Part shown: piece by piece, positions 1 to 64,000 of the stretch
Position numbering within the stretch: position 1 is the stretch's first letter
Layout of the letters: each line of letters opens with the position of its first letter
Assembly: GCA_964016885.1 (NCBI GenBank)
Contig: OZ024741.1
Location: forward strand, 23,250,001-23,314,000
Source of the DNA: Eledone cirrhosa
Lineage: Eukaryota
DNA length: 64,000 nucleotides
Direction: 5' to 3'
Position numbers and translations under genes: made by a program
Notes under the pieces: model-generated
What the model was told of the DNA's origin: nothing
Seen by the model: only the letters and a program-made list of their open reading frames with translations
Databases searched by the model: none

Positions 1-140
1 ATATATATATATAAATGTTTATTTATATATATATATGTTTATATATATATATATATATATGTTTATATATATATATGTTTATATATATATATATATGTTT
101 ATATATATATATATATGTTTATATATATATATATATATAT

Positions 141-600
141 ATTAGAATTGGAGCTCTGAAATAGCAATATATATATGGATGTATATATAATGTATTTTGC
201 AATACACTTTATGCTTAATTAAAAGCATTTTGAAGACCGTTTGCTATTGTTTTAGAGTAGTGACAAATTCACTTACTTTAATCTCAGCAAACAGGGGAGA
301 TAAGCCGACAAGGCCTTGTTTCGCTTTTGTTGAAGCTTATCAAGGCTAACTACCCCTCCTGTCTACTGAGATTACTGATGTTATATTCTTATTGAATTCT
401 AGTAAACATTCAGGAACTGATTATACAGAGCGATTGTTGGTCAGGCAGAAATTAAAAATTAGAATTGGAGCTCTGTTTGCTGAGATTAAAGTAAGTGAAT
501 TTGTCACTACTCTAAAACAATAGCATACGGTCTTCAAAATGCTTTTAATTAAGCATAAAGTGTATTGCAAAATACATTATATATACATCCATATATATAT
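141..600 (-). mobile_element. Non-coding fold-back element: one ~317-bp hammerhead-bearing monomer plus a partial inverted copy; Penelope pLTR/retrozyme-like
   Basis: ATTAGAATTGGAGCTCTG at 141 and 458; 474-600 is the reverse complement of ~168-293; flanked by (TA)n; shares blocks with the 21881-23115 monomer (CTCTGAAATAGC, TTTTGAAGACC, CAGGAACTG, GGCAGAAATT). Confidence 0.75.
302..348 (-). ncRNA. Type I hammerhead ribozyme, U3-A8 core variant
   Basis: Minus strand AGCC-UUGAUAA-GCUU caaca AAAGC-GAAA-CAAGGCCUUG-UC-GGCU; stems I-III form, GUC cleavage triplet. Confidence 0.75.
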
Positions 601-760
601 ATGTTTGTTAATATATCCATTTGTTAATATATCGTATTTTTACTCCAATAATTTGTTGAGTGCTTTATATCAGTTATAAAAATATTTGCTTGTTGTATCC
701 CAACAATTTAAATGGAACTTCTACATATATATATATATATATATATATGTTTATATATAT

Positions 761-1217
761 CGACCTTACACACTTACATCTCTCTAAGACAATGTCTCTG
801 GACCGAGATCTTTGGTACTACGCAGTAATACAGAAAACCCGCCTTGCCTATGTACAAAGCGAAACCTACAGTCAGTAGGCACCTCTTAACCAAATATACA
901 CCCCAATCCACTACTCCTACCCTATCCTCCCACTCCCACCAACAGCACGAGATAATGAGATCGAGATCGTGTAGGTGTCACGACAAAAAACACACACAGT
1001 CCACACTGTAATGCAGCCGTGTAGTTAACACAGTAAAAAGTTCCCAGTTCCACACTGTAAATGTGGTTGGTGTTAGGAAGGGCATCCAGTCGTAGAAAAC
1101 CTGCCAGATAGTCCTATATGAGCGAGACACGGTCACCAGACCAACCTTGCCTCAAGTTGGACAACTCCCGTCTAACCCATGCTAGCGTGGAAAATGGACG
1201 TTAAACGAAGATGATGA
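761..1217 (+). mobile_element. RTE-clade LINE 3' fragment
   Basis: Encodes DLTHLHLSKTMSLDRDLW as in 58027-59445 family; shared 3' UTR (GTTAGGAAGGGCATCCAG) and (GAT)n tail. Confidence 0.85.
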
Positions 1218-1250
1218 TATATATATATATATATGTGTTTATATATATAT

Positions 1251-1946
1251 ATCATCATCATCATCATCGTTTAACATCCATCTTCCACGCTTGCATGGGT
1301 TTGGACGGGAGTTTTCACACTTGAGGCAAGATTGGTTGTCTTGCTCGTTTTCTACGGCAGGATGCCCTTCCTAACACCAACCACGTTTACAGTGTGGACT
1401 GGGAGGTTTTTACCGTGTTACCTACACGGCCACATTACACCGTGGACTGTGTGTTTTTTTGTCGTCACACCTACACGACCTCATTTGTTTCGGGCTGGAT
1501 GTTGTGGTACCAACATAACTTTACATTGAAAGGGGTGGTGTGGATGGGGTGGGGGTAGTGGACCGGGGGTGTATTTTTGTTAGAGGTGCCTACTGACTAG
1601 TAGGTTTCACTTTGTACTTAGGCAAGGCGGGTCTTCTGTATTACTGTGTAGCGCCAAAGGTCTCGGTCCAGTGACATTGTCTTGGAGAGGTGTAAGTGTG
1701 TGAGGTCGGAATTTATCAAGTCGTCCCAGGTTTTTCTGGATCTGCCTACTCCGTGGCTACCGTCTATTTTTATTGCCCTGCACTTTGTTATACAGCTGTC
1801 GTCTTTCATGCGCATCACGTGACCATACCAACGTAGTCTTCTCTCGAGTAAACAACATCTGATCCCTCTTATTTCTAATTTTTTCCTTAGTTCGTTTATG
1901 CTTTGCCGTTCACGTATATTACTATTATACATCCAGCGGAGCATGC
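1251..1946 (-). mobile_element. RTE-clade LINE 3' fragment, tail-to-tail with 761-1217
   Basis: ORF 1618-1944 MLRWM...RRLRWYGHVMR...; 3' UTR and (GAT)n tail. Confidence 0.9.
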
Positions 1947-1965
1947 ATATATATATATATATATA

Positions 1966-2020
<55 letters not shown>

Positions 2021-2034
<14 letters not shown>

Positions 2035-4589
2035 GAATGTATGTTTGTTTGTTTGTCCAAAGATATAAACGAAGAAAGAGAAATCAACGTATATTCAAAC
2101 AGAGAGTGAAAGAGCGAGTAGTCTGGCTGCTTTGAACCACTCCCTATATTAGACTGTCTCTAAAGTTATAAACGGAGAAAGAGAAATCAACGTATGGACA
2201 AAGAGAGAGTGAAAGAGCAACGTATAGACAAAGAGAGAGTGCTATAAACGGAGAAAGAGAAATCAACGTATAGACAAAGAGTGAGTGAAAGAGCGAGTGT
2301 GAAATTTTTTTAATTAAAGATAATTTCAATAGAATTAGTATTCTCTCTTTAATTTAATATAATTTCAATAGAATTAGTAAATTCTCTCTCTAATTTAATA
2401 TAATTTCAATAGAATTAGTATAGTGTCTGTTTCACATTACTTCCCTTCCACTCCCATTACAGGGAATTCTTTTTCAGCTAGCCCTTAACTAAGTGCTGTA
2501 ATTTGATATCTTCATTTCGTCTGTCCTTATTTTCCTGACCTGGACACATACGTGGACCGACATCATTCCAAGAATTGAGAACAGTAAACGGTCAAGTATG
2601 TGCCACTTATCGTGAAGCTTGCCAAGAATTAAATCTTCTTGAAAATGATGGACACTTCACTCGCTGATGCATCGAATACTGCTCGACCAAAGCAAATATG
2701 CACATTATTCTCAATAATATTGACAACGTGCTTCCCATCAAATCCAAAAGATCTTTGGGAAAAATATAAAGACTACACGAGTGAAGACATCCTACATCGT
2801 TTGCGTGCAACAAATCAAAATATGAATATTCAATTCACACAAAATGTGTATAATGAAGCATTGGTTTCCATTGAGGTCATATGTTTAGCAATCGCTAACA
2901 AAACATTGGTACAATTGGGAATGCCTGCGCCGAATCGATCTGTAAACGACATTTTCGATCGTGATTTGCAACGAGAAACAAACTTTGATGTCGCCGAATT
3001 GGGTACATTTGTTCAAACGAATCTTCCCAAATTGCTACCAGAACAACGCATAGTATATGACCAAATTATGCAGGCAATTATAAGTCAAAGCGGCGGATTG
3101 TATTTTATAGATGCGCCCGGTGGTACAGGCAAAACTTTTCTCATTTCACTTATTTTGGCAACTATACGATCAGAAAATAATATTGCACTGGCAATCGCAT
3201 CATCTGGAATTGCGGCAACTCTTTTAGATGGTGGCCGAACAGCACATTCAGCCCTGAAATTGCCATTGAATATGCAAATCGCTGAGACATCAACATACAA
3301 TATTACCAAAAATTCTGGTATAGGTAAAGTACTCCAATCATGTAAAATCATTATATGGGACGAATGTACTATGGCGCACAAAAAAATCATTGGAAGCGCT
3401 TAATAATACGCTAAAAGATTTGAAAGGAAATGAACAGCTCTTCGGTGGCACACTCATTTTATTGTCTGGTGATTTTCGACAAACTCTACCAGTTATACCG
3501 CGATCAACACCTGCTGATGAGCTTAATGCATGTCTCAAATCATCAGTTTTATGGCGACACGTACAGAAATTAACTTTAAAAAACAATATGCGTGTACAAC
3601 TACAAAATGACGCATCCGCTGAACGTTTCACAAAACAATTGCTGGATATTGGGAATGGGAAAATGGTAATCGATGATTCCACAAAATGTATCACATTGCC
3701 AACAAATTTCTGTAGAATCACGGCAACCAGAGACGAACTGATTCACAAAGTGTTCCCAAATATTGCGCAGCATTACAAAAATCATCAGTGGCTCAGTGTA
3801 TGTGCTATATTAGCAGCCAAAAACACCGATGTTAATGCCATTAATTTCAGCATTCAAAACGAAATAACAGGCGAAGCGACAATGTATAAGTCCATCGATA
3901 CTGTAATGAATCAAGACGAAATTATCAATTATCCAATTGAATTCTTGAATTCACTTGATTTGCCAGGCATGCCACCGCACATTTTAACATTGAAAATTGG
4001 CGTGCCTATCATCCTTCTCCGAAACATCAATACACCACAACTTTGCAACGGTACCAGACTTTCAGTGAAAAAGACGATGAACAATATCATCGAGGCTACA
4101 ATTTTAAATGGAAAATTTAAAGGAGAAGATGTACTCTTGCCACGCATCCCAATCATTCCAACAGATACGCCATTCGATTTCAAACGTTTGCAGTTTCTGG
4201 TGCGACTCGCCTTTGCAATGACTATCAACAAAGCACAAGGACAATCGCTACAAGTGTGTGGACTAAATTTAGAAAATCCATGCTTCTCACATGGACAGCT
4301 GTATGTGGCTTGCTCACGCGTCGGTAAACCTTCTGATTTATTCGTGTACGCACCAGAAGGAAAAACAAAAAACATTGTGTATCCAAAAGCACTTCAGTAA
4401 AACAAATTAAATGTTCTTATAACGAATTTTCTTTAAATTCGTCAGTCATTCAGTCATTTAAAGATAAATGTTAAAATCTAAAAAATAGAAACTAAATTAC
4501 AGAAGTTTTTAAATAACGATTAAAATGTTAATATTATTCTTTTCTAAATAAGCTTTTTAACACTGAGCAAAGCCGGGTAGCTCCGCTAG
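2021..4589 (+). mobile_element. Helitron, internally deleted (no Rep/HUH motifs seen)
   Basis: PIF1-type helicase remnant; 3' hairpin GAGC..GCTC 4565-4583 then CTAG 4586-4589 followed by T; 5' boundary approximate, inside (TA)n; subterminal repeats 2080-2420. Confidence 0.85.
2554..4400 (+). pseudogene. Helitron RepHel C-terminal PIF1-like SF1 helicase, frameshifted
   Basis: Motifs DAPGGTGKT, IIWDE, GDFRQ, LCNGTRL, AMTINKAQGQ, HGQLYVACSRV; frame change at the A-run ~3380-3387. Confidence 0.92.
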
Positions 4590-4600
4590 TATATATATAT

Positions 4601-6011
4601 TACTGATTACTATAACTCAGCACTAGCCAAAGTGTCCCACAGCCAGAGGATCAGCTACAACCCTAAGAGACATGATCAAGATGACCCAAGGGTACCCCGG
4701 ACCAATACTCTCAGGGGCATGAGTCACCCACCTCGATGACCAGTAGTAACACTCCCAGACCCCTATCCATCACCACCCCCGGTAAAAGGTCCCGCATACC
4801 CCACCGGTCTAATACCTACAACGCTGAAGACCACTGTGCTGCGGAGCATAGGCAGCCCTGCACCGGCCCCACCACCCGCCGAACCCTAATTGAGCAGGGA
4901 AGCCACACCTCGCAGGTTTATAGCCCCACGGTGGGCCCATATAACCCTCATGATAGTGACCGCTCCGCACACCTGTGTGACACCAACCGAGCTCGACCTG
5001 AGCTGTGCACAACCATGCGATGGACCACGGCGGACACCCCAAAACCCCGCAAGAATAGGACCAGGTAGGTCACATGGTATAACCCTCCATACTCGGTGGG
5101 TCTACGTACCAGCCTGGCTAGAACATTCTTTAGAGTACTAGATATATGTTTCCTTAGGGCCCATAAGTACCATAAAATATTCAACAGGCACACGGTGAAA
5201 CTTTCCTACTCAACCACACGCTCCGTAGCCTAGCACATAGCTGGCATAAATAGGAATAGGCTCACTGCCTCTAATACCACCGTAACCCCGGAGCCACCCA
5301 ACAGAACCAGTATGCGGGACGCACCGGAATCCGGAGAGGCCCAACTAGCACAACGACCCTGTGCTGATTGCGGAGGCTACCCAGCCAACCATGCAGTAAA
5401 TGTGGTGGGGCTTAAGAAGTCATGTAATTGCAGAGACCCATCACTATGACCCCTTAGTAATGAATGCATGACGAAAAACGTATGTACAGGTGCAAGGTCA
5501 CAACCCCTAACTCGGAGCACCACTACATAGGATCCACAGCGACGAGCTTCAAAGATCGGTGGTATAACCATCGCCATTCCTTTAACAGAATAGATAAGAG
5601 GAAATGTACGGCCCTTTCTGAATTGATCTGGAAGCTCAACTTGAAAAAACCCCGCACTATCTGGTCTGGTCCGTGGTTAGAAAGGTTCCCCCAGACAGAG
5701 GCAGGTCTGGTATTTGCAACCTCTGTCTTAGTGAGACACTCGAGATTCTTCATGGCGGAACCAAGCTATTAAACAGAAGGGCCGACTTATTCGGTGCCTG
5801 CAGACACCTAAGGACGGGAACTTTCCTCAAGCTATATGGATAAACCCTGGTTAAGGCCTCCCACAAGCCCTCCCCCCCGTAGGTCCCCTACACCCCGTAC
5901 CAATGACCAATGGACAACAACAACCACCCATAGTTTGTGGTCCCTATGGTGGATGGTCCACCGGACCCTCTACTGGTTAGGACTCATCTAAACCACGTTT
6001 TATTGAACCTG

Positions 6012-6015
<4 letters not shown>
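4601..6015 (+). mobile_element. 5'-truncated Penelope-like retroelement (thumb/linker plus GIY-YIG endonuclease), decayed
   Basis: Manual translation: VTWYNPPYS (~5070), HKYHKIFNRHTVKLSYS (~5162), SCNCRD, YRCKV..YIGSTATSFKDRWYNH (ORF 5464-5772), CNLCLSE, LLNRRADLFGACRH. Confidence 0.85.
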
Positions 6016-6059
<44 letters not shown>

Positions 6060-6139
6060 GTGTGTATTTTATATGTGTATATGTGTGTATTTTATATATA
6101 TATATATATATATATATGTATTTTATATATATATATAAG

Positions 6140-6640
6140 TATGTATGTATGTATACGTACATACATATATGTATACAGACGTACAGTAGTATGTATATAT
6201 ATACATATATGCACACATATATATATGCACGTATCGGTTTACCAAACATCTATTATAATCCTCGGTTTGTTTGTTTGTAAACAAACAAACAGCCCGAAGG
6301 TATACAGGACGGTATACAATGCTGACGATAGCTAATAAGCTTGAAACTAGTACATCGTTCCTGTGTCAGTGTTGAACAAAAAGGTGACGTGGTTGCCTAA
6401 ACACTGTACGGCGTAATTCGGGCTGTTTGTTTGTTTACAAACGGACAAAGCGAGCATTATAATAGATGTTCGGTAAACCGATACGTGCATATATATATGT
6501 GTGTGCATGTATATATATATATATACATATTACTGTGCGCCTGTATACATATATGTATGTACTTATACATACATACATACTTACATTTAAGTAACTGCCG
6601 TACTAAGAGTGAGAAATGAAATTTCGTTTCATTCTATTCC
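6140..6640 (+). mobile_element. Fold-back element with a central hammerhead (possible pLTR of the adjacent Penelope element)
   Basis: ~6140-6298 is the inverse of ~6417-6585; second, truncated copy at 24603-24905. Confidence 0.7.
6316..6358 (+). ncRNA. Minimal type I hammerhead ribozyme
   Basis: ACAAUG-CUGACGA-uAGCU aaua AGCUu-GAAA-CUAG-UA-CAUCGU (one stem I mismatch); palindromic stem III ACTAGT. Confidence 0.8.
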
Positions 6641-6829
6641 ATTTATATATATGTATGTATATTTCGTGTGTATATTTTATATATGTATATATTTTATATA
6701 TATGTATATATTTTATATATATATGTATTTTATATGTGTATATGTTTTATATATATATATATATTTTATATATATATATTCTTGTGCGTACATATATATA
6801 TATATATATATACACCTGTATTGATTTGT

Positions 6830-9800
6830 GTGTGTAGATGTGTGTGTCTGAGGGGGTAGCTGTGAGTGTATGTACAAGTCAACCAACATAAGCCTTTTAT
6901 TTCTAAATTTTCTAAACTATCTAAGTATTTGACTCTAACCAATATTTTAAGTATTACCTCCCCACATTAATTCCTCAATTTGTATGTGTGGATGTGTGTG
7001 TGTGTCTGTGGAGGTGGGTGTGAGTGTATGTGCAATGCAAGCCAACCTACATAAGTCTTTTTATTTGTAAATTTTCTACTCTAATCATAATTTTCAGTAG
7101 CACCACTCCACATAAATTCCTCAATTTAAGAATGACCTGTAGTATCTATTTCATACTATTAAACTTAATTGAATATATATCTGACCAGAAAAAAAAACTG
7201 CTACAACTCTGGGAAACTAAACCAGAACAACCTGCCACCCTCTACACACCATCATAAACTGCGAGCAGGGTACAAATTGTTGTCCTTAAATGCTCGCAGT
7301 TTATGCAACAAGATACATCTGTTCGAATCCTACGTCAGAAGCATCGACCCTGACTTCATCACAGTCACGGAAACATGGGCACATTCCTTACTCTGTGATG
7401 GGGTTTTCAGCATTACTGGGTACAACCTTTTCCGCAAGGACCGCATTAACCGCCGTGGTGGTGGTGTGATGGTCTACGTTCGTTCAAACTTTTCGGTAAT
7501 TCCTTGCGTTGATTTGAACGAATCACAGGAAGAAGTTTTTTTCTGTGACATACGTATGACCATGTCAACACTTCTGCTTGGTGTTGTTTATCGCCCCCCA
7601 AACTACCATCAGGACACACAGCTTTGCGATATCCTCAGAGTTGCTTCCAAGAAAACAGCCACTTATGTGTTTATTGCAGGTGACTTCAATCATCCTGAGA
7701 TCGATTGGGAAACCTTTCGTTGGTCACAAGGTGCAAACGATTTCCTTGAACTAGTGCTGGACTCAAACTGGTCACAAGTAGTCACCTCTCCAACAAGAGG
7801 TGACAACACTTTGGACCTGATCTTCACCACTACTCCTGAAGTGGTTATCAGTTGTACTACTGAGGAACCTCTAGGCGACTCTGATCATGCTATGATCATT
7901 GCCAATCTGGCACTTGAGGGCAGCAACAAAAACCAGAGCCATCTCCAATCTGCTTGCTTTGATTGGAAGAGGGCGGATTGGAACTTGTACTGCACTGAGC
8001 TACAGCGCCCAAACTGACATGAGATGTATAACTCTGGAGATGTGAACACTATACTCCAGAGCATCCTGGACTCAATATGGATAGCGTGTACAGCATCGGT
8101 GCCACATAAGCGGAAAAATAACCACCCCAAAAGTGCAATTTGGGAAACTTCAGCGGTCCGACTTGCCAGGAAAGAACGTCGGAACGCTGAACGGGAATAT
8201 AAACTGCATAAATCAGATGCCAACAGAAAAAAGCGGAATAAATCTTCTAACCATCTCAAGCAAGTGACAAAGAAGGCAGTGCTTGAATTTGAACAGTGCA
8301 TCGCAACCAATCCTGACAGTAAGGTGTTCTGGAAATATGTTCATTCAAAGCAGAGACCTCACTCTCCAGTTGGTCCTCTTCGCAATCCCCACACAAGCCA
8401 GATCACTGACGATCCCAAGGAATGCGCAGAACTCATTGCTGAGTGCTATGCAAGTATTTTTACTGTTGAAAACCAGAATGTACCATCTCCACCATCTCTA
8501 ACATCAAATTCCATAACAACTATGGAATTTACACCTGCAATGTTGCGACGTCACCTTAAGAATAAGCGCAACTATGCCTCCCCTGGTCTTGATGGTGTGA
8601 CATACCTGCTTCTCAAACGTGGCGGGTATTTCCTTTTGCGCCAGCTTTCTTTCTTCTTTCAATACTGTCTCAACAATGGTGCTACTCCGGAGCAGTGGAA
8701 AACTGCCAGTGTCATTCCCCTGTTCAAAAAGGGCAACCGCATGTCACCTGCCAACTATCGTCCAGTCAGTCTTACTAGCTGTATGGCCAAACTGATGGAA
8801 TCCTGTGTCAGAGAAACACTTTGGAACTTCTGGAGCTCTCACAGCCTCATCCGGCCCTCACAGTTTGGATTTATCCCTAACTCCAGCTGCTGTGATCAGC
8901 TTATCGAGTTCCTTGAGGACATCACCCGGATCACTGACAGCGGCTCATGGGTGGATGTTGTTTACCTTGACTTTGCTAAGGCTTTTAATTCTGTGCCACA
9001 CAAAAGACTTATGGCAAAACTCTCTGCAATGGGTGTGAGGGATGATCTTTTCGACTGGTTGAAATCCTTCATTCTCAGCCGAAAAGAAGTAGTCACGGTT
9101 CTAGGACAGCATTCTTCACCATATGAGATGTCATCTGGTGTACCACAGGGATCTGTTCTTGGTCCTATTTTGTTTGTGGCATATATTAATGACATAGATG
9201 CCAACTTACAGAATGCCACGGTACTAAAATATGCAGATGACATCAAGCTGTACCTTGAAATCAAAAGGACTGATCCTGAAATTTACAACTCTTTCCTACA
9301 ATCAGACCTGGACACAATGCAGCAATGGATCACAGACTGGCAACTGAAGCTGGCTGTGGACAAGTGTACCACCATGCATTTTGGAAGGAAAAATCCAGCG
9401 TCCACATATTCCCTCCACAACACTGATATCAAAAAGTCCTCTTGTGAACGTGACCTGGGCATTACTGTCAGCAACGATTTGCGTTGGACAAAGCATGTCT
9501 CTAAGATTGTCAAGAAGGCCGAGGTTGTCTTGGCATCACTCAGCAAGACCTTTGTTAGCCGCTCTCCAGCCATCTATTTAAAACTGTATACAGCTATGGT
9601 GCGACCGCACTTGGAATTCGCATCATCAGTCTGGAACCCCTATCTTGCTCAGAACATTGACCTCCTGGAAACTGTTCAGAGACGTGCAACCAAGCGCATA
9701 CCCTCCATCAGACACCTACCATACTCTGAACGCCTTGCTTCCCTGGGCATGGATTCATTGAAGCTCCGACGTCTGGCAATGGACTTGGTGAATACCCACA

Positions 9801-10330
9801 AAGTTTTTAACCATCTCGCCAATTGCAACCCTGAGCGCCTCTTTGATCTCCATGTGTCTAACACACGTGGACATGCCTACAAGATCAGAAAACAGCACAG
9901 CTCCCATGACTTCCGTAGACATTTTTTCACGCTCAGAGTTGCTGAAGCATGGAACAAACTGCCTGCGTCAATTGTTAGCTGCCGAGACACTGCATCCTTT
10001 AAGACACTCATGCTTCCCGAAATACGCCAAAACTACACCTGATGTACCCCTTCCATACACATGCACACATGTGTGTATCATGACTCGTGCACTGTTCATT
10101 TTACTGATGTTTGTGCATTGCCCTATGTACTGTACATGCACTTTTTTGATGAGTTGTGGTGCACCTGGGCACTGTACGCAATATTTCATTATTGTTATTA
10201 TTATTATATCATGACTCATACACTGTTCATTTTCCTGACATTTGTACATTATTCTATGTACTATACATGCACCTTTGATGAGTTGTAGTGCACCTGAGCA
10301 CTGTACACAATAATTTCATTATCATTATTA
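6830..10330 (+). mobile_element. Near full-length CR1-clade LINE
   Basis: APE plus RT ORF, tandemly duplicated 5' and 3' UTR segments, (ATT)n tail; other copies at 18790, 38594, 63105. Confidence 0.9.
7169..10042 (+). pseudogene. CR1 ORF2 (AP endonuclease plus reverse transcriptase) with one in-frame stop
   Basis: LNARSL, ETW, GDFN, SDH; YLDFAKAF, GVPQGSVLGP, YADD. ORFs 7169-8017 and 8024-10042 are in frame; TGA 8015-8017 is TGG in the paralog (~19633). Confidence 0.92.
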
Positions 10331-10578
10331 TAGGAATGCTTTTTGTGAAAATCAGTCATATGGAACTATTGTCATCTTGCCTGTCGGTTTGAACTTTACA
10401 GAACCACCTGCCTCTTTGAGGTCAAATACCAACCCTACTAGCATCTACAAACTGACCAATGAGAATTAAGACTATTCCTGCTGACAACATTAAATTATTC
10501 CTAACAAGCTCATATGTCCCAAGGCTCTGATACCATCAACACTATAAACACAGAGCTGGCATATCTAAGAACTGACTA

Positions 10579-10634
10579 ACTGCCTGATGAGGTCATAGCC
10601 ATTGAATGGCTATCATCGAAATATATATAGCAGT
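10579..10634 (+). ncRNA. Type I hammerhead ribozyme in a probable Penelope 3' end remnant (~10333-10680)
   Basis: ACUGC-CUGAUGA-(stem II AUAGCCA/UGGCUAU)-GAAA-UAUAUA-UA-GCAGU, followed by AATAAA. Confidence 0.85.
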
Positions 10635-10679
10635 AAATAAAGGATTATGAGTTCATGCAATTGACTTATGTTTCGTCAC

Positions 10680-10716
<37 letters not shown>

Positions 10717-10719
10717 GTT

Positions 10720-10799
<80 letters not shown>

Positions 10800-10841
10800 T
10801 ATATATATATATATATATATATATGTTTATATATATATATT

Positions 10842-11155
10842 CATTTCATTCATTTCATTTTTACGTCCACTTTTTCCCTGCTTGCAAGGGTGGGACGGGA
10901 ACTGATTTTGGCTTGATTTCTACAGCTGGATGCCCTTCCTAACACCAACCTCATTTACAGTGAGTGCTGGGTGCTTTTTTTTTTTGCCGTGGCACCTCCA
11001 CGACTACTTTGCAGTGCTCATTTCAACAGCTGAGTAAACTGGAGCAATGTAAAATAAAGTGTCTTGCTCAAGGAAACAACACACCACCCGGTCTGAGAAT
11101 TGAACTTACAACCTTTCGATTGCAAGGCCAATGCTCTAACCACTTAGCCATGTGA
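10842..11155 (-). mobile_element. tRNA-derived CORE-like SINE with RTE-type tail
   Basis: Reverse-strand copy of 17882-18269. Confidence 0.85.
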
Positions 11156-11169
11156 GTCCATGCTGGGGC

Positions 11170-11525
11170 ACCGCCCTTGTTGCTACACATTTTATCTCCA
11201 GCTTGTATAGGTTGGCCACTGGTGTAAGAGGGAGTTTGTTGCTGCTGCCCTTAGGTTTCCCTCGTGTCTTGCTGTGGGCTCATCCGGGATCCTGGATAAC
11301 AAGGTGTCGAGATATTTCTTAAAGACATCCACCTCCACGTCATGCAAATCTCTCAGATCCCTCGGCAGCCTGTTGAAGAGTTGAGGGCCCTTTAATCCCA
11401 GGCTATTGCAATAACCTGCTCCTTATTCTAGATGTGGAAGACGGGACCTTTGGCACCACACAGTGACGTCCTGTTCGACGGTTGGTCCAGCTCCCAATGC
11501 CAAAGTTTGGTGCTAGTCCCTCCCA
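11170..11525 (-). mobile_element. LINE ORF2 C-terminal fragment (CR1/L2-like, second family)
   Basis: Minus translation SLGLKGPQLFNRLPRDLRDL..VDVFKKYLD..IPDEP..AAATNSL. Confidence 0.7.
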
Positions 11526-11598
11526 TATGTATATATATATATGTTTATATATATATATATATGTTTATATATATATATATGTTTATATATATATATAT

Positions 11599-11707
<109 letters not shown>

Positions 11708-12003
11708 TATATATATATATATATATGTTTATATATATATATATATGTTTATATATATATGTATGTTTATATATATATATATATATATATATATGTTTAT
11801 ATATATATGTTTATATATATATATATATATATATGTTTATATCTTTAGGTTTGTTGGTTCAGCACTGGATAGAACTGGTCATTCCGTATGGTCAATCCTG
11901 GTGTAAGAGTACTCAATGCAGTGCAGTTCACCCATCTTCGTTTGTGTAATTGGTGGTGCGAATATGGAGTTAATTATTAATATGTTTATATATATATATG
12001 TTT

Positions 12004-12130
12004 CATCATCATCATCACCTTTTTACGTCCGTTCTTCCACGCTAGCATGGGTTAGACGGGCTGTCCTGTTGTGGGCGGTGTCTGGTCGGCTGACCATGCC
12101 TTGCTCATACAGGAACTGATTTGGCATGTT
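12004..12130 (-). mobile_element. RTE 3' tail fragment
   Basis: Matches the reverse complement of ~59630-59755. Confidence 0.8.
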
Positions 12131-12215
12131 TGTATATATATATATAATGTTTATATATATATATATATAAATATAATGTTTATATATATATATGTTTATA
12201 TATATATATATATAT

Positions 12216-12302
<87 letters not shown>

Positions 12303-12420
12303 TATAGTAATAATAATAAAATTGAAGACTAAAATCCAGAGAGGGCTCGATAAGGAAAATATATATCTGTTATTTTAATAAATATATATATATATATATA
12401 TGTTTATATATATGTTTATA

Positions 12421-12464
<44 letters not shown>

Positions 12465-12662
12465 AATACACATATATATATATATAAACATATATACATA
12501 TATATATATAAATACATATATATATATAAACATATATACATATATATATATATATATAAACATATATATATATAAACATATATATATATATAAACACATA
12601 GATATATAAATGAAATAAAATAACAGGAGGCTGGACTGGTGTAAATCCTTGAAAGGTTTATT

Positions 12663-12720
12663 ATACTATGTTCATTTTAATGACCGGGTTCCATATGAAT
12701 CCGGTGATATCATCAGGTAT
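12663..12720 (-). ncRNA. Decayed hammerhead copy (GAAA to AAAA, stem III palindrome broken)
   Basis: Minus strand AUAC-CUGAUGA...AAAA-UGAACA-UA-GUAU. Confidence 0.7.
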
Positions 12721-14017
12721 TGGAATATATCAAAGGAATATGTAAAAAAACCATGGGTCCCAAAAATCAGAGACAGAGAGGATGACTGACCAACTAGCTT
12801 CTCGGCCAGCCGCCCTCAAAGTGTTGGCACCAGAATCTACTAATGAATATCTGGTGAGGGGACGAAGGCTTATAATGCACTACCACCACTCCGTCAAAGA
12901 AGAAGGGGAAGAAAGAAAGAAAGGGAGAAAGAAGTGTAGTGTAAGGGTCATACTACATTCATGTTAGAAAATGTCGCAAAAAAATGCTACCCCAAAGAAT
13001 CTATAATGGGTGTCTCTATGGTCTAATGTGTGAACCGAAGATTGGAACGTTAAACTTAACATGCAACCTTCGACTTATGTGGTGGCTTTTTTCCCGGCTG
13101 CGCGCTCGGCACTAGGAAAGTTCAGCCTTCCTTGAGTGCTCGGAAAAATAAATTTCTCCTCTTTCGGTAAACGAAATTACTCGGAGCAGCTTGCTTTGCC
13201 CTGGTCCCACCGCGCCACCTGTTTTGGCTGCCACATTATACTTGTACCTACAAACTCCAGGTTTGGGCATGACTATTAGCTGTATCATGCCTCTACTGGC
13301 ACTTAAATAAACCCCTCATGTGGGATTTAATAGTATTTGTTTGGTATAGACGATGGCCTGTCGAAATTGGGGAGTTCCCGCTAGCACTCCCGGGGCCTAA
13401 GGTAGCTATATTCCTAGAGTACTCGGAAAAATTAATTTACATTTCTTTCGCTGGACGATACCACTCGAGACTGGCTGACTCATGGTGAAGGGTGTGCTGG
13501 CTGGGACTCCCAATCGAAATCTTTACTCTATATCCCATCCTAATATCTTATCGAGATAAATTTTTTCATATAAGACTCTCTCCGTAAGTTCATTAAATAA
13601 CTAAATCTCGCTACCTTAATCTTTAATTCTCTAATAATTTATTTTTCAATTTATCATTTTGCAATTTAATTTCATCCTCTAACTCGCAACATAAGTTTAA
13701 CGTTCCAATCTTCGGTTCACACATTAGACCATACAGACACCCATTATAGATTCTTTGGGGTAGCATTTTTTCGCTGCATTTTCTAGCATGAATGTAGTAT
13801 GACCCTTACACTACACTTCTTTCTCCCTTTCTTTCTTTCTGCCCCTTCTTCTTTGGTAGTGCATTATAAGCCTTCGTCCCCTCACCAGATATTCATGAGT
13901 AGATTCTGGTGCAAACACTTTGAGGGCGGCTGGCCGAGAAGCTAGTTGGTCAGTCGTCCTCTCTGTCTCTGATTTTTCGGACCCATGGTTTTTTACATAT
14001 TCCTTTGTTATATTCCA

Positions 14018-14075
14018 ATACCTGATGATATCACCGGATTCATATGGAACCCGGTCATTGAAATGATCATAGTAT
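14018..14075 (+). ncRNA. Type I hammerhead ribozyme
   Basis: AUAC-CUGAUGA-(ACCGG..CCGGU stem II)-GAAA-UGAUCA-UA-GUAU then AATAAA; stem III ATGATCAT palindrome. Confidence 0.82.
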
Positions 14076-14230
14076 AATAAACATTTCAAGGATTTACACC
14101 AGTCCAGCCTCCTGTTATTTTATTTCATTTATATATATGTGTGTTTATATATATATATATGTTTATATATATATATATATATGTTTATATATATATATGT
14201 GTGTGTTTATATATATATATATGTTTATAT

Positions 14231-15382
14231 TAATACAATAACAGAGAAAGTTTTACGCTAAACTCCGACTGGTAACCATCTCATTCAACAAACATTAGGT
14301 TATACGTTAGTATAAACCCAATTTAGTGTCTGCGGTGCTAACTATATGTATTTTGTGGAAAGCCAGTTGTATGATTTTATATGAGATATAATTAAAATTA
14401 AAATATATCTCTCTTTCCAAACAATTGTTTCATTATAAGTATTCTACAAGTTGGGAGAATATTTCCAGTTTATGTAGAAGCCTAATATATTTTCATATAA
14501 GAATACAATTAGGTGGGCACTTATAAATCGTCAGTGGAAGCCCATTAAACTTTGATATAAGAAAAATTTCTTACCGCAGTTAATTTTCGTGTCTGCTAAT
14601 TTGTCCCTTCACGCATCGAATGACCGCCAAATTTGAAATTCCAGCAGTCCTTTGGCTGAGGAAGTATCATAGCATCATGAAGCGGGAAAGGGAGACAATC
14701 ACGAGTCACAAGAAAAGAAAAATAATAAACACGTGGGTTAATTAGTTTTTTCAAAAACATTATCAATCCTTCGTGTTAAGAACTCAATTAATTTTTTTAA
14801 AATAAATGTATGCGTGTATTAATTACACACGCATATAGATATTTTCTTAGGCTAAAAACAGAGAAGTGATACCTGAATAACGAACAATATCTCACAACTG
14901 TAACAAATACGGAAAGTTACGCCTTAAAAGACATTTGGGAATGTAAATCTCTGGCCAAATTAAGAGTAAAATATTTAATACACGCGGGTTAATTAGTTAT
15001 TTCAAAACCAACATCAATTCCGCGTGTTAAGAACTCAATTAATTTAAAAAAATAAATGTATGCATGTAATTATTTACACACACATATAGATATTTTCTTA
15101 GGCTAAAAACAGAGAAGTGATAACCAAAAAACGAACAATATCTCATAACAGTAAGAAATACGGAAAGTCATGTGTATAAGGTACCTGGAAATAAAAATCT
15201 CTGGCCAAATCAAGAGTAAAATATTAATACAATAACAGAGAAACCTTTACGCTAAACTCCGACTGGTAACCATCTCACTCAACAAACATTAGGTTATACG
15301 TTAGTATAAACCCAATTTAGTGTCTGGGGTGCCAACTATATGTATTTTGTGGAAAGCCAGTTGTATTATTTTATATGAGATA
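14231..15382. repeat. Unclassified ~1-kb unit with ~158-bp terminal direct repeats and an internal ~250-bp tandem duplication
   Basis: 14231-14388 recurs at 15225-15382; ~14730-14975 recurs at ~14980-15222. Confidence 0.75.
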
Positions 15383-15752
15383 TTGGAGCTGTGATCTCTC
15401 AAATCTGTCCAGTGATTCTTTCCTGGGACATTCTAAACACATGTCCATAGTATCAGAGCTGTGATCTCTCAAATCTGTCCAGTGATTCTTTCCTGGGACA
15501 TTCTAAACACATGTCCATAGTATTGGAGCTGTGATCTCTCAAATCTGTCCAGTGATTCTTTCCTGGGACATTCTAAACACATGTCCATAGTATCGGAGCT
15601 GTGATCTCTCAAATCTGTCCAGTGATTCTTTCCTGGGACATTCTAAACACATGTCCATAGTATCGGAGCTGTGATCTCTCAAATCTGTCCAGTGATTCTT
15701 CCCTGGGACATTCTAAACACATGTCCATAGTATCGGAGCTGTGATCTCTCAA
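15381..15752. repeat. 70-bp minisatellite, ~5.3 copies
   Basis: Units start at 15381, 15451, 15521, 15591, 15661, 15731. Confidence 0.95.
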
Positions 15753-15975
15753 TTTGGAGAAGTATCGGTTCTACCTGGAGTGAACCTCTGGTCTCCGAGC
15801 AACACACTCTATCGAGTAACGTTACTCCAAAGACCTTTCGGAGGAATCCTATTTCGGCTGCTTGTATTCATGATCATATTCTTTCAGTCATTACTCAAGA
15901 TTCGTGTTCATAGGTAAGGGTTGGCACAAATGCTGAATTGAAGATAGTGAGATTGGTTTTTACACTTACTTCTCT
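15690..15975 (-). mobile_element. Decayed RTE (Expander-like) ORF fragment, source of the 70-bp unit
   Basis: Minus translation FVPTLTYEHES*VMTERI..IQAAEIGFLRKVFGVTLLDRV..VEPILLQIERSQLRYYGHVFRM. Confidence 0.8.
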
Positions 15976-16859
15976 TCCAGGGTTACTTATTCATCCGGCA
16001 GGAGCCTGGTTATATCGCAACTAACCATAATATCTGGTGACCGTATTGCTATCTGCCACCTGTGACCCATTCTACCAGGAAGTATTAGTATTGTATACAC
16101 AATTATCTTTAATACTGTATATTGTGCTGGCAGAACCTTTCTGGATGGATGCCCTTCCTATCACCAACCACTTTACAGCATGAGTTGGGTGCATTTTATG
16201 ATGGCACTAGCACCAGACATAGTTTAGTTCATTATGTGGATACCATGTCCAACAACCTCTCTAGTGCTGGAGCTATGAAAACTGCACCGATGACACTCTG
16301 TAAGGTGGTTGGTGATAGGAATGACATCTAACTGTAGAAACCATGCTAGGAAACCCTTCAGCTGTGTCAGGGGAATGACAACCTCTTGAGTATTGGTGAT
16401 CTACACAATAAATGTGCCCAGTACATTCTGTAAAATGGTAGGTGATAGGAAGAACATCTAACTAGAAAACTTGCCAAACATAGAGTCAGGAAAATTCAGC
16501 TGTATCAAAGTCATTCCAAACCCCTTAGTGCCATGAGAAAATGAACTCGGTAGAGCCAAAGAATGTATTTATGTGGCGTTTGGAGCATAACTTAAAAAGA
16601 TTTTACATAAAATTATGGGAAGGTATTTAGATAAATATAAACAATTCAAAACAAATAATTCTGTATGATAGAACCAGGGGTTGTTTTAGGTCGTTTGGTA
16701 TTAGAAGGGTTAATACTACTACCTGTTCCATGGGTAACTTTAGCAAATTCCACTCAGTTGCACGCATTTGGGCAAGGTACCCAATGTGAGGATACCTTCT
16801 GCACACCTGTCTTGAAGGCCTTGACAATAATGGGCACTGCTCTTCCTTTAAATCATTAA

Positions 16860-17033
16860 CCCTTCAGCATTTACATTACTCTATATTTACTACTGTATGT
16901 TCACAGAAAGGGCTTTACTTCACATAATTATTTCACATATCAAATCTATGAGATTTTGATATTATTTATTTTGAGAGTAATATCTTATCATAAGCATGAG
17001 TGACGGGATATGGCCGGTTTAAATGCTAAAGAG
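16860..17033. mobile_element. piggyBac-like MITE
   Basis: TTAA|CCCTTCAGCATTT...AAATGCTAAAGAG; same family as 26549 and 53751. Confidence 0.7.
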
Positions 17034-17624
17034 TTTTACAAAAAGAAAGGCAAAACAAAATGGCCATCTGTACCCACCATAAAGGTTATAAAACCAGTGT
17101 TTGGATCATCATCATCATCACCATTTTATGTCTGTTTTCCCATGCAGGGATTGGTTGGACAGGTTCTTACAGACCAAGTTTTTATTGAATGCATTCCTTT
17201 TTGTCACAAGGTTTCTTTGGCTGGATGCCTTTCCTAATGTTAACCCTTTTACAAAGTGCACTAGGTGAATGTTATTGTGTCACCAGCACTTGAGGGGTGT
17301 TTATGTCCTTGACATGATATGACTGGAGTACTCTACCTTTTTGACATAAATTTTATAGCTGGATGCCAACCATTTTGCAGAGTGTCCTTGGTGTATTTTA
17401 TTGTGGCACCAGTGCAATGGATCTTGTCATGTCCATGATGTAATCCGACTGAGGAATCTTCTCTACCCTTTTTGCAAAATTTCTATAGCTGTATGCCCTT
17501 CTTACTGCCAGCCACTTTGCAGAGAGTACTGTGTATATTGTATTGTGCGTGTGAACTACATATTTTTATGTATTGCCTCTTTCTTTTCTTTTGAAAACCT
17601 ATTATATTTTTATTATTATTACAG

Positions 17625-17788
17625 ATTGCCAGAAATACCACCAGACACAGCTGAAACTAATGCTGTGATGAGGTTTAAAGAACTCCCTAAATTTGGTTCC
17701 ATAACACCAAATGATGTTGTCTTAGGTGCTGCTAAACTTGCTATTGAATTTGAAACTAAATTAGGAAACCATCTAGAAGAGTTAAAAG
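17625..17788 (+). CDS. Oligopeptidase A-like (M3A metallopeptidase) N-terminal coding exon
   Basis: cag|..G|gtttgt; LPEIPPDTAETNAVMRFKELPKFGSITPNDVVLGAAKLAIEFETKLGNHLEELK resembles the OpdA/PrlC N-terminus as recalled (NPLL..LPxF..I.PE.V); ends in phase 1. Confidence 0.75.
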
Positions 17789-17881
17789 GTTTGTACCATA
17801 GATTTCTTCAGTCTTTTTACTCCCTACTTATATCATCATTATCATCATCATCAGCATCTTCATTATCATCATCATTATTAT

Positions 17882-18269
17882 GGAAGCACATGGTTTAGTG
17901 GTTAGAGCATTGGCCTTGCAATCGAAAGGTTGTGAGTTCAATTCTCAGACCGGGTGATGTGTTGTTTCCTTGAGCAAGACACTTTACTTCACATTGCTCC
18001 AGTTTACTCAGCTGTAGAAATGAAATGATAGGGACTGGGGTCCATATCATTCCACTGCAAAGTGGTCGTGGAGGTGCCACTGCAAAAAAGCACCCAGCCC
18101 ACACTGTAAAGTGGACGTGTAGGCGCCACGGCAAAAAAGCACCCAGCACTCTCTGTAAATGAGGTTGGTGTTAGGAAGGGCATCCAGCTGTAGAAATCAT
18201 GCCAGAATCAGTTCCTGTCCTTCCCTTGCAAGCAGGGAAAAGCGGACGTAAAATGATGATGATGATGAT
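17882..18269 (+). mobile_element. Full tRNA-derived CORE-like SINE with RTE 3' tail
   Basis: A box TGGTTTAGTGG, B box GAGTTCAATTC, CORE-like CCTTGAGCAAGACACTT..CAGTTTACTCAGCTGTAGAAATG, tail shared with RTE 59490-59630, (GAT)n. Confidence 0.88.
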
Positions 18270-18567
18270 TACCATCATATGTTCATGCCGGCACAGACTT
18301 TTTTCCTGTACACTGCATCTGATTGCTCTTATGCCCAGTTTTTCTCTTAGTTAATCAATACTTTGTTGTTCAAGCACACTGACACACATCCAGGGGAGCT
18401 TTAAAAAATATGTATTTCATGGTTCTCTACAAATTTCCACCAATTTTGTCATTTTCAAAATAACTAGAATTTCCTCAAGTAACCCATGGAAAGATGGACA
18501 TTAAACGATGATGATGATGATGACTGCCAGTTTGATATTGACCATTCTATTTCTCTGTTTTTTTTAG

Positions 18568-18707
18568 ATCCTCAGCAGGAGAAAACATTTGAGAATGTCT
18601 TCAATCCAATTGAAGAAATCTCAGTTCCATTGAACTATGCTTGGCGCCTTGGTAAACATCTCAGTTACATTAAAGGAGATCAGAAGTTTAAGGACTCTTT
18701 TCAGAGG
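18568..18707 (+). CDS. Oligopeptidase A-like next coding exon
   Basis: Polypyrimidine tract plus ag|AT completes G|AT=Asp; DPQQEKTFENVFNPIEEISVPLNYAWRLGKHLSYIKGDQKFKDSFQR|gtatgt resembles OpdA TWENL..PL...L...SHLNSVK. Confidence 0.8.
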
Positions 18708-18789
18708 GTATGTAGATAGATATACAATTACTTTCTACTCTCTCTCTCTTTCTCTCTCTCTCCTTTATATATATATATATATGTATATA

Positions 18790-21362
18790 TGTACCCACAA
18801 CAACTGACAATAAAGAAACTGAAAAACTCTGGGAAACTAAATCAGAACAACCTGCCATCCCCTGCACATAATCATAGACTGGAATCAAGGTACAAATTGT
18901 TGTCCTTGAATGCACGTAGTCTATGCAATAAGATTCATCTTTTTGACTCCTACGTCAAAAGTATCAACCCTGACTTCATTACAGTCACGGAAACTTGGGC
19001 ACATCCCTTACTCTGTGATGGGGTTTTCAGCATGACTGGCTACAACCTGTTTCGTAAAGACCGCATTAATCGTGGTGGTGGTGGTGTAATGGTCTACATT
19101 TGGTCAAGTTTGTCGGCAATTCCTTGTGTTGATTTGAACCAATCACAGCAGGAAGTTTTTTCTGCGATACACGTATAACCATGTCAACACTGCTACTTGG
19201 AGTCGTTTACCGTCCCCCAAATAACCATCAGGACACTCAGCTTTGTGATATCATCAGAGCTGCTGCCAGGAAAACAGCCACTTATGTTTTCATTGCAGGA
19301 GACTTCAATCACCCTGAGATTGACTGGAAACCTTTCGTTGGCCGCCAAGGGCAAATGACTTCCTTGAGCTAGTGCTGGACTCGAATTGGTCCCAAGTAGT
19401 CACCTCCCCAACAAGAGGTGACAACACTTTGGACCTACTCTTCACCACTACTCCTGAAACAGTCATTAGTGTTACTGTTGAGGAACCTTTAGGTGACTCT
19501 GATCATGCTATGATCATTGCCAATCTATCCCTCATAGGCAGTAACAAGAACCACAACAATCTCCAAACTGCTCACTTTGACTGGAATAAAGCAGACTGGA
19601 ACTGTTACTGCACCGAGTTGCAACGGCCAAACTGGCTTGAGTTCTACGGCTCTGGAGATGTCAACACTGTACTCCAGAACATCCTGAGCTCAATATGGAC
19701 AGCATGTGCAGCATCGGTGCCACGTAAGCGGAAAAAACATCCCAAAAGCGCAATTTGGGAGACTGCAGCAGTCCGTCTTGCCAGAAAAGAACGGTGCAAT
19801 GCTGAATGTGAGTACAAACTTCACAAATTAGACATTAATAGGAAGAGGCGAAATACATCGTCCAACCACCTCAAACAGGTGACAAAAAAGGCAGTGCTTT
19901 AATTTGAGCAGCGCATAGCAACCAGCCCTGACAGTAAGGCGTTCTGGAAGTATGTTCACTCAAAGCAGAGGCCTCACTCTCCAGTTGGTCCTCTTCACAA
20001 TCCCCACACAAGCCAGGTTACTGACGACCCCAAGGAATACGCAGAGCTCATTGCTGAATGCTATGCAGGCATTGTCACTATTGAAGACCAGAGTGTACCA
20101 TCTCCACCACCTATGACACCGGACTCTATTACAACCATGGAATTTACATCTGCAATGCTGCGACGTCACCTAAAAAATAAACGCAACCATGCCTCTCCTG
20201 GTCTTGATGGTGTTACGTACCTGCTTCTTAAACGTGGTGAGTACTTCCTTCTGCACCAGTTATCACGCTTCTTCCAATTCTGTCTGAACAACGGTGCTAC
20301 TCCAGAACAGTGGAAAACTGCCAGTGTCATTCCTCTGTTCAAAAAGGGTGACCGCACATCACCTGTGAACTATCGTCCAGTCAGTCTTACTAGTTGCATT
20401 GCCAAACTGATGGAATCCTGTGTCAGAGAAACACTTTGGAACTTCTGGAACTCTCACAGTCTTATCCGGCCCTCGCAATTTGGATTTATCCCCAAATCCA
20501 GCTGCTGTGATCAACTTATCGAGTTTCTTGAAGACATCGCCCGGATCACTGATGGCGGCTCATGGGTGGATGTTGTTTACCTTGACTTTGCGAAAGCTTT
20601 CAATTCTGTGCCACACAAAAGGCTTATGGCAAAACTCTCTGCAATGGGTGTGAACAATGATCTTTTTAACTGTTGAAGTCCTTCATTCTCAGTCGAAGAG
20701 AGGTAGTCACGGTTCTGGGACAGCATTCCTCACCATATGAGATGTCATCTGGTGTACCACAGGGATCTGTTCTTGGCCTCCTTTTGTTTGTGGCATATAT
20801 TAATGAACCTCTGGAACCTCTATCTTGCTCAGAACATTGACCGTGTGGAAACTGTTCAGAGACGTGCAACCAAGCGAATACCCTCCATCAGGCATCTACC
20901 ATACTCTGAGCGCCTTGATTCCCTGGGCATGGATACATTGAAGCTCCGACGCCTGGCAACTGACTTGGTAAACATCCACAAAATTGTTAACCATCTTGCC
21001 AACAACAACCCTGAGTACCTTTTTGATTTCATGTGTCTAACACACATAGGCATGCCCACAAAGTCAGAAAACAGTATAGTTCCTATGACTTTCGGAAACA
21101 TTTTTTCACGCTCAGAGTTGCTGAAGCGTGGAACAAACTACCTGCGTCAGTTGTTAGCTGTCGAGACACTGCATCCTTTAAGGCCTCCATGCTTCCCGAG
21201 ATTCGCCAACACTACACCTAATATTCCCCCTCCATACACATACACACATGTATATCATGACTCATACACTATTCACTTCATTTGTGTATTATTCTATGCA
21301 CCTTTGACGAGTTGTAGTGCACCTGAGCACTTTACACAATAATTTCATTATTATTATTATTA
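18790..21362 (+). mobile_element. CR1 LINE copy, frameshifted, with deletion of the YADD region at ~20806
   Basis: Collinear with 7190-10330; jumps from AYIN(D) to WNLYLAQNID. Confidence 0.92.
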
Positions 21363-21565
21363 TCAAACTTTAATCTCTTATTTTAATAAATTTGCTCTAC
21401 AGTTCTTATATATTTGATATATATTTTTCCTTATCGAGCCCTCTTTGGATTTTAGTCTTCAAATTTATTATTATTACTATATATATATATATGTTTATAT
21501 ATATATATATGTTTATATATATATATATATGTTTATATATATATATATGTTTATATATAAATGTT

Positions 21566-21855
21566 TCATCATCATCATTTCAGTTTACGTCCGCTTTTTC
21601 CCTGCTTGCAAGGGTGGGACGGGAACTGATTCTGGCTTGATTTCTACAGCTGGATGCCCTTCCTAACACCAACCTCATTTACAGTGAGTGCTGGCACCTC
21701 CACGACCACTTTGCAGTGGAGTAAACTACAGCTGAGTAAACTGGAGAAAATGTGAAATAAAGTGTCTTGCTCAAGGAAACAACACATCACCCAGTCTGAG
21801 AATTGAACTCACAACCTTTCGATTGCAAGGCCAATGCTCTAACCACTAAGCCTCC
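21566..21855 (-). mobile_element. CORE-like SINE
   Basis: Reverse-strand copy of 17882-18269. Confidence 0.85.
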
Positions 21856-22041
21856 ACTATATATATATATATATGTTTATAAATTGGAATAAATGCTCTG
21901 AAATAGCGATATATATGTGAATATAGACATAGAATATTCGAAAATATTCTGTATGTTTATAATAAACATTTTGAAGACCTAATCGCTATAGAATAGAATA
22001 CGTCACGTATTACAATTAGATTCTCGATAAAAGCAAGGGAA

Positions 22042-22084
22042 GTAATCTACGCGTTTCATTCTTGTTAGAAATCATCAGGACTAC
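22042..22084 (-). ncRNA. Minimal type I hammerhead, copy 1
   Basis: Reverse complement of 22632-22674. Confidence 0.88.
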
Positions 22085-22351
22085 ATATCCAGTGCTTTTA
22101 TCGAGAATGACACAGCTAGAGACTTATAGAATACTTAGCTGTGTACAGGAACTGGTTTGAAAGAGCGGTTGCCGGTCCGGCAGAAATTAGAAATTGGAAT
22201 AAATGCTCTGAAATAGCGATATATATGTGAATATAGACATAGAATATTCGAAAATATTCTGTATGTTTATAATAAACATTTTGAAGACCTAATCGCTATA
22301 GAATAGAATACGTCACGTATTACAATTAGATTCTCGATAAAAGCAAGGGAA

Positions 22352-22394
22352 GTAATCTACGCGTTTCATTCTTGTTAGAAATCATCAGGACTAC
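22352..22394 (-). ncRNA. Minimal type I hammerhead, copy 2
   Basis: Reverse complement of 22632-22674. Confidence 0.88.
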
Positions 22395-22631
22395 ATATCC
22401 AGTGCTTTTATCGAGAATGACACAGCTAGAGACTTATAGAATACTTAGCTGTGTACAGGAACTGGTTTGAAAGAGCGGTTGCCGGTCCGGCAGAAATTGG
22501 AATAAATGCTTATTTATTCCAATTTCTAATTTCTGCCGGACCGGCAACCGCTCTTTCAAACCAGTTCGTGTACACAGCTAAGTATTCTATAAGTCTCTAG
22601 CTGTGTCATTCTCGATAAAAGCACTGGATAT

Positions 22632-22674
22632 GTAGTCCTGATGATTTCTAACAAGAATGAAACGCGTAGATTAC
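22632..22674 (+). ncRNA. Minimal type I hammerhead, copy 3
   Basis: GUAGUC-CUGAUGA-uUUCU aaca AGAAu-GAAA-CGCG-UA-GAUUAC; stem I extended by TTCTCGATAAAAGCA/TGCTTTTATCGAGAA. Confidence 0.9.
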
Positions 22675-22941
22675 TTCCCTTGCTTTTATCGAGAATCTAA
22701 TTGTAATACGTGACGTATTCTATTCTATAGCGATTAGGTCTTCAAAATGTTTATTATAAACATACAGAATATTTTCGAATATTCTATGTCTATATTCACA
22801 TATATATCGCTATTTCAGAGCATTTATTCCAATTTCTAATTTCTGCCGGACCGGCAACCGCTCTTTCAAACCAGTTCCTGTACACAGCTAAGTATTCTAT
22901 AAGTCTCTAGCTGTGTCATTCTCGATAAAAGCACTGGATAT

Positions 22942-22984
22942 GTAGTCCTGATGATTTCTAACAAGAATGAAACGCGTAGATTAC
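22942..22984 (+). ncRNA. Minimal type I hammerhead, copy 4
   Basis: Identical to copy 3, 310 bp downstream. Confidence 0.9.
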
Positions 22985-23611
22985 TTCCCTTGCTTTTATC
23001 GAGAATCTAATTGTAATACGTGACGTATTCTATTCTATAGCGATTAGGTCTTCAAAATGTTTATTATAAACATACAGAATATTTTCGAATATTCTATGTC
23101 TATATTCACATATATGTTTATATATATATGTTTATATGTATAAATGTTTATATATATATATATGTTTATATATATATGTTTATATATATATCTATGTTTA
23201 TATATATATGTTTATATATATAAATGTTTATATATATATATATATGTTTACATATATATGTTTATATATATATGTTTATATATATATCTTTATATATATA
23301 TATGTGTTTATATATATATATGTTTATATATATATATGTTTATATGTTTATATATATGAATGTTTATATATATGAATGTTTATATATATAAATGTTTATA
23401 TATATAAATGTTTATATATATAAATGTTTATATATATAAATGTTTATATATATATATCTTTATATATATATATATGTTTATATATATAAATGTTTATATA
23501 TATATCTTTATATATATATGTTTATATATATATATGTTTATATATATATGTTTATATATATATATCTTTATATATATATGTTTATATATATATATATGTT
23601 TATATATATAT

Positions 23612-24282
23612 ATATACGTGAACGGCAAAGCATAAACGAACTAAGGAAAAAATTAGAGATAAGAGGGATCAGATGTTGTTTACTCGAGAGAAGGCTGCGT
23701 TGGTATGGACACGTGATGCGCATGAAAGTCGATAGCTGTATTACAAAGTGCAGGGCAATAAAGATAGACGGTAGCCACGGAATAGGCAGACCTAGAAAAA
23801 CATGGGATGAGCTGATAAACTCCGACCTCACACACTTACACCTCTCCAAGACAATGTCACTGGACCGTGACCTTTGGCGGTACTCAGTAACAGAGAAGAC
23901 CCGCCTTGCCAGTAGGCATCTCTAACAAAATACACCCCTCCCGCCGCCACCCCCACCCCATCCACACCACCCCGTTCTATGTAAAGTTATGTTGGTGCCG
24001 CGCCATCCAGGCCGAAACAAATGAGATCGTGTAGGTGTCACGACAAAAAAACACACAGTCCACGCTGTAATGTGGCCGTGTAGGCAACACGGTAAAAACC
24101 TCCCAGACCCACACTGTAAATGTGGTTGGTGTTAGGAAGGGCATCCAACTGTAGAAAACCTGCCAGACAGTCCTATGCGAGCAAGACAATCACTCTTGCC
24201 TCAAGTGGGACTACCCCCGTCCAAACCCATGCAAGCGTGGAACACGGACGTTAAACGTTGATGATGATGATGATGATGATGA
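23612..24282 (+). mobile_element. RTE LINE 3' fragment
   Basis: [18 protein letters not shown]...; nearly identical to the 3' part of 43751-44988; (GAT)n tail. Confidence 0.92.
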
Positions 24283-24383
24283 TATATATATCTTTATATA
24301 TATCTTTATATATATATATGTTTATTTATATATGTTTATATATATATATATGTTTATATATATATATATCTTTATATATATAT

Positions 24384-24417
<34 letters not shown>

Positions 24418-24420
<3 letters not shown>

Positions 24421-24568
24421 GAGGTTATATTTAATTTGTTGGGATTCAACAAGCTTTAAAATGTTTATAACTGATATAAAGCACTCAACAGTTTAGTGGA
24501 GTAAATATTCAATATATTAATAAATGGAAACTATATTTATCACTATAGTTTCCATTTATTAATATATT
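24418..24568. repeat. Short dispersed repeat ending in a perfect 25-bp-arm hairpin
   Basis: 24511-24535 is the inverse of 24544-24568; related sequence on the opposite strand at ~617-723. Confidence 0.7.
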
Positions 24569-24602
24569 ATATATAAGTATGTATATTATATATAAGTATG
24601 TA

Positions 24603-24905
24603 TGACGATAGCTAACAAGCTTGAAACTAGTACAGCGTTCCTTTGTCAGTGTTGAACAAACGAGCAACGGTGGTTGCTAGACACTGTACGGCTTCATACG
24701 GGATGTTTATTTACAAACACACCGAGCATTATAATGAATGTTTGGTGAATCCATACGTACATATATATATGTGTGCATGTATGTATATATATATACATAC
24801 TACTGTGCGGCTGTATACATATATGTATGTACGTGTACATACTTATATTTAAGTAACAGACGTACTAAGAGTGGGAAATGAAATTTCGTTTCATTTTTTC
24901 CGTTC
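24603..24905 (+). mobile_element. Copy of the 6316 hammerhead element, 5'-truncated within the core
   Basis: TGACGATAGCTAACAAGCTTGAAACTAGTACA then collinear with 6360-6640. Confidence 0.8.
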
Positions 24906-24906
24906 A

Positions 24907-24938
<32 letters not shown>

Positions 24939-25484
24939 ATGGATAAAAATCCCATAACTGCTTGTGGAGTCATAGAGGCACTGTCAAACGGCCAGTGTGG
25001 GGCACTTTTAAACCTGGCGGAACCCAACCCTTTCCTGAACACAGCTGATTTTTTCTATAGAGGAAGAATCGACTCCAGTACTAGACTGATACATTTTTTT
25101 ATCGATCTCGAAAGCACGAGAGGCAAAGTTGACCCCACCAGTATTTGAACTCAGAGCATGCAATGTACTTACAAGCCCAAATTAAAAGTTTGACACTTCG
25201 TGGTAATAGTTTAATAAGAATGTACCTCCAACAGCAAGATATTTTATTCAAAATGTTGTCATGTAAAAACTTCCAAATGCCCTCCTCTATGTCAAGTATT
25301 TAACTCATCTCTCCTTTCATCAAATACATTCCATATATACAAATACACACACACATACATACAGGTGTGCATGCATGCACACACACACATACATACAGGT
25401 ATGCATGCATGCACACACACAAACACACATACATACAGGTATGCATGCATGCACACACATACATACATACAGGTATGCATGCAT

Positions 25485-25519
<35 letters not shown>

Positions 25520-25631
25520 TACAGGTATACATGCACACATACATACAGGTGTGCATGCATGTATGCATGCACACACACACACACATACATACAGGTATGC
25601 ATACATGCACACACACATATGCACACACATG

Positions 25632-25927
25632 ATGGCTGCCAACTCGTTTTCGAGTATGGTCACCACTTTATATCCATGTAGGAGAACCCCTACAGATCCG
25701 CTGAACGAGTGTGACTTTTTAGTCCAGCCAGCGACTTGAAAACTCTGGTACAAACACTACACTTGTGACAATTATTGACACTTAGTGCTGGGCCCATGGT
25801 ACCATGTGACGACAAGTGCAGGGAGATCTCCAGATATAAAGCAATGCCTGTGCTGTGAAGCTTTTATAGTGAGCAAAGGCACTGCACAAAGCCAGTCCCA
25901 CTCTCTTAACCAAGATGATATTTACCA
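25632..25927 (-). mobile_element. 3' end of a second RTE-like LINE family (terminal C2H2 finger)
   Basis: Paralog of 45128-45425; [17 protein letters not shown]. Confidence 0.7.
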
Positions 25928-26503
25928 TATGCATACAGGTATGCATACATACATACAGGTATGCATGCATGCAAACACACACACATGCACATACATGAAG
26001 GCACTTTGTCAGTAATGACGACAACTGTTCCAGTTGATCCGATCAACAGAACAGCCGACACAGTCGTTTAGTTTAATATTGAGACCCCAACCCATCCTAT
26101 TTTATAGCCTATGGGATTTCTAGTAATGTACTTTTTTGTAATGTCGAAAGAAAAGTTATTGTTGCAAGAATGCTGCTACTTAAAATAAGATTTCACCGGA
26201 GATAGATTAGCAAAATTTAATAAGTGGGCGGTGGAGTTTGAATAAGAGCGCGGGGTGGATAAAAATCTGAAAAGGGGGAGGGGCCATTATTTGAATATGT
26301 GGTAACTAAAATTACAAATACATACATAAAAGATGTTATGTGCGTGTTTGTTTTATTCTTGTTTTTTTTCGTTGGGTAACATCAGTGAGCGGGAAAATTC
26401 CAACAGATATTAGTTTAAACTTTTAAAAGACACCTGACCTCATATATTTCATCATCCGTGACACCAACTATAACTCATCATTTCCCCACAATTTTGACAG
26501 TTA

Positions 26504-26974
26504 CTCTCAGGTCTCAAATAATATTTCTCCAACAAAATTTTATTTTAACCCTTTAGCATTTAAACCAGCCATATCCAGCCAGAATTCTCATACCTCTTTC
26601 TGTTCAAACCAGACGTAACTGGCCACAAACTGGCAATAAATAACATCAAAATCTCATAGATTCGATATTATGTGAGGTAAAGCCTTTACCACAAAAATAC
26701 AATAGTATATATAGAATAATGTAAATACTAAAGGGTTAAGTGGCAGCATTCCTGTGACAATTTTCTTTAGACATTAAAAAACATACATTACTAGAAATCC
26801 CATACATTATAAAATAAATAGGATGGGTTGGGGTCTCAATATGTAAACTAAACAACTAATTCTGTTTTTTTTTAAAAAAATCAACAGACAACCTAGAAAT
26901 ATTACCAATTATCCACAGACCCAATCCTCCCCTGCTTATTCCACTCTAGCCCCCTATTATTTGGGACCCGAGAG
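26504..26974. mobile_element. TA-flanked MITE (Tc1/mariner-type) hosting a piggyBac-like MITE
   Basis: TA|CTCTCAGGTCTCAAATAAT...ATTATTTGGGACCCGAGAG|TA; relative at 53298-53602. Confidence 0.7.
26549..26735. mobile_element. piggyBac-like MITE
   Basis: TTAA|CCCTTTAGCATTTA...TAAATACTAAAGGG|TTAA. Confidence 0.82.
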
Positions 26975-27799
26975 TAGATAGTCTGAGTGACAAACAGTAT
27001 TTCTGTTGGTAAGGAATAATATAGATCTTTTCCACCACCCTCCTTGTGCTTATTTCTCCCACCCACCCTTATTATTTGGGACCCTAGAGTAAGTTACTTC
27101 AGTTTTCTTGTTTAGAAATGTGTGACATATGATGTAGATATTTTACATAAGACAGATTACTCTACCTTGACCTATTTATAAGTCTACCAAGTATTGTCCG
27201 CGTAATCGGTTGTTTTTGTGTTTTTTTCCTTTTTCATTTTTTCTTCCTTCCTCTTTAATCTCAACACATTCAAAATAAATTTCAAGACACTAATATAATA
27301 CTAATATAATAGTAAGTAGTTAGTTTGTAGTGGTGTAGACAATTGTTTTGTGAATATTTTATTTAGCTAATTATGTCTTGAATAGCCCCCACCCCACCCT
27401 CACCCCACTTATTAATTTTTCAGATTTTTTAAAACCCCTCCTCGCTTTTATTCCACCCCCACCCAGCTTATTAAATTTTGCTAATCTACAGGGGTGGTGG
27501 AACGGGAGGAGCCAGTGGGGACCATATCCCCCTCAATAATTATATTTTTCTCCCCAAACTATCAAAACACACATCTATTTGTATATGCACTACAATTTAT
27601 GTACATGTTATGTTTATCGCATATCAAAGTTTGTCATATCTTGGTTGATATTTGATAACAGCTAAACTAATCACTACAACTAAATTGACCAAATTTGCAC
27701 CCCCCCCCCCCTTCTCCTTCAGAAATGCTTCCACTGCCCCTGATCTAGCTCCAGCCAAATTTTATTGTAATTCATATTGATACAGCAGCTGGAGAATCT

Positions 27800-27992
27800 A
27801 ATAATTGTTTCTACTTTTGGCAAAAGGCCAGCAATTACTCCACGGTATTACTGGTACTTTATTTTATCAACCCCCGTAAGGATGAAAGGCAAAGTTAACC
27901 TCGGCGGGATTTGAACTCAGTCTGTAAAGGGATGTAACTGTGCTGCAAAGCATGGCGTCCAACCCTCTACCGATACTGCCAATCCACCACCC
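27800..27992 (-). mobile_element. Second SINE family (tRNA-like head, conserved central domain)
   Basis: GAGTTCAAATCC B box, TTTGCCTTTCATCCTTACGGGG..GATAAAATAAAAGTACCAG; copies at ~25060, 40985, 54950, 55560. Confidence 0.8.
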
Positions 27993-28699
27993 TTGGATCT
28001 AATAATAATTCTATTTTACATTAAAATCATTATATAGAGTATTTAGTTTGTAGTAGTGCAGACATTTGTTAAAGTTTTGAGAAAATTATTCAACTAGTGT
28101 TACATAAGTTGTTACATAAGCACTAGTAGAAGATCCATTTAAAAAACCACCTCCTGATTCAATCTGATAAGAGGTACTATTTTATATTATGTAACTGTTG
28201 TATGACGTCAAATGTCATTTGAAACCTTAAAACTTTTCTCTTTTCTCTTTCCAACTCTTCACAAAGTTAGTTATATAAAACGTTAAGTATTAGTAATTCT
28301 AGATATCTACATATCCCTTTGTTATTTTCTTAATTTCAGTCATTCGACTATGACAGTGATCTGACATTGTCTTCAATGGCTTGATTTTGTCATTTTGTAC
28401 ATTTTGTGATACTATTTAATCAAGCTTGGAGAGAGAAGTATGTCACAGTTGAGTGAACAGCCATGAAGATATGCAGTCTGGATGGACTAAAATAGCACAA
28501 GATATTTTCTTGTCAGTTGCCATTTAACCTGATGGTAATACACCCTTGGCCAGAATTCAAAAGATTATCATCATCATAACTATTTAATGTCCATTTTTCC
28601 ACGTTAGCATGGGTTAGATGAGTTGTCCTGTTGTCTTGCTTATACAGAACTGCTTTTGGCTTGGTTTCTGCAGCTGGATGCCCTTCCTAATGCCAACCA

Positions 28700-31600
28700 C
28701 ATTTACAGTGTGTGCTGGGTGCTTTTTGTTGTGACACCTACATGACCACTTTACAGTGTGGACTAAGTGCTTATTGTTATGACACCCACATGACCACTTT
28801 ACAGTGTGGACTGGGTGTTTTTTTGTTCTGACACCCACATGACCACTTTACAGTGTGGACTGGGTGTTTTTTGTTGTGACACCCACATGACCACTTTACA
28901 ATGTGGACTGGGTGTTTTTTGTTCTGACACCCACATGACCACTTTACAGTGTGGACTGGGTGTTTTTTGTTGTGACACCCACATGACCACTTTACAATGT
29001 GGACTGGGTGTTTTTTGTTCTGACACCCACATGACCACTTTACAGTGTGGACTGGGTGTTTTTTGTTCTGGCACCTACATGACCACTTTACAGTGTGGAC
29101 TGGGTGTGTTTTGTTCTGACACCCACATGACCACTTTACAGTGTGGACTGGGTGCTTTTTGTTCTGACACCTATATGACCACTTTACAGTGTGGACTGGG
29201 TGTTTTTTGTTATGACACCTATATGACCACTTTACAGTGTGGACGGGGTGTTTTTTGTTATGACACCCACATGACCACTTTTCAGTATGGACTGGGTGCT
29301 TTTTGTTCTGACACCTATATGACCACTTTACAGTGTGGACTGGGTGTTTTTTGTTATGACACCCACATGACCACTTTACAGTGTCGACTGGGTGTTTTTT
29401 GTTCTGACACCTACATGACCACTTTACAGTGTGGACTGGGTGTTTTTTGTTCTGACACCTACATGACCACTTTACAGTGTGGATTGGGTGTTTTTTGTTA
29501 TGACACCCACATGACCACTTTACAGTGTGGACTGGGTGTTTTTTGTTATGACTCCCAGATGACCACTTTACAGTGTGGATTGGGTGTTTTTTGTTATGAC
29601 ACCCACATGACCACTTTACAGTGTGGACTGGGTGTTTTTTGTTATGACTCCCAGATAACCACTTTACAGTGTGGACTGGGTGTTTTTTGTTATGACACCC
29701 GCATGACCACTTTACACTGTGGACTGGGTGTTTTTTGTTCTGGCACCTACATGACCACTTTACAGTGTGGACTGAGTGCTTTTTGTTATGACACCCACAT
29801 GACCACTTTACAGTGTGGACTGGGTGTTTTTTGTTCTGACACCTACATGACCACTTTACAGTGTGGACTGGGTGTTTTTTGTTATGACACCCACATGACC
29901 ACTTTACAGTGTGGACTGGGTGTTTTTTGTTCTGGCACCTACATGACCACTTTACAGTGTGGACTGGGTGCTTTTTGTTCTGACACCCACATGACCACTT
30001 TACAGTGTGGACTGGGTGTTTTTTGTTCTGGCACCTACATGACCACTTTACAGTGTGGACTGGGTGTTGTTTGTTGTATCACCTACATGACCACTTTACA
30101 GTGTGAACTGGGTGTTGTTTGTTGTATCACCTACATGACCACTTTACAGTGTCGACTGGGTGTTTTTTGTTCTGGCACCTACATGACTACTTTACAGTGT
30201 GGACTGGGTGCTTTTTGTTCTGACACCCACATGACCACTTTACAGTGTGGACTGGGTGTTTTTTGTTATGACACCTACATGACCACTTTACAGTGTGGAC
30301 TGGGTGCTTTTTGTTATGACACCCACATGACCACTTTACAGTGTGAACTGGGTGCTTTTTGTTCTGACACCCACATGACCACTTTACAGTGTGGACTGGG
30401 TGTTTTTTGTTATGACACCCACATGACCACTTTACAGTATGGACTGGGTGTTTTTTGTCCTGACACTCACATGACCACTTTACAGTGTGAACTGGGTGCT
30501 TTTTGTTCTGACACCTACATGACCACTTTACAGTGTGGACTGGGTGTTTTTTGTTATGACACCCACATGACCACTTTACAGTGTGGACTGGGTGTTTTTT
30601 GTTATGACACCTACATGACCACTTTACAGTGTGGACTGGGTGCTTTTTGTTATGACACCCACATGACCACTTTACAGTGTGGATTGGGTGTTTTTTGTTC
30701 TGACACCAACATGACCACTTTACAGTGTGGACTGGGTGTTTTTTGTTCTGACACCCGCATGATCACTTTACAATGTGGACTGGGTGTTTTTTGTTCTGAC
30801 ACCTACATGACCACTTTACAGTGTGGACTGGGTGTTTTTTGTTCTGGCACCTACATGACCACTTTACAATGTGGACTGGGTGTTTTTTGTTCTGGTACCC
30901 GCATGACCACTTTACAGTGTGGACCGGGTGCTTTTTGTTGACACCCACATGACCACTTTACAGTGTGGACTGGGTGTTTTTTGTTATGACACCTACATGA
31001 CCACTTTACAATGTGGACTGGGTGTTTTTTGTTCTGGCACCCGCATGACCACTTTACAGTGTGGACTGGGTGCTTTTTGTTGACACCCACATGACCACTT
31101 TACAGTGTGGACTGGGTGTTTTTTGTTATGACACCTACATGACCACTTTACAGTATGGACTGGGTGTTTTTTGTTATGACACCCACATGACCACTTTACA
31201 GTGTGGACTGGGTGTTTTTTGTTCTGACACCTACATGACCACTTTACAGTGTGGACTGGGTGTTTTTTGTTATGACACCTACATGACCACTTTACAGTGT
31301 GGACTGGGTGTTGTTTGTTGTATCACCTACATGACCACTTTACAGTGTGGACTGGGTGTTTTTTGTTCTGACACCCACATGACCACTTTACAATGTGGAC
31401 TGGGTGTTTTTTGTTCTGACACCCACATGACCACTTTACAGTGTGGACTGGGTGCTTTTTGTTCTGACACCTATATGACCACTTTACAGTGTGGACTGGG
31501 TGTTTTTTGTTGTGACACCTACATGACCACTTTACAGTGTGGACTGGGTGTTTTTTGTTCTGACACCTACATGACCACTTTACAGTGTGGACTGGCTGTT

Positions 31601-34600
31601 TTTTGTTCTGACACCCACATGACCACTTTACAGTGTGGACTGGGTGCTTTTTGTTCTGACACCTATATGACCACTTTACAGTGTGGACTGGGTGTTTTTT
31701 GTTATGACACCCACATGACCACTTTACAATGTGGACTGGGTGTTTTTTGTTCTGACACCCACATGACCACTTTACAGTGTGGACTGGGTGTTTTTTGTTC
31801 TGACACCCACATGACCACTTTACAGTGTGGACTGGGTGCTTTTTGTTCTGACACCTATATGACCACTTTACAGTGTGGACTGGGTGTTTTTTGTTATGAC
31901 ACCTACATGACCACTTTACAGTGTGGACTGGGTGTTTTTTGTTATGACTCCCAGATAACCACTTTACAGTGTGGACTGGGTGTTTTTTGTTATGACACCC
32001 GCATGACCACTTTACACTGTGGACTGGGTGTTTTTTGTTCTGGCACCTACATGACCACTTTACAGTGTGGACTGAGTGCTTTTTGTTATGACACCCACAT
32101 GACCACTTTACAGTGTGGACTGGGTGTTTTTTGTTCTGACACCTACATGACCACTTTACAGTGTGGACTGGGTGTTTTTTGTTATGACACCCACATGACC
32201 ACTTTACAGTGTGGACTGGGTGTTTTTTGTTCTGGCACCTACATGACCACTTTACAGTGTGGACTGGGTGCTTTTTGTTCTGACACCCACATGACCACTT
32301 TACAGTGTGGACTGGGTGTTTTTTGTTCTGGCACCTACATGACCACTTTACAGTGTGGACTGGGTGTTGTTTGTTGTATCACCTACATGACCACTTTACA
32401 GTGTGGACTGGGTGTTGTTTGTTGTATCACCTACATGACCACTTTACAGTGTCGACTGGGTGTTTTTTGTTCTGGCACCTACATGACTACTTTACAGTGT
32501 GGACTGGGTGCTTTTTGTTCTGACACCCACATGACCACTTTACAGTGTGGACTGGGTGTTTTTTGTTATGACACCTACATGACCACTTTACAGTGTGGAC
32601 TGGGTGCTTTTTGTTATGACACCCACATGACCACTTTACAGTGTGAACTGGGTGCTTTTTGTTCTGACACCCACATGACCACTTTACAGTGTGGACTGGG
32701 TGTTTTTTGTTATGACACCCACATGACCACTTTACAGTGTGGACTGGGTGTTTTTTGTTCTGACACCAACATGACCACTTTACAGTGTGGACTGGGTGTT
32801 TTTTGTTCTGACACCCGCATGATCACTTTACAATGTGGACTGGGTGTTTTTTGTTCTTACACCTACATGACCACTTTACAGTGTGGACTGGGTGTTTTTT
32901 GTTCTGGCACCTACATGACCACTTTACAATGTGGACTGGGTGTTTTTTGTTCTGGTACCCGCATGACCACTTTACAGTGTGGACCGGGTGCTTTTTGTTG
33001 ACACCCACATGACCACTTTACAGTGTGGACTGGGTGTTTTTTGTTATGACACCTACATGACCACTTTACAATGTGGACTGGGTGTTTTTTGTTCTGGCAC
33101 CCGCATGACCACTTTACAGTGTGGACTGGGTGCTTTTTGTTGACACCCACATGACCACTTTACAGTGTGGACTGGGTGTTTTTTGTTATGACACCTACAT
33201 GACCACTTTACAGTATGGACTGGGTGTTTTTTGTTATGACACCCACATGACCACTTTACAGTGTGGACTGGGTGTTTTTTGTTCTGACACCTACATGACC
33301 ACTTTACAGTGTGGACTGGGTGTTTTTTGTTATGACACCTACATGACCACTTTACAGTGTGGACTGGGTGTTGTTTGTTGTATCACCTACATGACCACTT
33401 TACAGTGTGGACTGGGTGTTTTTTGTTCTGACACCCACATGACCACTTTACAATGTGGACTGGGTGTTTTTTGTTCTGACACCCACATGACCACTTTACA
33501 GTGTGGACTGGGTGCTTTTTGTTCTGACACCTATATGACCACTTTACAGTGTGGACTGGGTGTTTTTTGTTGTGACACCTACATGACCACTTTACAGTGT
33601 GGACTGGGTGTTTTTTGTTCTGACACCTACATGACCACTTTACAGTGTGGACTGGCTGTTTTTTGTTCTGACACCCACATGACCACTTTACAGTGTGGAC
33701 TGGGTGCTTTTTGTTCTGACACCTATATGACCACTTTACAGTGTGGACTGGGTGTTTTTTGTTATGACACCCACATGACCACTTTACAATGTGGACTGGG
33801 TGTTTTTTGTTCTGACACCCACATGACCACTTTACAGTGTGGACTGGGTGTTTTTTGTTCTGACACCCACATGACCACTTTACAGTGTGGACTGGGTGCT
33901 TTTTGTTCTGAAACCTATATGACCACTTTACAGTGTGGACTGGGTGTTTTTTGTTATGACACCTACATGACCACTTTACAGTGTGGACTGGGTGTTTTTG
34001 TTATGACACCCACATGACCACTTTTCAGTATGGACTGGGTGCTTTTTGTTCTGACACCTATATGACCACTTTACAGTGTGGACTGGGTGTTTTTTGTTAT
34101 GACACCCACATGACCACTTTACAATGTGGACTGAGTGCTTTTTGTTCTGACACCTACATGACCACTTTACAGTGTGGACTGGGTGTTTTTTGTTCTGACA
34201 CCCACATGACCACTTTACAGTGTGGACTGGGTGCTTTTTGTTATGACACCCACATGACCACTTTACAGTGTGGATTGGGTGTTTTTTGTTATGACACCCA
34301 CATGACCACTTTACAGTGTGGACTGGGTGTTTTTTGTTATGACACCCGCATGTCCACTTTACACTGTGGACTGGGTGTTTTTTGTTCTGGCACCTACATG
34401 ACCACTTTACAGTGTGGACTGGGTGTTTTTTGTTATGACACCCACATGACCACTTTACAGTGTGGACTGGGTGTTTTTTGTTCTGGCACCTACATGACCA
34501 CTTTACAGTGTGGACTGGGTGCTTTTTGTTCTGACACCCACATGACCACTTTACAGTGTGGACTGGGTGTTTTTTGTTCTGGCACCTACATGACCACTTT

Positions 34601-36120
34601 ACAGTGTGGACTGGGTGTTGTTTGTTGTATCACCTACATGACCACTTTACAGTGTGGACTGGGTGTTGTTTGTTGTATCACCTACATGACCACTTTACAG
34701 TGTGGACTGGGTGTTTTTTGTTATGACACCCACATGACCACTCTACAGTGTGGACTGGGTGTTTTTTGTTATGACACCCACATGACCACTTTACAGTGTG
34801 GACTGGGTGTTTTTTGTTATGACACCCACATGACCACTTTACAGTGTGGACTGGGTGTTTTTTGTTATGACACCCACATGACCACTTTACAGTGTGGACT
34901 GGGTGTTTTTTGTTATGACACCCACATGACCACTTTACAGTGTGGACTGGGTGTTTTTTGTTCTGACACTCACATGACCACTTTACAGTGTGGACTGGGT
35001 GTTTTTTGTTCTGACACCCGCATGATCACTTTACAATGTGGACTGGGTGTTTTTTGTTCTGACACCTACATGACCACTTTACAGTGTGGACTGGGTGTTT
35101 TTTGTTCTGTCACCTACATGACCACTTTACAATGTGGACTGGGTGTTTTTTGTTCTGGCACTCGCATGACCACTTTACAGTGTGGACTGGGTGCTTTTTG
35201 TTGACACCCACATGACCACTTTACAGTGTGGACTGGGTGCTTTTTGTTATGACACCTACATGACCACTTTACAGTATGGACTGGGTGTTTTTTGTTATGA
35301 CACCCACATGACCACTTTACAGTGTGGACTGGGTGTTTTTTGTTCTGACACCTACATGACCACTTTACAGTGTGGACTGGGTGTTTTTTGTTATAACACC
35401 TACATGACCACTTTACAGTGTGGACTGGGTGTTGTTTGTTGTATCACCTACATGACCACTTTACAGTGTGGACTGGGTGTGTTTTGTTCTGACACCCACA
35501 TGGCCACTTTACAGTGTGGACTGGGTGTTTTTTGTTCTGACACCTACATGACCACTTTACAGTGTGGACTGGGTGTTTTTTGTTATGACACCTACATGAC
35601 CACTTTACAGTGTGGACTGGGTGTTGTTTGTTGTATCACCTACATGACCACTTTACAGTGTGGACTGGGTGTTGTTTGTTGTATCACCTACATGACCACT
35701 TTACAGTGTGGACTGGGTGTTTTTTGTTCTGACACCTACATGACCACTTTACAGTGTGGACTGGGTGTTTTTTGTTATGACACCTACATGACCACTTTAC
35801 AGTGTGGACTGGGTGTTGTTTGTTGTATCACCTACATGACCACTTTATAGTGTGGACTGGGTGTTTTTTGTTATGACACCCACATGACCACTTTACAGTG
35901 TGGACTGGGTGTTTTTTGTTATGACACCTACATGACCACTTTACAGTGTGGACTGGGTGTTGTTTGTTGTATCACCTACATGACCACTTTACAGTGTGGA
36001 CTGGGTGTTGTTTGTTGTATCACCTACATGACCACTTTACAGTGTGGACTGGGTGTTGTTTGTTGTGACACCTACATGACCACTTTACAGTGTGGACTGG
36101 CTGCTTTTTGTTGTGTCACC
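28700..36120. repeat. 48-bp tandem array (~155 units) with higher-order duplication, grown from a retroposon tail (tail at 28566-28700, minus)
   Basis: Unit GACACCCACATGACCACTTTACAGTGTGGACTGGGTGTTTTTTGTTCT; continuous with the GCTGGATGCCCTTCCTAA tail. Confidence 0.97.
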
Positions 36121-36439
36121 ACTGATGCAGAGTTCAATTCACTGTAGTGGTTGCTATCCATCTTTTTCTGACATTAAGGGTATTTTACTTCTAATGCTAT
36201 AATTATTTAGAGTGATTCAGTGTTTGGATTAATAAAGGTATGTAATCAGAATAGACCAAAATACTACAAGGTATTTCCGTTTGATGTAGCAATATCCCCT
36301 CTCAAACCAATATACACATTTACATCCTCATCATCATCATCCAACTGTTTTCCAAGCTGGCATTATCCTGACAATATCATGTTTGGAGACTAGACAGGTT
36401 GGATAGTCATGTTTGGCATGGTTTTTAATGTAAACCTCT

Positions 36440-36915
36440 TTACAGCATGCACAGGGTGTGTTTTATCATGTCACTGGCACTACCACTTTACAGAGTGTAC
36501 TGGGTGCAAGTTATCATGTCACTGGCACTACTACTTTACAGAGTGTACTGGGTGCATGTTATTGTGACACTGGCACTACCACTTTACAGAGTGTACTGGG
36601 TACAGGCTATTGTGACATTGACACTACAGTTTTACAGAGTGCACTAGGTGCATGTTATTGTGATACCAGCTCTACAATATTACAGAATGTACTGGGTGCA
36701 TGTTATTGTGACACTGACATTACCACTTTATAGAGAGTACTGGGTGCATGTTATTGTGACACTGGCACTACAGTTTTACAGAGTGTACTGAGTGCATGTT
36801 ATTGTGATACCAGCTCTACAATATTACAGAGTGTACTGGGTGCCTGTTATTGTGATACCAGCTCTACCACTTTACAGAGTGGACTGAGTGCATGTTATTG
36901 TGACACTGGCACTAC
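36440..36915. repeat. Diverged 48-bp array of the same ancestry (~10 units)
   Basis: ACTTTACAGAGTGTACTGGGTGCATGTTATTGTGACACTGGCACTACC; short versions at ~52270-52440 and ~60770-60960. Confidence 0.85.
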
Positions 36916-37169
36916 TGCTACACTTTTAATTGATTTTCAGACCTAATTGGGCCCTCATCAGGTGTTTTTATCATCCAAACAATCACAAGGAGACATATGT
37001 TATGGCCTTTCATTACCATATTTCTAATGAAATACACTCTATTTTATTTAATTAATAAAGAATTTTGAGGGATTTAGTGAAATAATTAATTAATTTCATT
37101 ACTGAGATAGTAACTTAATGTAAGGTTCTGACATTAAATTATGTTGGAAGATTTTAATCTAAATTGGAA

Positions 37170-37668
37170 ACCACCACCACCACTACCATCACAACCATCA
37201 CCACAACCAATACCGCCACCAACACTACCACTATCACCACCACCATCACCACCACCATCACCATCACCACAACCAACACCACCACCACAACCAACACTAT
37301 CACTACTACCATCACCACCACTACCATCACCACAACCACCATCACCACAACCAATACCGCCACCAACACTACCACCATCACCACAACCAACACTACCATC
37401 ACCATCACCACCACTATCACCACCACCATCACCACCACTATCACCACCACTATCACCATCACCACCACCATCACCACCACTATCACCATCACCATCACTA
37501 TCACCACCACCATCACCACCACCACCACCATCACCACAACCAACACCACTATCACCAGCACCACCACAACCAACACTACCATCACCATCACCACCACTAT
37601 CACCACCACCATCACCACCACTATCACCACCTCCACTATCGCCACCACTATCACCACCACCACCACCA
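37170..37668. repeat. (ACC/ATC)n compound microsatellite
   Basis: Direct inspection. Confidence 0.95.
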
Positions 37669-38593
37669 TGGTTCATTGCAGTGTTGGTTCAATGCTGGTT
37701 TTGTTTGCCAGTAAGTTCCATCTGTTGTTATAAAGTTACAAAATAAATTTCTTCTCTTTTGCTTTAAATAACCAGAATGGGTTCCTCTTCTCATATGACA
37801 AGAGAGTTATGGTCAATCTTTTTCATCTGAACTCTATACTTTTCCTAAACAGACAAACTAGTTTTTAAACCTGTCATCATCTGTAAATTATCTATTTGGT
37901 AGGAATATGCATTAACTAGGGACAGGGAAAACGGACGTTAAAATGACGATGATACAGTCAGATTGTGCAACTTTTGCAATTCTACACTATTTCATATTTT
38001 TCTTCACTCTATATAAACACAATATGATATCATTTAAACATATGGTATTTATATAATGTTAATGTTTTCAAGTATACCTTATAATATTCGGTCCACTGCT
38101 TCAATATAGATGGTATGTCTTTTAAAACATATGTTGCTAATAACAATCATTGTCAGTTATTATATATAACACTTCATGCCTCAACTGCAACAAAATATGC
38201 ATGTGGGCTTTTCTCATATTATGCCTCACCTTAAGGCTGCCAGTTGACAGAGCTATTTAGTTTGGTTTCAAAATGGAGCAGTATTTAATTTGGTTTCTAA
38301 ATGGAGGGGTATTTAGTTTTGCTCAAAATAAAGGGGTATTTAGTTTGGTTTCAAAATGAAGGGGTATTTAATTCGGGTTAAAAATTAAGGGGTTTGGTTT
38401 CAAAATAAAGGGCTTCTTTTGCTCAAAATGAAGAAAGCATATTCCACTTGATGTATAATGTTAGTCTACATAAACAGCAGAGGACAAATGACCCAAGAGA
38501 AAAGCTGGATATAAAAGGAATCAGGTGTAATGTGCAACAGAGAAAAGACTGTTGGTATGAATATGTGATACCTATGGAAGATATCAACTGTAT

Positions 38594-39098
38594 ATAATAA
38601 TAATAAGGAAAATATTGTGTACAGTGCTCAGGTGCACTACAACTCATCAAAAGTGTATGTATAGTACATAGGGTAATGTACAAACGTCAGGAAAATGAAC
38701 AGTGCATGAATCATGATATACACGTGTGCATGTGTATGGAAGGGATACATCAGGTGTAGTTTTGGCGAATTTTGGGAAGCATGGAGGTTTTAAAGGATGC
38801 AATGTCTCGGCAACTAACAACTGACGCAGGCAGTTTGTTCCATGCTTCAGCAACTCTAAGCGTGAAAAAATGTTTCCGAAAGTCATGGGAGCTGTGCTAT
38901 TTTCTGACTTTGTAGGCATGTCCACGTGTGTTAGACACATGGAGATCAAAAAGGTGCTCAGGGTTGTTGTTGGCGAGATGGTTAATAACTTTGTGGGTGT
39001 TTACCAAGTCCATTGCCAGACGTCGGAGCTTCAATGAATCCATGCCCAGGGAAGCAAGGCGTTCAGAGTATGGTAGGTGTCTGATGGAGGGTATACGC
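38594..39098 (-). mobile_element. CR1 3' fragment
   Basis: KRIPSIRHLPYSERLASLG..; same UTR and tail. Confidence 0.92.
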
Positions 39099-39468
39099 TT
39101 AGAATATAAAAGTAGGTAGAAACTGTGGAAGTGGGTAGAGCCTGTGGAAGTGGGTAGTGATGGTTGGCATGTGCAGTGTATTTTGTACATTGTGTCTCTT
39201 ACCTATTATATTCTCTTCATTTACTGTCCTTTTGGTTACCTTATCTACCACACATCCACTCTCATATTCATCATATCATCTGTGTAATAATGGCTGCCAT
39301 TCAATCTGCCTGTATTCTATTCCTTCCACCACCAACACCACTGTCACCACAGTGAGAAGATAGGATGTCTTCATTCCTGGCTGGTGTTGATGCAGAACAT
39401 ATGAGAGTCATTCAGAAGATGGAAAAGAAGATTCATGATATGAAAGAAAGAGAAAGCAGGATGAAGAA

Positions 39469-40450
39469 GTGAAGATGTCTGAGACAGTAGCTCTTGACAG
39501 TCCATCATTCAACTCAGTTATTAATGCTGAAATCTTCAAATCAGCACCACCCACAAAAATCACTGCGAATAAAGCCAACTCTTCATGCCACGTGGGAACG
39601 GGAGAAACTATTGATATAACAAACAAGTACTTTTTTTACATCACAATTGCGAAGAGTCTTGATCATGATATGTCTGAACTTTCAATTTCTCCCTCAACAG
39701 TTTATCGAACAAGAACCAGTGACTGTGAAAAGATGGCTCAGGAAATCGAGTTATCCACTTTCCCACCTGAAGACAGATCCTGGCTTGTCTTTCACTGGGA
39801 TGGAGAGTTATTACTATTGGCTTCTCGATCCAGTACACTCGAAGATCGGATTGCAGTTTTAATTACAGGAAAAGGAAAGGAGGATTTCTTAGGTGTTCCA
39901 ATTGCAAGAGATGGAACTGGACAACAAATTACTAAAGTTGTTTTGAAGGAAATTCAACAACTCAAAATTGAAGATAGAATAATTGATGTCCTTCAACACC
40001 CCCACCTGTAACACCGGCATACACCAAGGAGCTAATACAAACATTGAGGCAACTCTGAAAAAATTCCTCCTGTAGCTGGCTTACCACCATCATATTCTTC
40101 AACTGGTTTTGAAGAAAGTTTTTGATATCTTTCACCCAGCATCTGGTCCCAGTATTCCAATGTTCAAAAAGTTCCAGGAACATTTGGACTCCATCAATAA
40201 GTCTTATTATCAAACTATCCTGGACGATGATGAACCCATGCAAGATTTTTACAAGCAAAAGACAGAGGAGATGGTTGTATATCTACTGACTGTACTTGCT
40301 TTCTGGAGATCATCCCTGAGAAGACTATGTCAGGTTCATAAAGTTCTCCCTTCTCTATCTTGGTGGTTGGCCATCTCCCAATCCTTGGTCCCAGAAGCTT
40401 ATCACCAGTCTCGTTGGATGGCTCAGGCTATATATGTATTCAAGATAGTA
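39469..40450 (+). pseudogene. Decayed DDE transposase, probably hAT superfamily (hATm-like; subfamily tentative)
   Basis: FHWDGELL, DRIAVL..FLGVP..GTG, NTG..GA, LAYHHHILQL, SGPSIPMFKKFQ, PEAYHQSRWMAQAIY; stops and frameshifts. Confidence 0.7.
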
Positions 40451-40837
40451 AGTCCAGAGCTTTACAAAAAGTCATTTCTTGTTATAAATTTCATTCACAA
40501 AAACTGTTTCTCAGTTTAACCCTAATATTGTTGAGTATTTTGAACATATTCCTCCTCATTTTCATTTCATTTTGTTCTGTCGAGTGGTTTCCTCATTGGA
40601 TTCAGTAGAGTGAACAGAAAAAACAATATACCAGAGACCAGCTCCAAAACATTGTCATAAATAATCATCACCTGACCTGACTTACCTTAAATGGGACAAC
40701 CCATCTAACACATGCTAGTGTGGAGAATGGCCATTAAATGATGATGAGATGGCGATGAAACAGTTAAGAAACTTTCTATTGCCACATATATGTCTCTCAT
40801 TAAAAGAAAATTACCCAAGCAAGAAGAGTGAGTTTAA

Positions 40838-41251
40838 CCCTTTAGCTACCAACCCGGCAAAACCAGCTCTGGTTCTATGAAATAAAGCCACCCATTTTAA
40901 ATGTTTCCAATTTAAATTAAAACCTTCCAACATAATTTTATATAAGAATCTTACATTAAGTTACTATCTTAGTAATGAAATAATTGTTTCTACTTTTGGC
41001 ACAAGGCCAGCAATTACCCAGTACATTACTGGTACTTTATTTTATCGACCCCGTAAGGATGAAAGGCAAAGTTAACCTCGGCAGGATTTGAACTCAGACC
41101 ATAAAGGGATGTAACTCTTTGCTGCAAAGCATGGCATCCAACCCTCTACCGATATTGCCAAATGAAATAATCGTTTAAATAAATCCCTCAAAATTCTTTA
41201 TTAATTAATTACAATAGAGTGTATTTCATTAGAAATATGGCCATGAAAGGG
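40838..41251. mobile_element. piggyBac-like MITE with a nested SINE (40985-41160, TSD AATGAAATAAT)
   Basis: TTAA|CCCTTT..AAAGGG|TTAA; TSD at 40974-40984 and 41161-41171; uninterrupted relative at ~55840-56070. Confidence 0.78.
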
Positions 41252-42194
41252 TTAAGAAACTTTCTATTACCTCATATATGTCCCACATGAAAAGAAAATG
41301 ATCAGAGCTAGAAAAGTAAGTTTAATGTTTTATTTACTGGCTACTTCTGTGGCATAGGACAACTTAAGCAGAACTGAGTGAAGCTACTTAATACTACATA
41401 GCCATGAAAAATAATATATGTGATTTGGTCCAGCAGCTTAATGACTCTGCTAACACATATTTCTTGATATTTTCTTAAACATCTACTGCTTCCCATGTTC
41501 TATTTACATTGATAACAATGGTATACACAGATTTCCTCTACCATCTCATCCCATCTAAACTGAGATTAAGGACAGTTTATGAAAATAGCTTGGTTACCAA
41601 GAGAAAATAGTTGTGCTCTGAATTATTCATTATACTTTGTGATTGCTAAATTAGAATTTTTTGTTATGTTCAGTTCAGTTGAGTATTGGCATGGAGATTT
41701 ACTTTTATATGGAGGACAATAACAAAACCTAACTGTAGTATATATATATATATATACATACGTACATATATATACATACATACGTACATATATATACATA
41801 CATACGTACATATATATACATACATACGTATATATATATACATACATACGTATATATACATACATACATATATATACGCACATACATACATACATACATA
41901 TATATATATATACACATACACCTCAAAACATCTACACACACATACACATGCATGCAGACATATCTACCTAGTTGATGTTGTGTAAATCCCAATGAGAGAG
42001 TCTTGTGTCTATTGGTAAAAAATTATTAAATTATAAAACCAGAAGAACATACATACATATACATACATATATACACATAGATAGATATATACATACATAT
42101 ATATATACATACATATACATACATATATACACATAGATATATATATACATATATATATACATACATATATATATACATACATATATATATACAC

Positions 42195-42231
<37 letters not shown>

Positions 42232-42317
42232 ATGAAAATTTGAACAGGGACAGAACAGAGAGGCAGTACGATAAATGTTTATTAAATTCACGCTCAGGAG
42301 AGTGGGGGGTAGGTGGG

Positions 42318-42354
42318 GGACGACGTTTCGGGCATAAGCCCTTCTTCAGGTGAG
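42318..42354 (-). ncRNA. Minimal hammerhead core with weak stem I, in a probable Penelope 3' remnant (~42230-43030)
   Basis: AC-CUGAAGA-aGGGC uuau GCCC-GAAA-CG-UC-GU; AATAAA ~40 nt downstream. Confidence 0.65.
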
Positions 42355-43041
42355 AGTTCAAAAGGTGTGTAGGGGAGTGGTGGAGAGACATATAGCGAAA
42401 GGAAACGGTGCGAATGAAAAATTAACAAATAAAGACAAAAATATAATAAATAATAAATAAAAATAAAGCATGATCAAATTACAAGGAATGAGAAAATTTA
42501 AAAATAAAGGCATGATCAAAATAAACTGAAATTAAAAGGGGGGTAAACAGGTGGTGGAAGGGTGTGGGGTGAGTAGAGGTGGAGGCGGGTGGAGTGGGGA
42601 GAGGGAGACGGGGTGTCCAAGCGGGGAGGGCTGAAGGTGGTGTGTGTGGTTAGGTGTGCGTGTGTGTGTGTGTATGTGAAAGTGAGGGTTGGGGGAAGAA
42701 CGGGGTTGCATGTTCAGGAAGGTGTGTGAGTGGGGGGTGTTTTTGTGGGTCGGAGGGTCCGTGCGTGTGTGGATAGGGGGGTGGGGGGAGAGGAATCAGG
42801 GGGCTGAGGGTGTAAATATGTGGTGGGAAGCACGTGTGTGTGGTTTAAGCGTGTTGTGGGTGTGGGTGGCGTGTGGATAAGAAAAATTTTTTGGGGGTGT
42901 GTGTGTGGGTGAGTTATATAGGTGATGGTGTAAGAGGATGGTTGAAAAGTGGTAAGTTACACGGATGTATGGAGATTTTGGTTGGAAGTCAATAACGCGT
43001 GTGGGAAATCCAAGAAGCGGTGGTCGGAAATATATATATAC

Positions 43042-43076
<35 letters not shown>

Positions 43077-43089
43077 CATATATATATAC

Positions 43090-43138
<49 letters not shown>

Positions 43139-43151
43139 CATATATATATAC

Positions 43152-43200
<49 letters not shown>

Positions 43201-43604
43201 CATATATATATACATACATATATATATATACATACATATATATATATACATACATATATATATATATACATATATATATACATACATATATATATATACA
43301 TACATATATATATACATACATATATATATATATACATATATATATACATATATATATATATACATATATATATACATACATATATACATACATATATATA
43401 TACATACATATATACATATACATACATATATACATATACATACATATATACATATACATACATATATATATATACATACATATATATATACATACATATA
43501 TATATAAATACATATATATATATAAATACATATATATATATAAATACATATATATATATAAATACATATATATAAATACATATATATATATAAATACATA
43601 TATA

Positions 43605-43636
<32 letters not shown>

Positions 43637-43750
43637 CATATATATATACATACATATATATATACATACATATATATATATATACATATATACATACATA
43701 TATATATACATACATATATATATACATACATATATATATACATACATATA

Positions 43751-44988
43751 TCATCATCATCATCATCATCATCAACGTTTAACGTCCGTGTTCCACGCTT
43801 GCATGGGTTTGGACGGGGGTAGTCCCACTTGAGGCAAGAGTGATTGTCTTGCTCGCATAGGACTGTCTGGCAGGTTTTCTACAGTTGGATGCCCTTCCTA
43901 ACACCAACCACATTTACAGTGTGGGTCTGGGAGGTTTTTACCGTGTTGCCTACACGGCCACATTACAGCGTGGACTGTGTGTTTTTTTGTCGTGACACCT
44001 ACACGATCTCATTTGTTTCGGCCTCGATGGCGCGGCACCAACATAACTTTACATAGAACGGGGTGGTGTGGATCGGGTGGGGGTGGTGGGACGGGGTGTA
44101 TTTTGTTAGAGATGCCTACTGGCTGGAGTAGGTTTTACTATATATTTAGGTAAGGCGGGTCTTCTCTGTTACTGAGTACCGCCAAAGGTCTCGGTCCAGT
44201 GACATTGTCTTGGAGAGGTGTAAGTGTGTGATGTCGGAGTTTATCAGCTCGTCCCAGGTTTTTCTAGGTCTGCCTATTCCGTGACTACCGTCTATCTTTA
44301 TTGCCCTGCACTTTGTTATACAGCTATCGACTTTCATGCGCATCACGTGTCCATACCAACGTAGCCTTCTCTCGAGTAAACAACATCTGATCCCTCTTAT
44401 CTCTAATTTATTCCTTAGTTCGTTTATGCTTTGCCGTTCACGTATATTACTGTTACACATCCAGCGGAGCATGCAAGCTTCGTTCCTCTCTAGTCTGCGT
44501 ATATCCTCTGCACACAATGCCCAGGTCTCACTGCCATGCAGCATTGCTGTTCGTATGCAGGCATCGTACAACCTGCCTTTCATTTTTAGTGAGAACCCTT
44601 TAGCAGCTAATAGTGGTATAAGCTCTCTGAACTTTTTCCAACCAGTTCTGACTCTAGCTACAGTACTTTCAGAGCACCCTCCCCCACTGCTGATTTTATC
44701 GCCCAGGTAACGGAAGCTGTCCACTATTTCTATAGAACCCTCTGCGCAATTGAAAGAGCTAGTAGTTTGTGGGCACTTGCTGCTACTTATTGCACCAGAG
44801 CACCGGCCACATGTAAAATCTATGTTCTTAGTTAGCCTACCTGTGATCCCACTACATCTTTTATGCACCCATACTTTGCATTTAGGACATAAAATGGAGT
44901 TTCTACCTACGCCTTTCCTACACACCGAGCACGACCATTTCCCAGAAGGGACCGCCGCCTTGTTTTCTTTCCTACAAACTAGTACTTT
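43751..44988 (-). mobile_element. RTE LINE 3' part (Cys/His finger plus C-terminus)
   Basis: ORF 44146-45120: CSVC..CPKC..HKRC..CGRC, FRYLG, LHGSETW, WYGHVMR. Confidence 0.93.
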
Positions 44989-45078
44989 ATATACATATAT
45001 ATATATATACATACATACATATATATATACATATATATATATACATACATACATATATATATACATACATATATATAC

Positions 45079-45109
<31 letters not shown>

Positions 45110-45127
45110 CATACATACATACATATA

Positions 45128-45737
45128 TGGTGGCTGCCAACTCGTTTTCGAGTACGGCCACTACTTTATATCCATGTAGGAGAACCCCTACCGATGCGCT
45201 GAACGAGTGTGACTTTTCAGTCCGGCCAGCGACTTGAAAACCCCGGTACAAACACTACACATGTGACAATTATTGACACATAGTGCTGGGCCCATGGTGC
45301 CATGTGACGACAAGTGCAGAGAGATCTCCAGATATAAAGCAATGCCTGTGCCGTGAAGTTTTTATAGTGAGCAAAGGCACTGCACAAAGCCAGTCCCACT
45401 CTCTTAACCAAGATGATATTTACCAAAAAGAAGAACAAGTTAACATCATTGGATACCATCAGCGTTGCAGGTGTGATATCAGAGTTTTCCTTCTCCTAGA
45501 ATTCTGCCTTGACAAAGGCTAAGGGGTCATCTCTCCCGGTGATTTTGGATGGCCATTGACTTTTAAGAGCTCCTTTGCCCTTTGACAGGTTTTGTTTTTA
45601 GTCCTGCAGGATGTCCAAAGTCACCCTCCTCACCAAGAAACCTTGGTGGGGTTGCCAGTTTAGTCGCCAACGACCCAACCATGGGACAGGTTGTACTGGG
45701 ATACATGTTACCAGTAGCACCAACTGGTGACCTGACA
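45128..45737 (-). mobile_element. Probable internally deleted RTE-like element (5' UTR-like part joined to C2H2-encoding 3' end)
   Basis: [25 protein letters not shown] near 45190-45265; both ends in TA/TACA repeats. Confidence 0.55.
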
Positions 45738-46149
45738 TAATATACATACATACATATATACATACATACACACATATATACATATATATATATATATACA
45801 TACATACATACTTACATACATACATATATACATACATACACACATATATACATATATATATATATATACATACATACATACTTACATACATACATATATA
45901 CATACATACACACATATATACATATATATATATATACATACATACATACATATATATATATATATACATATATATATACCTACATACATTCAAACATGTA
46001 TATACATACACAACATATACACATACAGAGACACCTATACACACACCCACCTACACACTGCCCAAACAACAATAATTGTCACAACAACAACAACAACATC
46101 AGCCCAGCAATAAACACAACTATCACTACCACTTGAACAACAACCACAG

Positions 46150-46316
46150 AAATGAAAGTAGTAGTGGTAGTAGTATGTAGTAGTGGTTGTGGTAGTAGTA
46201 ATGGTGGTGGCGGTAGTAGAGTAGTATTTAGTAGTAGTAATAGTGGTGGTGGTGGTAGTAGTAGTAGTAGCAACAGTAGTAGCAGTAGTAGCAGCAAAAG
46301 TAGTAGTAGCAGCAAC

Positions 46317-46353
<37 letters not shown>

Positions 46354-46460
46354 ATAGCAGCAACAGTAGTAGTAGTAGTAGCAGCAACAGTAGTAGTAGC
46401 AGCAACAGTAGTAGTAGCAGCAACAGTAGTAGTAGTAGTAGCAGCAACAGTAGTAGTAGT
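46150..46460. repeat. (GTA/GCA)n microsatellite
   Basis: Direct inspection. Confidence 0.95.
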
Positions 46461-46534
46461 CACTGTTATACAACCACAATAATAAACAACAGAGATTGGA
46501 CCAACAAATGGAGATTTAGTAGAAAAAATAACAA

Positions 46535-48410
46535 AACCAACCAACCCACCTACCTACCCATCTACCATACCACCAACCCACCAACCCACCCATCTTCCAG
46601 CCCACCAACCCACCTACCTACCCATCTACCATACCACCAACCCACCAACCCACCCATCTTCCAGCCCACCAACCTACCTACCTACCCATCTTCCAGCCCA
46701 CCAACCCACCTATCTACCCATCTACCATACCACCAACCCACCTACCTACCCATCTTCCAGCCCACCAACCTACCTACCTACCCATCTTCCAGCCCACCAA
46801 CCCACCTACCTACCCATCTTCCAGCCCACCAACCCACCTACCTACCCATCTTCCAGCCCACCAACCTACCTACCTACCTACCCATCTTCCATACCACAAA
46901 CCCACCTACCTACCCATCTTCCAGCCCACCAACCCACCTACCTACCCATCTTCCAGCCCACCAACCTACCTACCTACCTACCCATCTTCCAGCCCACTAA
47001 CCCACCTACCTACCCATCTTCCAGCCCACCAACCCACCTACCTACCCATCTTTCAGCCCACCAACCCACCTTCCTACCCATCTACCATACCACCAACCCA
47101 CCTACCTACCCATCTTCCAGCCCACCAACCCACCTACCCATCTTCCAGCCCACCAACCTACCCATCTTCCAGCCCACCAACCCACCTACCTACCATACCA
47201 CCAACCCACCTACCTACCCATCTTCCAGCCCACCAACCCACCTACCTACCATACCACCAACCCACCTTCCATGCCACCAACCCACCTACCTACCCATCTA
47301 CCATACCACCAACCCACCTACCTACCCATCTTCCAGCCCACCAACCCATCTACCTACCATACCACCAACCTACCTACCTACCCATCTTCCATACCACCAA
47401 CCTACTTACCTACCCATCTTCCATACCACCAACCCACCTACCTGCCCATCTACCATACCACCAACCCACCTACCTACCCATCTTCCATACCACCAACCTA
47501 CCTACCTACCCATCTACCATACCACCAACCCACCTACCTACCCATCTTCCAGCCCACCAACCTACCCATCTTCCAGCCCACCAACCCACCTACCTACCAT
47601 ACCACCAACCCACCTACCTACCCATCTTCCAGCCCACCAACCCACCTACCTACCCATCTACCATACCACCAACCCACCTACCTACCCATCTTTCAGCCCA
47701 TCTACCATACCACCAACCCACCCATCTTCCAGCCCACCAACCCACCTACCTACCATACCACCAACCCACCTACCTACCCATCTACCAGCCCACCAACCCA
47801 CCTACCTACCCACCTTCCATGCCACCAACCCACCTACCTACCCATCTTTCAGCCCATCTACCATACCACCAACCCACCTACCTACCCATCTACCATACCA
47901 CCTACCTACCCATCTTCCATACCACCAACCTACCTACCTACCCATCTTTCAGCCCACCTACCATACCACCAACCTACCTACCTACCCATCTTCAGCCCAC
48001 CTACCATACCACCTACCTACCTACCTACCTACCTACCATACCACCAACCCACCTATCTACCCATCTACCATACCACCAACCTACCTACCCATCTTCCAGC
48101 CCACCAACCCACCTACCTACCCATCTACCAGCCCACCTACCATACCACCAACCCACCTACCTACCCATCTACCTACCTACCATACCACCAACCTACCCAT
48201 CTACCAGCCCACCAACCTACCAACCTACCCACCTACCATACCACCAACCTACCTACCTATCTACCTACCCATCTACCATACCACCAACTCACCAACCATA
48301 CCACCAACCTACCAACCTACCATACCACCAACCTACCTACCTATCTACCTACCCATCTACCATACCACCAACCCACCTACCATACCACCAACCAACCCAC
48401 CTACCAACAA
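46535..48410. repeat. Complex C-rich (CCTA/CCCA/CCATCTT) satellite
   Basis: Direct inspection. Confidence 0.95.
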
Positions 48411-51400
48411 TCAATAGAGTTGAATTAGACAACATGCCAATTGTCTACTTTAGACAGTGAGTAATTAATCTGACAAGGCTCCCTTTAGAGAAATTGACCA
48501 ATTTATTACTTAGATACAAACTATCTTCAGACAATTTCACTTACTGGTGTAAACATGTGTCTGTCATTTTAGCTTCTTTATTTAGCTATGGTTCACTGAT
48601 ATATCATTACAACAAAATAAAGTAGCTAATAAACAAAATATTATGGGAGGAAAACACAGCAATAATCACTGTAGATGTCACACAAATGTGTGACGAAAGA
48701 ACTGAGAAATTATAATTATATTTTCTCTAATTCTTATTACCTCTGCACTTATAATTATATTTATAATTTTAACTGCTAGCTAAAATATTCATTAAAATAT
48801 ACTGAAGCGAAAACCAAAAAACAGTGTGTTTTACTATTTTTGGCAATATTAGAACATGACCCTCCCCAAATATAATAATAAGGTTTTTATTATTTCATTT
48901 ATTATAGGGTAGTAGATTCGTAGAATCCAGGGTTGAATTTATATCAGGCCAGAGAGGGTATTTGCCTCAGTTATCCCTCCTCCATCAGCTGGGGTGAGGG
49001 CCTAGTAAGATAGATAGATATGCTTTGGGACTGCCAAAACCCTGCCTCCTAATAGGATTTATGGTTTTATTTTCTAGACACACCAGAACAATGTTTTTAA
49101 CAAAAAGTACTTAATGTCAATCCTGTGGTCAATCCATTAAAATTTCTCAACTATTCATTACCAGAACAATATTTAATAAAAAGTACTTAATGTCACTTTT
49201 ATGGCAATTCATTGAAATTTCTCTACTTTAGATGGTTGTGTTGAAAGTAAGGGGATGTGATCATCCGGTTTTATGCAAGAATATGGTGTATATGTGTATG
49301 TTTGCATGTGTGTATATATAAATATATATTTGTGTATGTGACCAGGCTTTACATGGGGAAGGGTGGTGTACATCATGGCTAATAGTTGGTCCACCTCACT
49401 GTGACCAGGCACTGTATTACAGAGAAAACAAAGGAATAGGTGCTGGTTTTTAATGTGATTGTAATATCCAGTAACACAATTCTAGTTTAGTGGGACTGAT
49501 AACTTACACTGTACTGATATTTTCATTTACCATATTTCTCAATATCAAAAACACTATTTTTTCCCTAAAATAAGTCTCAAAAATCTACCATGCAACTTGG
49601 AGGCCAAAGATTGCATTTTTCATAGTCATATCCTAACCCCAGAGGAAAGTTATCTATGCTAGACAGTAATCTGACCTCCTGTATATGACCTCTTATAGAC
49701 AGTAATCTGAACTCCTGTATATGACCTCTCAATTTAGTAGTAAATAAACAAAAGTATCATAAAAAATTAGGTAACAAGACCCAAATGCCAGGACCTTATT
49801 TCTATGTTTATTGTTGTTTTTTAAATGTTTGGTTGTCAAAATTGGGGTATGTCCTCGAGGGTGAAGCATCTTTGATGACAGGAAATATGGTAAGTAGATT
49901 CCCTCTAGTGATGATAGCTGCAGTCATTCAGCATTAATTCTAGCATGATTGAACTAGATTGAACTATGAGCATTTGTCCACACTCATAAAAGGACTTAAA
50001 TTCAGCCCTGCAAGTCAACAAAATATGTATACAGTACACTCATTACTTTCATATGAAACTACTTATTTGGTGACTTGAACCAGTTAATAAAAAAAAAATT
50101 TATTATTGATTATTAAAATGCATTTTTTGTGACTTTGTTATTCATTAACTTATTCCAAATTTTCTCTTTGTTCTTGTTTTCCCACTATTAATGATATATT
50201 AACAGTTGCAGCTGTTTTGTTTATAAATATACCACACTATTAGCGATATATTAACAGTTGCAACTGTCATTAATGTGCCAGATGTACAATCACTTAAACA
50301 AGAATAATTTGCTCCATCAGAGATGGATTTTCCTATGGAAATAATTGAAATTAGTACTACCAGTCAATCAAATACCTGTAATTTCAGTACTGCCACTACT
50401 TATAATAGTGAAATTATATCATCTCTAGTACTTTGTTAACTACTTTTGGGTACTTTTGGGTCTTGAATAATTGTCCCACATCCCATGTTTACAAATACTT
50501 TGTTGATACATTACCTGTATTACTTAAGTCAAGCATCATCATTTTTACGTCCGTTTTTCCAGGCTTGCATGGGTCCTTCTCAGCACAACATCTCTCTACT
50601 TGTCGTGTTCCTTCATCTCCTCTGTGAGTCTCAGTGATTTGAGGTCAGCTCTCACCACCTCTGCTCAGGTCTTTCTTGGTCTACCTCTCCTGCACACCAC
50701 CTCAGATTCCTCTTAAACCCAGCTTCTCCCTCAGTTCATCCAAGCTTTACTTTTCTCTCACAATTACATTGCACATCCAATGGTGCATGGTCGCTTCGTT
50801 TTTCTTCAGTCCACACGTGTCTTCTGCAATCACTGTCCATGTTTCACTACCATGCAACATCGCACACAGTCGTCCTTTTGTATATAGGAAGAAACCTTTT
50901 GATGTCAACAGTGGGAGTAGCTCTCTAAAGGCATCAAGAGATAAATCTTTTCATACACACACCGATATATAAAATAGAAACTTCAAGTAGAAAAGACCCA
51001 CTCCACCCCACCATATATCTTACACTTGGTCATAAACACCCCACCCCACATCTCAATAAAAAGCAAAAACAAATATAAGAAAGGTTAAAAATATTTTTAT
51101 CCCTTGAAAAATCACAATTGAAATGTCTAGCAGGATTTTCATGTCACAGGACATTTACCATGAAGGTACTGCAACAATCATAACATCACTGCATTCATCA
51201 TCATTATCATTACAATTATAATCATCATCTTCATCACCATCACTATTATAAAGTCATTGCATTGTATAGAAAATTGTGATGGTGAATTACCATGAAGGAC
51301 TTTGATATAGATAAAAAACCCAAAAAATTTTCGTAAAACATGACAAGTAATTCCTGCAACAGTAGTATCTCAGGAATTACCTGAGACACTGCTGTCAGGA

Positions 51401-51484
51401 ATTACCTGGGATTAGTGTCTCAGGAGTTACCTGATACTAATGTCAGGTAACTCCTGATATATTAGCGTCAGGTAATTCCTGAGA

Positions 51485-51812
51485 CTCTAGTGTCACATTG
51501 TAACAAGTTTACTCTAGTGTCACATTGTAACAAGTTTACTCTAGTGTCACATTGTAACAAGTTTACTCTAGTGTCACATTGTAACAAGTTTACTCTAGTG
51601 TCACATTGTAACAAGTTTACACTAGTGTCACATTGTAACAAGTTTACTCTAGTGTCACATTGTAACAAGTTTACACTAGTGTCACATTGTAACAAGTTTA
51701 CTCTAGTGTCACATTGTAACAAGTTTACACTAGTGTCACATTGTAACAAGTTTACACTAGTGTCACATTGTAACAAGTTTACTCTAGTGTCACATTGTAA
51801 CAAGTTTACTCT
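51485..51812. repeat. 27-bp minisatellite, ~12 copies
   Basis: ACTCTAGTGTCACATTGTAACAAGTTT. Confidence 0.95.
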
Positions 51813-51993
51813 GTATTTTAATAGTTCCAAATTTATGATTTATTAATTTCAGAAATTTCAGAAATATTTGTTGTTGTTTTTTATTCGTTTTTGTGTATTG
51901 TATTAACTAAAATGTTTAGTTGTAGTTCCAAGAGGAAGCTGTTATCATTTACAACATACAAAGACAACACTTTCCTCTTTGTTAAAGCTGCCA

Positions 51994-52111
51994 TCAGCTA
52001 CTCTTCGACTTCAAACGGTGATCCTTAAGGCATTTTGGTGTACAGAATCGGTAATTGTAATATTCAAAAGGGATCAGTCCACTGATATTACATTGGCATT
52101 GAGAACAGCGG
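51994..52111 (-). CDS. ANKZF1: ANKZF1/Vms1 last coding exon (C-terminal treble-clef zinc finger)
   Basis: ttttacag|C then RCSQCQCNISGLIPFEYYNYRFCTPKCLKDHRLKSKSS*; phase 2 matches the previous exon. Confidence 0.92.
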
Positions 52112-52822
52112 CTGTAAAATGGAAGAAGAAAAATAAGGAATTTTGGTGGGATTTGAACTTAGATCAATGATTTACTGGATTGTAAAACACTGCCTCCTCT
52201 CACTCTACCCACAGCTTTTCTCAGCCTGGCCTAGGACACAATGAACACCCCAGTGTTACAATAGAGTAGTTCTGGTACCACAATAAAATGCACCCAGTCC
52301 ACTCTGTAAAGTGATAGGTAGTGCTGATGCCACAATAAAATGCACCCAGTCCCCTCTGTAAAGTGGTGCCACAATAAAATTCATCCAGCGCACTCTATAA
52401 AGTGGTAGGTAGTGCTGGTGCCATGATGAAATGTTCCCGGTACACAATGTAGATTGGTTACAATAAGAAGGACGTCCAGCCATAGAAATCAAACCAAATA
52501 ATTGTGAAAATACCAAGAATTTGGTGGGATTTAGTAATGTAACTAATTTTTTCATTAATAAGCTGGGGTTTGGAACATAACTTAACAAAGGTTCTTACAT
52601 TAAATTATAATCAATGCTTTTTAGATAAATATGAAAACTTTAAAATATAAAAGGACTGTTTGATATCAAGGGGATTAAATGTACAAAGCAACCAATTCGG
52701 CATGGTACTGTTTCAGAATGCCATTCAAATGGATGATTGTGTGAAATATCTTTTAATGTGACTGTCTGTCTAATGAATAGAACATTACTTAAAAGATCTG
52801 TAAAGTAGATCAAGCTCTAATA

Positions 52823-53152
52823 CTGTGGGACCTTAGTTCATGAATTTCATTCATTCCTGGAGGCCGTTTGTCACCTGAAATGTTCGTAAACCAAAACTAT
52901 TTTTCCCATACGAAATATTGAGAGAGAGAAAGAGAAACTGTGTGTGAAAGACAGATATCACTATAGTAATTAACTACACAGTAAGTGACACTTTCTGGCT
53001 GATACTCCCAGCTTATTGCCAACCGTTGTTGCTGGTTTGTGTGTTCAGTACTTGGGACACAGTTCATTATTTGAGATGTTTAATGTTCAGAAAAATTGTT
53101 CATGAACCGATTTGTTTGTGGTGAGAGGTGTTCATGAACTGAGGTTCCACTG
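52823..53152. mobile_element. Tigger/pogo-like MITE
   Basis: TA|CTGTGGGACCTTAGTTCATGAA...TTCATGAACTGAGGTTCCACTG|TA. Confidence 0.75.
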
Positions 53153-53297
53153 TATTTATTGTGGCGTAATTAGTTTTGGCTGGTCAAGGTCAGAGAGGAT
53201 AAAGCAATGCTTAACAGAATTGTGAATCAACAAACTTTACACAGATCATGCAGTCAGATTTAAAACTTTCTTACAAGTCCAAGACCTATTTTAGGTA

Positions 53298-53602
53298 CTC
53301 TCAGGTTTCGAATAATTGTCCCCCCAACCCCCAAGCTTATTAAATTTGGCTAATCTTTCTCTGGTGAAATTTTATTTTAAATGATAGCATTCTTGTGATA
53401 ATTATTTTTTTTATTATACATTAAAAAACATTGTACCTGACAAAAAAGTACATTACAAGAAATCCCATATGTTATAAAATAAATAGGATGGGTTGAGCTC
53501 TCAACAATATGTAAACTAAATGACTAATTCTGGTTTTTAAAAAAATCAACAGAGACAACCTAGGAAAATTACCCCCCACCCCCATTATTTGGGATCTGTG
53601 AG
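53298..53602. mobile_element. TA-flanked MITE
   Basis: TA|CTCTCAGGTTTCGAATAAT...ATTATTTGGGATCTGTGAG|TA. Confidence 0.7.
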
Positions 53603-53750
53603 TACTTAATATTTGAGTCACCAGAAGCTATTATATAATGTGTAGGGAAAGGTATGATATTAGCATTCATTTCAATACATCTGCTATTCTTACCTAATTT
53701 AACACCTGGAAAGGAATTCAAAAGCTATGAGTGACAAGAAAGTGCCTTAA

Positions 53751-53971
53751 TCCGTTAACATTTACATTACTCTATATTTACTATTATATGTTCACAGTAA
53801 AGGCTTTACCTCACATAATTTTCTCACATAATATCGAATCTATGAGATTTTGATATTATATATTTTGAGAACAATACCTTAACATAAGTATGAGCAGCTG
53901 GTTATAGCTGGTTTAAACAGAAAGAGGTGAGAGAATTTTGGCCGGATATGGCTGGTTTAAATGCTAACGGG
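53751..53971. mobile_element. piggyBac-like MITE
   Basis: TTAA|TCCGTTAACATTT...AAATGCTAACGGG|TTAA. Confidence 0.78.
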
Positions 53972-54107
53972 TTAACTAACATTTCTTATTTCCTTCTCAT
54001 CTGTGAATGATTTAAAGTTCCTATTTTGTTTAGAACAAGATACTGATGTTACGACAACAAACTGATATTATTCAATAAGGAAGATGTGGTAAAATAATAT
54101 ATTATAC

Positions 54108-54175
54108 CTAAAAACAGGCTTCGTTTCTTCAGATTCTTTTGTGTTTAAGATTCGGCGTTCTGCTGCCAAAGCTCT
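54108..54175 (-). CDS. ANKZF1: ANKZF1 coding exon (VIM, p97/Cdc48-binding motif)
   Basis: ttttcag|RALAAERRILNTKESEETKPVF+AG|gtataa. Confidence 0.92.
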
Positions 54176-55390
54176 CTGAAAATATATGAAATTCAAGATG
54201 AAAGTTTTTTTAAATTTACAAAAATTTGAAATTCAAGTTGAAATTTTTTTCAAATTTACAAAAATCCAAGAAAATTCAACAGAAATATATTTAATGTTTG
54301 GTTAAGCATACAGAAAAAGAAAACTATTGGAAAGGACTTTAAATGCCATAAATGAGAGGAAAAGGAGGGGAAGTGCAAGGACTATTGTTTTATCATTGGA
54401 ATTCATAAATAGGTTATTTCTTCTGCCACAAAAAATGGACCCAATATACAAGATAAAGTAGTTGGTGATAGGAAGGGCATCCAGCTATAAAACCCATAGC
54501 AAAAACAGATTGAGAGGATTCTCCAATTGTGTCAAGAGCACAACAGCCTCACTTGTATTGATGCAACAGTAAAATGCACCCAGTACACTCTGTAAAATAA
54601 TTGGTGATAGAAAGTGTATCCAGCTGTAGAAAACTTGCCAAACAAGAGACTGAGGTTATTCTATTATGTCAAAGACATAACAACCTCCCTATTGTTTGTA
54701 TTATAAAATACATCTAGTACACTTTGTAGAGTGTGGAACTAAATGAAGCACAATGATGATGAAGATGTCACTGCTTTCTCAATAATAATTTGTATCATCT
54801 GAATTACCCTATTCAATAGTGAGTTTTAGAAAGGGTACCCAGACGTTCAACATGACACACTGTGTGACAAGGCCAGCCCTTTGAATTACAGGTACAACTC
54901 ATTTTCCCAGTTGAGTGTATTGCAGCACAGCATTTATTGTCACCATTCAATTGTGTCCGTCTTGGTAGAGCATCAGACAAAATGTTTCGTGGCATCGGTT
55001 CTGGCTTTTTATCAAATATTCTGAGTTCAAATCCTGCCAATGTCAACTTTGCTTTTCGTCCTTTCAGAGGTTAATAAAATAAAGTACCAGTCAAGTACTG
55101 GAGTTAATATAATCAACTACCTTCTCTCCCACAAAATTACTGGCCTTGTGCCTAAATTAAAGACTGTTAATTAAAGACTGTTAATTAAACAAATTTGGCT
55201 TAGATAATTAACTTATTATTGAGGTTTGAGACAAATAATTAAATTAATCACAAACATTGTTTTTACTTTAAAAGAGAAATTGTTTTCAATCAATCTAAAG
55301 ATGCAATCCTTAGACTTAATCATCATTAGCTAATTATCTTCTAGGCAATAATTAGTTAATTAACAGAGAGTATAATATGTATTGTTTTAC

Positions 55391-55501
55391 CTTCTCTCGT
55401 TCAGAAAGGTTTTGAAAACGAATAACATCTAATTTCTGTTGCTGTTGTTTCAAGTTTTTCTCTTCAGTAGAAGCTCTTCTTTGCTTATCAGATCTTTTCT
55501 C
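55391..55501 (-). CDS. ANKZF1: ANKZF1 coding exon (coiled coil)
   Basis: ag|EKRSDKQRRASTEEKNLKQQQQKLDVIRFQNLSEREK|gtaaaa; 111 nt, phase 0. Confidence 0.9.
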
Positions 55502-56874
55502 CTAAAAAAGAATATTTCAATGTGATTCATTCATTTTCAAATAACAGTATACAACAATAATAATTGTTTCTACTTTAGGCACAAGGCCAGCAATTACCCA
55601 GTGCATTACTGGTACTTTATTTTATCAACCCCGTAAGGATGAAAGGCAAAGTCAACCTCAGCGGGATTTGAACTCAGATCGTAAAGGGACGTAACTATTT
55701 TGGAAAGCATGGCGTCCGACCCTCTACCGATACTGCCAATCCACAATAATATTATGCAACAATGAGTCTCTATGTGGCCATCTGTAATGCTAGAAACAGT
55801 AGCAAGATTTCCTTAAAAAATCATACCCTACTCTCTTAATAATTTTGATACCAACCCTTCTAAAGCCACTTCTGCTTCTTTGAAACAAAACCACCCATTC
55901 TGAAGGGTTCCTATTTAAATTAAAATTTTCCAACATAATTTATATAAGAACAATGTTAACTTACTATCTTAGTAATGAAATAATTAATAATTTTAGGAAA
56001 TCTGTCAAAATACTTCACTAATTAATTAAAATAGAGTGTATTTCATTAGAAATATGTTGATGAAAGAGTTAAATAAGAAAATGGCACAATTACAAAGTCA
56101 TAGTTACACCTAAAGAGACAAGATTGTCATAGTTTCAACACCAGATCAGAGCTGATTGAGAGCTAAACAACATTATGTAATGATCAAAACTAGAACAATT
56201 TATTGAATATCCTTATATTTAATTATCAACATTGTATAATCATATTAGCTAACAACTACAATAGTATCATGTAGTAATTGTCATTCTATTTACTTACATG
56301 TATTACTAGTAAACTATCATGTTATTATGGTAGAATTTCTTTTGTCTAGAGACAAAACTATTTATATTGAAATATATAGTCAATATTAAATCATAGTGAA
56401 GGTTGTGGCCTTGTGGTTAGGGTGTTGGACTCATAATCCTAATGTTGTGGGTTCCATTCATGGATAGGGTGGCACATTGTGTTCTTGAGCAAGACATTTC
56501 ATGTTGCTTTTATGACAGGAGTCGATCTCCTATCATGAAAATACAAGAAACTTGCTATGACATACAACCTCAGAGGAAGCCAGCTAAAGTTATATAGGGG
56601 TAGATCTCCTGTCATGAAAACACATAAGAAACTTCTTATGACATAGAACCTCAGAGGAATTAGATAAAGTTATACATATAAGAGGTCAACTGTACTTTTC
56701 ATTTCAGTCAAATCAATCAGCCCATAATTTTGCTGCTGTGTCATTTTTCACCTTCTTCCTGAAAACAATCCAATGACATACCTAAATAATGGTAAAACAT
56801 CTAAAGCAATATAGACAGGTTTTATTAGTATAATTATAAAGATATGTAGTTTCAGTGATTATTTTAACCTGCAG

Positions 56875-57280
56875 CTGAACCTTGCTTGTGTAATTTTAAA
56901 GTTGAGCCCTGTTTGTGTAGTTCTAAAATTGGACCTTGCTTGTGTAATTTTAAAGTTGAACCCTTGTTTATGTAGTTCTAAAGTTGAGCCCTGTTTGTGT
57001 AGTTCTGAAGTTGAGCCCTTGTTTGTGTAGTTCTAAAGTTGATCCCTTGTTTGTTTAGTTCTAAAGTTGAGTCCTGTTTGTGTAGTTCTAAAGTTGAGCC
57101 CTGTTTGTGTAGTTCTAAAGTTGAGCCTTGTTTGTGTAGTTCTAAAGTTGAGCCTTGTTTGTGTAGTTCTAAAGTTGAGCCCTGCTTGTATAGTTCTAAA
57201 GTTGAGCCCTGCTTATATAGTTCTAAAGTTGAGCCCTGCTTGTGTAGTTCTAAAGTTGAGCCCTGCTTGTGTAGTTCTAA
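56875..57280. repeat. 27-28-bp minisatellite, ~14 copies
   Basis: TTCTAAAGTTGAGCCCTGTTTGTGTAG. Confidence 0.93.
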
Positions 57281-57636
57281 ATCTTATTTTGTGTCAAATA
57301 CTACATGTGTTTATATGGTAAATGATGGCTAAAAGACTTAACTGTTAACAAATGTTAAAAATAGCCACATCACAAATGCTTCTCATACTCAGAGAATATG
57401 AAACAATGGGTCATGACACCTGCCACAAAGATTTCTACAGTTCTAAACTTTCCTAAAAATAAACCCTACATTGTTTATTAATATAATCAAAATAAGAATA
57501 ACTAAGAAAACAGGTTTGGCAATTTAGAATTAGGGTTTTGTGGAAGCTATGATTTCTTTTATATCTGGTTCTATTTCACTGGCAAAGCTTCAAGTAATCT
57601 CTAAGACTTTATATAAGAATATGATTTCGTTTTTAC

Positions 57637-57723
57637 TTTTAAACGTTGTTGTTTAACTTTCTTTTTTAGTGATTCTTTCTGTTTCTTTTCAGCCTCTAAT
57701 GCAGGTGTCAAAGGGCTGGGAAT
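57637..57723 (-). CDS. ANKZF1: ANKZF1 coding exon
   Basis: tttctag|IPSPLTPALEAEKKQKESLKKKVKQQRLK|gtaaaa; 87 nt, phase 0. Confidence 0.88.
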
Positions 57724-57909
57724 CTAGAAATAGAAAGAAAAGTTCAACATTAAACATTAACATCCTGTACCGCATCAAGCCACATTAGAAAGACAGTCGT
57801 GAAAAATACCAAACAACACTACGACTGCATCACATTAAAACTTTAGTTTACTTCAAATGTTCACAATCTGTCCCCAAGTAAAGATACTATAAACATTTGA
57901 ATTAACATT

Positions 57910-59759
57910 GTTAACCAGGTAATACTAGAAGGTGTCATACCAAAAGATTAGTGCAGTAGCATCATTGTCAACTGTTACAAAGGTAAAGGCGATGCACTAG
58001 ATAGAGGAAACTATAGAGGTATAAAGTTGATGGACCAGGTCATGAAAGTAACAGAAAGAGTTATAGCACAGTTGATTAGGGACCGGGTGAAAATAGACGA
58101 GATGCAATTTGGGTTTGTACAAGGAAGAGGCACCATTGATGCCCTCTTCCTTGTGAGGCAATTACAGGAAAAGTACCTAGCTAAAAGTAAGCGACTCTAC
58201 TTGGCATTTGTCGACCTTGAGAAAGCCTTTGACAGAGTTCCACGTGCAGTAATCTGGTGGGCTCTTAGAAAACTAGGAGTAGATGAATGGCTTGTGAAAG
58301 CGGTACAAGCCATGTATAGGGGAGCAGTCAGCAAAGTTAGGATTAGCAATGAGTATAGCGAGGAATTTAGCGTACAGGTTGGGGTCCACCAGGGCTCTGT
58401 TCTTAGCCCCCTCCTGTTCATCATAGTCCTGCAGGCAATAACGGAGGAGTTTAAGACCGGATGCCCATGGGAACTCCTGTATGCTGATGACCTCGCACTC
58501 ATAGCTGAATCTATGGTAGAACTAGAGAATAAATTCCAAACTTGGAAGCAGGGACTAGAAAGAAAGGGTCTCAAAGTCAACATGACAAAGACTAAGGTCC
58601 TTGTAAGTAGACGAGAAAACAGAACCCAGATCCCCTCAGGGAAATGGCCTTGCTCAGTATGTAGAAAAGGTGTAGGTAGGAACTCCATTCTCTGCCCCAA
58701 ATGCAAACAATGGGTACACAAGAGATGTAGCGGGATCTCAGGAAGCTTAATTAAGAATGTAGGCTTCACATGCAGTAGCTGTGGTGAGACAGCAAGCAGC
58801 AAACAGCCACAGGAAACAAGTACCACCAATCTCTGGGAGGGCTCTGTAGAAACAGTAGACAGCTTCTGCTACCTAGGTGACCGAATTAGCAGCGGAGGTG
58901 GGTGTTCAGAAAGTACAATAACTAGGGTAAGAACGGGATGGAAGAAGTTTAGGGAACTACTACCACTGCTAGCTGCAAACGGCTTCTCCCTCAGAATGAA
59001 AGGCAGACTGTATGATGCGTGTATCCGAACAGCAATGTTGCATGGTAGTGAGACCTGGACGCTGAAGGTGGAAGACTTACGTAGATTAGAGAGAAATGAA
59101 GCCTGCATGCTCCGATGGATGTGTAACAGTAATATACGTGAACGACAAAGCATAAATGAATTGAGAGAGAGACTGAGCATAAGAGGAATCAAATGCTGTG
59201 TGCAGGAGAGGCGGTTGCACTGGTATGGACATGTGATGCGTATGAAGGATGACAGCTGCATAAAAAGGTGCAGAGCACTAGAAGTTGATGGAAACCGCGG
59301 AGTGGGGAGACCCAAGATGACCTGGGATGAGGTGATAAAAGCTGACCTTACCCAATTACACCTCTCAAAGGCAATGACACATGACCGTGACTTCTGGCGT
59401 CACGCAGTAATACAGAGTACCCGACCTCCCATGGGTACAAGCTGAAGCATATAGACAATATGCCCCCCCCCCACACACACACACCCCACCGCAAGGTGGT
59501 CGTGGAGGTGCCACGGCAAAAAAGCACCCAGCCCACACTGTAAAGTGGACGTGTAGGCACCACGAAAAAGCACCCAGCACTCACTGTAAATGAGGTTGGT
59601 GTTAGGAAGGGCATCCAGCTGTAGAAATCAAGCCAAATCAGTTCCTGTATGAGCAAGGCATGGTCAGCCGACCAGACACTGCCCACAACAGGACAATCCG
59701 TCTAACCCATGCTAGCGTGGAAGAACGGACGTAAAACGGTAATGATGATGATGATGATG
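57910..59759 (+). mobile_element. 5'-truncated RTE-clade LINE (RT plus PHD-like finger), antisense in an ANKZF1 intron
   Basis: ORF 58027-59445: QFGF, FVDLEKAFD, GVHQGSVLSP, YADD, C4HC3-like finger; 3' UTR and (GAT)n. Confidence 0.95.
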
Positions 59760-60053
59760 AGTTTAATAAATCATTATAGGGTCTTAAGGGTTAAATAAAG
59801 ATCAATATCTACAATACAACACACACAAAAAAACTGACATGCCACAAGAAACAGAATTTTTACTGAGGTTGTGATGAAAAGGACCTGTTCAACCCATGCA
59901 AGCATGGAAAAATGGACGTAAAAAGGATGATGGTGATGATAACATATCAGGACATTTACAATAGCCAATAAACAGGTACAAGAGTGCCAAAATTGTTAGA
60001 GGCTGCTCACAAGTATGGAACTTATTTGGAGGACTAAATATATCAAAACATGT

Positions 60054-60240
60054 ACAAGGGGGTGCTGAAAAGTTCCTGGTTTAATAGTATCGTGAAAAGG
60101 TAGAGCTATTACCTTTACAGGGGAGGTAGGACCACAGTAATAAGTGTGTGAATTTGAGTGAGGAATATGTTGAATAAAATCATAATTAACTGATCCTCCT
60201 GTATTTTCTTTTACCCAAAGCCTTTTCAACACTCCATCAT
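60054..60240. mobile_element. mariner-like MITE remnant
   Basis: TA CAAGGGGGTGCTGAAAAG...CTTTTCAACACTCC. Confidence 0.55.
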
Positions 60241-61878
60241 ATAGTCTCCTAGACTGAATATCTGAGATGTACAGTCTCTGAGAATGGTCTCTGATAGATA
60301 CAGGCTCTGGGAATGAATCTCTGATAAGTTTAGAAGACTAATTCCCTGGAAACATGTTTCTTTCAAATGAGGGTTTCACTAAATAAAGGGTGTGCAACAG
60401 TAAAACATCATAAAATAATTAAAACAAAGGGCCAAGAGAATTGTTCAGTTAGACCCAAGGCATAACAACCTCCCAAGTGTTGGTAACATGACATGCACTC
60501 AGTAAAGTGCAAGAATGTACGTAAGCAAGATGGAGTTCCAAACCATCTGAAAAGACAGTATTTTTGATTAAGTAAGACTTGGCCTGTGACAACCCATCCA
60601 ACCCTTGCTGGAGTTAAATGATTATGATATATATATATATATCATCATTTTACATGCTGGCTTGAGTTACACAAGCAGCCACAGGTCAGATGACTACATC
60701 ATGCTCATACATTCCCTTTTGGCATGGTTTCTACAGCTGGATGCCCTGCCTAATACCAACCACCTTACATGTACTGGGTACATTTTATCATGTCATCAGC
60801 ACTATCACTTTACAGAGTAGACTGGGTGCATTTTATCATGTCATCAGAACTACCACTTTACAGAGTAGACTGGGTGCATTTTATCATTGACACTGACTCT
60901 TTACAGAGTGTATTGAATACATTTTACTGTGGTACCAGCACTACCACTTTACAGAATGAACTCAGTTGCCAAAAATCTTTTTTTAGGAAAATATATTTTA
61001 GGAAAAAATAAAAAAGTTCTTCAATATTTGTTTATATTTTTAAAAGTGGGGTTTTATTTGGGGAATACCATGCAGTTATTGTGATAAAGGAAGTAGTTTT
61101 GGTCAAAGTATGAATACAAATTAAATGTAGTAAAAGAGTGAAGGCCAAGGGTAATAAGAGAAAGAATGGTGTGATGGTTTCAGGATTTTAAAAAATTTGT
61201 GATTTTAATTGCTTTGGTGTTTTCACATTCAGTTTAACAGAATGAAAGTTTTCAAGAATAAACTTATTTAAAGAATAGGATTATTCATCCTCATCATTGT
61301 TTTAATGTCCACTTTCCCTGCTAGCAATAGTTGGACTGGTCTATATAGACCAAGTCTGTACTGAAGTGGAGCCACTGATCTCTCAGGCAGACCAGGAACC
61401 TGTGTCTCACATTTCATTGAGTGCTCAGGAGAGGTTGTCATGACACAACTGAGGGTCCTCCCAACCCTTTAGCAAGATTTCTACAGCTGGAAGCCATTCC
61501 TATCACCAATGAATTTATTTACATTCACAATTTACTCTTTTAATATCCTTTATAAACATTTATTTATATTTTCTTAAAGTAAACAATGTTTCTTAAATAA
61601 TACTCCTGTCCTTACAAAACTATAAATATACCGTATATACTTAAATATAAACTCCCACTCCATTTTATGTCCGAGAAACGGCCCAAAATCCAAACACTGT
61701 TTATAAGCCAAAATCCAACACTGTTTATAATCAAAACATTGTTTAGATGGTGTATTGTCATCTGGCTGTGACGAGAGACATAACTGCTTCATTTCTTTAA
61801 GTTGCTGGAATGACTAAACTGGTCCAATTCTACTTCATGACAAATTCAACTGCAGAAACAACTGTTCTAATGTCTCAC

Positions 61879-61987
61879 CTGAGCTTTGCGATAACCATAT
61901 TTGTCAGGAAATTTAGCCATGAATCTGCGGAACTCATTCCTTGTTTCTTTGTCTGCTATACAATAAGGAGGTATTCCTTTGCTGTTG
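61879..61987 (-). CDS. ANKZF1: ANKZF1 coding exon (end of ankyrin region)
   Basis: tttctag|C NSKGIPPYCIADKETRNEFRRFMAKFPDKYGYRKAQ|gtgaga; TRNEFRRFM is the family hallmark. Confidence 0.93.
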
Positions 61988-63104
61988 CTAGAAACAGAAG
62001 TGAAATAAGAATATGACTAAAAAATCAGATGTTAAAATTTTATGATAGTTCGTTAGCAGTGTTATTTAAATTAAAGAAGACTAACGATGACCTACATTCA
62101 TAAGAGTCAATTCAGTAAAGATGAAAATATCAGCAATGGCTTATCTCACACGTTTATTGTCAAGAATATCAGCATTTAATTATTAACACATTGATAATAT
62201 ATGTCAAGTTGTCTTAAAATAATGAAAATGATTGTGTACAGTGCTCAAGTAAACTACTAAAACCATGAAAAAGAGTAACATGTAACAAGAAACATATCTT
62301 TTTCGTGCACTTACAACAATTTACTTCATATTGCTAACATATTAATTTCTTTCTTCAATTAGCCGTTTGAATGGTGAAATCTATGATAGTTGAAGCAGCT
62401 AAAAGGTTGTGGATAAATGGTTGACACCTGACTTTGTAATATCAGACTTGGAGCTCTTTAGGAGGATTCAATATATTAAATGAAATAACTTTGTTATTTA
62501 AAAAAACAGCACAATGTGTGAATTAAATTCTTTTTGTATTAGTTCTTCAGCCATAAATTAGAGATCTGGAAGATTTAAGTGTCATGTTATATTCCATTTT
62601 CAAGCACAGAAGGTCGTCCTTTCCACACACAAGAGCATTATTCTTAATTTTGATCCCATTTATTTGTTTAAAATCACCAAACCCCTCAGTGACAGTGTAG
62701 TACAAAAGAAGGAAGTTGTTGGTGTAAGAGTATCCAGCTGTAGAAAACTTGCTAAATGAAGTATCTAGAGGACTCTTCGGTTTCTCAAAGACATGACAAC
62801 CTTCCTGGTACTAGTGCCATTATAAAATGCACCCAGTACTCTCTGTAGAAAACGGGAATAATGTATGTAAGAGATAGATTGTTCGTAGCCCATTTGAGAG
62901 GCCAGTAGCTCTGATCAAGTATTGACTTGGTCTGTGATGATCCATGCAACTCTTGTTAGCAGAGAACCAGGAACATTAAATAATGATGATGATGAATTTA
63001 TATTCTATATGATGAGAAATTTGACCTATTTATAATTTGTGGATTTTTCTGTTATCAATTTATACTTTCTTATTTCTTTGGTGTATTATAGTTATATAAT
63101 ATAA

Positions 63105-63533
63105 TGAAGATTATTGTGTACACTGCTCAGGTGCACTACAACCCATCAAAGGTGCATGTATAGTACATAGAATAATGTAGAAATCTCAGGAAACTGAACA
63201 GTGTATGTGTCATGATATACACACTCCACACACACACACAAATGCGAGTGTGGTATGGAGGGGGAATATCAGGTGTAGTGTTGGCGAATTTCAGGAAGCA
63301 TGGAGGTTTTGAAGGATGCAATGTCCCGACAGCTAATAACTGATGCAGGTAATTTGTTCCATGCTTCAGCAACTCTGAGTGTGAAAAAATGTTTCCGAAA
63401 GTCATGGGAGCTGTGCTTTTTTTCTGATTTTGCAAGCATGTCCACAGGTGTTAGACTCATGGAATTCAAAAAGGTGCTCAGGGTTGTTGTTGGCAAAATG
63501 GTTAATAATCTTGTGGGTGTCTACCAAGTTAGT
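63105..63533 (-). mobile_element. CR1 3' fragment
   Basis: HSSHDFRKHFFTLRVAEAWNKLP..PEIRQHYT plus UTR. Confidence 0.9.
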
Positions 63534-64000
63534 TGCGTTGTTTCACATTGCTTCTTGGAGTTCCTCGTCATCTGGTGGGAGGATTCAAGGTTGGAATTTA
63601 TTTGTAACTGTCATACCATGAGAATTATAAATAACTTCATTACTTTTGCTCCTAACTCACTGTGAAATATCAAATGGAAGACTAACATAAGGAATGTGGA
63701 TTTCCATGATTCAGACATCACTGATAGTTTGCTGAGAGTTAGTGGACACAGCAATGGCTAAATAGTTAAGTTCACTTCACAATCATAAGGTCCTAGGTTT
63801 GATTCCACTATGGGGCATCTGGGGTAAGTATCTTTTACCATAGCCTCAGGTTGACCCAAGCTTTGTAAGTGAATCTGGTTAAACGAAAACTGTTTGGAAG
63901 CCTGTCAGATGGACTCTACCTTAATTCAATGGGCCAGCCTGTGTCATGCTGAATATTCCTGATAATTATGTTAATGGAATGCTCAGCCACTTGCTCATTA

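Follow-up and report, generated by a model that had tools for sequence, protein, structure and literature searches.

Two-armed arrays of a 310-nt hammerhead unit in Eledone cirrhosa: a non-LTR retrozyme probably inserted by rolling-circle reverse transcription

How does a palindrome, built from repeats of one non-coding 310-nt hammerhead unit, come to lie in a TA-rich stretch of a cephalopod chromosome? The question arises at positions 21881 to 23115 of the window, that is, the whole stretch of 64,000 nt of the Eledone cirrhosa genome (contig OZ024741.1) that was analysed. Non-LTR retrozymes of coral, mussel and axolotl have been shown to yield circular RNAs, which a Penelope-like enzyme was proposed in 2020 to reverse transcribe (PMC7229834). 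The route and the enzyme that return animal hammerhead circles to chromosomes have been a hypothesis since then; a 2026 preprint on vertebrate retrozymes favours local satellite expansion. The family to which the locus belongs lets genome data separate these rival models. The reading developed here is that the locus is a non-LTR retrozyme insertion, whose most likely origin is the twin-primed, rolling-circle copying of a single RNA circle into cDNA.

The original prediction described four 310-bp monomers, two in tandem followed by their near-perfect inverse, free of ORFs and inserted in (TA)n. The 310-bp tandem and its inversion stand; the arms, however, each consist of a partial, a full and a partial unit (Table 1), so that the outer ends lie ~30 nt apart in unit position (position 1 being the base directly 3' of the predicted cut). 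Two mutually inverted arrays of 310-bp period (21877-22502 and 22512-23115) include inverted arms of 592 nt each (21911-22502 and 22524-23115), and the inverse is as close as claimed: the arms differ by a single substitution, at 22568, and by a central slip of 7 nt. The absence of an ORF also holds, as the longest ATG-initiated frame has 30 codons, the circle form included; the RT plus GIY-YIG reading frame that marks an autonomous Penelope-like element is absent from the 310-nt unit. The flanks are TA-rich, as predicted, but form an imperfect (TA)n with a TATATGTT-type unit. On the left they hold an 18-bp candidate target duplication, inseparable from the microsatellite; on the right, the true end of the arm falls within 23108-23115, bases common to the TA target. 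The TA run that holds the insertion lies directly 3' of a SINE-like repeat (window 21570-21857) with a sub-threshold tRNA match at 21796-21852. No contig from runs X2, X4 and X5, which represent one sample, bridges the centre of the locus, a gap that proves nothing.

Table 1. Parts of the insertion, in window coordinates; strand is that of the hammerhead sense
Feature	Position	Strand	Remarks
Whole insertion	21881..23115	.	head-to-head pair of 310-nt-unit arrays, 3' ends outward
Left target flank	21858..21880	.	TA-rich
Left arm, 'long' end	21883..22510	-	unit 151-310 (7-nt slip), 1-310, 1-165
'Tail'	21883..21917	-	unit ~131-165, at one outer end only
Type I hammerhead 4	22042..22084	-	predicted cut after 22048
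Predicted excised 310-nt monomer/circle, left arm	22048..22357	-	identical to right-arm monomer
Type I hammerhead 3	22352..22394	-	predicted cut after 22358
Centre	22503..22523	.	joins both 5'-truncated arms
Right arm, 'short' end	22512..23115	+	unit 154-310, 1-310, 1-137
CCAAT	22519-22523		upstream of TATA-like motif and core
TATA-like motif	22585..22593	+	~45 nt upstream of core; also 22895-22903 and minus arm
Extended stem I, 16 bp	22608..22696	+	22608-22623 with 22681-22696; covaries in relatives, every unit alike
Type I hammerhead 1	22632..22674	+	predicted cut after 22668
Predicted excised 310-nt monomer/circle, right arm	22669..22978	+	a prediction
Type I hammerhead 2	22942..22984	+	predicted cut after 22978
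Right target flank	23110..23617	.	TA-rich, TATATGTT-type microsatellite

An intact type I hammerhead in a long stem I had been claimed for every unit, and this is what the locus contains: four identical cores (at +22638, +22948, -22388 and -22078), each with the 16-bp extended stem. Hammerhead 1 is built of a 6-bp stem I, the core, a stem II of 4 bp above a U-U, and a palindromic stem III. The plus-strand cut sites predicted on reanalysis are those named before, after 22668 and 22978. The Rfam match to Hammerhead_HH9 is sub-threshold (19.2 bits, against a gathering score of 52), so the ribozyme call is based on core sequence, folding and covariation; across the window at E up to 1, most Rfam matches paired microRNA families with TA repeats, and every match stayed under its gathering score. 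The 3.0-Gb genome contains 4,541 exact copies of a 37-nt hammerhead motif and none of the reversed-pattern control, so the motif is not there by chance. When the unit is aligned with 18 older relatives (19 sequences in all), 16 of 26 named pairs have changed on both sides and 88.6% of cells pair, in a structure that was drawn from these same sequences and whose outer two stem I pairs are poorly kept. None of 500 shuffles matches the real pairing, and slid controls reach 32-45%. Core pair 3-8 is C3-G8 in nine sequences and U3-A8 in ten, with no other state; U3-A8 is a published hammerhead variant of Penelope-like elements (PMC4209133). Covariation across the older relatives thus argues for a ribozyme under selection. 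Within the young family, fixed variants spare the core (0/34, against 8/134 for single-unit variants; Fisher p 0.36, and p 0.037 within the ribozyme), a weak signal of selection.

Folding models agree with the suggestion that the tandem pair could dimerise in cis: the free fold of 22600-23012 is predicted to be a double hammerhead, with the palindromes paired at a probability of ~0.88 and an energy of -109.9 kcal/mol, 16 below the -93.9 kcal/mol of two single hammerheads. The circle's best predicted fold is inactive, the active one costing 6.7 kcal/mol. By these predictions the hammerhead can be a switch, on in the dimer and off in the circle. At unit positions 2-3, by the cleavage/ligation site, one-base insertions of two kinds are fixed in eight arrays of the young family and put a bulge in stem I. 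Both CCAAT and the TATA-like motif are kept in older relatives and stand in the same order in autonomous pLTRs; the segment is a candidate internal promoter.

The palindrome is the normal insertion product of a large family. Genome-wide patterns gave 1,286 junctions of the long end with (TA)n and 1,232 of the short end; in the first 218 Mb of contig C1, a listed long end lies near 64 of 100 short ends, from which a total of some 1,800-2,000 insertions may be estimated. For an older, related family, one motif is matched 4,458 times. Ninety stretches of contig C1 were sampled, 10 at the first hammerhead matches and 80 at the first long-end matches; all of the sample comes from one contig, and 80/90 of it was chosen by the long end. 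Together with the window, and with two duplicate views dropped, it comprises 91 elements: eight are cut by an edge or by N, and of the 83 fully visible ones 78 are two-armed and five one-armed. Every one of the 78 is head-to-head, its long end at unit position 163-175 and its short end at 128-140, and 75 have TA at both sides; the tail measures ~26-35 nt, the exact figure varying with the assignment of the TA bases common to element and target. Median arm length is 3.2 units (at least two in 123 of 163 arms, at least ten in 12), and two arms are longer than the 7.5 kb fetched. The centre varies freely in position between family members: the 76 resolved ones comprise 41 microhomologies, 10 blunt joints and 25 joints with extra bases. 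Of 152 arm 5' ends, none falls at position 1, the cleavage site, and the ends spread over the unit; a pile-up at the cleavage site was an artefact of alignment boundaries and vanished on exact extension. Target duplications are mostly unreadable in TA flanks (24/78 are 'informative' by a loose rule, one unambiguous); L034 has a clear 15-bp duplication at a non-microsatellite site. At the centre of L037 (2599-2870) stands a 272-nt GC-rich insert, an unrelated repeat clustered on contig C25, to which it is 96-98% identical (40 matches scored of 190 candidates); L202 gave no Rfam match at gathering score, and the insert was possibly captured by template switching. Copies are dispersed and many, and show no LTR and no LTR-internal-LTR layout. 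In none of the 91 elements does the unit run into an ORF.

What was copied into these sites can be read from variants. They were called per unit over 255,992 bases, a total from which the 35 nt next to the centre and the outer junction, where assignment is ambiguous, had been excluded. Among 76 arrays with at least three copies of every site there are 34 haplotypes, 25 of them seen once, and in each insertion the units of the two arms have the same haplotype. Eleven variants occur in a single insertion each and are fixed there in the left and the right arm alike, in up to 24 of 24 units; those of L128 extend into the terminal partial units of both arms. Arrays diverge by 1.0% from one another and units inside an array by ~0.1%. 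The 134 single-unit variants, against ~15 multi-unit ones confined to 10 arrays, point to a one-burst genealogy. Across the 829 internal junctions that were crossed, a single substitution is clean, and two further calls come from a locus of poor quality. The haplotype changes at the same unit index of both arms in L121 and L100 and in one arm only in L092, a pattern that calls for template switching or for a multimeric template. The simplest reading of these sequences would be one circular monomer copied repeatedly in a single burst, with rare template switches. Near-identity of the units had been taken as a mark of recent origin; the family is young, as judged by the 1% between insertions, but the likeness of units within an insertion reflects the copying of one template.

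Penelope-type mobilisation, which had also been proposed, is close to certain. Penelope-like insertions leave an inverted truncated copy, a tail at one end and a microsatellite target (bioRxiv 10.1101/2021.04.23.441226), and the tail is the stretch between two reverse-transcription start sites (PMC11167929); the same two-start-site signature occurs in 78 of 78 two-armed copies, and the tail at 21883..21917 would lie between two such sites. The genome is rich in elements with RT plus GIY-YIG. Two young families, A and C, have a CxxC linker motif of the Neptune/Nematis type (bioRxiv 10.1101/2021.04.23.441226) and keep intact RT-endonuclease frames; copies are 97-100% identical (11 and 9 of 20 loci), target TA, and have the inverted anatomy with one short and one long end seen in the retrozyme. 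Measured from the hammerhead cut, ends lie at ~+76/+141 in family A and +124/+164 in family C, and at ~+130/+165 in the retrozyme. By this spacing alone, and among the small part of candidates scored (150 of 10,597 and 68 of 35,456), family C is the best candidate for a partner. A search for a parent pLTR in 70 Penelope-like loci (50 GIY-YIG and 20 with intact ORFs) gave separate insertions only, and none of the autonomous families represented there matches the unit in sequence.

The preferred account, in which a single circle was probably copied by rolling, would run as follows. The tandem array would be transcribed from the promoter-like CCAAT/TATA segment inside the unit; neighbouring hammerheads, pairing through the palindromic stem III, are predicted to excise a 310-nt monomer, whose ends stem I would hold together; and the monomer would be ligated into a circle, as its mussel and axolotl counterparts suggest. 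This circle is predicted to fold inactive and so would persist. A Neptune/Nematis-type protein, whose footprint is seen and whose chemistry is presumed, would cut (TA)n on both strands; cDNA would start at two fixed sites in the unit, one for each strand, which lie ~130 and 165 nt beyond the cleavage site; both cDNAs would circle the template several times, stop at random, and be joined, mostly by 1-6 nt of microhomology, into a palindrome.

The same element and enzyme could also have worked on a different template: an uncut linear multimer of the parent array, or a cut monomer whose ends are jumped, with the hammerhead trimming or dispensable. A Penelope-like protein in vitro had uncut RNA as its dominant and preferred substrate, hammerhead cleavage not being needed (PMC11167929); random 5' truncation fits a long linear RNA too, and so does the switch of haplotype at one index of both arms in L121 and L100. 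Against this, private variants fixed in all units of two long arms need a bottleneck of one unit, and most haplotypes (25/34) were seen once. A parent array copied with the observed unit-level variation should yield 36.6 shared variants at the same index, a figure that drops if single-unit variants mostly arose later by mutation or are errors of assembly; two arrays, L100 and L121, have a non-fixed variant at one and the same index of their arms. No arm stops at the cut site, junctions are clean, and the dimer is predicted to fold as an active double hammerhead, all of which makes a linear template rather unlikely. Viroid-like amplification of the circle into a homogeneous RNA multimer, reverse transcribed afterwards, accounts for the single haplotype of each insertion; it has been put forward in a review (PMC6765202), and cloned mussel circles were not matched by genomic copies (PMC7229834). 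It is nevertheless distinctly improbable, as it requires an RNA-templated polymerase and minus-strand intermediates, of which the analysis gave no sign, and the multimer would be expected, from the modelled folds, to cleave itself.

Satellite growth, in which short pLTR-like insertions expand later by unequal crossing-over, is the model offered for vertebrates (bioRxiv 10.64898/2026.07.22.740005), and a few arrays do have repeated variants, such as the period of seven in L035 and the four repeats in L106. We give it a slim chance: the excess of single-unit over multi-unit variants, and the private variants in the terminal partial units of both arms of L128, speak against it, as does, suggestively, the older family, where the first 100 matches listed for an exact pattern include only a single run of three. 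Finally, perfect inverted repeats are a known type of sequencing or assembly artefact, and a fold-back might be suspected. This is barely credible, since the arms end at different fixed positions and enter different flanks, 78 loci obey the rule with different centres, some holding foreign inserts, and an older decayed relative in the window has the same anatomy. That relative (window 136-602) is ~65-75% identical, two-armed, with long and short ends and a U3-A8 core; a weak Rfam HH9 match lies within it at 286-357.

A further feature of the variants is an excess of A-to-G changes: 10 of 31 fixed substitution types, against 9 of 105 single-unit substitutions (p 0.002). One of them, 276A>G in the UAG of stem I, occurs on five backgrounds, and 20A>G on three; nine of the ten A>G sites are paired in the predicted circle, compared with 58 of 92 adenosines, while by sites alone A>G stands to T>C as 10 to 5 (p 0.08). 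This hints at RNA editing of the intermediate, carried into DNA; selection that tolerates a change of A-U to G-U, or recombination between templates, would explain it otherwise. It is possible, although we would sooner doubt it than rely on it, that both strands of the story hold together: insertions would be fossils of single ribozyme-made circles, each copied simultaneously by a pair of Penelope-type enzymes, and would represent the first footprint of animal rolling-circle retrotransposition in a genome, and A-to-I edits would enter the germ line in all units and drive sequence evolution.

The family offers a test system: its template is non-coding and 310 nt long, its two start sites are exact, its target is (TA)n, and the genome that houses it also encodes intact candidate enzymes. 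It suggests a possible role for the hammerhead in Penelope-like RNA, as the dimer-on, circle-off switch. Some 2,000 kilobase-scale perfect palindromes would also be a likely source of double-stranded RNA and of genome instability.

The sequences hold other elements too. Type I hammerhead motifs with palindromic stem III stand at window 10584-10635 and 14022-14080, with a TA run a short way downstream of each; both are found again in L134 and L136 and so probably mark the ends of further families, Penelope-like or retrozyme. Another small hammerhead element, also two-armed and in (TA)n (L147:3650-3840, L140:7800-8030, L211), has a core and stem II almost as in the 310-nt unit, with ends ~70 nt apart. 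L141:7900-9901 is a head-to-tail array of ~490-510-nt units, each with a hammerhead built like that of the 310-nt unit (U-U, 4-bp stem II, palindromic stem III) and an internal TA run of variable length. The exact unit (window 22669-22978) occurs in runs X1, X3 and X6, which bear other organism labels, as one self-closing 340-nt contig at a depth of 10-15, free of variants and flanks; run X2 has 606 contigs. The plain reading is trace contamination, with transfer or an RNA circle as alternatives, and the contigs are not counted for a circle because tandem DNA, or cross-contamination at trace level, would look no different. The window further holds PIF1 helicase frames (2633-4400), presumably Helitron-like, partly broken LINE endonuclease/reverse-transcriptase frames (7169-10042, 18720-21342 and 57952-59445), and 155 copies of a 48-bp satellite (28696-36120), similar in its unit to 48-52-bp repeats scattered over other parts of the window. 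In protein comparisons the best named relatives came from bivalves in one case and from cnidarians and lancelets in another, with no cephalopod among them.

Where does the family stand among known systems? A literature search, with subscription papers, Repbase/Dfam and preprint supplements outside its scope, gave no account of the 310-nt family, of cephalopod retrozymes or of two-armed retrozyme arrays. Circle-templated insertion was proposed in 2020, and no genomic footprint of that step was found in print.

Head-to-head joints with microhomology have a counterpart in L1 twin priming, in which both target strands prime cDNA. Twin priming in L1 is occasional and splits one linear RNA; in the retrozyme it would be the rule, and both arms repeat the unit many times. 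Plant LTR retrozymes differ, with a type III hammerhead in LTRs, PBS/PPT and a 4-bp duplication, where the present family has type I and no LTR-internal-LTR layout.

Autonomous EN+ Penelope-like elements (Neptune/Nematis), like the retrozyme, form partial tandems with an inverted 5'-truncated second copy (bioRxiv 10.1101/2021.04.23.441226; PMC11167929; PMC4209133), have a tail of 30-40 bp at one end, microsatellite targets and two start sites (bioRxiv 10.1101/2021.04.23.441226; PMC11167929), and carry a hammerhead whose stem III is palindromic and whose core has the U3-A8 variant (PMC4209133). Unlike them the retrozyme has no ORF, its unit being a 310-nt miniature of a pLTR; its arms can exceed 24 perfect units, and the inverted arm is near-obligate (78/83).

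Vertebrate retrozymes (Li, Clavereau, Pollet 2026, bioRxiv 10.64898/2026.07.22.740005) likewise have tandem hammerhead units tied to Penelope-like elements. There the link is made by co-occurrence and pLTR phylogeny, here by the insertion footprint, no match to pLTR sequence having been found. That preprint ascribes arrays to local amplification, leaning to satellite-like expansion; in its accessible text no mollusc is sampled and tails and target sites are not analysed, and eight of nine predicted Xenopus retrozyme dimers gave no cleavage, a point against the preferred account. The family resembles metazoan non-LTR retrozymes (PMC7229834) in having a non-coding, low-GC tandem unit of ~300 nt, a type I hammerhead and thousands of copies. 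Mussel sets a mollusc precedent with a unit of 350-390 nt, and axolotl HHR_Amex2 has the same U-U at the base of stem II and a dimer that cleaves better (PMC7229834). Circles and cleavage were shown for those retrozymes, whereas the 310-nt family is known from DNA and predictions. Two-armed insertions with fixed short and long ends and one haplotype per insertion are found here and not described in the accessible text of that paper (PMC7229834), from which the words 'inverted' and 'target site' are absent. On every feature tested, namely unit size, lack of coding capacity, type I core and dispersed copies, the family is, judged by its sequence, a member of the non-LTR retrozymes.
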